64,000 bases of DNA from Ramazzottius varieornatus (lineage: Eukaryota > Animalia > Tardigrada). Position numbers and translations under genes: made by a program. The notes below the pieces were generated by a model. The model made no database searches. It saw nothing but the letters and a program-made list of their open reading frames with translations, and was not told the origin of the DNA. Shown piece by piece: positions 1-64,000 of the stretch. Each line of letters opens with the position of its first letter. The first letter of the stretch is position 1. Location: NCBI GenBank assembly GCA_001949185.1, contig BDGG01000006.1:2416671-2480670 (forward strand), given 5' to 3'.

Positions 1-284
1 GGTGTTTTCATACTTTGGTTCGCCTCTTCGGGGCTATGCTTGTTGTTTTGCTCGAAAATTATGTTATATTGAATTAAGGCGTCAGCCGTGTTCGAGCGGA
101 ACAGGCGGAACGTTTGGAAGCCGAAAACCGAAGAGAAGGCACGAAAAAACAACTGTTGAAAAATTTGGGAAGAACGCTAATGTGTTGATTAACAAGAAAG
201 ATAACAAATATACGGTCGTAACGGCAACCTAGATCCTAAGTATCACAAGTTCTCAAGCGCAAACAATGAGAGAAGGCCACAAAA

Positions 285-550
285 CGAATAGCGAAACCAA
301 TGACAAAACATTTGTTTTTTCGGGCATCACACCATTAAACTGTCACATATCTTCGAGCGCGGATATTGCAAAACAAATAGCGAAACAAATAGCAAAACAT
401 TTTGTCTACTCAGGCATCACCCTATTGAATCGTCAGATATCTTCAGGCGCGAATAGTGCAAGACAAATAGCAAAACAAAAGCAAAACAACAGCAAAACAA
501 ATAACAGAGCATTTTGTTTTTTTCACCATTAAACCGTCACATACATATCT
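285..550. repeat. Degenerate tandem repeat, about 3 units of ~90-105 bp
   Basis: CACCATTAAACTGTCACATATC...GCAAAACAAATAGCGAAACAAATAGCAAAACATTTTG recurs near 328, 418 and 525, with internal (GCAAAACAAATA)n sub-repeats. Confidence 0.6.
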
Positions 551-3502
551 ATATAAGGAATACATATATTATATAAAACACAATATATTTCATAGAAAAC
601 ATATAGAAAATACGAGAAATATAGATAAACTGATTTGCCCGGGTAAGTGACTTAACATCCGTCTCTCTCGCGGTCAGAAGTACACATTTCTTTAATTTCG
701 ACACGCAACGATATCCGTACCTCCTGATCACTCCTAGCATTACTCCAGAACGTTCGTGGAGGTAATGACACAGACCACGAGGAAAAAACTACCGAACAGG
801 CGAAATCAACTGTTTTGCCGGCCGGCAGTTTAGTTGGCTTTCCTGCAGATTGACTGATTTGCCTGAATAAATTAGTTGACATCCCGACAAGGCAGTTAAT
901 TATCAGCATTTCATAACGTTCTCCAAGTGGTCCGACTGAAAGAGTTGGAAAAGGCTCCGAATAGTCTTTGTAGCGAATAGTTCAGAAAAAATGTTGCTTC
1001 CGCCGTAGCATCACCACTGTAAATAAAAATCAATTTATTTTCGATCGGGAAACCTCCACAAGTGATATCATATCTGCGTAGATTCAAACTGTTTTTCAAA
1101 CCGATTTTCAGTGTGATGTTCCGAAAACTGCCGGCTGCGCTGAGAAATAGGAGTGCATTGCCTCTTTTGAAGAGTCAACCAAATTCCCAACTGTTTTACC
1201 CATGCAATTTGGTTGATTCAGTCGTGAACTCATCGACCGGAATTGCCGACCACAGCTGATCCTTGCTCAGAGCGTCCATGTGGCAATCCAAAGTTGTTGG
1301 TTTGTGCAAACTCGTAGTAATATCTGGTCCACCTATCAATTGGGTCAACGGTTACAGACAGCCGTCGCGTACCGTTTCTGGCGACCAGACGATGATCGAT
1401 TCCTATTTGGAATTGATTTTCTATCTCAGCGCTTCTTCGGAATAAATCTACACATGTTCTGAAACTGGAATTTCATTTCTCCATAAATAGTTTACGACCA
1501 GAGTTTAGCTTCATCGCATGATACGTGTGTTAATGTGTATGGAGAAGTGAAGCATCATACAGGGAGACACAACGCTGCGAAACGGAAATGGCCGAGCAAA
1601 GTTGAGGACGGCACATTTCTATGGTACACGTCTGGGAACCCTGATATGTGTCGTCACACAGGTTCGTCACACGGCGCGTTGGGCACCGCTTCCTCCGAGC
1701 GTTGGACATACGCAAAGATATTATCAACGGCTATGCAGCAACTTGTGCCTTCCCAGGCCTAGTCGCCACGCATCCCGAGGGGTGTAGATTGCCTTGCAGC
1801 GCATTAGGATCGCGCAACCACCAATCCGCATGTCTAATACGATACCTGCACAGAAAAATTGTCACGAGAGATGACAGTTACAGATTGTAACAAACAGAAC
1901 TCATTCAACGCTTGCGAACTTACTGCATCCCCATGTACGTGAAGAGAGATACAACGAGCAGGACTGCTGCTATCGACGACGCAATAGCGACGTTAGGTAC
2001 TGTAGAGTCCGCTACAACATGCAAAATTTATTTACCCATAACCGCCCTCGAAAGGCCCGGAATAAAACACAAAAGGCGCCCTTGCCCCGCCGTCGCGTAT
2101 TATCGGATAAATCGATGTTTCTGATCATAATTTACAATTGAACCCCACCCCGCAAACCCATAGGGAACGAGCTGTAGCTATCACCTGACCAAAAACAAAC
2201 CAAACCTAAACATACCCAAATTGCAGCCCTAGGGCTAACTTTTCAAGGCGAACAATACTGCTTATGACATCAACGAAAAACCACGCTGTCACGGGATAAG
2301 ACCAAAACTATCTGGACAATCAGACCATCAATCCAACAAATTCAACAACTTCAAATCCTGTCTTTGGCTTGTTGTTGCTGCGACTGGACATCGCGAATTG
2401 AATCGTTACTACAAGCAGAAGCTGTGTCTTGTGAAAGACGTAGCGCTGGTCAGTCGAGGGTCCCGTTGTTGCAAAGCTCCCCACAAACAAGCAAAAGAAC
2501 CGTCATCATAGCTGGTCAGGATGACGGAGAACCTTAAAGGGAAGAAGGTCGTGAAAGAAAAGCGAAAGGTCTCCTCCCGCAGTCTTCTGCACACGGTGTA
2601 CAGTACACTCGCTCGAGAGGTGTACACCGCTGTTCGATCTCAGAGTTTCAAAACCCCGTGAACACAAGAGCGTTCACCATAGACATTTTTGATTGCTCGT
2701 TCACTCACGTAGCGGAAGCACATGATGGAAGACAAACAGTTGCTTTGCATTCGAAATGATTGTTGTGAGCTGTTGACTTCACTTTCTTCGGTTTTTGTTA
2801 AGCTGTACGGTAAATGTTTGACAGGTGCCAGATGGAAACCGAAGAGCGATGTAAACATCGCGAGAGGGTGGACTGTAATTACATTTCAAGTATCTTCCTT
2901 CAGCCTCCAAAACTTGTGCTACTTTATACGCCACTGAACAAAATACTTCGAAGCTTCTGTCATCTACTCACAGTTGTTGTTTTTCTTAAGACGATGCGAG
3001 AATTGATTCAATGCACTCGCGGCCGAAATCAATAGCAGTGAAGTGTGGCACAAAATCAATCAGACAAATGGCGGTTTTATCGATATACGCTGTATCGTTT
3101 CCCATCCTACATTGGTTTGCTAGACGCTTTGCCTGGTTGCCTGGCCGCCGTAGTGCGTTACCGCCGTTGCGGCAGGGGAAGGTTGGGGCGCGGTCGCGGT
3201 CGATTTTTTTGCGTCTGTACATGATGTGTCGATGAGTTTTCGGGCTCTCCGACGCACAGAGGAACGTTGTATCGAACTTTGGGTTTCAGTTCGAGACAAC
3301 GCGTCGATCTTGCTGCTCATTTCTGTTCTGTTGTGAGGTCAACTGTTTTAAGTATTCGCATGGGTTTGTGCTCATGGGGGAGGTTATGGGTCAGCTACCC
3401 CAGCCTGCTGGGGTTGCTCTTTAGTTTCCACTCCTCGAGCAAGGAAACGGCTGATGTAAGGAGGTAATTATCGGCGGCTCAAATCTACGCTCAACAGTAC
3501 TA

Positions 3503-6500
3503 ACCTTGGTGGTCGCACTTCTGCGCTTGATACCCACATAGCGGTTCGTTCGTGGGCAAGGCATTCTGGTTAAACCAGGGTCTCCGTAACTGAATGCTGA
3601 AGTTTCCAGGAGCATCGAAAACTGTGGCGGGCTAAGATGTCAAAAAAAAGATCGAATGAAAGATAAGGCCAGACATATGATAGAGTTTCAAAACACCACT
3701 ACGGACCTCGAAATCATCCGTCTCCGGATTGAAGAACAATAGGGATGGATCTATCACCCTTTCCCCAAATTCGTTAAATTCCACCCAACCGCTTTTTAGT
3801 TGGAACCGACAGTTAGCGATTCGTTGTTTAAGTGCAGAACCGTCTCGCAGCACTTCCATATCACCCGCCACCAATGTCGTTTTAAGCACCTATAACGTTA
3901 AAAAAATGCTGTTCGTCCGCTTTTTTGAACTGATTCAGGCCAGGTCGTGTTGTGGGCTGGTGTTTCCATCTAAATGCAACCCGGATGTTTCGCGTAGGCA
4001 CGGCCATCGGTCTCAAAGCCAAAAACGGAGGCCTCAGGCGCACAGTTGTTGTTTTTCTTGCGCTTTTTAGGTACAGCATACACCCTGATACTTACACTAC
4101 CCAAAACCATGATCGCTTCGTAAGTAGGCATAAGTCGCAGAGGGGGCTGCAACAAGAGAACAACGTTAGGGGTAGTGTACCAGGTCAAATGCTCATGGAA
4201 GTCTAACATCCCCGTAAAGCTTAGCGTAATTGTTAATCTTGCTGTTGATAGCTTCGCTCGACACGGAAAAACTTGCCCGGTCAGTATGCGGCAATGATTA
4301 ACTGATTCAGAGTTGCTTATCGGTTTTATCGGTAGTATCAAATGGATGCCTATTCTCTGCCGAGATCCGATTTGTTCTGGTTGCTCGGTCAACGAAGAAG
4401 ACTTCAGCTTATTAAACAAGCGATCGATTCACAGCATCGGTTGTTTCATCAGCTTCTTAGATGGACAGAACCTTGATCGCGGGACATAATCTGGATAAGG
4501 GTACAGATTTATCGGGGCACCTAGAACTTACTGTTGTCCATGTTACGTTGTACCGCTCTCGGGAAGCTCTCCTTAGTCGGTCAACAGGCATGTCTTGCTC
4601 GGTCATGTCCTTGGCAGACGGTGGAATATCCTCCAGAACGAGAGCGGCGCGGAATGCGATCCGAGCTGTCTGCAAACATATGACAGCAGACCATATCGCT
4701 GTTCATGACTGAACTTACTGAACGGCAATGTCCACTGACCTCATCGTACTTGTCGCCGTATGCCCATGAAGTGTTGCTGTTTTCATCGGGATACTTGTGG
4801 AGCAGGAAAACCTGCGGTGTAAACCTTCTTCAGTCTTGTTCGTCTCACTCTTCCAAACCCTCTAATAGGCGATTCTAACACATAACAAGTACTTCACTGA
4901 AAACAAATTGGTATATTCTGGCGTGTCAAGGCTATCGTACATATTGATGTTCATGCACTTAAGCGTTATTCTTGACGTTTTAATAACTAAACTGCTCGGC
5001 CCAACCCATACTTGATGAGAAAGATAGCGTAAAACCATTGCCTTCATCAGCAAGTCTTCTGTGAATACCACAAATCATATGGACTGTAGGTGCTGTAGGT
5101 TATATCTACCGTACAGTGTCTGTTACACAATGCGTTCCAACATTCCCTGACCGACCCAAGAGTTGATCGACACTTGTGGCCACAATCCAAAAACAGTCCA
5201 GCAAACAAATCAATACTTGGATCGGCATGGAGAAAGTGGCACATAGTACGCATTGTGGACTTTCTGTAGCGATAGAGCGCAGTCAAGGTGTGCTGAGGTG
5301 TTAGACTCGAGTAGGCGAAAATGATCTAGTACATAATGCACTGTGTACAAAGCAAGAAAAGTAAACCGTCGAAAATGGGAGGACTCGCCAGCTGAAGCCT
5401 GGCTTCGAATCCACCAATGATAATTATTGTTTGCCAATGTTTCCTGAACGACAAATTTCGCTGGCTCTTTCCATCTGGCTTTATGTACCTTCCATTCTCG
5501 ACGGTTAACGGTTTTGCGCAGTGTGGGATAACGTCTGGTTCTCAAACATTAATATATTCTGATCGCAGCATACATACGTAATCTCCATGGGTGAGGTTGC
5601 AGGACGCAGCTATAATCTAAAAACTCACAAGCTGAAAGCATATTACTGTATCATATGGAGAGAGGGAAAAGTTTGTTACCATCACTTGCCGAAATTGAGC
5701 AGCCAGAGTGAGAACCACGACGACTAAACGCAAAGCGAGATATCAAAGGTCGTCACCAGGCATCTGCTCAACGAAAGGTGGCCAGAGTTCGGTACCTCGA
5801 CTAGAGACCCTCACTTGCTGACACCAGGAGATACGAGAGTGAGGACTGTCAAGGTCAATGGTCGCCTGCGAGTACTGGAACTTGTCCAACGTTTTGCTCA
5901 TCAGCCTAACCACCTCATCCCGAACGTCCAAGCAGAAGGCTGCAGTGTGTTCTGTCGTGATGATGAAAATTGTGCTCCACTTGAAAAAGTGCAGCACGTC
6001 CACCGTTCGGCGGACCAGAGAATCTCTGTTGAACGGTTCTACGCTTATCCAGGTTGGCGTGATGTCTTTCTCATGAATCACTGGGTCATTGTATCCACTA
6101 AAACAACATAAGTGATGTGGTGAGCCGTACACGTAGAGCTGAAGATTGCAAGCGGAAGCCGTTAACTGGTTGGGGTCTCGATATTTTGCCGTCATGTACG
6201 TACGTACCTGGTAAAGTAGAGAATATTCCAGTTTGCAGCTAATTCGTTCACTTTCCTCCTTTCTTCGCAACCTGTTCCCCAAAAAGACTAAACGAGGCTT
6301 GTTAATCCAGTGTAGGAGAAGAACTAAGGAAGACGATCGACACCAACCTCCGGCTACTAGGATCGTGGCACTGGGTACAGCCTGACGCTTATAGTAATAC
6401 TCTGATAATCTAGCGGACATATCGGCGTCCACATCCTTACACGACGTCCAACTATTGTTCATAATGAAGGTTTGTTTGAAGTCGACGGCTGGCTGTAAGT

Positions 6501-6657
6501 CCTTGTGTAATTCTTGGAGAGCAAACTCGGTCGCCGGGCCGACAACTGAAACGTCATGCAGGCCTTCGTGCTGGGGCATTCCCCAAGTAATGAACTCTAC
6601 GTCGATGTTTCCACCCTGAGCTAGTGCCATACCCAGCAGCAACGCCACGTGCCACAT
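3503..6657 (-). CDS. Multi-exon natriuretic-peptide-receptor / receptor guanylate cyclase-like ectodomain protein (3' exons not resolved; may be partly decayed)
   Basis: Signal peptide MWHVALLLGMALA; VVGPATEFALQEL; Cys-containing SWTSC...YYYKRQ; FFKWSTIFII; SWAYGDKYDE followed by TARIAFRAALVL; FQLKSGWVEFNEFGERVID; juxtamembrane PTNEPLCGYQAQKC near 3515-3560. GT-AG introns are visible. No cyclase or kinase-homology domain found in the window. Confidence 0.65.
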
Positions 6658-7577
6658 GACACCGTATAGTCCTTTTAGGCAAGAAACTTCCCGGTCAGAT
6701 TCTTAGAACTCGAACCGTACCAGACTGGAAAACCCAGCAACAGGTATGGGCTATACAGATCCCCCTTACGCATTGTACGCGATAGACACTTAAGGAGAAA
6801 TTGAGAAATATCAAGTCATACCTCAGGAAAACATAGTGGTCCCACTATATGCGGCAGAGGGGTTGGTAGTGGCACAAAAAATTAACCGCTGTGTTACGGA
6901 GAAATAAGTCTAGTGTAGGATGGAGGTACAGTGTACGCCAATATGGTCATCCCAACTGGGCGGAGTTTTTGGGCGTGGTTTCCCTGTATGACGTAATTGA
7001 ACAGGTGATTGCAATCAAGAAATCCGCAGGCTATAGCAGGGTCAGCGTTCGATTGGTTAACCTTACCCAGACCAACGCCCAGATTGAGGTGACCATATTG
7101 GCGTTTACTGTATCAGTCTACATGAACCGATCGCATTCACATTAGCGCACCCAAGCTGGATGAGTGTCGGTGAGGCTCCACTTCAGAACTCATAGAAAAA
7201 GAACAAGAGCCACCCCGCACACGCGGAAATGAAAAAAGAACGTGGCGGGATTAGCCTTTTTTTCGTGTCAGCATATGCTACTAGACAACTGGAAAATCGC
7301 GTCCGAAGAACTGTAACCAGAACCGCGTCGATATTCAGAGCTTTCGGTTCTGTGATGATAACGTTGACCTTGAGATTCTCATTTTTGCAATGCCAATCTA
7401 TTCTTATACGCCTTTGGAATTCGGAATAGGTTTGGTTTGAGATATTCGAGGAACAATCGCTGCCCTAGCGGATTGAGAATAGTTTAGGTTGCTGGAGTGG
7501 TGTAACCAATTCCAACGATCTATAATCGCTAATAACATAGCAGGACCAAAAGATCAGGCTGGGGACGAATTATACTA

Positions 7578-7716
7578 CTGTATTCCCTCGACGGTTCTGC
7601 GCAGTCACATGACGGGCCCATAAAATAGTCCCCAGGGGATAGTGATTGAGCCACGAACACCCCGGGCCAGATATATAGGCCTGTCATGCAGCTGTTCGGA
7701 TCCATCGAGAGAATAG
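7578..7716. mobile_element. Decayed TA-flanked MITE-like element
   Basis: TA|CTGTATTCCCTCGA...TCGAGAGAATAG|TA; ends resemble those at 56369-56442. Confidence 0.3.
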
Positions 7717-9264
7717 TACGAGATACTCAAGTGCAAGATGAATGTTCGCCCTACTCCGCGCGAACAGTCGTGTGTGGCAAATTCAAATGATTTACCGTGG
7801 ATGACACGGTGTCGCTCAAGTGAAAATTGGCACCTCTGAGGCTGTGAGTGACGTAGTCATGTGCCTAGTGCTGCAACGAATCGCTTTCGCAGCTTTAATA
7901 ATTCAAGTCTCCAAGGTGAGGCAGACAGGCCATGTCAATTTCACTCAAGTGGCGCTGCACTTTTGCGTCAACTGTCAATCCAAACCTTTTCAACAAATCG
8001 CTGCTTCAATTCTACATGTGACCATCCAGTTTCCGAAATTGGAGAAGATAGACTTTAGTTGGCCGGGATTTTTCCGCCTTGGTCACGGCATCATTATTAT
8101 TTTTTGATGGGCGATCTGGTGTAGACGACGCTAACCGTTCATTTGGTCCTGACTTCGGACGACTGGATGCTCGATTCGTTGTTTGTCGATCGTGGGTGAT
8201 CTACTGGTTTTTAAGTTGCCCAGTTTGAGACTGCGAAGACAGTATCCAGTCACTGTCAAGCTCGCGGCGGGTTGCTTTCTTTGTCGTGTCCCTGTGCAGA
8301 TGGTGAACGATACGTTCACCCAAAGGAACTCGATCGAACCTTCTGAGCAGAAGATTTCCAAAAAGTTCTACGGTCCGACTATAGTCAGAGTGAAGCTCTC
8401 CAGTAATATATCGTAGCACAACAGAACACCTCAGTCGTATTTTCAACGACACTACTAACTCTGAAGGGCCAAAAGTACGAAACGTTTGGTGGCAAGAAAC
8501 CGAACGAAAAAACGGTGTTCCTGGTGTGCCAAAGTCTGAAGACCGAAAAACTAGGTGGAGAAAAAAGTCGCCTCAATTTGCTTAGCAATCTGCTCAGAGC
8601 GAAAATCTAACCGCTCGAGAGTCTGCGTCAAGTGGGCCAGCGGAAGTAAGTCAGTAAGGCGTGGCCAAATTGTGCCGTATGGAGCGGGCCTCGAGAGGAA
8701 AACCGTCTGTTTCGACCAACCAAAATAGTTGTTAAACTGCAAGTGGGCCTGCTGAGTGGTTAGAGCAGGGCTTACTGTTTCCTTTCAATGCCCGCTCCAT
8801 ATAAGGTCATTTGGCCACGCCTTGTGCCGCTGGCCCAAATTTTTTAGTCTGGGCATCAAGTTTCCAATCAACCCAGTCAACGCGGGGAACAAAACGAGCA
8901 CCCCACGGAACAGTGGTTTTTGTCGCTTGTCTGTTGACGCAGCGACCAAAACCAGTCACCTTGAAAGGTGTGCGGCAAAAGACAGGCACGGTTTCGGTTC
9001 ATTCTGGCGACGCTTCCGTCGGAGGCGACGTGTGTGGGTAGTCGAGCATGAAGAAAAAGATAAAACCATTCATGGCGCCACTGAGACGTATTCTCATGCT
9101 GTCACGCCATTGCAAACGTGGTAATGCAAATGTCAACAGGAGACAAATCGATCGATTCGGTGATTTCAAGGGTTGAGTTCAGGCAATCAATAGGGGGAAG
9201 GTGGTGGAACCATTCGTGACGTCTTTCGATGTAGTTCTCGAACTGCCTACGTACGGCACAGCGG

Positions 9265-11245
9265 CTAAACCGATGAACCGTTATGTGAAGTTGAGAAGGA
9301 TTTCTGTTGATTATTAGCGCAACGTGTAGAGGTGGGGCAGAGCTCATTCAATCTGGCCGGGAAAACGCGGGCCGTTGCTTTTCTGTATCTTTCAACGGTA
9401 GCTACCCTTCCTAGCGAACTTCTTCGGTTTCGAAAGGGAAGCCGCAACAAGCGAGCACAGTTCTCGCGAAAATGTTCCAGGGACCAGGCGTAGATTAGGC
9501 AGTTGACCGAGCTATTGCCATGTGCTAAGAGGGCTGCCAGGATATACCACACAAAGCCAATGTGCGTCGCCTGACCTATGAGGAGCAGCATGCCAAGCGG
9601 CATGGACATAACGGCGAGCACAATGAAGACCCGGAACAGCACACGAACCATCCGTATCGTGCGGTGAAATTCTTTAAGCTTCATCTTTCGTCTTTCGTTC
9701 CGTCTGCTTCCGCTTACTGGCTGGCTGTTCGTGGAAGCACTACTAGTGCTTCGGTTCAGGATGCGGTTCCTGACCAGGTTGGAATTATGGACGCGACGAA
9801 AGATGGCGAAGTATGCGATACAGCTGACGCCGACCGGCATCATAATCCCGACGCCGATGTAGAAAAAAGCGTACGAGTGAATATGGTGGGCGAAGGTACA
9901 GACAAAGATGGCTTCCGAGAAATGGATTTCGCCCCAGCCGACGTGGTTGGGCAACGTGACGATGTAAATGAGAACCCAGACTGTCAGGCAGATGAGAAGG
10001 GAGTTGCGCTTAGTGTAAATTTTTTTGTATGAGTTGTACCGGCAGATGAAAACATATCTGGAAAAACATGAGCTATATTGCTTGATAATCTGGCAAGCGG
10101 TCTGGTCGGCCAGTCTATCATAACAGACGGGAACAACACGGTTCCCCTAGATTTTTAAATCAAAAGAGAGCCAGAAAGTACATCGGAGATGACCCCGGAT
10201 GTAAGGATGATTGTTATACGCTGATGAATTAGGCGGTATAAAAGCGGCATCGTTGAGTGAACTTGTCTGTTGTTTCTCGTGTTGCGTCAAGGAAAGGTCT
10301 GATTGAATTGCTAGAACGTTAGTCTTGCGTCAAGAAAACCTAGGGATGCGATCAGCGAACTAGTTTGACTACTCGTACACCTTGCTTCCTCTCACCTTGA
10401 GCAGCGGATAACAAGCCTTGGTCTACAGGCTTCAGGTCAAAACTTTCACCCACTCTCGTGAGCAGCTCGTCTCGAGCAAATTATGGGATGGAAAACAGCT
10501 GTATTCACCGACCACCGTCAAAAGAACTTTTACTGCTCTCGACCCTTCGAGCCGTATACGTAATAGAATTACTGAAATGTGTTGTCGTGTGCGAGAATTC
10601 GTCACCTCCGCTACGATGGCCGACTAACCTGTTAATGGTAATCATGCAGATGGTCCAAGTTGAAGCAATACAACCCATTGCGCACAGCGATCCAACAACT
10701 GCAAGGCGTATAAACCCGTTGCAGTGTACAGACCAAATATTAGTGTTGATGTAAAATTCTGTAAATGTCTTACGGCGGCATAGCAGAGGCCGTTCTTGAA
10801 ACCACCTTTCTCCGAGTAGCGCACCTACTCATGGTGAACGATCGTCATCAGACGGAGTTGCTGCGTCAAATGAATCATTCATATCTGGATTTTTACCTAA
10901 AGCGCTGAAAGGCTGGGTAATGACGGTAACGAATAGATCGGACACGGATAAGTTGATGATGAGGGCGTTGCTTGTGGTCCGAAGTACGGGTGAGGCACAG
11001 ATCGTCACAATGACCTTGAAAACTTGTCGATGTATCGTCAAATTCGTGCGGCTGTATGGCACATATATCAGACAAACCGTGCTTACCAGTACATTTCCCA
11101 AGGTTCCAAGGAAACTTTCAATTGTCAAAATGAACACGTAAAAGTACTGAAGGGAACGTTCCAGAGGTTGCCTGAGGAAGTTTGAAGATGTTTCATTCAG
11201 AGAAAATATGATGGACGTATCGTTGCAAAGCCCGTGGCAATCCAT
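9265..11245 (-). CDS. Class A GPCR of the melatonin-receptor/Tre1/moody type, 5 exons (~11245-11087, 11013-10897, 10824-10773, 10710-10629, 10059-9265)
   Basis: TM1 GTLGNVLVI, TM2 NLSVSDL, TM3 ITINR|YVFIC (NRY variant of DRY across an intron), TM5 YFAIF, TM7 HGNSSVNCLIY, helix 8 FRE. Confidence 0.85.
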
Positions 11246-11799
11246 CGGTCTGATTTAGGCAGTCTTTCCAAACTTTACGTGCTTTGGAAAACGAATAGTA
11301 AGGAGATTCTTTCCGTGCAAACTCCAAACTTGAATTCTGAGACATGAGGTCACGCCGACTGGACTTACTGTATATGAGAATTTTTGACAAGTTTCAGGCA
11401 CGAGTACAGTCGACCACAGCTGAACCGGAACACGACATACGTTTGGTTGGTCTCAGGAGGAAGGATCAGGTCTGCACTCACGTCAGCATGGTTGCCCGCA
11501 TTCTGTACAAGTACAATGCTCTCGTACTTGTTGAATCGCGCTCCATTGTGAAGCAGCTTTTATGGGCATGTCGACCAACAACCGATGCGCTTACCGTTGG
11601 ATGAACAAATTTACTATAGCGATTCGCTGCATCCGACACCCACGTCACAATACACGTAAATCATCCTCCTGGGTGGGAGGGGCAGATCGCTCAACCACCG
11701 GCCGAAATAATAACATCATGTGAGTAATCAGAGCTTTGGATCAGCTACTCTGGATTAGTATGACTTCCATTGGGTATCTGGAGTAAGGGCTGTAGCGGA

Positions 11800-12360
11800 G
11801 GTGGGGTGGCCGTCTTCGAATTGAATCTGACGGCGAGCTGTCCGACCCTATCAAACGTGTGAATTCTTCGCGCATGAAGCCGCGATAAGCCTAACAGGTT
11901 TCAAATACCCTTCCCGAAAACGCTCCACTGACAAGGCGCACATGACGCCGCTGACCGTCTTGTTTCCGTGTGTCATGATCAGCGCCAGAATGTACCACAC
12001 GCGGCCCAGCCTGTCTTCCTCTGATCATCAGTAACGAGACGACTATCGGCAGCAGCATTACGATGCAGATGACGAAGACCTTGAAGAGCGCACGAGCCAC
12101 CTTTACATTACGATGGAACTCACTGAATTTCTGATCGTCGATTTCCAGACGACCTCGATGTGACATTCTAATCGATGGTCCTAGTTTGTATTCGGGTCTG
12201 GACGAGGTTGGAGTTTCTGACGCGCAGGAAGATGGAAAAGGTAGGCGGCGCCACTGATGGTGATGGGAGTCAGGACGCCCAACGAGAGATAAAACCTCGT
12301 GAATGATGATTGGTGATGATGAGCGAAGGTAAAGCCGACCAGGTTGGGGACCAGCTCAAT
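11800..12360 (-). pseudogene. Frameshifted, 5'-truncated paralog of the adjacent GPCR (last exon only)
   Basis: LVPNLVGF-TFAHHHQSSFTRFYLSLGVLTP and EFHRNVKVARALFKVFVICIVMLLP align with TFAHHIHSYAFFYIGVGIMMP and EFHRTIRMVRVLFRVFIVLAVMSMP of 9265-9954, but lie in different frames with a deletion. Confidence 0.8.
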
Positions 12361-12995
12361 GACGGAACGGAAAGCAACAAAAACTTCCTGATACTTCCTA
12401 TAACCGTTTCCTAGCTCGATGCTCGAGGGGACGGGTGTCACCGCAGCAGGCTCAGCCAGGCTGGGATACCTTCGGGCTTAAGATAGTGAAGAGCCTGACT
12501 CGAGGAGTGGAACTCTTCGGCCTTTAGGTTTAGCAGGAAGGTTTTCTAAATTCTGATGGATATCACGTGACTCTGCCGTCGGGCTGGTCCGAGAACGTGT
12601 AGGTCGTAATCCGGTTGAAAAGTTGCTGTAAGCTCGGGATTAATTTGTTTATGGGCTATTGTTTTCTGCCATGGGTTCGGATTTCCAGTCGCGTGATCTC
12701 TGGATCTCGTTCCCTATGGGGGATTCGAGATCGAGCTAACTCAGCCAAGCAAGTGTTTTGTTCAGGATGAGATTTTGAATTAGATCTAACCGATTCGTTG
12801 GATGGAGGCGTGGACTACAAAACAATCTTCCCCGAGTCACACCGGTGACATAAAAATACCGCAAGGATGGCGGTAGGGCGGACGAGTATCTAAAAGAGTA
12901 TACTAGAAAGAATCTAAAAGAAGCGTTCTGGGGAAGCTTTTGGTTGATACTGATGTTCCCGGACCATGCAGATCGTCTAACCCCCCCCCCCCCCG

Positions 12996-13045
12996 NNNNN
13001 NNNNNNNNNNNNNNNNNNNNNNNNNNNNNNNNNNNNNNNNNNNNN
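12996..13045. other. Assembly gap (50 N) flanked by poly-C runs
   Basis: Seen directly. Confidence 0.99.
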
Positions 13046-14159
13046 CCCCCCCCCCCCCCGCAACTTGCAAAGAGTATCAACGGAGATCTACCGTGTTATA
13101 TTGTAGCCGTCCGCTCAACTAAGACCAGTAAGAACTGGCATTCGTCTTTGTGCTCCGTACGGTCTATCGGTTAGGTTTACCATCGGACCGTTACTACTGT
13201 AGTCCGATGACGAGCATCGTGCATTTCAAAGAGTATCAGATAAAATTATTGTACCAGAGTGGGATATCGAAGCCCAGTCACTATTACCAGAGAGTTAGCG
13301 GTGTTCTGGCAAGTTCAGAGAACACGAAGGATTTACGATCCTAAAGATCGTGCTGTTGACAGACACTTCTTGCCAGTAATCACGATAGAAGCGTGATCTA
13401 GCTTTCTTCTCTGAGACTAAGTAATGAATCCAAACTGGCATAAAGTGGTCCTCGAAGTCCTTGGTGGTGGCTCTTAGTTAGAAAGTGGTGTACGGAGTAA
13501 ACGGTGGTGATGATTTGGAATTGAAAGGTGGTATTAGGAGACTATGGTGGTGAAATGTGGTGTGCGGAGCCTTCCGAATACTTTTCGTTACGCGACGCAT
13601 AAGGAATATCTAGGCCACCTGCACCTTTGCACACGCGATTCAAGAGTCTCCGCGACATGGGTCTTTTTGAAGCCAAACACAGCATGGAATTTAACTAGAT
13701 CTAGAGTCGTAAAACACTGATGGCCTTTGGATAGATGACGTCTTTAGGGGATGAAGAGAAGATTAACCTTGCCAGTACCGAGAGTGCGAGTACCGATAGC
13801 TACAAATTGTATGGTTTACGAGGAATATTCAGTTCCCGGCGACCCCTAACCGTTGTTTTCGGCCGAAAGATGCAACGCGAGCGTGAAAGGTGTTTCGGTA
13901 TGTTGACCGTACCTTTCTTCTCCAGAAACCACTCGCGTAGTATAACAGTCAAGAATGCGCAATAAGGAAGCGCGATCAGGAAGGAGGAAGTATAAATAAG
14001 CCTTGAAAAGGCCAGAACGCAAGAAAGATAGATACAACAAAAGGATTACAGATGAGAGCCGCGTGCTGGGCCACGTTCATCCGCAGAAGCTACACAAGTA
14101 CTCAGGTTAAAAGTCTAACACCAGAAACAAAATTTCTCAAGGTTTCACCGATCGAAATT

Positions 14160-17100
14160 ATACGTAAACCGATTCTGCCATGGACTCCATGATGTTAGGC
14201 AGAGGCGAAACGTCAATCTCGGATACGGCTTTCTTCGGCGACACGGACCTCGTTGTCACACTTAGTGGTAGAAGGACCGTGGAACTGTGTCCGCGGTTGG
14301 CGCTCTTTTCATTGTAGATGCTCTGTAATTTGGCCAGGTGCTGTGACGAAGAAAAGAAGAACCGTTACGGACCAGTACAAAAAAATAAATCAGTTGAGAG
14401 TACGGCAAACAAACTCAATAAGAGTTCAATAACAAATTTAAAGAAGAGTGGTTATCCAAAGCGGCGCACGTTTACACGGTTTACGGCTGGAGACGTGCGC
14501 TGCTTGGAAAGACGGATAAGGTTGTTTTCCCAAGTGGCGCACGTTTGCTAACCAGAAATCCAAAGCGCCAGTTGAAAAAAAACCAGTTTCGTCGAGTTTG
14601 TTCGCCTACTATTCAATTTTAAGAGGGAAAACTCACATCAAGGTTAGGCGCGTATGATTCAGCATATCGATTCAAGATATTCTTCATGCTCAACGCTAAC
14701 GTCCGGTTGCCTTCAAGGATGGTATGGCATTTGAAATTTTCCACAAAAACAAAGTCTTCTGTGACGAACAAAGATTCTGCTTCCATCAGGCTCTTGTCAG
14801 TGATGAAGTTCTTCATGGCGGCGTAGACGTCACCACACACCGCCGGTCTCCAGCCTAGCTCCTGAGCTGAGGGCATGATCTTTGAAACAATTAGGTTCAC
14901 CCAAGTCTTCTCCATCTTTTGCAGTTCTTCAGGTAAAGGATAGAAGTTGGTGGTCTTCTTGACGATGGCCGAAAGCTTTGGATGCCTTCTGTCGACTTTG
15001 GCAAATGCCATGCCGATACCTTCGTCAACATAGTGAACCTGGAAGAAGACGCCCGAGTATTCTTTCTATTTAATTTTTATTTGATTTCTATTCTTTCTAT
15101 TTATTTTTTTATTTAATCTTATTTCATTTTATTTACATTCTAATTATTTTGTTGTATTTCCTTTTATTTTGACTTACGTGGAGAAAGTCTTCGTCGATTT
15201 CCGTGAGGACTTCCACCCTGTACATTTTTGTGCTATCGTTGCTCAGCATGCCGCAGATGAGACCTGGTGGGGGTACTTCGGCGAGCGGCGCAGGAAGTTC
15301 GTCCAAGACGTTGGCGAGGTGTTCATCGATGGCCTTGGTGCTGCGGTCCACTTGGACGATCTGTCCTTCGGCTGTCCTGTAGCTGACGATCCGCACGATG
15401 AAGTGTGTCGGGTTGAGGAAGCGCATGATGGAGAACTCGAAACCTCTACCGGCAGCTAGGGCAGTCGGTAATGCTCGAGGCGGACCTTGGTAGTGTCGAT
15501 ACGCGCAAGATTCTGGACTCATACACTCACCCACGTACATCTGCAAGCGCCACACCAAAATGTTATGCTTACTCCAAAACTCCAAAAAATTTGATCTTGT
15601 ACATCGGCAAACAACCTCGACAAGATCGGTTTCCCAAGTCGCGCACGTTTCCGATGTTACTGGGCGGCGGAGTGCACCACTCCAAATACCGATCTTGTCG
15701 AATCTCTTCAAGTGACGCAGCATTCATTATTATTGGCTGAAGGCGTGAGCCACTCGGGAAGCGATCTTGTCAAGTTGGTACATTTAGGTCCCACCACCAA
15801 AAAAATTTAGATTACCTGTTGAAGGCAGGGAGGAACTCGAAGGAAGTCTGGATCCTCCAAAGCAGCCAGACTTTTCGTTATAAGGCTTTCTGGCATGACA
15901 CTTTGGGGAGAAGCGGAAGCAACGTGAACCAGAAGCGGAAGTAGGTGGCGCCACGATTCGTCGACGATAATGCGGCAGGGAATGGCTGGATAAGGCGGCT
16001 TGCTCGCGCCTGAACAGAAAACACCGATCATCAACCGAACTAACTTAAATTTTAATCTGAAGTAAGCTAAGGGAAATGGTAAGCTTACCGTGCGCGAGTT
16101 TGTTTAGGTATTGGTAGTGCGTGGACCAAATCATGAAGTTGTTCTTAATGAGGCAGAAGCGCCGCATGAAGTGGTGGATGGATTCCGGTGGGGAAAGGTG
16201 GACGATGAGATCGGCGTCGTTAATGCCAAAGTCCGACGTAATGCTGTCAGGAATAGCCAGAATCTTCGCGGCTTCCTTATTCTCCGTCTTCCACCAGTCC
16301 CGAATGGTGGAAACGTATTCGTAAACCGGCTTGTCCTCGTTGGCTGTCTGAAAGCCACAAAAGAGGCGTTCGGACCAGTTTCAATCCAGATTTGCATAGC
16401 TTAGACGTCGGAAAATAAATTCCGCCAGATCGATTTACGAGTGGCGCACGCTCTCAGCCAACAACAATGCCAACGTGCGCCACTTGCGATAACGATCTGG
16501 TTCAACTCTTTGCTTCATTACCATGAAATCGTATTTCGTCTTGGATTTTTCCTTATCCATCAGCAGAGCTTTCCTAATGGCACCGGCTTGCTCAGATGAT
16601 TTCACAAAAAGTACGATGCGATCGCCGTTAGTCCTGTCGGAGAAGGTCTTGAGTGCTGACAGGGCCCACGGCAGATTGGGGTTGGCTTCGAGGATCTCGA
16701 CGGGGAGTTTCTCGTAGATGATGGCGTCCAGCATGTTGGTGATGACGGTGCAACAGGTATTCTCCAGCTTGCTCAGGACCTGCTTGATGTTTGGCGAAGG
16801 CGAAGATGCAGCAAAGACGTAGTTGATGTCGGGGTTGACCACGAAGCGTGTCATCATTTGCTCCACGATCGTCGGAGCGAAGCGGAGCATCACGTCGATG
16901 TTTCTCAAAACGACAAACTCAACCTACAGAAACAATCATTCATCTATAATCTCGTCCGTAGAACCTCCTTTTACGTCTTCAACACTTTTTAGAATTCACA
17001 GATCGTCCCCGATTGGTTTTGCGGGTTTTACGGATTTTGTTTGTTCTTCGTCTTTCTTCTACAGATTTTTCTGTGTTGTATTCTTCGTACGTTTCTTGTA

Positions 17101-18345
17101 TTTTTCCTGTGTTGATGCTGAGCACACTGTTTATGATTTTTCGTTCTGGTTTTCGTACTTTTAAGACGTTGATGGGTGGAGATCCAAGGCGTCCTTGCGT
17201 CAAGAACAACTGCATAACCGCATTGAGCGTCACAATCAAGACATCACAGTTCTCCGACGCCGCGTACGACTTTTCTTGGAAGCCTTTATCGTTCTTGCTT
17301 TCGAAAAAGTTGACGATACGGAAAGAGCGACTAAGCTGTTGTGTGACAGTTCGCATGGACTCGACCAGCGCCATCGACTCTTCCAGGTTGCAGGTGACAA
17401 CGACGGCCAAAGGTCCTTCGCTGTACAATCGGCCAAGGTGACGCCTTCCGCACGGTTCGGCAATGCGAAGGAGTAAAGGCACCACGAAGCCCGAGTCCAT
17501 TGTGTTGGAGTATTCGGCAGGAGGTTGGCAGGAATAGAGTGGGTTGTCGATATAGAAGACGTCGTACCTGGAAACAGAGAGAACAATTTTAGCGCACTTG
17601 AGCCCAGAAGCAACTGCGCAACTGCGTGACGTCAGAAAACACCGCCGAAGCTGCACGTAAGACGAATGGTTTGTACATGGACGGCCCAACTGGGTTAAAT
17701 GATCAGCTCGTAGGGCTGCTCCGTTGATTGACCAAGCCTTGATTGAATGTTGACGTTTTCACCGCTTTCGGCTTTTCTTTTGAAATTCGTATAGTTTCTT
17801 CGAACTCGTTGGTCTCACCTGTGGAGAACATGGGGCCAAATCAAAGCTTGCATCTCTGTCCGCCGGGGTCCACAAAGGCTGGTGACGAGAGGTCGGACCA
17901 GATCGTTGAGAGGGAGAGCGCCGGAGCGGAGTTGGGTCCTCCAGGGTAAAGTGGCCAAACCAGAAAAATACATCCGGGAGTGTTGGCCGAATAAAGTCGT
18001 CTCATCTTCGCACAACTGTAGGGGCTGTCGCTGTTCTAATATACCGACCATGGTCGAAAGCTGCAAGTTGGGTAAGGACAGAAATATCCGTTAGTATCAA
18101 GCGGGGAATTTTTCCACCAATTTGGAAACAGATTTCAGTACTGTACCTTCTGCCGGCTGATCGTGGACTTTATCTAGGACAGTTACTATGCGAACTATGG
18201 CCACCTCTACGAGTCTCCTTGAGCGCCGACCTGGTGGGAAACAACCTCCGAACCAAACGGCACAGAACTTTATCGAGGAGGATGTGGCCATGTGGGGCAT
18301 GATGCCATGATGAGAAACTTACTTTTGAGTTCTGAGAATACTATA
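14160..18345 (-). CDS. TDRD12: TDRD12/Yb-family protein: degenerate DEAD-box helicase domain plus extended Tudor domain (piRNA pathway); multi-exon; ends uncertain, 5' part probably continues beyond 26185
   Basis: Q-motif MQALIWPHVLHR|YDVFYI; GPLAVVVTC; CDVLIVT; motif II read as VVLRNID; ALGINDADLIVHLSPPESIHHFMRRF; IMRFLNPTHFIVRI; Tudor GLICG...YRVEVL...VHYVDEG; PLPEELQ...IVSKIMPSAQELGW; NLD|HLAKL. This order and these motifs match TDRD12/SoYb as I recall them. Confidence 0.75.
14404..14608. repeat. Intronic palindrome family, double unit
   Basis: Arms GGCGCACGTTT...ACGTGCGC and CCCAAGTGGCGCACGTTT...GCGCCAGTTG...TCGAGTTTGTT. Confidence 0.75.
15605..15710. repeat. Intronic palindrome family
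   Basis: CTCGACAAGATCGGTTTCCCAAGTCGCGCACG...GTGCACCACT...CCGATCTTGTCGA. Confidence 0.75.
16424..16505. repeat. Intronic palindrome family
   Basis: CCAGATCG...AGTGGCGCACG...CGTGCGCCACT...CGATCTGG. Confidence 0.8.
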
Positions 18346-18425
18346 GAGATCGCGAGTGCCCACGCACTAGCACAATTCGATACGCATAAGAATATCGTGA
18401 CATCATATGTAAACATTGTGGCGCG

Positions 18426-19597
18426 TAGTGCTGGCAACGATACGGCATATCGATGTCGTATCGAAATATATCGAATCTTTGCGATATAATATGCGGCAGA
18501 TATCGTATCGAAAATATCGATATGAAGCTCATATCGAATAACGTAATAAAATATTCGGCGATATCTAGACCTGAGAAAAGTGTGATTAAGTGTGGTGTGG
18601 TGTTTTTCGGTTCGGTGCTTCTCCACACCGAAACTGGTTTTTCGGTGCGAAAGCCACACCAATTTTTCCGGTGTGGTGTGGATCGGACACCACTCTTTCG
18701 GTGCACCACAGCAAACCAAATCGAGAAACCGAAAAAAGTTTCAAAGAGCGAATTCACAATTTACAGAACCGTCGAAAGATGGCAAGATGTAATACAGACG
18801 AATTCGGAAGAACACATTCCACACAGGTAAATTTTCGTAGCTTAAACAATCAACAGCTAGTCGAATCAACCACGAGGCGAAACAGCGAGTTTGTGATACT
18901 CATCTAGCCCAAGCTAGCTGACTAGCTCATTAAATCTGGTGCACCAAAAGCTTTTCGGTTTGGTGTGATGTGGTGTTCCTAGACACCAAACGGCAAATTC
19001 GGTGTGACTCGGACACCAATTTTTCGATTTGGTGTTTCAAGCACACCGAAACCAGAAAGAGTGGGTTTTTCCGGTGTGGTGTGGTGAAACCACACTATCC
19101 TCAGGTCTAGCGATATCGTATCGCGCCATATCGATATATCATCGACATATCGGTATTTTGCTGAATGGAAAACTCGCCAGTGATATCTCGTTTACGGAAG
19201 ACCATGGTTGATTTCAAGGACTTGATTTTGGCCATGGTGTACCGATCACACTCCGCCCATTCGGTTCTGGTACTGATTCTGTCCAGGTTTCCATGTGTCT
19301 GAAGTCTTGGTATAGTCATGTCTTTGCTGCATCCGACGCTCTCGATCTTACTTATACTTTATGTGGAAACCGGCTTCTTGAGTTTTTGGGCTTGAACCAG
19401 TGGAATTCCGAAAACCTAAAATTCCAGAAATATCGATATATCGCTGCGATATGATACGATATATCGAAAATACGGTATCGGAAAATATCGTATCGCAATA
19501 TCGATGTCGAATCAATATCGGAGACCGTAATAAAATATCCGCCGATATCGTATCGAAAAATATCGTATCGAATTTTGTCGTATTTTTGCCAGCGCTA
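18426..19597. mobile_element. Non-autonomous hAT element A (CGATA subterminal repeats)
   Basis: TIRs TAGTGCTGGCAACGATACG / CGTATTTTTGCCAGCGCTA; perfect 8-bp TSD GTGGCGCG (18418-18425, 19598-19605); second copy at 34113-34732. Confidence 0.92.
18566..19109. mobile_element. Non-autonomous hAT element B nested in A (GGTGTG/CACACC repeats)
   Basis: TIRs TAGACCTGAG / CTCAGGTCTA; 8-bp TSD GCGATATC (18558-18565, 19110-19117); the 34113-34732 copy of A has the empty site. Confidence 0.95.
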
Positions 19598-19873
19598 GTG
19601 GCGCGATTGTGCGACCCTTTTAACACAGCCTACGAGTAGAGCCCTGCAGCTAGGATTGTTGATGGATGGATAAACGGTTAAATGGATGGATAAGCGGATG
19701 GATAAGAACTTATCTGGATACCATCTGCATGGATAAAAGATTTATCCGTATCCAGCTTCTTGGATAAAACTTTTATCCGGATTCTTCGAATATTATCCGG
19801 TTGAACAAATTAGATACAAATCATATGTTCAATCACTATAGCCAAACCGAAACTACCAAACTTTCTAGCGTAT

Positions 19874-22330
19874 TTATTCATCGTCTGTCATCAGTGGTAC
19901 CATAGCTTCAAAAACCACCGTCCAAGAGTTCAGACATAACATGGCTTGAAGGCCCTCAGTTTCTGGGCGGTTACGAAGTACTGTAACGTATCGACCACCA
20001 CCAGAGAATGCACTCTCAGAAGGCACAGAAGAAGCCTGTGCAGCCAGAACATCCTTCGCAATGCGGTATAATGATGGATAGCGGCTTTCCGACATGCTCC
20101 AAAATTCCAGGACATCTCTTTTGACTGATTCCTTTGGACCCAGGAAGAATTGGTCAACTTCGTTAAGCTGGGAGTCTGCTGCCGGAGTGACTTGCGTTAT
20201 CATCCGTTCGCGGATAGACAGCTGCGTATTCGGAGGTGGAGCAGTAGACTTCTCGGCAATGTCGGAACTTCCTCTTTGGCTGTAATAAAAACAACTTACA
20301 AACAGCACGAGCTGTAGTTCGTAAGCTTATAGCTACAGCAACATCATAGAAAACGGCACTTACCTTGGAACACCTTTGAATAGCTAGACAATGTGCTTCA
20401 GCATGGTGCCGGCGGCGGTACGACTCTTTGCTGAGGGCAGGTAGGCGTCTTTGATGCTCGGATCTAACAGTCGGGCTATCATGGGAACTTGCATTCTCAC
20501 ACCAGGTTTTTCCCAGGACAGTCTCAGACATTCATCCAGTTTAACCAACATGTCTTTGGCCAACTCGCAGATCCAGAGCGCCTAGGGGAAAAAATCATGG
20601 TTTATAGGCCGTATGCCGAGATATAGGAATAATCAATCGTTCGAGTATTTATTAGCATTTTAATAAATCTCGCCAGATCGATTTACGAGTGGTGCACGCT
20701 CTCAGCCAACAACAATGCGAACGTGCGCCACTTGCGATAACGATCTGGTTCAACTCTTTGCTTCATGACCATGAAATCGTATTTCATGTCTTCGGCCAAC
20801 TCCCAAGTCCAAAGCGCCTAGGAAAAAAATCACGGTTCATAGACCGTACGCCGAGATATAGGAATAATCAAGATATTTCGTTCGAGTAAACTTAATTAGC
20901 ATTTACATTAGTAAGGTCTTCTTCCAAGACTTCTAAATGAGTTCGCAGAAATTCCAGTTCGGCTGAAGCCAGGTGGAAATTGGAGGACTTGAAAGCCGAA
21001 AGTCTACGGAGACGGCCTTCAGAGGCTTCAGGAGTTCGATAAGATCTTCCATGTCGATCCACTCTTCCGCTGACGGAACTTCGTCCCTGATGGCACCTTC
21101 TTGGGCAGACAAGTAGTCGTAAAGTTCATGGCGTCGAGGGTATGCGCTTTCGACCATATGCAGGAAGCTATTCCACCGGGTCGAGACGTCCAGTGGCAGC
21201 TTAAGGTCTTCGGTTGCGGGCTTGATAGTGGCAAGAAATATCTCACGGATGGTGGGCCGACGCATATATATCACACAGGCTCTTATCTTGTCAACTGTCA
21301 CCACCTCCTTCTTGATCGCAACTTCCGCAACTTTATTCACGATATGCGCCGCACAACAGTTCCAGAACGTGTTTGCTGTAAAGAAAGAAACGAGTAAGAA
21401 ATCAAAGTAGTTTATTCAAAACACTTGATCACAATATTCTCATGAAAGCTGGCGAGATATATCTCGTAGCGGTTCTGGGAACTTCGCTTCCAGAATGGGC
21501 AAGCTACATTCAGGTGTAAACTGTGTAGTCCGGGAGAAACTACGCTTTTCGACCCCCATCTCCATGACCAGCAGCTCGAAGAACTTGACCATGTTGAGTG
21601 CTCCGTCTGTAGTCACTCCGAAGATTCTGTGGGCGACTTTAAACTCTTGAAGAGTTTCCATAACCACGTTTTTCATGTTTTCGCCGGAATGGTTCTTTGG
21701 CATATAGCGGAAGTCTAGAATGACGTTTCTGAGTTTCCACTCGTTGTCTATCCACTGTAAGGTGATGGCAAGGTACGACTGTTTTCTCGCACTGGCTTGC
21801 CACATATCGGTGGTGAGGGAGAAACGACTGGTCACCGCTGCCAGTTCTTCGATGATCTGCATCTTCTTCATCTTGTATCCATCAAGAATAAGCTTTCGAA
21901 TAGTTTGTCGACAAGGGACCTGGAAATAGTCACAGTTCGAGAAACAGTTCGACCGTACAGTAGGATGTATTCTTCACAGGTTATAACCTATAACCTGTCT
22001 TGCTCAGCGGTACCTTGTAACTGGGATTGAGACCGTTGATCATCTTAACGAAGTGTGGTTCATCGACAGTGCCGATGGGTTCTGCAGTACAGACGATCCA
22101 CTCCGTGAAGTTGTTAGTATGACGCGTGGTTTCCTTTTTCGACATGATCCATGATCTGCGGCTCATCCTTCTGCTTTGCACGAAACGCTCCGGGAACTAG
22201 CATGCTCTTGACGGCATCCTTCAGCTTCGACGGATGCTCATTCTTCATATGGTAGTGCCGGTTAGACGTTTCCTGCTCGTTCTTGTAGATGGTGGAACAG
22301 TAGTTGCACCTTCTTTGCACCACTAGATGT
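19874..22330 (-). pseudogene. hAT (Ac-like) transposase with BED finger, disrupted
   Basis: BED CNYC...HMKNEH; FSLTTDMW, VTTDGALNM, CAAHI, LDVSTRWNS; dimerisation domain LEFWSMSESRYPSLYRIAKDVLAAQASSVPSESAFSGG; frameshifts and an internal duplication. Confidence 0.9.
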
Positions 22331-22480
22331 ATTGAGGCTCTGTTGTCGGTAGATGGAAGTGTGGTTAACTGGCCGGATAAAGAGGAAACAACTACCATTA
22401 AGGTACTTATACCTTAGCTCTTGAAATTCTTCGGTATGCTAGACACAGCACCACAGATTTATTGAAGTGTGATATTTTAG

Positions 22481-23150
22481 GTGCGAATTCTTCGGGATTC
22501 GGGGTTTCCTGATTGTGTTGGAATGTTGGGCGGCACGTTAGTCCCGTTAGAGTACGTGCCTACCAAAGATGGCGAGGATTACTAGAGCCACAAGTCCCGA
22601 TATGGAATATCAGCGATGGTGGTTTGCGATGACAAGCGTAAAATTCGATACATGTTGATCGGATTTTGTGGGTCGGCCCATGATATGAGAGTATACAGTA
22701 ATTCTCCGATGGCAAGACAAGTCTCCAAGCTGTTTTCACCAGGCGAATATCTTCTCGCTGACAGCGCCTACACTACGTCAACTCACACCATCGCTTACTA
22801 CAAGGAGCCCGCCGCCGGAGTCGTGTCAGCGAACAACGAGCGATTCAACTTTTACCACTCTTCAACAAGAATTAAGATCGAACACACCATTGGCATTTCG
22901 AAGGGACATTTTCCGTCCTTGCAGTCCTTAGGAATTCAGATCCACGATAAGCAGACCCATCGAACAGCTGTAGAGTGGACATAAGCATGTGTTGTTTTAC
23001 ACAAAATGTTACGCAAAGACAGCTATTTTGATGACAACTGGACAAAATACCGAGAGCCGGAAGTACCAGAAATGAGCCACGATGCTGCAGTTATGGACGG
23101 AAAAGGCTACCGAGAGGCCATCAAAGAAAGAGTCTTGAATATCGGAAAGC
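22481..23150 (+). pseudogene. Harbinger/PHIS DDE nuclease (HARBI1-like), exon 2 only, with stops
   Basis: DSGFPDCVGMLGGTL...Y*SHKSRYGISAMVVCDD...GSAHDMRVY...YLLADSAY...RIKIEHTIG; homologous to 39538-40170. Confidence 0.88.
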
Positions 23151-24239
23151 CCGCTCGACGGTTTGTTCAGTGAAACGTTTCTTAGCTACTCCGAGTTGCA
23201 GTTCTAGTTTCCTCAATTCATAATCGCGTACTTCTTTTCTTTCTTTTCGGTCGTTTTCGAGTTGTGTCATCTTCGATTTGTGTTTGTTGTCGACGTTCCT
23301 CTCGTCCCTCGTCGGCAATTTTTCCTGCCAGCTCTTCTTTTCTTCCAGTAAGAGTTTCTTTTCCGCTATGGCAAGCTGATTCTTCGTGCTTGTTTGTAGG
23401 CTTCGGCGATGGTCAGTGATTTCTGTGGAGTTTTGCTGTCATTTCTTCTCATGATATCCTGACACTCTTGGTTTGCGGAGTAGACTTGACTGAGCTAGGA
23501 CAACTACGGGGTAAACAGCAAAGTTGGCAAGCGTACGAGGCTTTCCCAGGTCAAACGCGTTGGCTTCTGCTCATTCAGATCTTTGAATCGTGAATCTGAA
23601 CAAATGGGAGCCTGACAAGCAAACTTGACAAGATTCTTTTCCAAGTGGCGCGCTTTCTTGGTTAATAACACTGCAAGCGTGCGCAACTTGGGAAAAGAAT
23701 CGGGCCGAGTCTGTTTGTCGAGTTCTGTCACCCCGTAATGAGCTGAGATGTGGCAACAGGATCTTCTGGCAACTCCAGAAGTCGGCAGGAAAAGTCGACT
23801 TCCGGTGCTGAAGCGTTGTCGTACGTTATAGGGCCACTTGCTTCGTTTTCTTCTTCTTCGTCCTCCGAGGCTTTCTCTTCAGCCGACGTTCTCAGGGTAT
23901 CTGAAGTGTGTGGTGTTTCCATTGAAGCTCGGTCAGCGAAGACTGGACGCAACCTAAACAAGTATGGGCAATACAGTAACTGAGTACAATACCTGCAAAA
24001 ATTAATCTATTGCAGTATGGGAATAAGTCGCGTATGACGTAGTCAATACCCCTTTTATTTTGTATAGCCTGATCTGACGTCACAAACCGCGCCAGTTGAT
24101 CGAGGTGAAAATTTACCGTGGTTTTTAGCATCCTCCATTTTCTCCTCAATATGTCATGATCAGGATTGCCGCAGCCAGACCCAGTAGATTTTAGAAAGAC
24201 CATTGCCGCGTCGGTAGCTACTTCTTTGCGTCTCCCCAT
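23150..24239 (-). pseudogene. Second (putative DNA-binding) ORF of the Harbinger-like element, internally deleted
   Basis: MGRRKEVAT..., STGSGCG...LRRKW, CPYLFRLRPVFADRASMETPHTSD; homologous to 40189-41190. A degenerate element end CAAGCAAGACTGAAGACCCCT at 24483-24503 resembles 41470-41490. Confidence 0.75.
23515..23725. repeat. Intronic palindrome family, inside the Harbinger ORF2 remnant
   Basis: AAACTTGACAAGATTCTTTTCCAAGTGGCGCGC...GCGTGCGCAACTTGGGAAAAGAATC. Confidence 0.7.
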
Positions 24240-25211
24240 AGTCAGAGCTGTGAAACGGAAGTCAGAATTCGTAACCTGTAGGAAATGTACGCAGGAGGAG
24301 AGAAAAGCTCAAGCAGAAAAGCAGGGAACGATTGGTAAATACAAATAGAAATCGAAATTTCGAGGCGGGCGTGCAAGAGGTCAACGGATTCCACTTGCAA
24401 GAAAAGCAGCTCGAGGGCTGCTTTTCCCATTAGCGAAATTCGGAAAGTTGCTTTCTACATCAACGCAATCAACACAGTTCTGCAAGCAAGACTGAAGACC
24501 CCTGTTGATCAAAGCAAGAATGGAAGAGTGTAACGAGAAACAATGTTCAATAAGCTGACTTCCAGTAGGCTTGTAACAGTGGAGAGATTGCGCACCGTTA
24601 CGATTCTTTCAGACCGCTACGTAACGTTAGCAAGACGAGTTGGGCTGTTCTGCTTTGATTGTCTGTTTTATTGATTCAGGTAGGTTTATCCGGATAAGCC
24701 TTGGATGGATAGAGATGTTATCCGGATCATACCCAGATGGATAAGAGTTTTATCCGATCAGGAGCTGGATCGTTAAAACTCTGATCCAATCCAGGTTTTT
24801 TCCGGATGGATCCAGATAAATCCGTTGTGGATGGATAATTAACATCCCTACCTGCAGCAGTAGCTGAAACCTGTGCTGCTTCTGCACTGCATCCGGTTTC
24901 CAGAATCTGCAACTGCACTGCATCTGAATATTTTGGCTGTCCTCCAAACGGCAACTGTACTGCACTGCATTTAGAAATTCAAAATTCCTGCATGTCAGCG
25001 GAAATACATGTCAAGTAAATCGTGAACATGGGTGTTTTACGGAAATTTGAACGAAAAATGGTACAGTCCGACCAGAAAAATTTGATTTTGCTACTGTTTT
25101 TGGGGCAACAACAGTATATTGCGACGAATGGTGCTCCCTTTCTCAAAACTGCAACTGCACTGCAGTAAAATGCAGATCAATACAGAACGTACTGAATGTT
25201 GCAGGGCTCTA

Positions 25212-26087
25212 GATAGATTTATTTAGCCTCGACAACCTAGTCGACGGCTTCCTCGATCGTCAGAGGATAACGAAACATAAAAATACAGTACTAACAGCGT
25301 TGGCAAGTGGAAGCGATCAAGACTAACTTCAGAGATCCACACACAGAAAGTACGATCCGAGATCAGGCACCAGAAAAGAAGTGGAAAACTCGCACAGCCA
25401 TAGCAGGGAGAACTAACTACCAAACAAAGAATGAGGGAGCGTTCTCTCCGCCTTCGTCCAGGTGCGCACTCGTCCATTTCCATGTCCGACTGACCCCTTC
25501 GTTCCCGGGTTGATGCTCGAGTTGGTCCATGTGTGTAATTGGGGTTTTGCTGTCCGTCGCGAGAGTCTTCTTCGCCGACTTGGGCTCGCCCTCCGATCCT
25601 GGAAGTACCGACGGGAGGTTGATCCGCCTCGCTCGGCGGGTCGAGGTTCTGGTGGCCTTTCGGGGGCCACCCTCCTCCACAGGTCCGGGGGCAGTTTCCC
25701 CGTTGTCCGTCACTATCACCTCCACTTCCCTGGTGGCCGCCACGTCCATTGCCACGTCCACTGCCCCGTCCAGCGCCATGGCCGCCCCCACGACCACCGC
25801 CGCGTCCGTCAGAGCGACCATAAGTACCGCAACGCCCACCGTAGCCCCGAACTCGGTTTCTGTTTGAGTTACGGTGGTGAGGCGGTTGATTACCGAGGCG
25901 ACAGTGATCGAAGGGCTTGCGCGGTGGGCCGATCGACCCCAAGTTGATCTTCACATCCGGTCGACCCGTACTGACGGGGCTGTTGGTAACCGCTGATGCA
26001 TGGTAGGAGCTGGCTTGAGGGACGCAAAGGCTGGACGGCTGGATGGCCGGAGCGCCAGGGCTGATGGATGGAACAGCTGGTTGGGTC
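25212..26087 (-). other. Captured GC-rich fragment with an RGG/Gly-rich reading frame and an AATAAATCTATC tail; probably the 3' part of another element or gene
   Basis: ORF 25223-25954 contains GRGGGRGGGHGAGRGSGRGNGRGG; on the minus strand it ends ...GGCTAAATAAATCTATC abutting the TIR of C. Confidence 0.45.
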
Positions 26088-26636
26088 GCTGCAGTGGTCT
26101 ACCTACGAGACGAACTTGTTCCTATGATGTCACGATGTTCCTGTGCGTAGTGAATTGTGCTAGTGCGCTTTCGGTCGCAATCTGTATACTGAAAATCCGT
26201 TTGCTCAATCGATAATCGATCAATCGAAAGCCAAGTCGACTGACTTTAGCTCCTCCCTCCGCATAAATGCCATGCAATCCTGCACGTCTGCAAACAAGCT
26301 GTGACCTCGACCTCATCAGCCACTCAGAGATTTCTCAGCGACGCAGCACTCTGAATGTTTTAAATTCTTCTTCTTTTTGGATCTCTGCTGGTTTTCGATG
26401 CTGTTTGATCGGTGTACAACGAAGATAAGATCAAGAAAAAGCTCAAACATCAACTTGTTTAGCCACAAAAGCGAAGACAACTTCCGATCACAGAGGAAGA
26501 TAAAAAAATTAAACTCGTCGGTTATCTCTCTTCTCAAGGAAAACCAACACACAGTCAGTCCGATCTTTGGCCGTAACTCGTAAGAGATCTGAAAAGTTGA
26601 ATCAACGAACAAGCCCTGCAGACTAGCGTCAAAGAG

Positions 26637-29600
26637 TTAAACTTTAGCGCCACCATCTTTTCCCACTGGCAAGATAGTTGGTAGAGGCTCGTCCGACATG
26701 AAAATCCTAGGTGCGACTCCCATGCTCATCAGCTCTTGGAAAAGGAGCTTACACGAGTACGGAAGGACGACTTGAGACACCTAAACATAAAGGAAAACAA
26801 CCAGATTGACATTCCCGGAAAAAGATCCCTTCCGGTTGCCGTCAAGACTTTAACACCTTTTTCGCTAACTTACGCCATGTTTTCTTCGGCAGCCTTTACA
26901 CTCAAAGGTGTTCGTCTTGAGTTTGGCAATACATATCAGTCCGCATTTATTACAAACATGGACTCTGGCGGCATCTGAGCAGTCCATGAAACGTTCTCGG
27001 AGGTTCAGCGAAGCGCCATGACTGATCAAGCAATCACGCTCCATTTCTCCTACTCGCAGTCCACCACCCCTAAAACCGAGCAACCACATCATCAACCTGC
27101 TACCAGATGATTCGAGCGCTGATTTAATGATTCATTTACATGGCGCGGCCTTCTTGTGGCTGGCGAGTCAAGACGTTCACGGCGCCGCGGTTCCTCGAGT
27201 ATATCTTGTCGTCCACCAGATGCTTGAGTCGCTGGTAGTACGTCGGACCGATGAAGATGGGCGAACTGAGCTTGACGCCAGTGTGGCCATTCAGCATGAG
27301 TTCGTTACCAAAGGCCTCAAAGTTCTTCTCGCGGAGTACCGCAGCGATTTTACCAACTTTATCTGGGACGTGGGCCACGCTTGGGTCGATTGGCTGGTTC
27401 GTGAGATCGACCGTGGAGAAAGGCGTGCCGTACCCATCATCATCACCGGTCAGGGCAGCTGCCTACGACGAGCAAACCAAATTTTTCGTCTGAAAATGTT
27501 CAGAAAATTTCGACCGAATAATTATTTGCTGTTCGACTTTCCAAGACATTTAGAATCCAATTATGGTTTTTTCCCCAAAACAGTAAAGAGTACGACCGGA
27601 AAACAATGAAATGGGAGTTGGGCAAGCTCGACAAAGATGGTTTACCCAAATGGCGCACGTCCCTCTTGCTATTGACTGGAAACGTGCGGCACTTGAAGAA
27701 CGACCCTGTCGAGCTTTTCGCTGGTCCCAAATATAAACGAAGTTCCGGAAGATTATCCTTACCTTGCCAGAGATACACTCCATTAAGTGACCAATGGTCA
27801 TGCGAGAGGGGATGGCGTGAGGGTTGATGATTATATCGGGGATGATTCCATTGGCAGTGAAGGGCATATCCTGAAATGAAGACTTGTTTGAACAAATAAG
27901 GCAAAAGAAAACACTGTTGTGTAAAAAAATACTATTGTAATTCATACGCGGAAAATAGAGGATGCTTCACCTCGGCTGGGTAGATGATGCCGACTGTTCC
28001 TTTCTGGCCGTGCCGACTAGCAAACTTATCGCCCATCACGGGGACCCTCACCGACCGGACGCGGACCTTGCAGAACCGTTCCTGGTCAGGCGAGTCGGTG
28101 ATCATCACTCGGTCGATGTGGCCCGTTTCCGCCGAGCGCATCTTTACGCTCAAGTCTACTTTCTTTTCTCTTCGATCACCTTGCACCTGCATCGTAAGTA
28201 ACACCATCAAGGTACATCGAAGACAAAGTCAACCTGAAGATTTGCTTCCGAGGGAGAAAAACGAATATCTTACAAAATTGTCAGCCACCGTAACGACAGC
28301 CGTTTTTCCGATCAGGATATCGTCGCCAGAGACACGCGACCCTAGTTCGACGATGCCATCGTCGTCCAGCTTCGCATAGGCGGTATCTTCACACGAAACC
28401 CTGTCTTCTATTGTGAGCTTCTTGAAGTCCAGCTTCCCGATTTCTTCCTGTTTTCTGAACCGGCTATCCTGTGCCTCTATCGCCGAATACGTCCGGTAGC
28501 GAGTATGGCGGAACAACCCTGCAATCGAAATCACCGATCGGAACCCATCCCATAAACTACCATCCACCCACCGGGCCGGAAAGCCGGCCGGACGTCATTC
28601 CCCTAATGGGGATACTTGTTTCCAAATTTCTTTCGAACACTCTTCAATTTTTGTGCTCTGTTCAACGTAAATAAACCCGACGAAAAAGTTCGAAGAAAAT
28701 ACATTCCCAGGTGGCTCAGGTTTTCCGTGTTACTGGCTGCAAGCGTGTGCCGCTTAAGCAAACACATCCAACAAGATTGCTCACGCCAGTGGCGCACTTT
28801 CTCAGTGTTATTGGCCGAATGTGTGCGCGTTGGAAAAACGATCTTGCCAAGTTTGTTCGGCTAAGTTACGTCTCAATTTTTGCATTCAGAAAACCTCAGA
28901 AAACATAGAATCTCGATACCTCGCTGAACAGCCGCTTGGTTGAGAATGACCGAGTCTTCTTGGTTGTACCCGGTGTAGCTCGCGATGGCGACAATGCAGT
29001 TGATACCCGCCGGCAGCTCGTCGAACTTCAACACACCGTGCATCATGGCGTTGGTCGTCACCAGAGGCCTACAACGAAGGAAAAGCGATCCAGGTTAGCC
29101 AAGAACTTCTCATACGAGCGAGCTGGAGCAACTTACTTTTGGGGGTAGTAGAGGACGTGGCAGTCGCTGTCCATCCTCTCGTTAAAGTTGGTGGAGTAGA
29201 CGCCCAGCGACTGTTTGCCCATACCGGCTTGGTAGGTGTTTCGGGGCGACTGGTTGTGGTTAGAGAAGGGAATGATGGAAGCTGCGACGCCGAGGATCAT
29301 GGAAGGGTGGATCTCGCAGTGGGTATACTTGACCGTAGCGTTGACATCGCCGATCTTTCTTCGACGGTTGTTGGGGAGGAGGTCGCGCGGATGCATGGCG
29401 ATCATAGCAGTTTCTTCTTCGGAGACGTCGAGGTATTCGATCATACCGGTCGTCAGCAACTCTTTCCACCTACAAAAAGTGAATCCGTTAATTTAGTTCC
29501 AATAAACAAGGTAAACCGGAGGCAGGCGAAAAATTTCGGGACGATCCTTATCTCATCAGATGCCGCACGTTTCTAGCCAATAACATGGAAACCCGCGCCA

Positions 29601-32600
29601 CTTGAGACTACAACCATCCCAAGATTGTTTCTCGTCCTCCGATATTCACTCAGAAAAAAACTCTGAAAAATTAGATTTAATTATGTTCAGGCTGACAAGT
29701 CATCGTTTCTCGCTACCCGTAATTTGGAGAGGCTTCTTCGAGAATTCCCATCTGGAAAAATGGAAGACCAAGGATGATTTTGACGGCAAGCTCAGCGTTG
29801 CCTCAGAAGTTCGTCCGCAAAGATCAGATGTTATGGTGTGACAGTTCGACTTACCTCCAGTCGTTTGATACTGAGCGCCTGCCTTTCTTCGTCGACTATC
29901 AGCAACGGTCGGCAAACCCGGCCAGCATCCGTGAAGATACGTACTTCTCTAGACCACAAGTTTCGCGAGACCGAAATCTGTAACAGACAAAATCATCCAA
30001 GCAAATCGCTTTCCACATTCCTATCCACACTCACCTCGTATTCCGAAATGTTTCTTCCGCTAGTTCGTCTTCTCAACTGCAGGAGCCTGACCAAATTTGT
30101 CGGTTTAGTCGTCATTCCCACCCACGAACCATTAACTATCACCTTCGTCAACCTATCAACAGCTAATCAGCTTACATCAAGCACAGAAGTAAAAATGATG
30201 AACACAAAGAAAACATCTTTTAGCTCGACAAACAAACTCGACAAGATTGTGTTCTCAAGTAGCGCACGGTTCCGAAACTATTAGCTGGAAACGTGCGCCA
30301 ATTGCAAGAAGAAGGTCGTCAAATCTGTTTGCTTAGGTCCCAAATTACAACTAAAAAGTAAAAGAAGAAACAAAAACCAAAATTAACATTGGTGATTTTG
30401 AAACTCACGTCAAAAGATATTCGGGATCAAAATCCGCCATGGGAGAGAAGTAGTCTTCGATGCTGTCCAGGAACTCTTGCAGCGGCGTACTACCCACAGT
30501 TACGTAGGCCATCAGCGCCAGGTTCTTCACCAAGCCACAGGACATGCCTTCCGGAGTCTCGGAAGGACACACAATGCCCCACTGTGTGTTGTGGAGCATT
30601 CGTGGAGGTGCCAGCCGTGTATCCGGGTTGACGGGTGTGTGCAGCCGTCGTAAGTGAGAGAGAGTCGACAGGTACGTCAACCTGCTCAAGTTCTGCGTGA
30701 TGCCTGAAAGATACCAAAGCGGTAGAATATCAAAAGAAAGGTGTCAAAAGAAATTCGGTGATACTGTTTCATAGTTCGTGCCTGTCAGGGATTCGCCACT
30801 GTAACCCCGGTCGTTCCAGTTGCCCGTACTGAGAGCATACATCAGTCCGTCCGTGATGGTTCGACTTCGGATAGTCACTCCCAAATCGAATTTGGTATTA
30901 CGACGGTTGATGTGTCTCTGCACAGTCATCTTCATCTCACGAACCTGGAAAGTACAGAGAAGCATCAAATAAAAATTAAGCAGAGCAATGATTGGCAAAA
31001 AGGTTATCGAGTTTTATTATAGAGCTCGACAGTTCCTTTTCTCCAAGTGGCGCGCAAATTCGGCCAACAACACTGCGAATGTGCACCACTTTGGAAAGCA
31101 ACTTCGCAAGATCGTTTTCCAAAGTGGCGCCCGTCTTACAGTCAATAACACTTGAGACGCGCGTCACTTGAAGAAACGACCCTGTCAAGTTTGTTTGTCT
31201 AACCCAACTTTCGTTCAATTATTCGCATTTCCTTCTCCCATTTGGCTTACCATTCTGGTGAAAAGTCTTCGGAAGACCGTACGAAGCAGCGGTCCAGCCA
31301 AATCGACTCTCTTGTTCCCGTAGTGGTCCCTGTCATCGACGGCTCTCCATCCCAGGACCGTCGCCAGCAGCTGATGGACCATGTAGCCCAACAGCCACCG
31401 CTTCTTGTCAGCTGAGTTGTCGTCCAGTCCAACGTGAGGGAAGACGTCTCGGCGAATGATTTCCCTCGCGAATCTGATCCTCTCTTTCCTTGCAGCACCC
31501 GGCGCTGCTGCTCGGTTACCGATGAAGTTCAGTGCCAGCTCTTGCGTCCTGAAGAGCTCGCCGTCGACCAGCGAAGGCTGAAACAGGGTCCGCTCTTCTT
31601 GGTCATGAGGATTGCGGGTACTCGGAACGATGCGGTCGAGGATACTTCCGTCCTCCTCCAGACCCAGCGCGCGAAAGACGATCGCGACGGGGATGGGATG
31701 GCGAACGTTGGGAAGAATGGCCACGACAGACCTACCCAAGTTCACTTCCCAGCCGGTCATCTACCAACGAAAACCCGTCAAATCACCCAGAGTATTACCC
31801 CATGACAGGTAAACGCGAAAAAAAAACTGGCTAAGACCGACGCACAAAATCAGGAAACAAAATCCAACCAGCCGCATACAAAGAATGCCCAAATTCGCTG
31901 ATGTAATAGAATGCACATACATAACACAGAGACGCTCACCGATCCAATCACACAGGTCGAACAGAAATGAGTCAAGAATTCTTACATCGATGTTTTTCTT
32001 TGGACGATGGATGTGTAGTGATAGTTTGCAAGGTGGCCGGGATGAGTTGGTGACCACCGAGGAGAACTCGGCGCTGTATTCATATTTCTTGATGGTTGAA
32101 TGGTGGACGTAGATCTGGTTAGGTGCCATTCTTTCTTGGGCGATGACTACCTGCATGCAAACCGATTGTTAGAGCTGCATAAGTCCAACAGGGAGTGAAA
32201 AGGTACCTTTTCACAGCCGTTGATGATGAAGTAGCCGCCAGGATCCAGCGGACATTCCTTGAGCTCAGCTAGTCCCTGTCGGCCTTTGACAGCTCGGCTA
32301 TTCAGCAAGCAAAACTTGGACCTGACCATCACCGGCACTTTACCCAAGTACACTTTCCCGTAGTGTCTTCTCTCTATCTTGTTGTTCCTGTCAATCGTCT
32401 GGCTGATGTCAACGTAGATCGCCGAAGAGTAAGTCAGGTTGCGCAGTCGAGAGTCTTGTGGAGGGGAAACCACCGTTTCGGTCCCAGCTTCAAAGACAAT
32501 ATAATTCAGATTTTTCCCCCTCATTTTACAGTCCTCATCACTCCTTATGAACTGAAGTAAACTAGTTCAAAATATCGCTTGACCAACACAAATCCAATTC

Positions 32601-33591
32601 ATAAAAGAATTACAGTAATAAAGTAGGAAAAGTGGAAAAAATCCTGGACTTTCTGGTTCTCCTACCTTCCCAATTTTGAGGCTTGGACAGGTACACTTGC
32701 CCGAACTTCCATGTGACAGTTATCTGAAATAATTCGAACCATATCTTTACACGACAGCCGAATTACGGCAGGACAAGTTACGAGCGGAATTGTGGTAACA
32801 GTACAGTAGTATGTAAAAGGCGTTACCGTCTTACCGGTTGCTCGTCGTGTTTGAGCTTCTTGTAGTCCAGCTCCTGGACTACCGTCACCGCTGGAAATTC
32901 GTCGTCGACAATCCTCTGGATATCATGCTCTAGAAAAGTATCGAAGGAATCGAGCTGCTGCCTGACCAGGCCGCGCTCGGCGAAGTGGCTGCCGACGATG
33001 TGCCATGCTATCCTGTCGTATTCTTCCGGTGAGATGTCGCTCTGTACGTAGCGCTGACGCCGGGTTTCTTCGTCAAGCTCTTCTTCTTCTGGATCAGCTA
33101 CAGTTCCAGATTCTCCTCTGGCATCTAAAATGAAAACCGCAAACTTAGCCTGCGAATGAGAAGCTGAAACTCTGCGCGAAAGCTCAAAACAAACCGAAGT
33201 CACTCAAGTCCAGTAAACCACTTCCAGCCAAATGGACCGAGGAGCATCCCATGGCCCACCACAAAACGCAAACAACGCGCAAGCAGGCCGTAAGTTTGAC
33301 CCATGTGGTCCAGTCAGACCACGACGAGCAATCAATGAAAATTCCGCAAATTTTCTCTTCAGGTTACTTCGGACAATGGACAAGGTAGGAAGCTTAAGAA
33401 AACATACCCGCTGGAGCAAGAGGCTTTCCGTAACGATACAGGTTCTCCAAGTCCGGAGGGAGCTGAAGATCGGCAGGCAGAGGAGGGACAGGATGGTTGA
33501 GCGGCGGCAGACGAGTGTTCGGCACTGCTCCTTCGTCAGGTGACGAGTCTGGCGGTGAAGGCTCCGTAAGGCTGATTTCCTGATCCTCCAT
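26637..33591 (-). CDS. RPB2: Diverged paralog of the RNA polymerase II second-largest subunit (RPB2/POLR2B-like), about 19 exons, apparently intact
   Basis: [187 protein letters not shown], Zn site CNKC...[18 protein letters not shown]. Stop at 26637; probable ATG at 33591 (MEDQEIS...). Confidence 0.93.
27621..27722. repeat. Intronic palindrome family
   Basis: AAGCTCGACA...AATGGCGCACGT...ACGTGCGGCACTT...TGTCGAGCTT. Confidence 0.8.
28670..28862. repeat. Intronic palindrome family, double unit
   Basis: CAAGATTG...CAGTGGCGCAC...GTGTGCGC...CGATCTTGCCAAGTTTGTT. Confidence 0.7.
29520..29630. repeat. Intronic palindrome family
   Basis: GCCGCACGTTTCTAG...TGGAAACCCGCGCCACTTGAGA. Confidence 0.65.
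30230..30332. repeat. Intronic palindrome family
   Basis: ACAAACTCGACAAGATTG...AAGTAGCGCACGGTTCC...GGAAACGTGCGCCAATTG. Confidence 0.8.
31022..31200. repeat. Intronic palindrome family, double unit
   Basis: CCAAGTGGCGCGCA...TGTGCACCACTTTGG and AAAGTGGCGC...GCGCGTCACTTGAAGAAACGACCCTGTCAAGTTTGTT. Confidence 0.8.
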
Positions 33592-34112
33592 GGAATTATT
33601 TGCCCGAACACTTGCCCCATGATTCCGATCTACCAAGAAAGAAATCAACAAAGAAGTACGAAGCAAGCCGCAGCAAATCCCAACCATCAATGAATTTAAA
33701 TTCCAGACTTACATTCCGCTTCGTCTTGGCCGCACAAAAAAGCAGCATCTTCCACCAACTCTTCGTCGTCGCTTTGAGCAGAGGTAACCCGGTCCATTGT
33801 CTGTAACATGGACAGAATTTTCGTCATTGAGATAAGCAGAGATCACAAATTCGGGCCAAATCCATCCAGAAATCAAGGAACCAGTCGTTCGCTCTCGTCA
33901 ACCACGACAACTCATAACCATCCCCAGGCTCTTCCAGACTCTCATGGATACGCACATGATGTCAGTCAAACAGAACGGCAGGTGAGACGGAGACACCATG
34001 GACATGTAAATTCATCACGCATTGTTTGTCAGAAGGGAAATTTTGGCTGCGAGAGTTGTGCCGGTGCGTTTTGAACAATGCGCATTGTGAAAACAAAAAC
34101 AGGTGATGCGCC

Positions 34113-34732
34113 TAGCGCTGGCAAAAATACGACAAAATTCGATACGATATTTTTCGATACAATATCGGCGGATATTTTATTGCGGTCATCGATGTTCATT
34201 CGATATCGATACTTCGATACGAAATTTTCTGATACCGTATTTTCGTTATATCGTATCATAGCGCAGCGATATATTGATATTTCAGGAATTTTAGTTGTTT
34301 GGAATTCCACTGGTTCAAGCCCAAAAACTCAAGAAGCCGGTTTCCACATAAAGTATTAGTAAGATCGAAAGCGTCGGATGCAGCAAAGACATGACTATAC
34401 CAATACTTCAAACACATGGAAACCTGGACAGAATTAGTATCAGAACCGAATGGGCGGAGTGTGCTCGGTACACCATGGCCAAAATCAAGTCCTTGAAATC
34501 AACCATGGTCTTCCGTAAACGAGATATCACTGGCGAGTTTGCCATTCAGCAAAATACCGATATGTCGATAATATATCGATATGGCGCGATACGATATCGC
34601 CGAATATTTTATTGCTTTATTCGATATGAGCTTCATATCGATATTTTCGATACGATATCTGCCGCATATCTTATCACAAAGATTCGATATATTTCGATAC
34701 GATATCGGTGTGCCGTATCGTTGCCAGCACTA
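34113..34732. mobile_element. Second copy of hAT element A, opposite orientation, uninterrupted
   Basis: Near-identical reverse complement of 18426-19597 without element B; flanks GATGCGCC / GGTGCGTC (6/8 TSD). Confidence 0.92.
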
Positions 34733-35889
34733 GGTGCGTCCCACATTGAAACGCGCTTGTCCCGGAACGAGGTGCACAGTTCTTATGCACAGTGCCCGGA
34801 CTCGTGCCCTGCGCAAGCGTCCCGGTCTGCAATCTGCATTACTTCGTTCGGTTGATTGGGATAGCTAGTTAATTGAAACGGTTCACCCTTAGTAAATCAT
34901 GGTCCATCCGTTCGGGAACTTCAGAAGTCAGAAGTCGGAACTCAGTAGTCAGTAGACTTTCAACGAGGGTTGCATTCGCCATGTTAGGAGTATTAATCTA
35001 ATCCCCTCTGTTTTCACATCTCGGTGGCTGGATTGAGTGTACTGAGAACTCAGGCTCGAAGCAATTCATAGAACATCGCTTTGGCTGGGCTTGGGAGATC
35101 GGAGACTGCCTTCGAGGACCGAAACTTGCTTTGCGGTTGATCTAGTGCTGGCTCTGTCGGTAGAGCTGTTAGAAACCAGACCAGACCACTTGGAAAGTGG
35201 TTTATATGGTTTATGTGGTTCGTGGTTTAACATCCAACCCGAACCACCTCAAACCATATGGCATCTCAAACCAAACTACTCAAACCGGTTTCGATCACGC
35301 GCCAAACCATATAAACCAGTGGTTTATGTGGTTTAATATGGTTTGGGGTATGGGGCAGACTTCGTACGAAATCTGCGGATTCCGTGCCAGAACTCGAGCC
35401 GAAATTGGCCATCTGGCCGTGCCAATCCTTTTCCACCCATTGCCACCGTGCGCAGCCGCATCGTTCTGATGAGCTATGACTCGTGATGCATAGCTTTAAC
35501 TGGGTGCGCACTGTGTTTTAAGCTGCGCGACTTGAGAACTACGCCTTTCGTAGGCACAAATCACAATTCCGACAGTGCTGGACAGCATTGCTGGTGGAAA
35601 AAGGATTGTACTACCGCCTTGCTCGCCACGGTGCCTTTACAATTCCGGCACCTGCCGGTTTTGCCTGTTTGCGTGTGTTCGTAGAGAAACCAGCAACTGT
35701 GGCTCAGTTTCTTGTCCTCGGTGGTTATTTTAGTTGGTTAGTCAAGTGAAGAAAACTGTGGCACAATTTACTGGTGATCGAAAAGTTGTTCGCAAACCGG
35801 TTCAAACCGGCGGTTTATGTGGTTTGGTTTGAATGGTCTGGTTTAAAATTCAGACCAAACCACTTTTGGTGGTGCCGGAGAAACCAGTG

Positions 35890-38507
35890 TAGAGCACGGA
35901 ATCTGGCCGCATGCGCTGCACTGCAGCACAGCTACCGCGTGGCTGTGCCGGAAGAGGGCGCAGCGCAGCACAGCATGCAGCGAGACCGAGATGACTGCCG
36001 CACAGCAGTACATTTGCTAAAAAGACCGAATTCTCTGGATTCGACGTGCGACTCTTCTGCGTCGCCACTGTGTCAATCACAGCTCTTTCGAGCAGGACGA
36101 CAGAACTGCTGACTGGTAGCCTTGCATTTCGTGCAGGCCACGTCTGAAACAACTTCGTGTGCCAACCGTAACCGAACGGAAATATGTGGATAAGCACGAC
36201 GTTTAACTTCTTCGTTTGTTATTCACGGCTAACACCTTTGGACACCCAGGAGCTCGGATTAACACAGTGCTGCAATGAGAAACTCGAATATTGTTGCAGA
36301 AAGATGTCTGGGAGGAAGTGAGCAAGTTGGTGAAAGATGATATATTCGTCTTGCGAGCGGAAATTTTGGAAAGTCGGAAACCAGCAGCCTTTGGGTCGAC
36401 CATGAGGCGTCTTGTCGATAAAGATTCGGGTGACAGGCTCGACTTTGTTTGCTGCAGTAAGTGCAGGGTAGTGTGGAAGCATGACCGAAGCACCAACACC
36501 GATCCGTTGAACCGCCATGTCCAGAAGTGCGGTGTAAAGATAGTCAGCCAAGAGTAACGGGTTTCCTGGAAACGCACAAGCTTCCTTTGGTAGCCAAACA
36601 AGAAGTCTCCAAGGTGTGTTCGATTTTGTGCTGTAGACGGAAGAAGCTTTAAAGAAGTGAGTGGCAAAGGATTTAGAGCCCTGATTGACACCGTGATCGA
36701 TGTTACAATGAAGTACGGCCATGCTGGCAGACCTTCGGTCAAAGATATGCTTCCTGATCCGACGACAATCAGCAACTACGTTGGGAGCGAAGCGAGAAAA
36801 ATCCGTGAGTCTCTGCTGGAAGAAATTAGACCTATACTGCGGATGAACGGTGGCGGTATAACTCTTGATTTTCGGGAGGAAGAATACACCAAAGTATCTT
36901 AGTAAGGTAAACAAATCTCTGCAGTTCAAATGGTGTAATGCGCTGTTTTACTGGCGTCTATAAAATTAATTGTTTTGATTGTAGGGTGTACAGTTCACCA
37001 CATGTACGGGAATTCGGAGCTTCGAGAAAGGTTGCTGTTGTGCAGTGAATGGGACAGTGTCGACAGGAAAACGGGCCCGGCAGTACAGAAGTTTGTCTTC
37101 AGGAAGTTGCGAGAAATTGGGCTGGAGGAAGACCTGAAGCTTTGCACATTAGTCACGGATCAAGGCGGCAACATCAAGGTTGCTTTCCGCGACTCTGACT
37201 TTGAACATATAAACTGCGCAGGCCATCTTCTCAACACGTGCTTGCAAGCCTGCTTCAAGACCAAAGCGAAATCTCAGTATCCGATGCCCGCGGAAGCTGT
37301 GCCAACACTCACGTTGATAAACCAACTCAAGGCTTTGGTGACGCATTGCAAGCAAGGAGGTATCAGTCGTCAGCTTGGAACAACGCTGAAGCAGCAGTGT
37401 GATACTCGGGGGCTTGTGACTTATTAGAGATCCGATCCTATTATTCAGCTATGTGGAATAATACTGTGCGTACGGAGTAATACTGTGTTTTCTTTATTAG
37501 CTGGAATACCCACGTCGAGATGCTGGCTTCAGTCCTAGCTACCTACGACGAGCTGAAAGTGATCTTGGCAAACCGAAACGAATTACAGCTACTTCCAACC
37601 AGCAGCCAACGAATTCAGGAGATTCATGACTTGTTCGAGCCCGTAAGAGATATTACGGTTTAACTCTCCGCTTCGAAGACTCCTACGCTGCATCTGGTCG
37701 CTCCGGCTTACATGGAGATTATCCGCCATTTCAAAGAGTATGCCCCTTCCGATTTTGCCGACATCAGAACTCTTCAGAAACACGCAGAAAATGTTTTCAC
37801 TAAGAAACTTCAGATTGATGAAATTCGCAAGAGGGCTGTCTTTCTGGACCCGTCCATGAAGCACCTCAACTTCCTGAAAGCGGACGAACGTGTGGCTGTA
37901 CTCACGCGCGTCATGGCTGAGGTGCAGAAGGTCTCAATGCCGGAAAAGATCGGAGCTCCTACAGCAGAAGGTGAAAGCAACTTGTTCTATTTTTGTAACA
38001 TCAACTGATATGTCCCCCAAATATACCAGAATTGTCAGTTAATTACTAGAGCGGTAATCTTACAAAACTTTATTTGAAAAAAGAGAGTTTGAGCCGTATC
38101 AGTGTGATTACAAACACAGTATAGAGAGCTTCCACCTTCCAGCTGTCAACGTCGCAGCCAAAAAGCCACCAAAGTTCAACCTGAAAGCCATGGCGACGTA
38201 CTCTACGGACAGGCCCATAGAAAATGAAGTGGAGAAGTATCTCAGGCTACCTAGTCCTCCGGAGGATCAAGATGTTTGGAGTTTCTGGATCGAAAAGCAG
38301 AAGGATCTTCCCCGAATGAGTAGCTATGCACTACGTTGTCTTTCTGTACCTGGTACCAGTACTCCTTCCGAGCGTCTTTTCAGTAGATCTGGAACTGCAG
38401 TTGACGAAAAGCGAACGTCGTTAGATCGCCAAACCCTAAGTGATCTTATGGTTATTCAGTCTAATTACGAGTGCAGTGCAGCGCATGCGGCCAGATTCCG
38501 TGCTCTA
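35890..38507 (+). mobile_element. hAT transposon G with ~36-bp perfect TIRs, nested in F
   Basis: TAGAGCACGGAATCTGGCCGCATGCGCTGCACTGCA and its exact reverse complement ending at 38507; flanks AACCAGTG / AACCAAAC (imperfect). Confidence 0.88.
36291..38470 (+). pseudogene. hAT (Hermes/hobo-like) transposase with BED finger and in-frame stops
   Basis: CSKC...LNRHVQKC; VSGKGFRALI; ITLDF; VTDQGGNI; CAGHLLN; DTR|WNT; FLDP; WSFWIEKQKDLPRMSSYALRCLSVPGTSTPSERLFSRSG; TAA at 36555. Confidence 0.9.
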
Positions 38508-38929
38508 AACCAAACCATATGGTTCAAACCATTAGCAGCTCTATCTGTCGGACTCTGCTTAGATCGCGACAATCTCGATGCCTGCGGCACCGACGAGCAT
38601 CGAGTCAGCTACACTGCCAGGTACATGTGCACTTGCCTTAAACTATCAATATATATGTCAGTAAGCTTTGGCCTGTAATTTGGTGATATACAATCGGCTC
38701 TTTCAGTATTAGGTGTCGGCAGGCTTGGTTATTTGAATCGGTTCATTCCGGGATTGGATGATTTGGTGATTAAAATCACGTAATATTCGGAATTCAAGCG
38801 TGAGTGTACCAAAGTTCCAATCTACGCAAAACCTTGATTATCGGGGTGTCTTCTTTGTCGAGTAAATTGGCGATCTTTCTGTTTCTATTTGTCACCGCTC
38901 TTTATTCCGTTCGACTTATACTGTTCTAC

Positions 38930-40170
38930 GGTACAATCCCTTCTGAAAGAAAGCGTCTCATCAGTGATCTAGAAGAATGGGAGGTCAGACGGAAACTCAT
39001 GAAGCTGAACCTAGACCTTGCCGAAGCGGAGGAGGAGAAGGATGGAGCAGACATCGCGACCGTGCTGCTACAACTTATTTGCGCCACTCGATATCTCCAC
39101 CGACCCGAAGTCCTCAAGAGCACCCACTTTGTCCAGTATGTACTACCATTACTTGATGACGAACGCTTCAAACAAGGAGTCAGGATGTCCCGAGACGTGT
39201 TCGAGAGGATTCTGGGAAGAATCAGCGACCACAACGTGTTTCATCAGCATAGAAAAACACCTCAAGCTGACCCACGACTGCAACTTATGATCACCGCTTA
39301 CTGTTTCGGAAGCTCGGGGAGCTCTGCGTTGCTGGGAAAGATAGCTAGGCGCTTCGGTGTTTCAGAGGGATTCGTTGGTCTATGTACTTCCAGGTGCATT
39401 GAAGCTTTACTGTCGTTATAGACAAGCGAGGTGACCTGGCCGAACAAAAACGAAAGGACCTCCATCAAAGTAAGTACATTTATCGTTTCACAATTCTGAA
39501 ATTTTTTATTCCTACTCATGATTTTTTTCTGCAACAGGCACGTGTTTTGGCTGATTCGGGATTTCCTGACTGTGTCGGAATGCTGGACGGCACGCTGATT
39601 CCACAGGAGTACAAGCCGAAGAAAGACGAAGACTACTGGAGCCATAAGAGCCGTTATGGAATATCGGGTATGATTGTTTGTGACGATAAACGTAAGATCC
39701 GTTACGTTTTCGTTGGATTCTGCGGCTCGGTTCATGACATGAGGGTCTACAGTAACGCTCGTCTGGCAAGTTTGACTTCGAAGCTCTTCACAACTGGCGA
39801 GTACCTGCTGGCTGATAGCGCCTACACCACGTCGGCCGTTACCGTCTCATCATACAAGAGACCTTCCTCACTGGTGGAAGATAATGAGCAATTCAATTTT
39901 TACCTTGCGTCCATACGAATTCGAGTTAAGCATGCCATAGGAATACCGAAAGGTCATTTCCCTTCTCTACAGTCTCTCAGAATCAAAATTTTCGACAAAG
40001 AAACCCATGAAAGAGCTGTCAGGTGGATCAAAGCTTGCGTTGTGCTGCATAATATGTTACTCAAAGACAGCTATTTTGACAGCAGCTGGACAAAATATCG
40101 AGAGCGTATCACATCAGACTCGCCGCAAGAGTGTGCAACAGTCGATGGGAAAAGTTTCGAGACAGCGTAA
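38930..40170 (+). pseudogene. Harbinger DDE transposase (HARBI1-like), 2 exons, stop at 39419
   Basis: FKQGVRMSRDVF, HTH IARRFGVSEG, GFPDCVGMLDGTLI, GSVHDMRVY, LLADSAY, ACVVLHNML; intron ~39470-39537. Confidence 0.9.
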
Positions 40171-40188
40171 AGGAAAGAGTCTTAAACA

Positions 40189-41190
40189 TCAGAAGGCAGA
40201 GATAGGTTTCTTCTCTTCCAGCATCAGTCTCTTCTCCGAAAGAGCCAGCTGATCCTTTGCCCCAATCTGTAAAGCTTCGGCAATACTAATCGGTTTCTGA
40301 TGTTCTGTGTCGGGATTTCCTGTCGTCTTCCGCTCGATAGAACGCACAGCTGACTTTGCGGTAGTAAATTGAAACCTCATGGCATGGCAAATCATCATGT
40401 ATCTGCTCAAGTCGACTTCCGGTGGCACAGTGTCGTTATAAACTACTGGGCCACTTTCGTTACTTTCCTGTTCGTCTGAGCCTGCCTCCTCATCCATTGC
40501 TCCTAAACTGTCCGACGCGTGCGGCGGAACCATTGATGCCCGATCGGAACAGACTGGATTTAGTCTATCCCAATAGGGACAGTGATTGAGCACGATACCT
40601 GCAAAAGCAATAAAATTATCCAAGTGCAATGAGGTTGCGTAGAACGTAATCAATTGGACATATAAAAGCATTAAAGCAGAGCCGACGTCATCAACCGCGC
40701 AACTTGACGTGGGTAGGGATTTTACCTCGAGTTGTAGCATCGACCATCTTTTCCTCAGTAGGTCTCTCAGGATCAGGGTTATGACAGCCGGAGCCAGTGC
40801 CACCTAAGAAGACCAGGGCGGCTTTGTATCCCCTCTCCAAGTTAACGATTTTGTTAACATCGAGCAGTCCCGCTGAACACCATGCTCAGCCAGGTAAACT
40901 GATATCTTGCGGAAGACCGCGGCCTTTGTCGTTTCTGTAGTCTTGAGCTTTCCCCTCAGGTTATTCTTCTTCCCGGCGCCTTTGTACAGCGCGTAGTTAG
41001 CAGGATCTTCAAGCCATTCAATAAGCTGTCCTTCCTGCTCAGTCGACCATAGTCCGTAAGTGCGAGGTTCGTGAGAATCAACTCCAGCTGAGGTTTGCGA
41101 TGGTAAGTCGGCAGTAAGTTGTTGGCGGGACTTCTTGGGTACTGGCTGGCTCGTCTCAGGTGCGGTAGGGATTTTCTTGCGTCGCCCCAT
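40189..41190 (-). pseudogene. Harbinger second ORF (Myb/SANT-like DNA-binding protein), frameshifted
   Basis: WSTEQEGQLIEWLEDPANYALYKG...TKAAVFRKISVYLAEHGVQR; CPYWDRLNPV; C-terminal coiled coil. Confidence 0.75.
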
Positions 41191-41696
41191 AGTCAGCAAG
41201 TTTACAGGGTATCCTGAGTACTAAATCTGTACAGATTCCAGCGGAACAGAGACTACAGATCAGTTGGAGAACAGCAGAAGAGAACCAGACGTAAAAACGA
41301 GGAAAGCCATAAGTGTAATTAGTGTAATAGAGAGTAGAAAAAGTATGTAAAGCAAGTGTGCAAGAGACAAACGGATTTAAAATCTCAATAAAAGCTGCTC
41401 GAGGGCAGCTTTTTCCGGAGTTTAAATTAAAACCTCCGATCTGTAAAATCACAGAAACAACCAAAAAATCAATCAAGCCTGTCGACACCTATTGTAGATT
41501 CCAAACCTAACCAAAAGATCGCAGGGTGCTCTGCAGAATGCGCCGAGTACGTCTTTCACAGTTTCACAGAGGGAAACCTGCAATCAGCAGAGCACTTTCG
41601 CAGTTCATCAGGCATTCCGATATCTGGGGTCCGAATCCAACTCTCGTATTGTCTGATGACATCCTGAAAATTCGAGCAGAGATCCGGGTAACGTTG

Positions 41697-42200
41697 ATGC
41701 CACCAGATGGTCGGAAGCGAAAAGACACAAGCGATAACGCATTGGAGGTTTTTCGGAAGAGATCGCGTTCGATGTACGATTCTGAAGTTGGCCGCGATTT
41801 CGTCCTGGTTTCTTCTGATGGGGTGGAGCGGCGTGTCCATCAAGCGATTCTGAACAGTAGTTCTCCGGTGTTTAGTCGAATGCTCAAGTCCAACATGAAA
41901 GAATGCAAGACAGGTCGGTGCGAAATTGAGAATGTTAGTGGGAACACTGTGGATCTTTTGCTGCGCTGCATGTACTACGGGTCATTGAAAATTCCCCTCG
42001 CCTAAGCGAAAGATGTACTACAAGCGGCAGAGAAGTACGAGATGAATGATTTAAAAGAGCATTGCGAAGATATTCTGATCAGCAATATGGATAACATCGG
42101 AGAAGGCTGCTCTTCGCTGATAAGATGTGCGCGGAAAACCTGCAGAGCGCCGCTATGGGATACCTGGCGGCTGTTCTGCTACGTAACCCCGCCCCTTTCC
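41697..42200 (+). pseudogene. Intronless BTB/POZ (SPOP-like) gene with premature stop
   Basis: DFVLVSSDG...VHQAILNSSSPVFSRML..NMKE...EIENVS..TVDLLLRCMYYG...*AKDVLQAAEKYEMNDLKEHCE; TAA at 42003. Confidence 0.8.
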
Positions 42201-42560
42201 CTCTTTTCTATGGCTCGGAGTCTTTTGTCCGTGCTGTGACTGGATGAATGATCTGAGGCCCGCCCTTTTGTTTACGTTTACTTGTACGTCGATACAGCTT
42301 GCAGGCTGATTGGGGGCAGTATGAATTTACGGATTCTTGGCGTGTTGTGCACCAGGTTTGATTGGGAATTACTTGATTGGTTTGGAATCAGGAAGTCGGA
42401 AGTCCCGAACTCGGGCATTCAGGGAAGCAGGGTCCTAAAGTCGGAAGCTTTACTTGGTTGAGTATCGCGAGAAGATAGAGATTCTGTGACTTTGCGTGTC
42501 TGGGAACGAGAGTCGGCTGGGTAACCGGGTGGCTTGCCATCGTTTTCGTATCTTATTACG

Positions 42561-42733
42561 CACAGCGCACGACAAAATTAACCGTTAAAAATGGGCGTAA
42601 CATTCCAGCTGGAGCTTACTTACCCCTCAGCCAATGAGAATTAGATTTTGCTGTTTGCGCAAATTTCATTGGATTTGGCCATCTGGCTCCATCCAACACC
42701 CATTTTTAACGGTTTATTTTGTCGTAAACTGTA
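42561..42733. mobile_element. ~170-bp MITE
   Basis: ACGACAAAATTAACCGTTAAAAATGG / CCATTTTTAACGGTTTATTTTGTCGT inverted repeat with 1 mismatch. Confidence 0.75.
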
Positions 42734-43376
42734 CGGTTGGTCGTTTAGTGAGTCTTTGCAGGTAGATCGCGGTCTACAAGCTACGGTGTCCTGGTAGGAA
42801 CGTAGCAGTTCCGAAGAAAGTCCTCAGCTCTCCACAGATGGTCAGTCTTCTGGACAAGTCGCATACGTACCTGACCCTTGAGATCATGGCCGCGTTGTGT
42901 AAGGTTTCCCTGCAGAGTTTCCCCGATCATTGACCGACTATAGAAGAGCTGGAGGGATGGTTGTACTGATACGGGTACAATACTGTAGTTCCGGTCTTTC
43001 TTTGGCTTAATTTAGCGTGAAAACAGCGATAAGGATACTTTTTTTCCTGACCTTTTCATCAACTGATTTCTGGAATAACATGAAAAAAACGTACGGTTCG
43101 TAATAGAAAATTCGTACCGGTAATTACCAAATTCTTATCAAAACAGACTGTAGGCTATACAGCGTGGGTGAACAAACCAAGGCGTATTCCCACTTAGACA
43201 CCATTTTATGAAAGTGGAGTAATCTGTACAGGTCGAAGGTGAATACATTTGTGAGGATATTAATTAAATCAATACAACAAATAAACTTTTTTAATAACAC
43301 GAAACATGAAAATGAAAGCCTGCGAAATGTATTCAAAAAATTTTGGTTGGGTCTTGTTTCAAATTTTGTACAAAAT

Positions 43377-46300
43377 TCAGAACTCCGAGACGGTAGAAAA
43401 CTGAGTACGAGTCTGCTCCAGGGTGATTTTTTGATCGAAGTGCTGCGCGCGCCATCTGTCCATAGCCAGGCGAATTTTCGACAGCCAAAGAACCTACAAT
43501 CGAACAACCGATCATGCCCATCTTTTGTCAAAGATTTGTCGAGAGGGATTAACGAAGAGAAATGTATGGTGGAACCTACTCGAGTAGCGTCATTAGCGGC
43601 TTGTAGCGTAGCAGCTGAAATGATTTGTTGGTAGCGAGATACGTGGAGTATCACAAAGGAGTTCTTCAGCATAGAATTTGAGGTCTCGGAGGGACTCATA
43701 TCGTGGACCATTATCCGATCCAGGGGCATGGGCTGCTTGTACACAACATACTTTGTCGAGCTATCGGAATTCCATCCTTGGCTCCAGCTACCGACTAGGC
43801 TGTACGCTTCCGAAACTGTCGATCTCTGCTAATAGACCAACACAACATCTCAAATCCGAAGTCGTACTTTGGTAGACACAAATTCGATCACTTACCTTCT
43901 TCCCAAGGCTCTTCCTTTTCTTCGTCAAGAGTAACATGTCGTCAAAAAGAAAGACTTGCATCTCCACAGGTTTCCCGTTTTCTACAGAAATCCTTGTCAT
44001 GCACTACTGACCGATTCTGACAGCGCACACTGGTCGGGCCTTCGGGAGATTCTCTACGAATTGTCTATTTTACCTATCATGGATAAGGGTCCTTCCTGGA
44101 TGATGATGCGTCGCGGGCTGAGAATCAAGCCTTCGCACGGCTGCTTGGCTAAATGCTGCTTGAGAACCTAATCGAAACCAGGAAGTTTGAGCCAAACTGA
44201 CAGTTATTAATGGTCTAGCCAATTAGCCGACATACATCTGGAATGAATATTTTGGGGTCTTGGAGATCAATGACGGATGGCCACACGAGCTGTTTTTGGA
44301 TGACTTGCAGCTTCTCAAAGTTCCGCAGCCAGTTGATCTTCTCGTCGAGCCCTCCTGTCAAAATAAACTCATTAAGCTCCATCAGTCGCAAGAGGGTTCT
44401 CCTAGCTCGAAGGTCGATTGTCTGGAACTAATTTGCCCGACATACGCTGACTTACGGAGGGACGATTCTGTTTCTTCGAGTAATGCTTTCAGCTGGGTGC
44501 AGTCGTAGCCGCACTTTTCTGAATGCTTGCAGATTTCCCTGAGGAGCAGAGGTCGCTTCATGGTATGCTGGACGGGTGTCACGAGAAGGTCGGTAAGCTG
44601 GAGACGGTGGCATCGGCGATCTTGACTGCAGTACTGTTGAAAAGCAAGGCCGTTTTACTGGTGTCCCAGTGTTACAGGAAAATCAAAAGCTCTCCATTTA
44701 GTTCGTACCTTCTCGTATTCGTTGAAATCGTCGTGTTTCCTAACTTGCTCCAGGTAGTTCAGGGCGTTGATGTAGTGGAGGCAGTAGCGTTGAAAGGCCA
44801 AGGTTCGGTCGTCTTCCGGCTCGAACTCATAGCTCTCTGAATTCTAAAAATTAAGAATCCCCTTCAGCTCACCATGCAGTACTTTTTCTGAAAACGAGAA
44901 TGTAAACTTCACCCTTAGCCTACCCTTTGAAGCAGCTGCGCGATTTGGTCGACCGTCACAAAGTGTTCCGCCCTTTTGGCTCCTTGCTCCATCAGTTCCG
45001 CGAAGTTGATACACAGTTCGTAACTCGTCTGAAAGGCCGAGGATCATTTTCAAGATCGGTTCTCGCGATCGAAGTAGGTTAGGATAGTTCTTCGCTAGTT
45101 CTACGTACGGAGCAGAGTTCGTCGATGTTGCCAAATAGTTTCTCGGGCGCGGCATGCATGATGAAGCCCTCAACTTGCAGTTGCTTTAATGGTTCGAGAA
45201 AGACCTGTCAACGAAGCAAGGGTAATTACGCGAACGTCGAGTGACGACAAGTGAAGTGATCCACAACAATATGATCACATGCTCATAATTGCCGGCATCA
45301 TGCTTTAATCGATACTGACGGCCAACAGCGACTCAGTAACGATCACCGGAACAGAAACTACTCACATGTTTCAGCACTAATAAATGATCCAGAAGCAGTA
45401 CGAGCTCGCTCTGGAACATCTCCCAGATGGCTTCCCGCCGTTTGATTTCAGCTTCGGGTAACTCTAGTCCGTCGAGGATCGTTAGATCCGACCAGTGGAG
45501 GATCTTGTACCGCATCAACGACTCGTCATGGAACTCGCAGGTTTTCAAGGTTAGCAGTTGGTCTTCGAGGTTCATCGAGTCTGATTTGCTCCGTGAGGAT
45601 CGATCAAATAATTTCATGATCGACCAAGGTTTCTTCCGGGCGGAATCGGGTCCGCTGCCACCATCGGAGTTCGGTAGGCTTGCTGTCGAACCGGCAAAAT
45701 CTAGCAGAGCATACCAACGTAATATGCAATATCGCATACACTGAAGAAACCGTAGGAAAAAATGTAGAAACAGGAGATATTCGATAAATCGGAATTTCAA
45801 TGGATGATCAACTCAGGTTCCGCGCATTTTTCAATATCAAGTAAACTGATGAACTCTACCTTGTTTTTCAAAAGAGCTGGCAGGAGATTTCGGTGGTTTC
45901 ATACCCGACGAAGAGACGTTCGGAGTATTGGGATGAGTGCCATAAACGAGCAAATCCCCGGGACAGATTTGCATAGGAGGAATGACGACGACGGATGACC
46001 GTCGACGTTCGTAATTATGGACGCATAAGGGTGTTCCAGGAGTGCTGGGTACTCGGATATCACTGTAAACACGTAAACGGCTGCATACCGGAGGGCTAGA
46101 TTGCTCCATAGCTCAATCAGGTAAACGGATCATGAGATGGATAAATGGGTTCGTTAACTGCGGGAGTTCACTCGAGTGAACCCGGAGAAAAGAGCAGGAG
46201 GCAATCTAGCTCACCTGAGATCCCCGTTGCTGGCTAGGGACGATTGGCGTGACTCGGCAAAGGTCTATAATGATACCTTTGTTAGGTTAGCCGGATTATA

Positions 46301-49300
46301 CAGGACGAGATCCTGTAATTGTCAAGAGGCACTCTGATGGGCGTTCATCCGATCGTAACTTACGTCACCAATTGAAAATTTTATTTGCCATTCGTTTACA
46401 AATTTTTTTCATGAAGTTGTGTGTTTGTGAAATTCTTGTGTTTCCATTATATTTTAGAATTTTTTTCACTGCTTTCATGAGGTTTTCGGTCCACTTCAGC
46501 TCATGATTAAGAAAAGCGCATCAGAAAATTCTCACTTTGAAGAACTGAGGTTAGTCAAACTGATTCAAGACAATATTATGCAAAACACTGCCCATCTCCA
46601 GAATATATCAATACGAAAAGATTCTGTGAGGGTCGGGATACAGTAGACTGATATACCAGTCTGTCCATTCGGTACCTTAATGGGTTTGTTTCTTTCCAGA
46701 TTTCACGGTGTCAATATCGTCAATGGAAACTCCGAGAGTTTGTTTTGACTTACCTGCACGGGTGTCAATGCCGGTCTCCGTGACTGTAGCGAAGCGACGG
46801 AGGGTACAGGTTCAGGAGGGATCTGCGGAGCACTGCCAATTGGCGAGAGTACTTCTAATACTGTCTCGGGGACATCTATAGATTGTGTCGACTGGGAATG
46901 AGACGTGCGCTGGCGGGAGTGACTGCGATGAGCAATGGGAGGTCGGCCTGCTGTTGTGGTGCCACTGGAGATGGACGATGTGGAGGAGAAGCCATTCAGT
47001 AGCACCGGAGAACTCGAGTGCCGATCCAGTGCGGCAGGCTGTGAGGAGCTCATTGAGGGCTCTGTGGCGCATAGTTCGCGACTATGGATCACTGCTGCCG
47101 TACACGTGACCGCAGGGGCGCTGATCTGGCTGGGCAGGTTGGGAATGGTGAAGGAACGAGACCGATCTTCACTCTTGGCCTTAGATAGACCTGTAACCAG
47201 AATACGCTTATTTTGCGGAAGCCCGGAAGTCTGCTAATTGAACCAGGAAGCCCGAATCCCCCTAGTTCAAAGTGACGTCACTGCAGAAACAGTTGGACTA
47301 TACTAGTTCTGCCGTGCGTCGCCAATACTACTTTGCTGCGCAAAGTTTCATTGAGAGCGGTCTTCGAGGATCTGTGCAGAACGTCAATTGTGATGGACGG
47401 AAGGATCATCCTGTTATCCTTCCAATTGTCTGATAAAAACCAGGAAAAAACCTGGGACTAATACCGACGGTGTTTCGCCCTGCGTGTCTGCTGAGGTACC
47501 CTACAAGACTGATGCTATTCAGCGAAAGTTTGCACAGGTGGTGTTTTTGGGCTTTTCGCCCTTGATCTTGAAAGGTTTCTCGTAATAGCACTTTTTCAAA
47601 GCATCTGCGTGATGGAATTTTAATGTAAATTCTTCGAACAAAGGCCGTCGTAAAAACGCTCTTTGTGATCTGGCGGCAGATTTAAACTTCCGATCAATGC
47701 AGCTGCCATGTAATACAAAGGCCCCAGATAGTGCATCACAGCATCCTAATGAGCAGAAGAGAGCTCACAATCAGACTTATTCGATCGAGCGTAGAGTCGA
47801 TATGCAGATATTTACGCAATCTGCCCCTTCGCGGTCTTTTTACCATCTACGTGGAACTTTTTATGTGGAAGCTTTCGTGCGTTTGCATAAATGGGCATTG
47901 GTAAACTGCAGGCAAATAACCCACAATATGGTCTATAGATTATCAGGCCACTGAAGCTTCCGCATATGTCGCCGTACATCTAAAATTTTGGCGGTCTTGA
48001 GACCAGAACGCCTGCTTAACTAATTGTTTACTGTAGGCTTCCTGACAAGTGAAGCCGCAAGTTGTCACTAATTCGTACCACAAATCAAGATTACACTGCC
48101 TTCAGAGTAGGAGAAGTCAAAGACCTCATCCAGATTTCGGTGACACAGTTCCTATCGAACTTGTAAGAAGACTGTGTGATATGAGCTTACAAAATGGACG
48201 ATTACAACGATTGCAGAAAATCGTCAAATTTCCGGGTGCTCCTTAGCATCGAAGGCCACTTCGCTTGAACGATTATAACAGTTGCTGAGTATGTAATATG
48301 CACGGCAAAAAGTAGCAATCGATACTATAAAAATAATTTGTCATCGTAAAAATACACTTTTTATCCGATTATTAGTCGGTTATACCATTGCAGAAGAGCA
48401 AGGACGAAGAGTGTGTTACGCTCTGGGTGTGACGAGTGATCTCGCTCGGAGAGTTTCCGGTAGAGTTGAAGTTCATTAAAAAAACACTCACCCCAGTACA
48501 GCGCAGAGGCTGCGAAGGCCACAGCCGCCAAGAAGGGAGTACTCAGCGTGAGAGAACTACAGGACAATAGCCACGTTACGATGATTTTGACGAGAGGCAT
48601 CGAAAAGTGGGATACCATCAACAGGCGCAAGCCGGACAATCGATCAACGAGAATCATCAGAATGCACAACACACGACCACACACCAGATCATTTCCTTGA
48701 AAGTTACATTTCGAAACCCAAAAAGATTTGTCGAGTGATCGTGTCTTTTGTCGAAGTGCACTTCAAGGGCCATAATGATGATATAAGCTCATTTGAATCA
48801 CCGCCTAACTCGGATGGATGATACCAGAAGCAACTAGAACCTCGATCAACGCTCTCTGAGTTTATGCACAGCTCTTACTTTCAACATGGGCAAAACCCTT
48901 CTTGTGCTCTGGGTCTTCGTTATGCAGCCCAGCTTGGCTTTCAGTACCGTACTTTACTTTCCAGCTCAAAATAGCCTGGCAGACCGCGGACTCAGCAATG
49001 TCGGCCAGATGGAGCGCAACGACGGAGAGCTCGACTGCGAAGTGAGCAGAACGGATTGGGACTGCTCAAATAACCATGGATAGCCCGGGTCGCAAAGGCC
49101 AAGTTTGATTCATTAACACAGCATCCGCCGATAGAAGAACCCCAGAATCACGCCATATTTGTACGGAGAGAGTTTACCTTCCTTCACTCAGCCAATTACC
49201 GCTATCTATTCAACCAAAGTTTTCACGTCTAAAACGCGTGCACAAACTACGGAAAGCCCAAACGACCTTGTAACCAGCATCCACCCATGGGGAAGGTCGC

Positions 49301-52183
49301 ATGTTTTTCGAACTTTCGGATAACTTTGCCCCGTAAAACACGTGGAGAAGTAGAACGTTTGTACTGTAATACGATTTACTGTTTGCGTTGGCCGACAATT
49401 TCACCGGCTCATCTTTCGCTGCAACGGAAATCAATATGCATTTCTTATGCATCATTGATCAGTAACTTGATCTGTAACCATTTCACAAGAATTTGGCTTC
49501 CATAGTCTGGTTTCTGACTGAAACCTTCAAACGAACGACAGATAAATGTCGACTTCATATTCATGTCGTTCAATTAGAAAACTGCAGCGCATGCCTTGGC
49601 GTCTCAAAATGGCGTAACTTGTGGTAATAAACAGGTGATGGTGCGCCATTTTGAATCCTCTAAATGTTACTGAACTTTACATTGTTGCACGGGTTAACCA
49701 TTCCACAAGCTATACTGGATTGTGTTGCACGTTGCGAAGTCGGTGTTTAAATAAATAATCAAGGCTACTGTTTAGATCACAGAACTTACGATATCGTCTA
49801 GCTGCACTTCCCGTAAGTATTTCCATCCTGCTTAAGTATTCCAAGAATATGGGTGCAACATAAACAAAACTGCAGAACTCAACAACGTCAGACGTCGATT
49901 TTCCAACGCAATGTCGTGTTTACCAAGTAGTCAAGAACAACGTAAAGCTATGTCGTCTGGAAGATATTTAACCGCCCCTTGAGGGATAACTGGATAATCC
50001 GCGGCAATAGAGAATGAATAATGGGACCTGTTAACGTGATACCCCAGCTTTGGCAAGTGCAGCCATGCATGACATAGTGGAGAAACAGGAAGCAATATCG
50101 CCGATCGCTTGTGTGTTGTTGTACACTCGGCTTAACAGTTACTTTAGCGTGTAATTACAACAACTAAAGAGTTATTTCTGACGCGCAGTACGTAGTACAT
50201 ACACTCTGGGACAGGAGATTGAGGAAAGATTATTGGCATTAGGTGACATGTTGGCGCAAGACTAAGGCTCACACGGTACAGGAACTAGCTCCTACACAAC
50301 ACTTGAGAACGATCGGTCTCTGTAACGCCACTGTGCGGCTTTCGGAGGGTGGGAGGAAAAAAGCGGCATATGAATGATATAACAAACGATGGATGTTGAA
50401 TGAGCTGTAACCGGCGTACGTGCCGGCTTCTTATCCTCGGAGATCCGGTGGACACGAATACTGGGTGGGGAAGGTTTGCCTGGGTGGATCATCTTTGATC
50501 GATCTTCGATAGATCGTGAACAGTGGAATCTTCGTTAGAGTGACATATCCATGAGAACCGCCTACAGCGGAAGCTTCAAGTTCAAAGTCCATCACGGACA
50601 CCCGCGACCCAGAAAGTCGAGACTAACTTGATGATCAATATCCAGTTACCAAACAACTCGATTAATTATAGTTACGATTGACGCTTCTGCGTCAACAAAC
50701 AGCATCAAAAGGCCATTCTCCGTGTGGAGCTTCCTGAAGTGGTGTAACAAACCAGTTGAAGTATACATGCATTCGAATCTTCTCAGGAAGAGGACGAACA
50801 CGGAAGTACGTCTTTGCCGTTTCAAGCGTGTCCTATCATGTACGGTACATCTTTCGGCCAAATATGCGCAACTCAAGCCCATTAAAAACCAATTGAGAAG
50901 CTCGGTTGAGCAGACGGCAGCACAAATCTGGTGCGAAGGCAGACACTATCAGTCTAGTGCAGTGACCCCCCCCCCCCAGCAAGAATATTGCGGTGCGGAG
51001 CCCTTTTCTAAGCGATGGGATCTGACGTCTAACGTTCACTACACGCGACGCTACCGCACAGGTCGCTTGGAAAAAGGCGCTATGACGCAATATGCTTGTG
51101 AGAGGGATTACTGTATTTTTATTTTGTGACCTGAGAATTTACGCAGCGATTCAAGTCAGACTTCCTTCATTCTCCTTTACTCTGTCAAGGTGTCCCAGAT
51201 GATTACAATAAGATCAAGCCTGACTGGGAGCTGAAATTTGACACGCGGTTTTGCTTCTTGAAACGAATTCTCTACAGGGGATGGGAACAGCTCAGTTCAA
51301 CCGGGATAACCTGGGTGTAAAAATACACCCAGGACCAGCAGTAGCTTGATGTAATAAAGGAAACGGAGGGGATTTTCTAGTACTTTGACATTTGAATCGT
51401 CTGAATTTTGATGGTCGTTTTGTGATGAGATGAATGGGGATAGCTTGACGAAGCCACTTAGCTATTGCTTTTACTTGGAAACTGGCAGACGTAGGGCGTA
51501 CCTGGTTTGGGTCGTGCTCGGAGCGACAAGCGCAGCTCATCACGGATCCAAATCGGATAATCCGGTCCTTCCCTTTGCCTCAAGTCCCAGGGTGGCGGCG
51601 AAAGATCCAGGGGCGCGGAGCGACGAATCTCAAACGATTCATGTTCGGTGTCGAAGTACAGAGGGGTCAGAGTGAACAAGCGGTCACCTGCCAACCGGGG
51701 ACTGATCTGTGGGTCAGAGGGACGAGGAGCTGTACAGCAACAAGTGCTGGGTTTCAGTATCCAGTTGAGTAGGGATGGTTCGGACCTAGTCTGTTTTTGG
51801 AGGAGGATCAAGCGCTTGGGTACAGGTGAGAGAGGCGGAGAAGGACCAGCAGTGGCCTGAATGGCGGGATTTTGGGAGGCCTTGGCGTCGACGTTGAGAC
51901 GCTTGCGGCCTGACTTCGGCGAACCTAGCTGACTGTCCGATGATCGAAATAGCGAATGTGGAAAGGTAGGACTGTCCAAAGCAGGCTCCAGCTCTCCATC
52001 GCTCAGATGATTGAAGACTTGACCTGCAACAGAAGGCGCAAGGCTTTGCCAGGGCTGAAGCATATACAATTTTGGTCCCTCTGGCTTTCCGGCAATTAAT
52101 TTTAGGATGTCAACATCACGAGTATTCTCTTGCTTGACTTGTGCTGTCCGAGTTCGTGTGCAGTTGCTCGAGCTCGGTTGCAA
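43377..52183 (-). CDS. DH-PH RhoGEF, PLEKHG7/PLEKHG5-like; multi-exon; 5' exons (46755-47190, 51458-52183, possibly to ~53560) uncertain
   Basis: HWSDL...KRREAIWEMFQSELVLLLDHLLVLKHV, LFGNIDEL, YCLHYINALNYL, CHRLQLTDLLVTPVQHTMKRPLLLREI, IIQEGPL, VFLFDDMLLLTK, YKQPMPLDRI; last exon VLWLSKIR...SEF* with stop at 43377. Confidence 0.85.
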
Positions 52184-55100
52184 TCAGAGTCTTTGATCTA
52201 GGTAGGTGCTTTTGAGACTTTTGGATCTCAGCTACAGCACACACTGATAACTTAGTTTTGCACTGCGGTTTGATGGGATATTATTCGAGGCCTGGAGCGA
52301 GCTCTCCTACGCAACCATCTACTGCAGAAGAGCGTACACGAAAAACGAAAATTATCTGAGACCCAGATTTGACACTTACGATTCTTTATGGTTGAATACA
52401 GACGCCTCCTGCGACATCGAGGAGACATTGTGACGTGTTCCATACTTGGTCTCCAAAACGACCGCAAAGACTGGAATTTGACTTTATGACGATCATCGAT
52501 TTCCGCAAACGGAACAAGGATTCATGTCGAACGTTACTAGCCCTTTGAAGCAGCATACACTGGTTGAGGGATAGGTAATTGAATTATTCAAAAAAATCTG
52601 CAGGAAACAAGGTATGGTAGAATGGAATGCGGATCAAGCAAGCAAAAGACCACATCAGCGTCAAGGATATGATTGGGAATACTCATTAGTGTGCGAGAAA
52701 AAGGAGATGTCAAATCATCACACCAAAATAGCGCAAAACTCTAGCTGAGCACGTGCGTCATCGTCGCGAAAGGTGAGGAAGATAGAGAGTGCCGACTAGT
52801 ATCGAAGTGAATGATTTTAACGAGCTGGTTCCCCTCCGCCGTGACTTCTTGCCTGTTAGCGAAGAGGAAGAGACAAATGAGGCAGTTAAACCAGGTATTA
52901 ACGAGTCCGCAACGAAGGGCGTCGGTCGGTGTGAGTGCCGTTAACGCCGCTGGCTGGTACTCTCCCACTCCCCACTTGACTGTCCTGCATTGTCAAACTT
53001 TGTCTCATCACCAAATCTCTGGCGTTCAGCCCGAAGCCAAAATTTGGTCCCAAGGTGGTGGCGCCACCGGACGTTGCGGAAGTTGGTGGTGAAGCGTTGA
53101 CGTTCCAGTGCACCCAGGAGACAGTCATTGTGACCGAAGTGGGAGAATTTTTCCTCCGATAAGACTCGAAAAACCCTGTCTCGAAACCGTTAAGGATCTC
53201 TGGTCTATGAACTCGGTCAATGCACCGAGAGCATTTTCAACACAGCTCGAAAACAACCGCGAAAAATGGAGTCAACGTTACTATTGAACCTCTGATGAAA
53301 CTGAGGATGGACCTCTTAAACATGTACACAGACGTAGGTAGCATGAACAGGAAGTCTTTAGGCAGAATGTGTAAGCCAGCTCGGAAGGGTCTCAACGTCA
53401 AACAGCGGAGGTAAGCCAGCCTGTTTTTGTAAAGTGAAACCGCGGCACGAAGAGCGCCGTTGAAATTCGGCACTAATTTGACGGCAGGTAACCTCGCAAG
53501 TAGCTGCGCAAGTGATGACGACCCTTGGAAAGTATAATTACTGCCTGTTCCTGTTGACATCGTCTTGAAGAAGCTAACTGCGCACGTCGACGGATCAGAG
53601 GCTACGCTCCTCCTGTTGCCGACCTAATCAGGTTTGTCAAATGATCGTTCAGCGTGGTACTTGCGCAAGCAGAGCTTAACTTGAACACCTTCAGCAAAAT
53701 GCCCAGTGGAAGTCTACCTTTTTCTGGTACCCGTATTTCTAGGGCAGAAACCACAGTATCCTGAATTCTGCGCGCTGTTCTCCGTCGTGGGAGTTGAACC
53801 TGCATGAAACCTGGAATCTCCGTCGTATTTTTCTATCAGAGGTGATTCCTGGTGTATTTAGTATCGACACACCACAAAAGCCTAGTCAGGACGAGCGAAG
53901 CGAGGAGTTTATAAGTCTGTCACGATTTCAATGGGTGTCGCAAATGATGAAGCTTTCTGAAATCGCAAACTCTGCAGTGTGGAAATAATGCGTCAGTTGA
54001 TCCGGGCAGCCAGAAAGCTCTGCTCGCAAACCCTGTACGTCTACGCGTTCGCTCGTTCTCCCCAGGGGTCAGAACCTAGTCTACCGGAGTAATGGGTATC
54101 GAGCTGTCATTCAGCGGCGTCAAATCGGGAGGAAAAGCCCCCTCCCCTTTCCTAACCATCGCAGATGGCGCCACAGCGTCCATCAGAGAGCAACTTCGCA
54201 CACTTCGTGGATACACAAAGAGCCACGGTACAAAAACGGAAGGCTCTTTCCAGTGCGCAGCCTCCCGTCCCTTGCGAATCCGTTTACTGAAAAAAACCCC
54301 AGTAAACTGAAACTAACTTTGACTGTTACGTAACGGATAGTTTCTTGAAGGTCGCTGCTGCAATAGGAGAAGAGAGGGGGAAAACCTTGGTTATAATTAC
54401 AGCACCAATAGGCGGTCATGTCATGCCATGTCCGGCTCCAGTTGCAGTCGCGTAACATTCCTTGAGGCGCACTTCCTGTGAGATAGCTTCGACTAATCAG
54501 ATCCACATCCGGCTTAACAATACACGACATCCCGTCATTTGAAAACCGTGGTTCTTTACAGCAGGAATGCTCACGAGCTTTTGTGTCAAACAGAAGCTTG
54601 TTTTTGCCTGCCAACGCTGGACGTCTTGGCTTTGAAAGAAAGAAAAGAGGACGGGAAGGAAAAAAGAGCGGGTCCGGATTGAAAAGACGGTTGACATGAT
54701 GATCGATTGGTAAATATTGCAAGTACACATTGAGCTCTCCTTTTTTTTCTTCCCCATCAGGCCGTACTTCGATCGTTCCTTGATTATGAGTGTGTATGGG
54801 AAGGAAGGGCGCTCGAGGAATACTTTACATGCGATGGTCGAGCAGTAGTGTATACCGGGCATAGTCAATTTCTGAAGGCACTTGAAGTTGATGCAAGCAA
54901 ACCATCAGTATCTGTCATCCACAGAGACACGTTAACAGTCTACAGACCCCGTTTTCTACTGTACTAGATACAGCTCATACTGCTAATCGCCGTGTGTCTG
55001 GTCGAGCGTGATACTGCCAAGGAGCAGTAAAGTATAGAGTAGGGTTCGGGCCAATAGTTATCATCAATCGCCCACAAGAAGCCGCTATCCGGTGGAAGTG

Positions 55101-56368
55101 CCATAAATGCCATCTGCATAATAGCATTGATCGTGGAAGCAAGGGAGGAATATCCATCGCCCAACTACTGTTATGATGATGTTGCACGATACTTGCAACA
55201 ACATATTCTCGGCCGGCCTCTCGCTCGTGCCAATGTCGGGCAGCTTGATCATGCGTGGACGGGGAGGAGTGCGGGGATGGGTGTAGTGACAGCTGCAGCC
55301 AGAAAGTTTACATGGCCAGATTTGCTTCGCCGGATTAATTTCCACCCCCGTATTATACTGTCGTTTTTTATCGCGCTACTCCTTCCTTCCTGTCTTCCTT
55401 CCTGTATCGTATTTCCATGTCACTGTTTTATTCCCAAAAAAAGCTTTCGGCGGATTGTTTCAATCGGATTCATTACTCTAAATATATCTTGCCGATTTCA
55501 AAGCTGACTCCAACTAAGCTTGTGCTCCTTCCGCACACCGACATTGCGTAGTCTCCGTCTCTTGGAAATTTTCTACGATTGTTTGACGTTGATGGTCCAT
55601 GCTTTACATTCCTTTATGCTCACACTAATCTGATCTGCAGACCAAACTGGATTTCTGCTCTGCGTTTGATTGGGATGCAATCATTTGCGGGGAATGTATG
55701 GCATAATATATTGAGCCAAGCTGACTGGAACGTCTAAACGTCAGACGCGGCAATTATCGTGACTTGTAGTTTTTCTCGTCGATGAGCTTGTCACAACACA
55801 GCTCTGTACCTCTTTGAAGGACAGGTCCCAAGAGGCTACTTAATTTGCTACTTCCCAACAGCCTCTTCTCACACGCACGACCCCCTGCACTGTCCTCCCA
55901 TCGATCTATTACGCACAGGGTTCTCGAACCAGGAAATACCTATCACCTACCGCCTTTCCCTAGTACGACGGGCGTATTTTGAGGTAAACTTAAACCTGAA
56001 CAGACATTTTCATAACGTTCAGCAGCAGGTGTTGCATTCAACCAGTTTACGTGTGATAACCGAAATTTTGAACACAGTTCTCAGCATTACACTATGGTAC
56101 ACGCACGCACGCCGAAGGAGTTTGGGCCAGGCGATTCCAAAACAGCGGCACGGAAGTACGTACATACGCGACTAATTCGCTGTGATGCACTTTCTGACAA
56201 TTTTCTACGGTTGAATTCTAGGTCTGCTCGTTTCTTACTGGCCCAAACTCGCTCCGCGTGCGTGTACAGCGAAAAAAGAACAAACTCTCTGGCAAGCCAC
56301 TTTGCTACACAAGTTTTTTGTTCGGAGGACATCGTGCCTTGTAAATTAGGGCCTTGTGAAAGATATTA

Positions 56369-56442
56369 CTGTATTCCCGCGNNNNNNNNNNNNNNNNNNN
56401 NNNNNNNNNNNNNNNNNNNNNNNNNNNNNNNCGGGAATACAG
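56369..56442. mobile_element. TA-flanked inverted-repeat element collapsed into an assembly gap (50 N, 56382-56431)
   Basis: TA|CTGTATTCCCG...NNN...CGGGAATACAG|TA. Confidence 0.6.
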
Positions 56443-57752
56443 TAGGTTGCGGTACCTACGGCGTTGCGGTACCGATGGCTTATGCGCGACCTAACCAGTT
56501 TCCTGGAATCGCTGCACAAATCACGTGGACGATCTCCCTTCGATTATTTGATAATTTCTCCACCGTCAAGTTCATCCCAATCATCGATAATCTCACTCGA
56601 AAAGTGCCAAGTGGTTACAGTGTATTTTGTGTGGATCCAAGACAAACAAGCTGATCCAATGACGTCAGCGAACAGTGTGCGGCAGCATGGAATGAATCTA
56701 TTGGTCTTTTTGTACGATGTCGTTTGTAAGAAACTGATGGCTTATTTTTCTTAACGTCAAAGTGAGTCAGTTGTCGAGCAGAGACATCTTACTTTTGCTT
56801 TCAAATCCCTCACACTCCACAAAGGAATCATCACGTCATCGGTCTCCATAGCCCGTTGTCATCATGGCGGACTTTTCCTGTCCTTTAAAGTGCGCACAAG
56901 CTCATCCCCTCTGGCCAGATCCGCCTGCATGATCCTTATTACAGTAAATAATTTAGACGATGCGGACTGCTGCCAGCCAAACCTTGGGTAAACACTTTTT
57001 CCCCATCCATTAAAAGTACACCCTCGTCTTCATCCCGCTGGAGGAGCCCGCCCATCTTAGCTTCTCACACTCCCCCGAAATGTCAGTCTGAACATCCAGA
57101 AAACGATCAATACCGTAAATATCGAAAAAATTTACTACATGTACAGTTTTCACTGTAGCTGCAGAACGCAGATTTTGTTCACGTGTTGTATCAGATTTTC
57201 AAAGCTCGAAAACTTTCTAAGGATTAATTTTCGGATAATGGTCGCTGAGCATGTGGAAATTACGAGTGTTGGTTGGCCACTTGAGTGTCACAGTAGAGTG
57301 CGTTTGCCCATATCCTCAGTTGTTATCCCACAAATTAGCGCCGGCCTAAGCGTCAATTCATAGAGATTAGAGGAAGAGTTGGAAGCTGGCTGAGCTGGCT
57401 TCCGCCAACCGGCTTAGTACGTACGGCGGGGAACAGGAAGAGACTGGCTGTGTTGATGAAATGCATACAGTAGGATGACGCTCTACGTGTTTGTATCTAT
57501 CGAGTATCGGAGCATTTGGTGCCTCGTCAATGTTAGTTTTACGAGTCTAATCAGGAGTATCCGCCGCTGCTGTCACAGTGTCCCTAACTAAGCTGTTGTT
57601 ATTTCAGGATTAATTTACCGCCTAAAGTGCAACACGCAGTAAAAATCCAAGTGGGGACGCAATATGGCAGACTAATTGGGATACTTTGTTATTCACCACT
57701 AATCGATGGCCCGATCGGCGGAAATTCCGTGCTTCGTGCGGACGTGAAAAGA

Positions 57753-60700
57753 ATGCCGCAGAAATATGGACACCGGATATTCGTGGGCCCATTACCTTTC
57801 GTGACTTGTTGGGTAATGGGCTGCTGGATTTTGACCTTCGCCGAAACCGCTGTGAAGAATCCGACCAAAATGGACATCGAGACATCAAACAAGGTTAGAT
57901 TATTTCATTTGTCTTTGAAAATTCAGTTTCTTCACGGATAATCACACGTAAAAAAATGATGGACAGTCCCATGTTGTTTCCAAACTTGTCATCAATTACC
58001 TAAGAAACACGCGTTCGATTCTTGAGATACTGTAATTGTCCTGTATTGGGTTTCGCCAGCGCCGTCGGTCTGCGATGTTTCGCATACAGTCAAGACACAC
58101 AATCTGATTGGATAACTGTTTTTGTTTGAAGGTTTTGTCGGAGCTGGACCGGTCGCCTTCTCCTGTGCAACTGCTGAATGTGATTACTAGCCTTACAACT
58201 GGTCGGATTTTATGCTACCGGGAAGTGGCAGTCCCCGTCGTATTCAATAGCACAAAACATTTTCCTCATTTGATGCAAGCGGCAGTATGGGTTAATAACT
58301 TCCTGGTTGACTACATCCAAACATCCGGACAAAACTTTGGTGAGGAGAAAAAAGACGTAAAGCCAATGCGTGTCCGTTATGTTCGTATCGTTACAAGGAC
58401 GTGCGTAACATGAATTAATCTTATCGTCGTATTGACAAGCGCTTTAGGACCTAGCTTTTGATCATAAGCGGCTTTCTACGATTTCTTCCGATGAAGCTAC
58501 CACTTCATCATCACAATTGGTTCTTTTTGTTTTTCGTAGAAACTCCATCGGACAAAGGACACAAGTTTCTGCATCGCAGCATTACCAACCTCTTCGACTA
58601 CGAGCCTTTCCTGGCCTACATTGCGGTGAAACTACCTCCTACTGAGGAAGACCAGATCAAGATACTGGAACTAACGCGAACAAACGAGCCGACACCGGAG
58701 ATCCGCCACAAGACCTCCACCATAAGTGCTGGTGGTGGGGAGCCCGACTTGTTTGATATCCTCGTAGCCTCCAATCACCATGTCTACTACTCGTGCCTCA
58801 CTGGACAGTGGCTGGCCAAAATGTCCTTCCCGCTCAACTTGACGGACTCAAGATTCAAACATGAGGAAGCTGATGCTCAACACAAAGCTTCCATGAGAAG
58901 GTAATCAGTGAAAGCGGTTGGAGTAACTGGAATGAAGAATATATACTACGGTACTGAAGTGTGTTTCCCTTTACAGCTTTTCCTCTGTGATGGTTCTAGC
59001 GATTGATATTACCTCATGGGACATTAACCAGTGCGCCGTTTCAAGCAACGACAGCACAAGCAATATCATCGATTATTTTGGCGATTCCGCCAAATGCCAC
59101 AAGGACACAAATGAGGTACGATCAAGACATTGAGCTAAGCAAGCTCACCCAAGCGCGAATCGCCAAAAGCAGCGAGCCAGGCTGACAAGCGTTATTTTCT
59201 CCTCCAGTGCATCTTCCAGCCCGGACACGGCTGGCGCAAGGACGCCTACCAGTGCGTCTGCCGGCAGCATTACTATGCCGTGGATCGACAGTTGCTGGCC
59301 AGCTCCCCGTTGCTCAACACATCGCAATGGGAGAGTGATGAGCTGAGGTCGAGCTCGACAACGACGCCGCTACTTGTAGGCGGCCAGATTAGCCCCCCGC
59401 TGATGAAGCAATATCCGCTGGGAGTGCCTGCTCAATGCGCAACGTGCCAACCCGACTGTGATATCTGTACCAATGGCTCACCATGCTTTTATACCTACCA
59501 TTTCACCCTCAGGTAGGCACCCCACTAAAAAAACCTAGTATTTTTGGCACACTCCAAGAAACACGGAAGTCAAACTTTGTGAAAAGCACGTAGAGAATTG
59601 CGTATTTGTATCCTGATTGAATACTGAAAGCATTCTCCACTGTAGGGCGAGATCCTTAGATCTTTCCTCTCCGTAGTGCCTCACCGTGTTCAACTGACCG
59701 GCGAACTTTTTTGCAGATTGATGCTAGTTTCAATCAACTGCCTTTGCATACTCCTGACGCTGCTCGTTGGGCTGTTCATATGGAAATACCGCCGAGTAAA
59801 GGTACGGTCGTCCGAAAACCTCCAGCTGCGAACTTACAGTAGCTTTTTGTATCTTGAGCACATGAGTTACGTTGCAACTGGCATTGAAACTCATGGACGC
59901 TGGGTACGTGTTTCAGATGATCCGAGTGGCAAGTCCCAAGTTTCTGTGCATCACCTTATTGGGAGCCGCTGTAATGTACGCGGAAGTAAGTGGAATTTTG
60001 CGGGCGTGCTTATACGTATCAGCTCCAGACTTTTCGTTGTCAGCTATGTTCGTTGTAAGAAGAAATCTCGATATCACAGCTTTTGTTACCTTGGTGGTAT
60101 CGTTTTCGCATTTGGATAAAAGCTACTTTTTGCCCCTCCCAGATCATCGCCATCTTCTTTGAAATTCAGGCGGATAAGTACGTCTGCATGGCCATTGAAT
60201 GGACGCGCCATTTGGGCTTTTGCATCACGTATAGTGCATTGTTTATGAAAACCTGGAGGTAAGCCGATAGTATCAGCTTAGGTTACGGCAGGATATGGAC
60301 TTCGTGGATGTAACTCGATGTCTGGCTGTAACAGGATCTCTGGATTATTCCGGGTGAAGAGTGCGCACAAGATTAAATTATCCGACAAGCAATTGCTACA
60401 ATGGATGGCACCCATTATCCTCTTGATGGTCACCTATTTAGCCGCTTGGTCGGCTGGGGCACCGGCCACGCCCGAACTCCTGATTGAGGAACATGGACTC
60501 AAGTATTGGCAATGTGCCTATGGATGGTGGGACCACTGCATCGTTGGAGGTAAACAGCGAAGGCGTACTCGACTATTTTCGAACCTTAGTCTTCGGAACT
60601 GGTACCTGATTGACGTTTCTTCTTCCCGTAGGCAATGTGCTATTTCTCGTATGGGGGATTCGCGTATGCTATCGAGTACGCAAAGCCGAGTCCTACTTCA

Positions 60701-61513
60701 ACGAGGCTAAATTCATCAGCTTTGCCATTTACAACATTGCCGGAGTGAACGCAGTTTTCCTTCTTTTACAGTACGATACAAGTTTACTGCCTCTTCCAGA
60801 ACAAGTTTTCTGAGCCACGCTGCTTCCATTAAACGCATTATTAACCGCACGCTTGCGATTAATAACAATGTAAAAGTGCGCCACTTGAGAAACGATCTGG
60901 CCGATCAATTCGTCAGCCTACGTGGCAATTTGTTCTGAAGTCCGGAGTACTTAGTTTTGATCTCTTTTGCAGTTTGGTGGTGTACCCACAAGCTTCACCG
61001 GACACGAAGAACGTCTTTGCCTTTCTGCGGATACAGTTCAGTACGACGGTAACAGTGTGCCTAGTCTTCTGTCCCAAAATTCACGCAATACTGCGTGGGC
61101 GAGGCGAGAACTACGAGTTTCGCGATCGTCCCGATGCTCAAATCCCTCTCAACATAAACGGCGGGCCGGTCTCGTCGGACGACGTCATTGACGTGTATCA
61201 GGAAAACGAGGATCTCAAGGTTTGGTTGCCTCGGCTGCCGTACTCTGACTGGCGTAAGCCTCTAAGCCTTGTTGCTCCACAGGATGAAATCCAGAAGCTG
61301 GCTTCCCAGATTGAATGGATGAAGATCGTCCACATGAACATGGGCAATCGCCATCTCAAATCCAAACATTCCGCTGCTCAGTATCATCTTGCTGCTTCCT
61401 ACTTTCCGCCGAGCCCGATACTGCGCTCGTTGAGAAGACGCTCGTCCGACGTCGTCGAGATAGCTGCGCCGCGCCTTTCTTTAGCCGCCGAACTAGCCAG
61501 CGAACGTGTATAG
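57753..61513 (+). CDS. Class C GPCR, GPR158/GPR179-like, multi-exon
   Basis: N-terminal hydrophobic segment; [10 protein letters not shown]; EGF-like [16 protein letters not shown]; CQPDCDIC; [14 protein letters not shown]; [20 protein letters not shown]; QCAYGWWD; [17 protein letters not shown]; PK; coiled coil YQENEDLK|[11 protein letters not shown]. Confidence 0.88.
60835..60915. repeat. Intronic palindrome family (GPR158-like intron)
   Basis: CGCACGCTTG...AATAACAATG...GTGCGCCACTTGAGAAACGATCTGG. Confidence 0.65.
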
Positions 61514-61596
61514 CAATGGACCCTTGTCTAATTAAGCATATGCATAATTTTCAAATCTGTGATACGTCTGTGGTTATGATGGTATATGGTGCCGAT

Positions 61597-61767
61597 CAGT
61601 CCTGCGGAGCTATTTAGCTCGTTTAGCTCATTTCGCCTTTCTTCTACGAGGTTTGCACAAAAAGCTCATCCAGGTTCGTGCGCTGCACAACCCTGTTCTG
61701 CATTTTCGTAGAAAAAAGGCAGATTTAGCTCGCGAGCTAAAACGAGCTAAATAGCTCCGCAGCTCTG
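61597..61767. mobile_element. 171-bp hAT MITE in the 3' region of the GPR158-like gene
   Basis: TIRs CAGTCCTGCGGAGCTATTTAGCTCGTTT / AAACGAGCTAAATAGCTCCGCAGCTCTG; perfect 8-bp TSD GTGCCGAT. Confidence 0.92.
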
Positions 61768-63051
61768 GTGCCGATACAGAATTTCAATATCGGAACCACG
61801 ATCGAATCTGAGTATGAGAGACTTTCAGCGTCTTGAGGAACGCCATCTGTGTTTCTCGTTCGTGAACTCCACAAACTGATAGGTGGCCCCAGTAGTCAGC
61901 ACTCGATCGGCACTCGCTGCCACGCTGATCGAACACATTCGAACTGAACAGATTCGTTCCGTGCGTACGAAGTAGCCGGCGTGGAAAATATCCAGGCTGA
62001 TTTCAACCTCCAGTGCTTCTAGCTACCTTTCCTTGGTTCCTAAGTTAAGGTGAACTTTTCTACATTCCTTTGAGACAAACCAGAAGCTCGTCAGTAGCAA
62101 GGCTGATGCGCTATGTTCTATGGGAGGAAGGTAGGTCGGACGCAGTGTCAAAGAGCCTATTTGACGCACTATGATCAAGCAATCATCCGCACGAAATAAT
62201 GCTCCATGGATATTTCCATGCCGGAAATTTTCACTGGATATTTCCTTGCCGGCTACCCGGTAGGTTTGAAAGCGCAAAGTCATTCGGAACAAGTACGCGT
62301 ATGGTCGATAGAACTTTCAGTAAACTGGTTTTTGGATTCTTGAGAGTATAGCCGGTTTTATTAGGCTGACATTTTTACTGGCTGTTCAGAAGGTGACGTA
62401 TCAGCACGCCTGACGCCTATGTAGGGTGACGTGAAAGGGCTCGTATGCTATCGTTTAATCGCTTTGACTGATACATGCTCGCAATGTTTGGACTGGTACC
62501 CGGAAGGGCTTTCCATATTGCCGTAAACTGCTGGCTCATACATTAGTCTGGCAAGCTCCGCTGTGCGTTTCTCTCAGTGCAACTTCCCCAGATTGTTGGC
62601 CGTGTTGTCCGTGCGCCGTGCTTGCTGGCACAGAAACATACGTCATCGTACACGCTGACTTGATACAACCACAACAGAGGCAACAGTGGAACGAAAGGGA
62701 CAGAAATGCTGTACGCCGATCGGCTATACTTCAGAGCGCTGTGCTTACTCTGCTGCCGAGCCTGCAAGAATCAATACGGATAAGACTATCGCTGGCTTAT
62801 CGGCGGAGTGGGCGGACCAAAGCATTCACTGGGTTACTCATTCCCCCTGGAAAAGTTTGCCTGAGTTCCTCGTTGATCGATCCAGAACAGTTGTCATGTG
62901 TTAAGCGTGGCTTTGTAGCGTAGCACTCACCAAGTGAATTTTGAATTCAGCATAGCACAATTTTCGTTCTCCTGACTTTTTCCTGAATTGCTCCGCAGCT
63001 CGTCAACAGTCTTCCGCTTTACTTGCCGGATCGCCCACGCAGATCTCCGAG

Positions 63052-63315
63052 ATGCCTCAGCCAAAGAAGGGAGCACCGAAGGACAAGGCAGCTGAAGTAA
63101 GTGTTGATTTGTCTTGCTTGTGACATGGTATGATTTCTTGATGGATCCTCTGTTTCTCGGTCTAGTTCATGGACGACTGATTGGCAGTATTCACAATATT
63201 CCAACTTTATCCCTTTATTTTGTAGCCCGCGAAAGATAAACCTGCTGGTGGGGACAAGGCGGCGGCAGCGCCTGGAAAGGATGCTAAACCTGCCAAGGGA
63301 GGCAAGGGCAAGTAA
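63052..63315 (+). CDS. Putative 44-aa Lys/Ala/Gly/Pro-rich protein, two coding exons (63052-63096, 63226-63315)
   Basis: MPQPKKGAPKDKAAE|PAKDKPAGGDKAAAAPGKDAKPAKGGKGK*; strong GTAAGT donor and TTTTGTAG acceptor in phase 0; AATAAA near 63590. Could instead be the end of a longer CDS. Confidence 0.6.
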
Positions 63316-64000
63316 ACGGCAACGGTACCCACAAAATGTCCAGCAGGAAAAGCTTCGGCTCTGCGCCATCGGGAATCGATATACCTCGTATACAGCGGAA
63401 GAATCACGGTAGAATGTTTTTCTCCGCTTTTCGATTGGCCTCAGACTTAGTCAGCCTTAGTTGGACTTGGTGATCCTCTTCGACGTGGCTATCTCATTCG
63501 GTCCACATTCTAGCACATGTACAGTTTCATGCTTCTAGCATCGTTTGAAATGATTATTTTTAGGACACGGCCATGGCTTACGCGTCCAAAATAAAACTTG
63601 CCTCGACACCAGAACGAAACTCATGACTTGATTGATGTAGACTTGATTGAGTTTCGTCGCAGTATAGACCAACTTGCTGAGATTTCTTGCTTGCAGTAGA
63701 TTCCGAGGACTGTCAGAAATGCTCGATCAGAACTTTCTGTTCCTGGTGATCTTACAGCCTTTTAAGTGTACCACGAGCGATAAAAAGTGAATTACTTTAT
63801 CACAACAGCTTTTCAAGGGTTGTAAACGCGTGTCGATTTCAACTTCGAGTGTGCTTCTGCTTCACGAATCACACTAATTATTCGAACACTGGCAAGATCG
63901 CCTCTCCTGTTGGAGTTTGGCTTTTGCAACACGTTTCCTCTTCCTGGTATAGTCGGCGCCACAGTCGCGATCAAACCTGCTTACATGACCACCCCCAGAT

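What the first reader, a model, noticed from the sequence alone, without database searches (positions are those of the whole stretch)
26637..33591. Intact but highly diverged RPB2 paralog: candidate specialised animal RNA polymerase II variant
Seen: a full-length spliced RPB2 with catalytic motifs kept ([36 protein letters not shown], Zn ribbon) and no stop noticed in the exons I read. Known: animal RPB2 is normally single-copy and near-invariant, whereas plants duplicated it into NRPD2/NRPE2 for silencing polymerases IV/V. Here whole segments look only about half identical, by eye, to remembered metazoan RPB2 (e.g. [29 protein letters not shown] vs [28 protein letters not shown]). The motifs are Pol II-type, not RPA2 or RPC2. 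Inference: a second, neofunctionalised Pol II subunit, possibly germline- or silencing-specific.
Basis: partly seen in the sequence, partly recalled or inferred. Interest (0 to 1): 0.9.

Follow-up and report, generated by a model that had tools for sequence, protein, structure and literature searches.

The report
Expressed diverged RPB2 paralog in tardigrade

Summary
The minus-strand gene at window 26637-33827 has 20 coding exons and encodes 1362 aa. It is locus RvY_11843 of Ramazzottius varieornatus. It carries all seven Rpb2 domains and intact catalytic motifs.

- **Expression:** spliced 4.3-4.6 kb transcripts occur in runs from four studies.
- **Paralog status:** the same genome has a canonical RPB2 (RvY_04994, 81% identical to mammalian RPB2). 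The window gene is 52% identical to it. Nine of the canonical gene's 13 mapped introns match in position and phase.
- **A second diverged paralog:** RvY_11811 lies 93 kb away. Paramacrobiotus has a related, truncated diverged copy.
- **Partners:** only three largest-subunit genes exist, so there is no dedicated RPB1 partner.
- **Constraint:** strain differences give pN/pS of about 0.15. The paralog keeps 94% of residues invariant across eukaryotic RPB2.

The most likely role is an alternative second-largest subunit that swaps into a Pol II core. A germline or silencing role is untested. I found no paper on it.

The scan had already noted this stretch in overlapping windows (s1-794187) and the sister paralog on other DNA (s1-794940).

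The parts
26637..33827 (-). Coding region of RvY_11843 (GAV01076.1, UniProt A0A1D1VJV2), 1362 aa in 20 coding exons. Exons: 33713-33827, 33408-33629, 32835-33124, 32666-32723, 32207-32487, 31986-32150, 31251-31760, 30782-30944, 30409-30703, 30035-30152, 29855-29977, 29717-29751, 29137-29469, 28920-29068, 28274-28518, 27971-28186, 27763-27870, 27140-27462, 26874-27069, 26637-26780.
   Evidence: Fifteen introns come from RNA contig joints and two more from the contigs' loose ends placed on the window. The two 3'-most introns come from homology and GT/AG sites. The joined frame equals database protein P0154 exactly.
33825..33827 (-). Start codon: the first in-frame ATG, six codons after an upstream stop
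26637..26639 (-). Stop codon
33042..33827 (-). N-terminal extension of about 125-140 aa, absent from canonical RPB2. It is rich in acidic residues and proline and contains a PPLP motif. It spans two introns.
30852..32972 (-). Rpb2_1 (protrusion) with Rpb2_2 (lobe, 31302-31733) nested inside it. These are among the most diverged conserved-domain parts: 38-54% identical to the canonical copy.
30501..30695 (-). Rpb2_3 fork domain, 68% identical overall. The fork loop 1 stretch (30594-30641) has 7 of 13 metazoan-invariant residues changed.
29304..30142 (-). Rpb2_4 (29891-30142) and Rpb2_5 (29304-29468) external domains
27142..29282 (-). Rpb2_6 hybrid-binding and wall domain. It holds [14 protein letters not shown] (29229-29270; P to S and D to N at universally invariant sites), GYNQEDS (28951-28971), [12 protein letters not shown] (27998-28033), [10 protein letters not shown] (27796-27825) and a 13-aa insertion (27358-27396).
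26697..27065 (-). Rpb2_7 anchor and clamp domain with an intact four-cysteine Zn ribbon (CNKCG at 26940-26954, CKGC at 26889-26900)
26640..26696 (-). C-terminal tail of 19 aa beyond the end of canonical RPB2
30704..30781 (-). The only GC..AG intron; the other 18 are GT..AG

Best explanation
RvY_11843 is a functional, fast-evolved paralog of the Pol II second-largest subunit in the tardigrade Ramazzottius varieornatus. It arose by DNA-level duplication of an intron-bearing RPB2 gene, most likely within the tardigrade lineage. It belongs to a small set of diverged copies: itself, RvY_11811 93 kb away, and a truncated relative in Paramacrobiotus. Shown: it is intact, spliced, expressed and under purifying selection. 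It keeps the active-site and RPB1-proximal core, namely the metal-B ED pair, the GDKF..RHGQKG lysines, the PSRMT motif and the Zn ribbon. Its lobe, protrusion, external domains, the linker before the fork and fork loop 1 are heavily changed. It has gained an acidic, proline-rich N-terminal tail. Inferred: because the genome has only one RPB1 (and one each of RPB3, an RPB11-type gene and SPT5), the protein most likely replaces canonical RPB2 in a Pol II core built on the shared subunits. That would give a variant Pol II with normal catalysis but different factor-binding surfaces and different handling of the upstream end of the hybrid. Which genes or conditions it serves is unknown.
For: - **Intact and expressed:** a 1362-aa ORF across 20 exons, identical to the GenBank model. 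One spliced 4.3-4.6 kb contig in each of 4 runs from 4 studies.
- **Domain content:** all seven Rpb2 Pfam domains in order.
- **Pol II-type:** PDB bit scores are mammalian RPB2 1278, S. pombe 1119, yeast 1081, archaeal 754, RPC2 683, NRPD2/E2 580, RPA2 359.
- **A canonical RPB2 exists elsewhere:** RvY_04994 on contig C2 is 81% identical to mammal.
- **Gene duplication, not retrocopy:** 9 of the canonical gene's 13 mapped introns are shared in position and phase.
- **Core retained:** the paralog keeps 143 of 152 columns invariant in 34 eukaryotic RPB2s, but only 73% of 577 metazoan-invariant columns. In the catalytic stretch, canonical aa 951-1000, 1 of 34 invariant columns is changed.
- **Purifying selection:** strain differences are 10 synonymous to 5 nonsynonymous, pN/pS 0.15, binomial p 4.5e-4.
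- **No dedicated partners:** only three Rpb1-type genes, one Spt5-NGN, two RPB11/AC19-type and one RPB3.
- **Shared history of the diverged copies:** the two Ramazzottius paralogs and the Paramacrobiotus copy share derived residues and cluster in trees.
Against: - No direct evidence that it binds RPB1 or is part of any polymerase.
- Expression level and stage or tissue pattern are unknown, because contigs cannot rank expression.
- Two universally invariant residues next to the active-site region are changed (PFPDHNQ to PFSNHNQ), and fork loop 1 is rewritten, so catalysis could be impaired or altered.
- No ortholog was seen in Hypsibius exemplaris, though the search design could have hidden one.
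- Tree placement is unresolved because the branch is roughly 30 times longer than canonical ones.
- The Paramacrobiotus relative lacks the catalytic C-terminal half, so at least some members of this group are not polymerase subunits, or that model is incomplete.
Confidence: 0.6

Rival explanations
1. The paralog no longer works as a polymerase subunit. It has a transcription-independent role, such as RNA or dsRNA binding or chaperoning. This was proposed for the development-specific Rpb2 paralog of the ciliate Oxytricha.
For: - No dedicated largest subunit exists.
- Nucleic-acid-facing fork loop 1 and the linker before the fork are heavily substituted.
- There is a new, probably disordered N-terminal tail.
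- A related tardigrade copy (P0017) lacks the catalytic half altogether.
- The Oxytricha precedent is described in PMC5312943, citing Khurana et al. 2014.
Against: - Residues needed only for catalysis and for assembly with RPB1 are kept under selection: 94% of universal invariants, and 33 of 34 invariant columns around GDKF..PSRMT.
- The ED pair and the Zn ribbon are intact.
- The authors of PMC5312943 themselves consider a direct transcriptional role more parsimonious for the ciliate paralog.
Confidence: 0.2
2. It is the second-largest subunit of a dedicated silencing or germline polymerase analogous to plant Pol IV/V, functionally tied to small-RNA pathways.
For: - Plants show that RPB2 duplication can found silencing polymerases.
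- The downstream neighbour has weak Tudor-like and DEAD-box-like signals: Atlas score 0.79-0.83 and PRP28 at E 0.6.
- Tardigrades have lineage-specific Dicer expansions, going by the title and abstract of PMC12505628.
Against: - No extra RPB1, SPT5, RPB3 or RPB11 gene.
- It is far closer to RPB2 than to NRPD2.
- The neighbour's identity is not established: Pfam finds nothing at E<=1 and the AF2 model has pLDDT 31.
- Gene adjacency is weak evidence in animals.
- The transcript assembles from whole-animal runs of four studies, so it is not obviously restricted.
Confidence: 0.15
3. It is a decaying or functionless duplicate that merely remains transcribed.
For: The branch is extremely long (2.6-4.3 substitutions per site against about 0.1 for canonical RPB2). 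About 27% of metazoan-invariant residues are changed.
Against: - No stop or frameshift in 4089 nt across 20 exons, and all 19 introns keep canonical splice sites.
- pN/pS is 0.15.
- Universal invariants are retained.
- Relatives of the diverged lineage exist in a second tardigrade family.
Confidence: 0.04
4. It is the only RPB2 of a generally fast-evolving genome, or a contaminant or horizontally acquired gene.
For: None found.
Against: - Canonical RvY_04994 is present and 81% identical to mammal.
- The gene lies inside a 2.48 Mb tardigrade contig.
- It has 19 spliceosomal introns, 9 shared with the canonical copy.
Confidence: 0.01

Closest known systems
Canonical metazoan RPB2 / POLR2B (here RvY_04994; structures such as 5FLM chain B)
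   Same: Same seven-domain architecture, same catalytic motifs and Zn ribbon. It is the best database match (1278 bits), and 9 intron positions and phases are shared with the tardigrade's own RPB2.
   Different: Only 52% identical, whereas animal RPB2s are about 80-88% identical to each other. 27% of metazoan-invariant residues are changed. It has a 125-140 aa N-terminal extension, a 13-aa insertion and a 19-aa C-terminal tail. It is a second (in fact one of three) RPB2-type gene in the genome.
Plant NRPD2/NRPE2 (shared second-largest subunit of Pol IV and Pol V; 7EU0, 8HIL chain B)
   Same: A diverged duplicate of RPB2 that keeps the catalytic core while the peripheral surfaces change, and that coexists with canonical RPB2.
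   Different: Not the same clade (580 bits against 1278 for RPB2). Plants also have dedicated largest subunits (NRPD1/NRPE1) and an SPT5-like factor. This genome has only three Rpb1-type genes and one Spt5-NGN.
Development-specific Rpb2 paralog of Oxytricha trifallax (Khurana et al. 2014, as described in PMC5312943)
   Same: A lineage-specific RPB2 duplicate in a non-plant eukaryote, with possible specialised or non-canonical function.
   Different: In Oxytricha, RPB1, RPB4, RPB7, RPB10, RPB11 and SPT5 are also duplicated (PMC5312943). Here only RPB2 (and possibly RPAC1) is. Stage-specific expression and dsRNA binding are not tested here. This is an independent origin in an animal.

Membership tests
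[quoted passage not shown] | All seven Rpb2 domains (Pfam Rpb2_1 to Rpb2_7) in canonical order | tested here: met
   all seven families are above their cut-offs, from Rpb2_1 at aa 164-578 (with Rpb2_2 nested in it) to Rpb2_7 at aa 1252-1343.
[quoted passage not shown] | Closer to Pol II subunits than to Pol I, Pol III, Pol IV/V or archaeal homologs | tested here: met
   RPB2 scores 1081-1278 bits, against archaeal 754, RPC2 683, NRPD2 580 and RPA2 359.
[quoted passage not shown] | Active-site motifs (ED of GYNQEDS, GDKFxSRHGQKG, PSRMT) and the four-Cys clamp Zn ribbon | tested here: met
   One of 34 metazoan-invariant columns in canonical aa 951-1000 is changed. Exception: PFPDHNQ has become PFSNHNQ.
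[quoted passage not shown] | Being the organism's single-copy, near-invariant ortholog (about 80% or more identical among animals) | tested here: not met
   It is 52% identical to animal RPB2s. The ortholog is RvY_04994, at 81% to mammal. The window gene is therefore a paralog.
[quoted passage not shown] | Physical assembly with RPB1, RPB3, RPB10, RPB11 and RPB12 | not testable with these tools
   Needs IP-MS or reconstitution.
Plant-type Pol IV/V second-largest subunit (NRPD2/NRPE2) | Membership of the NRPD2 clade | tested here: not met
   (580 bits against 1278). In trees it sits with or beside metazoan RPB2.
Plant-type Pol IV/V second-largest subunit (NRPD2/NRPE2) | Coexistence with dedicated largest-subunit paralogs and an SPT5-like factor | tested here: not met
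   Only three Rpb1_2 and Rpb1_5 loci and one Spt5-NGN locus.
Ciliate-type developmental Rpb2 paralog | Stage-restricted expression and dsRNA binding | not testable with these tools
   Only assembled contigs were available; there are no raw reads or stage labels.

The most novel reading that the evidence does not exclude
Eutardigrades have evolved one or two additional nuclear RNA polymerases of the Pol II type. These share the single RPB1 and the small subunits but use dedicated second-largest subunits (RvY_11843 and RvY_11811). This would be an animal counterpart of an early stage of plant Pol IV/V evolution. Such enzymes might transcribe a special class of templates, such as transposon or small-RNA precursor loci, or genes needed in embryos or during recovery from desiccation.
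Probability: 0.3. Interest if true: 0.9.

Novelty: new variant of a known kind. Interest (0 to 1): 0.68.

Why it matters
Animal Pol II is treated as a single enzyme with one invariant second-largest subunit. An animal carries two old, expressed, selectively maintained RPB2 paralogs that keep the catalytic core, have remodelled the factor-binding lobe and protrusion surfaces, and have no partner RPB1. This suggests subunit swapping as a way to make specialised Pol II variants. It gives a tractable system for asking how new polymerases such as plant Pol IV/V begin, because RNAi works in tardigrades. It also matters practically: RPB2 is a standard single-copy phylogenetic marker, and these paralogs could mislead tardigrade phylogenies and orthology pipelines.

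Tried and rejected
No interspecies dN/dS was possible.
- **Orthologs elsewhere.** The exhaustive representative search with the 170-aa exon found nothing closer than 49% apart from the gene itself. None of those hits is nearer to the paralogs than to canonical RPB2, except borderline P0017. The full-length search lists only canonical RPB2s at 49-51%. The metagenome scan found no relative. Cluster look-ups of ten more fragments gave no tardigrade names. An H. exemplaris ortholog was not seen but is not excluded, because only the top 120 hits are shown and there are length limits.
- **Clade-specific residue test for a within-tardigrade origin.** It was uninformative: the sites are saturated.
- **Careful tree search.** It did not finish in two 300-s runs, so quick PMSF trees were used.
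- **Small-subunit counts by Pfam on raw DNA are insensitive.** RPB9 gave 0 hits and RPB7 gave 1 hit, so nothing can be said about RPB4, RPB7 or RPB9 paralogs.
- **TDRD12/Yb-like neighbour claimed by earlier notes.** Pfam is negative at E<=1. The Atlas gives Tudor at 0.79-0.83 only and no helicase support. PDB hits have E>=0.35. The AF2 single-sequence model is unusable, pLDDT 31.6.
- **Claimed clustering of substitutions in fork loop 2 and switch 3.** Not supported: 1 of 10 and 7 of 20 invariant columns changed.
- **Complex prediction** was not run. A homolog of RPB2 would dock onto RPB1 by similarity alone, so a pass would not discriminate between readings.
- **Literature searches.** Searches for the locus tags and for tardigrade RPB2 paralogs found nothing.
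Full report
**What is there.** Between window 26.6 and 33.8 kb, the minus strand carries a chain of ORF pieces. Ten pieces sampled along it match the Pfam Rpb2 domains in order.

The public-run search found 20 runs of one organism that hold about 0.24-0.50 of the sampled words of window:27100-33300. For the best holders this is roughly the exon share of that stretch.

I laid the contigs of four runs from four studies on window:27700-33699, keeping to the 6,000-letter limit. In each run a single 4.3-4.6 kb contig lies on the locus in pieces, with 16 joints. After allowing for the ambiguity of the cut, 15 joints skip GT..AG introns on the minus strand and one skips a GC..AG intron at 30704-30781. 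Intron-less contigs cannot come from this genomic DNA, and the genome search found no second, intron-less copy. So the gene is transcribed and correctly spliced.

The contigs' loose ends, placed on the window, give two further introns (27463-27762 and 33630-33712). The two 3'-most introns lie outside the laid stretch. I placed them by homology and splice sites.

Joined inside a script only, the exons give an open frame of 1367 codons. The first ATG is at 33827 and the stop at 26637-26639.

A cluster look-up then showed that this is GenBank GAV01076.1, "hypothetical protein RvY_11843", of the tardigrade Ramazzottius varieornatus (UniProt A0A1D1VJV2, 1362 aa). My model is identical to it residue for residue.

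The CDS runs on to 33827.

**A note on method.** I did not send my own joined exon model to any search tool. Exon-level searches were done by reference. Full-length searches used the database's own record, P0154. Joining was done only in scripts, for the frame check and local alignments.

**Is it a paralog?** Yes. A six-frame search of the whole 55.8 Mb assembly with Rpb2_6 finds five loci:
- one on contig C8 (likely RPA2);
- one at C2:7.32 Mb (likely RPC2);
- one at C2:4.745 Mb;
- one at C6:2.350 Mb;
- the window gene at C6:2.444 Mb.

The C2:4.745 Mb gene is the canonical RPB2 (RvY_04994, P0163, 1195 aa). It is 81% identical to a mammalian RPB2 and 87.5% identical to that of Hypsibius exemplaris. 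For scale, mammal and sponge RPB2 are 83% identical.

The window protein is 51.9% identical to that canonical copy and 52.4% identical to mammal. It is about 50-51% identical to every animal RPB2 listed.

The C6:2.350 Mb gene, 93 kb away, is a second diverged paralog (RvY_11811, P0310). My HSP-based reconstruction of it is 55.9% identical to canonical RPB2 and 49.3% identical to the window gene.

**Which polymerase class?** Against all PDB chains, the full-length protein scores as follows:

| Homolog | Bits |
|---|---|
| Mammalian RPB2 | 1278 |
| S. pombe RPB2 | 1119 |
| S. cerevisiae RPB2 | 1081 |
| Archaeal subunit B | 754 |
| RPC2 | 683 |
| Plant NRPD2/E2 | 580 |
| RPA2 | 359 |

It is therefore Pol II-type and animal-like.

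**Origin.** Nine of the 13 mapped introns of the canonical tardigrade RPB2 are shared by the window gene at the same aligned residue and phase. A tenth lies within three residues. The window gene has 7-9 further introns of its own. So it arose by duplication of an intron-bearing gene. It is not a retrocopy, a contaminant or a transferred gene.

In PMSF (LG+C20) trees the two Ramazzottius paralogs join each other (SH-aLRT 83-94). Their branches are 2.6-3.5 substitutions per site, against about 0.1 for canonical animal RPB2. They sit unresolved at the base of the animal sequences, next to the tardigrade RPB2 clade.

With the other paralogs left out, the window protein still falls in that basal polytomy.

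An AU test does not reject a clade made of both paralogs plus the three tardigrade RPB2s (delta lnL 2.29, p 0.18). That clade was named only after the first trees had been seen. A within-tardigrade origin is therefore compatible with the data but not shown.

Paramacrobiotus metropolitanus, from a different eutardigrade superfamily, has a canonical RPB2 and also a very diverged 605-aa "RPB2-like" protein (XP_055333556.1, P0017). That protein groups with the Ramazzottius paralogs. All three share the same derived residue at 4 metazoan-invariant columns. The alignment also shows shared local patterns, such as YQAGM with the window protein and RGL..HT in all three.

With the reconstructed copy of the second paralog, the two Ramazzottius paralogs change the same metazoan-invariant columns far more often than independence predicts (89 observed, 38.7 expected). 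They share the same new residue at 22 of them, against 12.7 ± 2.7 expected by chance. With the annotated protein P0310 the counts are 82 and 21.

The simplest reading is one old duplication before these tardigrade families split, followed by a further local duplication. Long-branch artefacts cannot be excluded.

**Is it functional?** Several results say yes.
- There is no stop or frameshift in 4089 nt.
- The contigs of two runs (X9, X11) come from a slightly different strain. They differ from the window at 15 coding sites: 10 synonymous and 5 nonsynonymous. With 775 synonymous and 2534 nonsynonymous sites, this gives pN/pS 0.15 (binomial p 4.5e-4).
- Of 152 alignment columns invariant in 34 canonical eukaryotic RPB2s, the paralog keeps 143 (94%). 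Of 577 columns invariant in 26 animal RPB2s, it keeps 73%.
- The nine universal-invariant changes are mostly conservative (S204C, L357I, L417V, V480I, F582I, A748G). The exceptions are Y304P and the adjacent P735S and D736N, which turn [14 protein letters not shown] into [14 protein letters not shown].
- [29 protein letters not shown] and the four Zn-ribbon cysteines are intact. Around the catalytic lysines only 1 of 34 animal-invariant columns has changed.

**Where it has changed.** Identity to the canonical copy varies by region:

| Region | Identity to canonical |
|---|---|
| Fork domain | 68% |
| Anchor and clamp | 66% |
| Hybrid-binding and wall | 59% |
| Lobe | 45% |
| Second protrusion segment | 38% |
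| Stretch between fork and external 1 | 34% |

The densest cluster of changes at invariant positions is the linker just before the fork (canonical aa 468-485). There 11 of 15 invariant columns are changed, which equals the 99th percentile of permutations.

Fork loop 1 is rewritten (7 of 13, uncorrected p 0.03), and it is rewritten in the second paralog too. Fork loop 2 (1 of 10) and switch 3 (7 of 20) are not enriched.

The protein has also gained an acidic, proline-rich N-terminal extension of about 125-140 aa, a 13-aa insertion and a 19-aa C-terminal tail.

**Partners.** The genome has only three largest-subunit genes, by two independent Rpb1 domains. It has one Spt5-NGN locus, two RPB11/AC19-type loci and one RPB3. 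There is no sign of a dedicated partner set like that of plant Pol IV/V.

Counts for the smallest subunits are unreliable with this method.

**Most likely mechanism.** The conserved catalytic core and RPB1-facing regions are held under purifying selection. The outer surfaces are remodelled; in canonical Pol II the lobe and protrusion contact initiation and elongation factors (established knowledge, not tested here). No dedicated RPB1 exists.

Together these point to an alternative second-largest subunit that replaces RPB2 in a Pol II core built on shared subunits. I give this 0.6.

A non-polymerase role, like that proposed for the Oxytricha developmental Rpb2 paralog (PMC5312943), is the main rival at 0.2.

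A silencing or germline polymerase is possible but untested (0.15).

Earlier notes (s1-794220, s1-789882) call the downstream neighbour TDRD12/Yb-like. My tests gave only weak hints:
- Pfam finds nothing at E<=1.
- The Atlas gives Tudor at 0.79-0.83.
- A DEAD-box helicase (PRP28) matches at E 0.6.
- The structure model is unusable.

A decaying duplicate (0.04), or "the only RPB2 of a fast genome" (0.01), is contradicted by the data.

**Novelty.** The gene is annotated only as a hypothetical protein. Searches of the held literature for its locus tags, and for RPB2 together with tardigrades, found nothing on it.

Diverged RPB2 duplicates that found or join specialised polymerases are known in plants (NRPD2/NRPE2) and ciliates. 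I know of none described in animals (my own knowledge). I therefore class it as a new variant of a known kind.

Noticed in passing
G000:C6:2349165-2355450 (L015/L025), 93 kb from the window gene: A second intact-looking, highly diverged RPB2 paralog (RvY_11811, P0310, 1047 aa annotated). It keeps [24 protein letters not shown] and the Zn ribbon. It is closer to canonical RPB2 than to the window paralog: 55.9% against 49.3% for my reconstruction, and up to 58% for the annotated protein.
   Followed up: partly
G000:C4:311792-312133 (L027) and G000:C1:3667988-3668101 (L029): Two RPAC1/AC40-like genes, the shared Pol I/III subunit, roughly half identical by eye. Only one RPB3-like gene exists (C4:1911409, L028). 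This is another possible polymerase-subunit duplication in this genome.
   Followed up: partly
Protein P0017 (XP_055333556.1, Paramacrobiotus metropolitanus): A 605-aa RPB2-like protein with a degraded fork region and no catalytic C-terminal half. It shares derived residues with the Ramazzottius paralogs. It is unclear whether the gene is truncated or the annotation is incomplete.
   Followed up: partly
window 14619-17689, minus strand (ORFs 15133-15723, 16435-16908, 16979-17689): The gene downstream of the RPB2 paralog, which earlier notes call TDRD12/Yb-like. Only weak Tudor-like (Atlas 0.79-0.83) and DEAD-box-like (PRP28, E 0.6) hints were found, and Pfam is negative. Identity not established.
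   Followed up: partly
window 39547-40170 (+): An ORF with a clear DDE_Tnp_4 (PIF/Harbinger-type) transposase domain, E 3e-28.
   Followed up: no
window 9265-9954 (-): An ORF matching the C-terminal half of a rhodopsin-family GPCR (7tm_1, E 5e-10).
   Followed up: no
window 27814-33597: Contigs of runs X9 and X11 carry 15 coding differences from the assembly. A low-depth X9 contig adds 3 intronic ones. Exon ORFs P0001 and P0155, from another run, differ at 7 of 275 residues. So several strains or close species carry this gene.
   Followed up: partly
Protein P0160 (Priapulus caudatus RPB2 model, 1774 aa): The model contains a partial tandem repeat of RPB2 (aa 1-600 and 609-1764, 82-87% identical to mammal). 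It is probably an assembly or annotation artefact.
   Followed up: no
G000, five loci (C5:644693, C1:5243286, C5:2348029, C4:1137640, C3:1888084): Five TFIIS-type Zn-ribbon loci, where four (TFIIS, RPB9, RPA12, RPC11) are the minimum expected. Not examined further.
   Followed up: no
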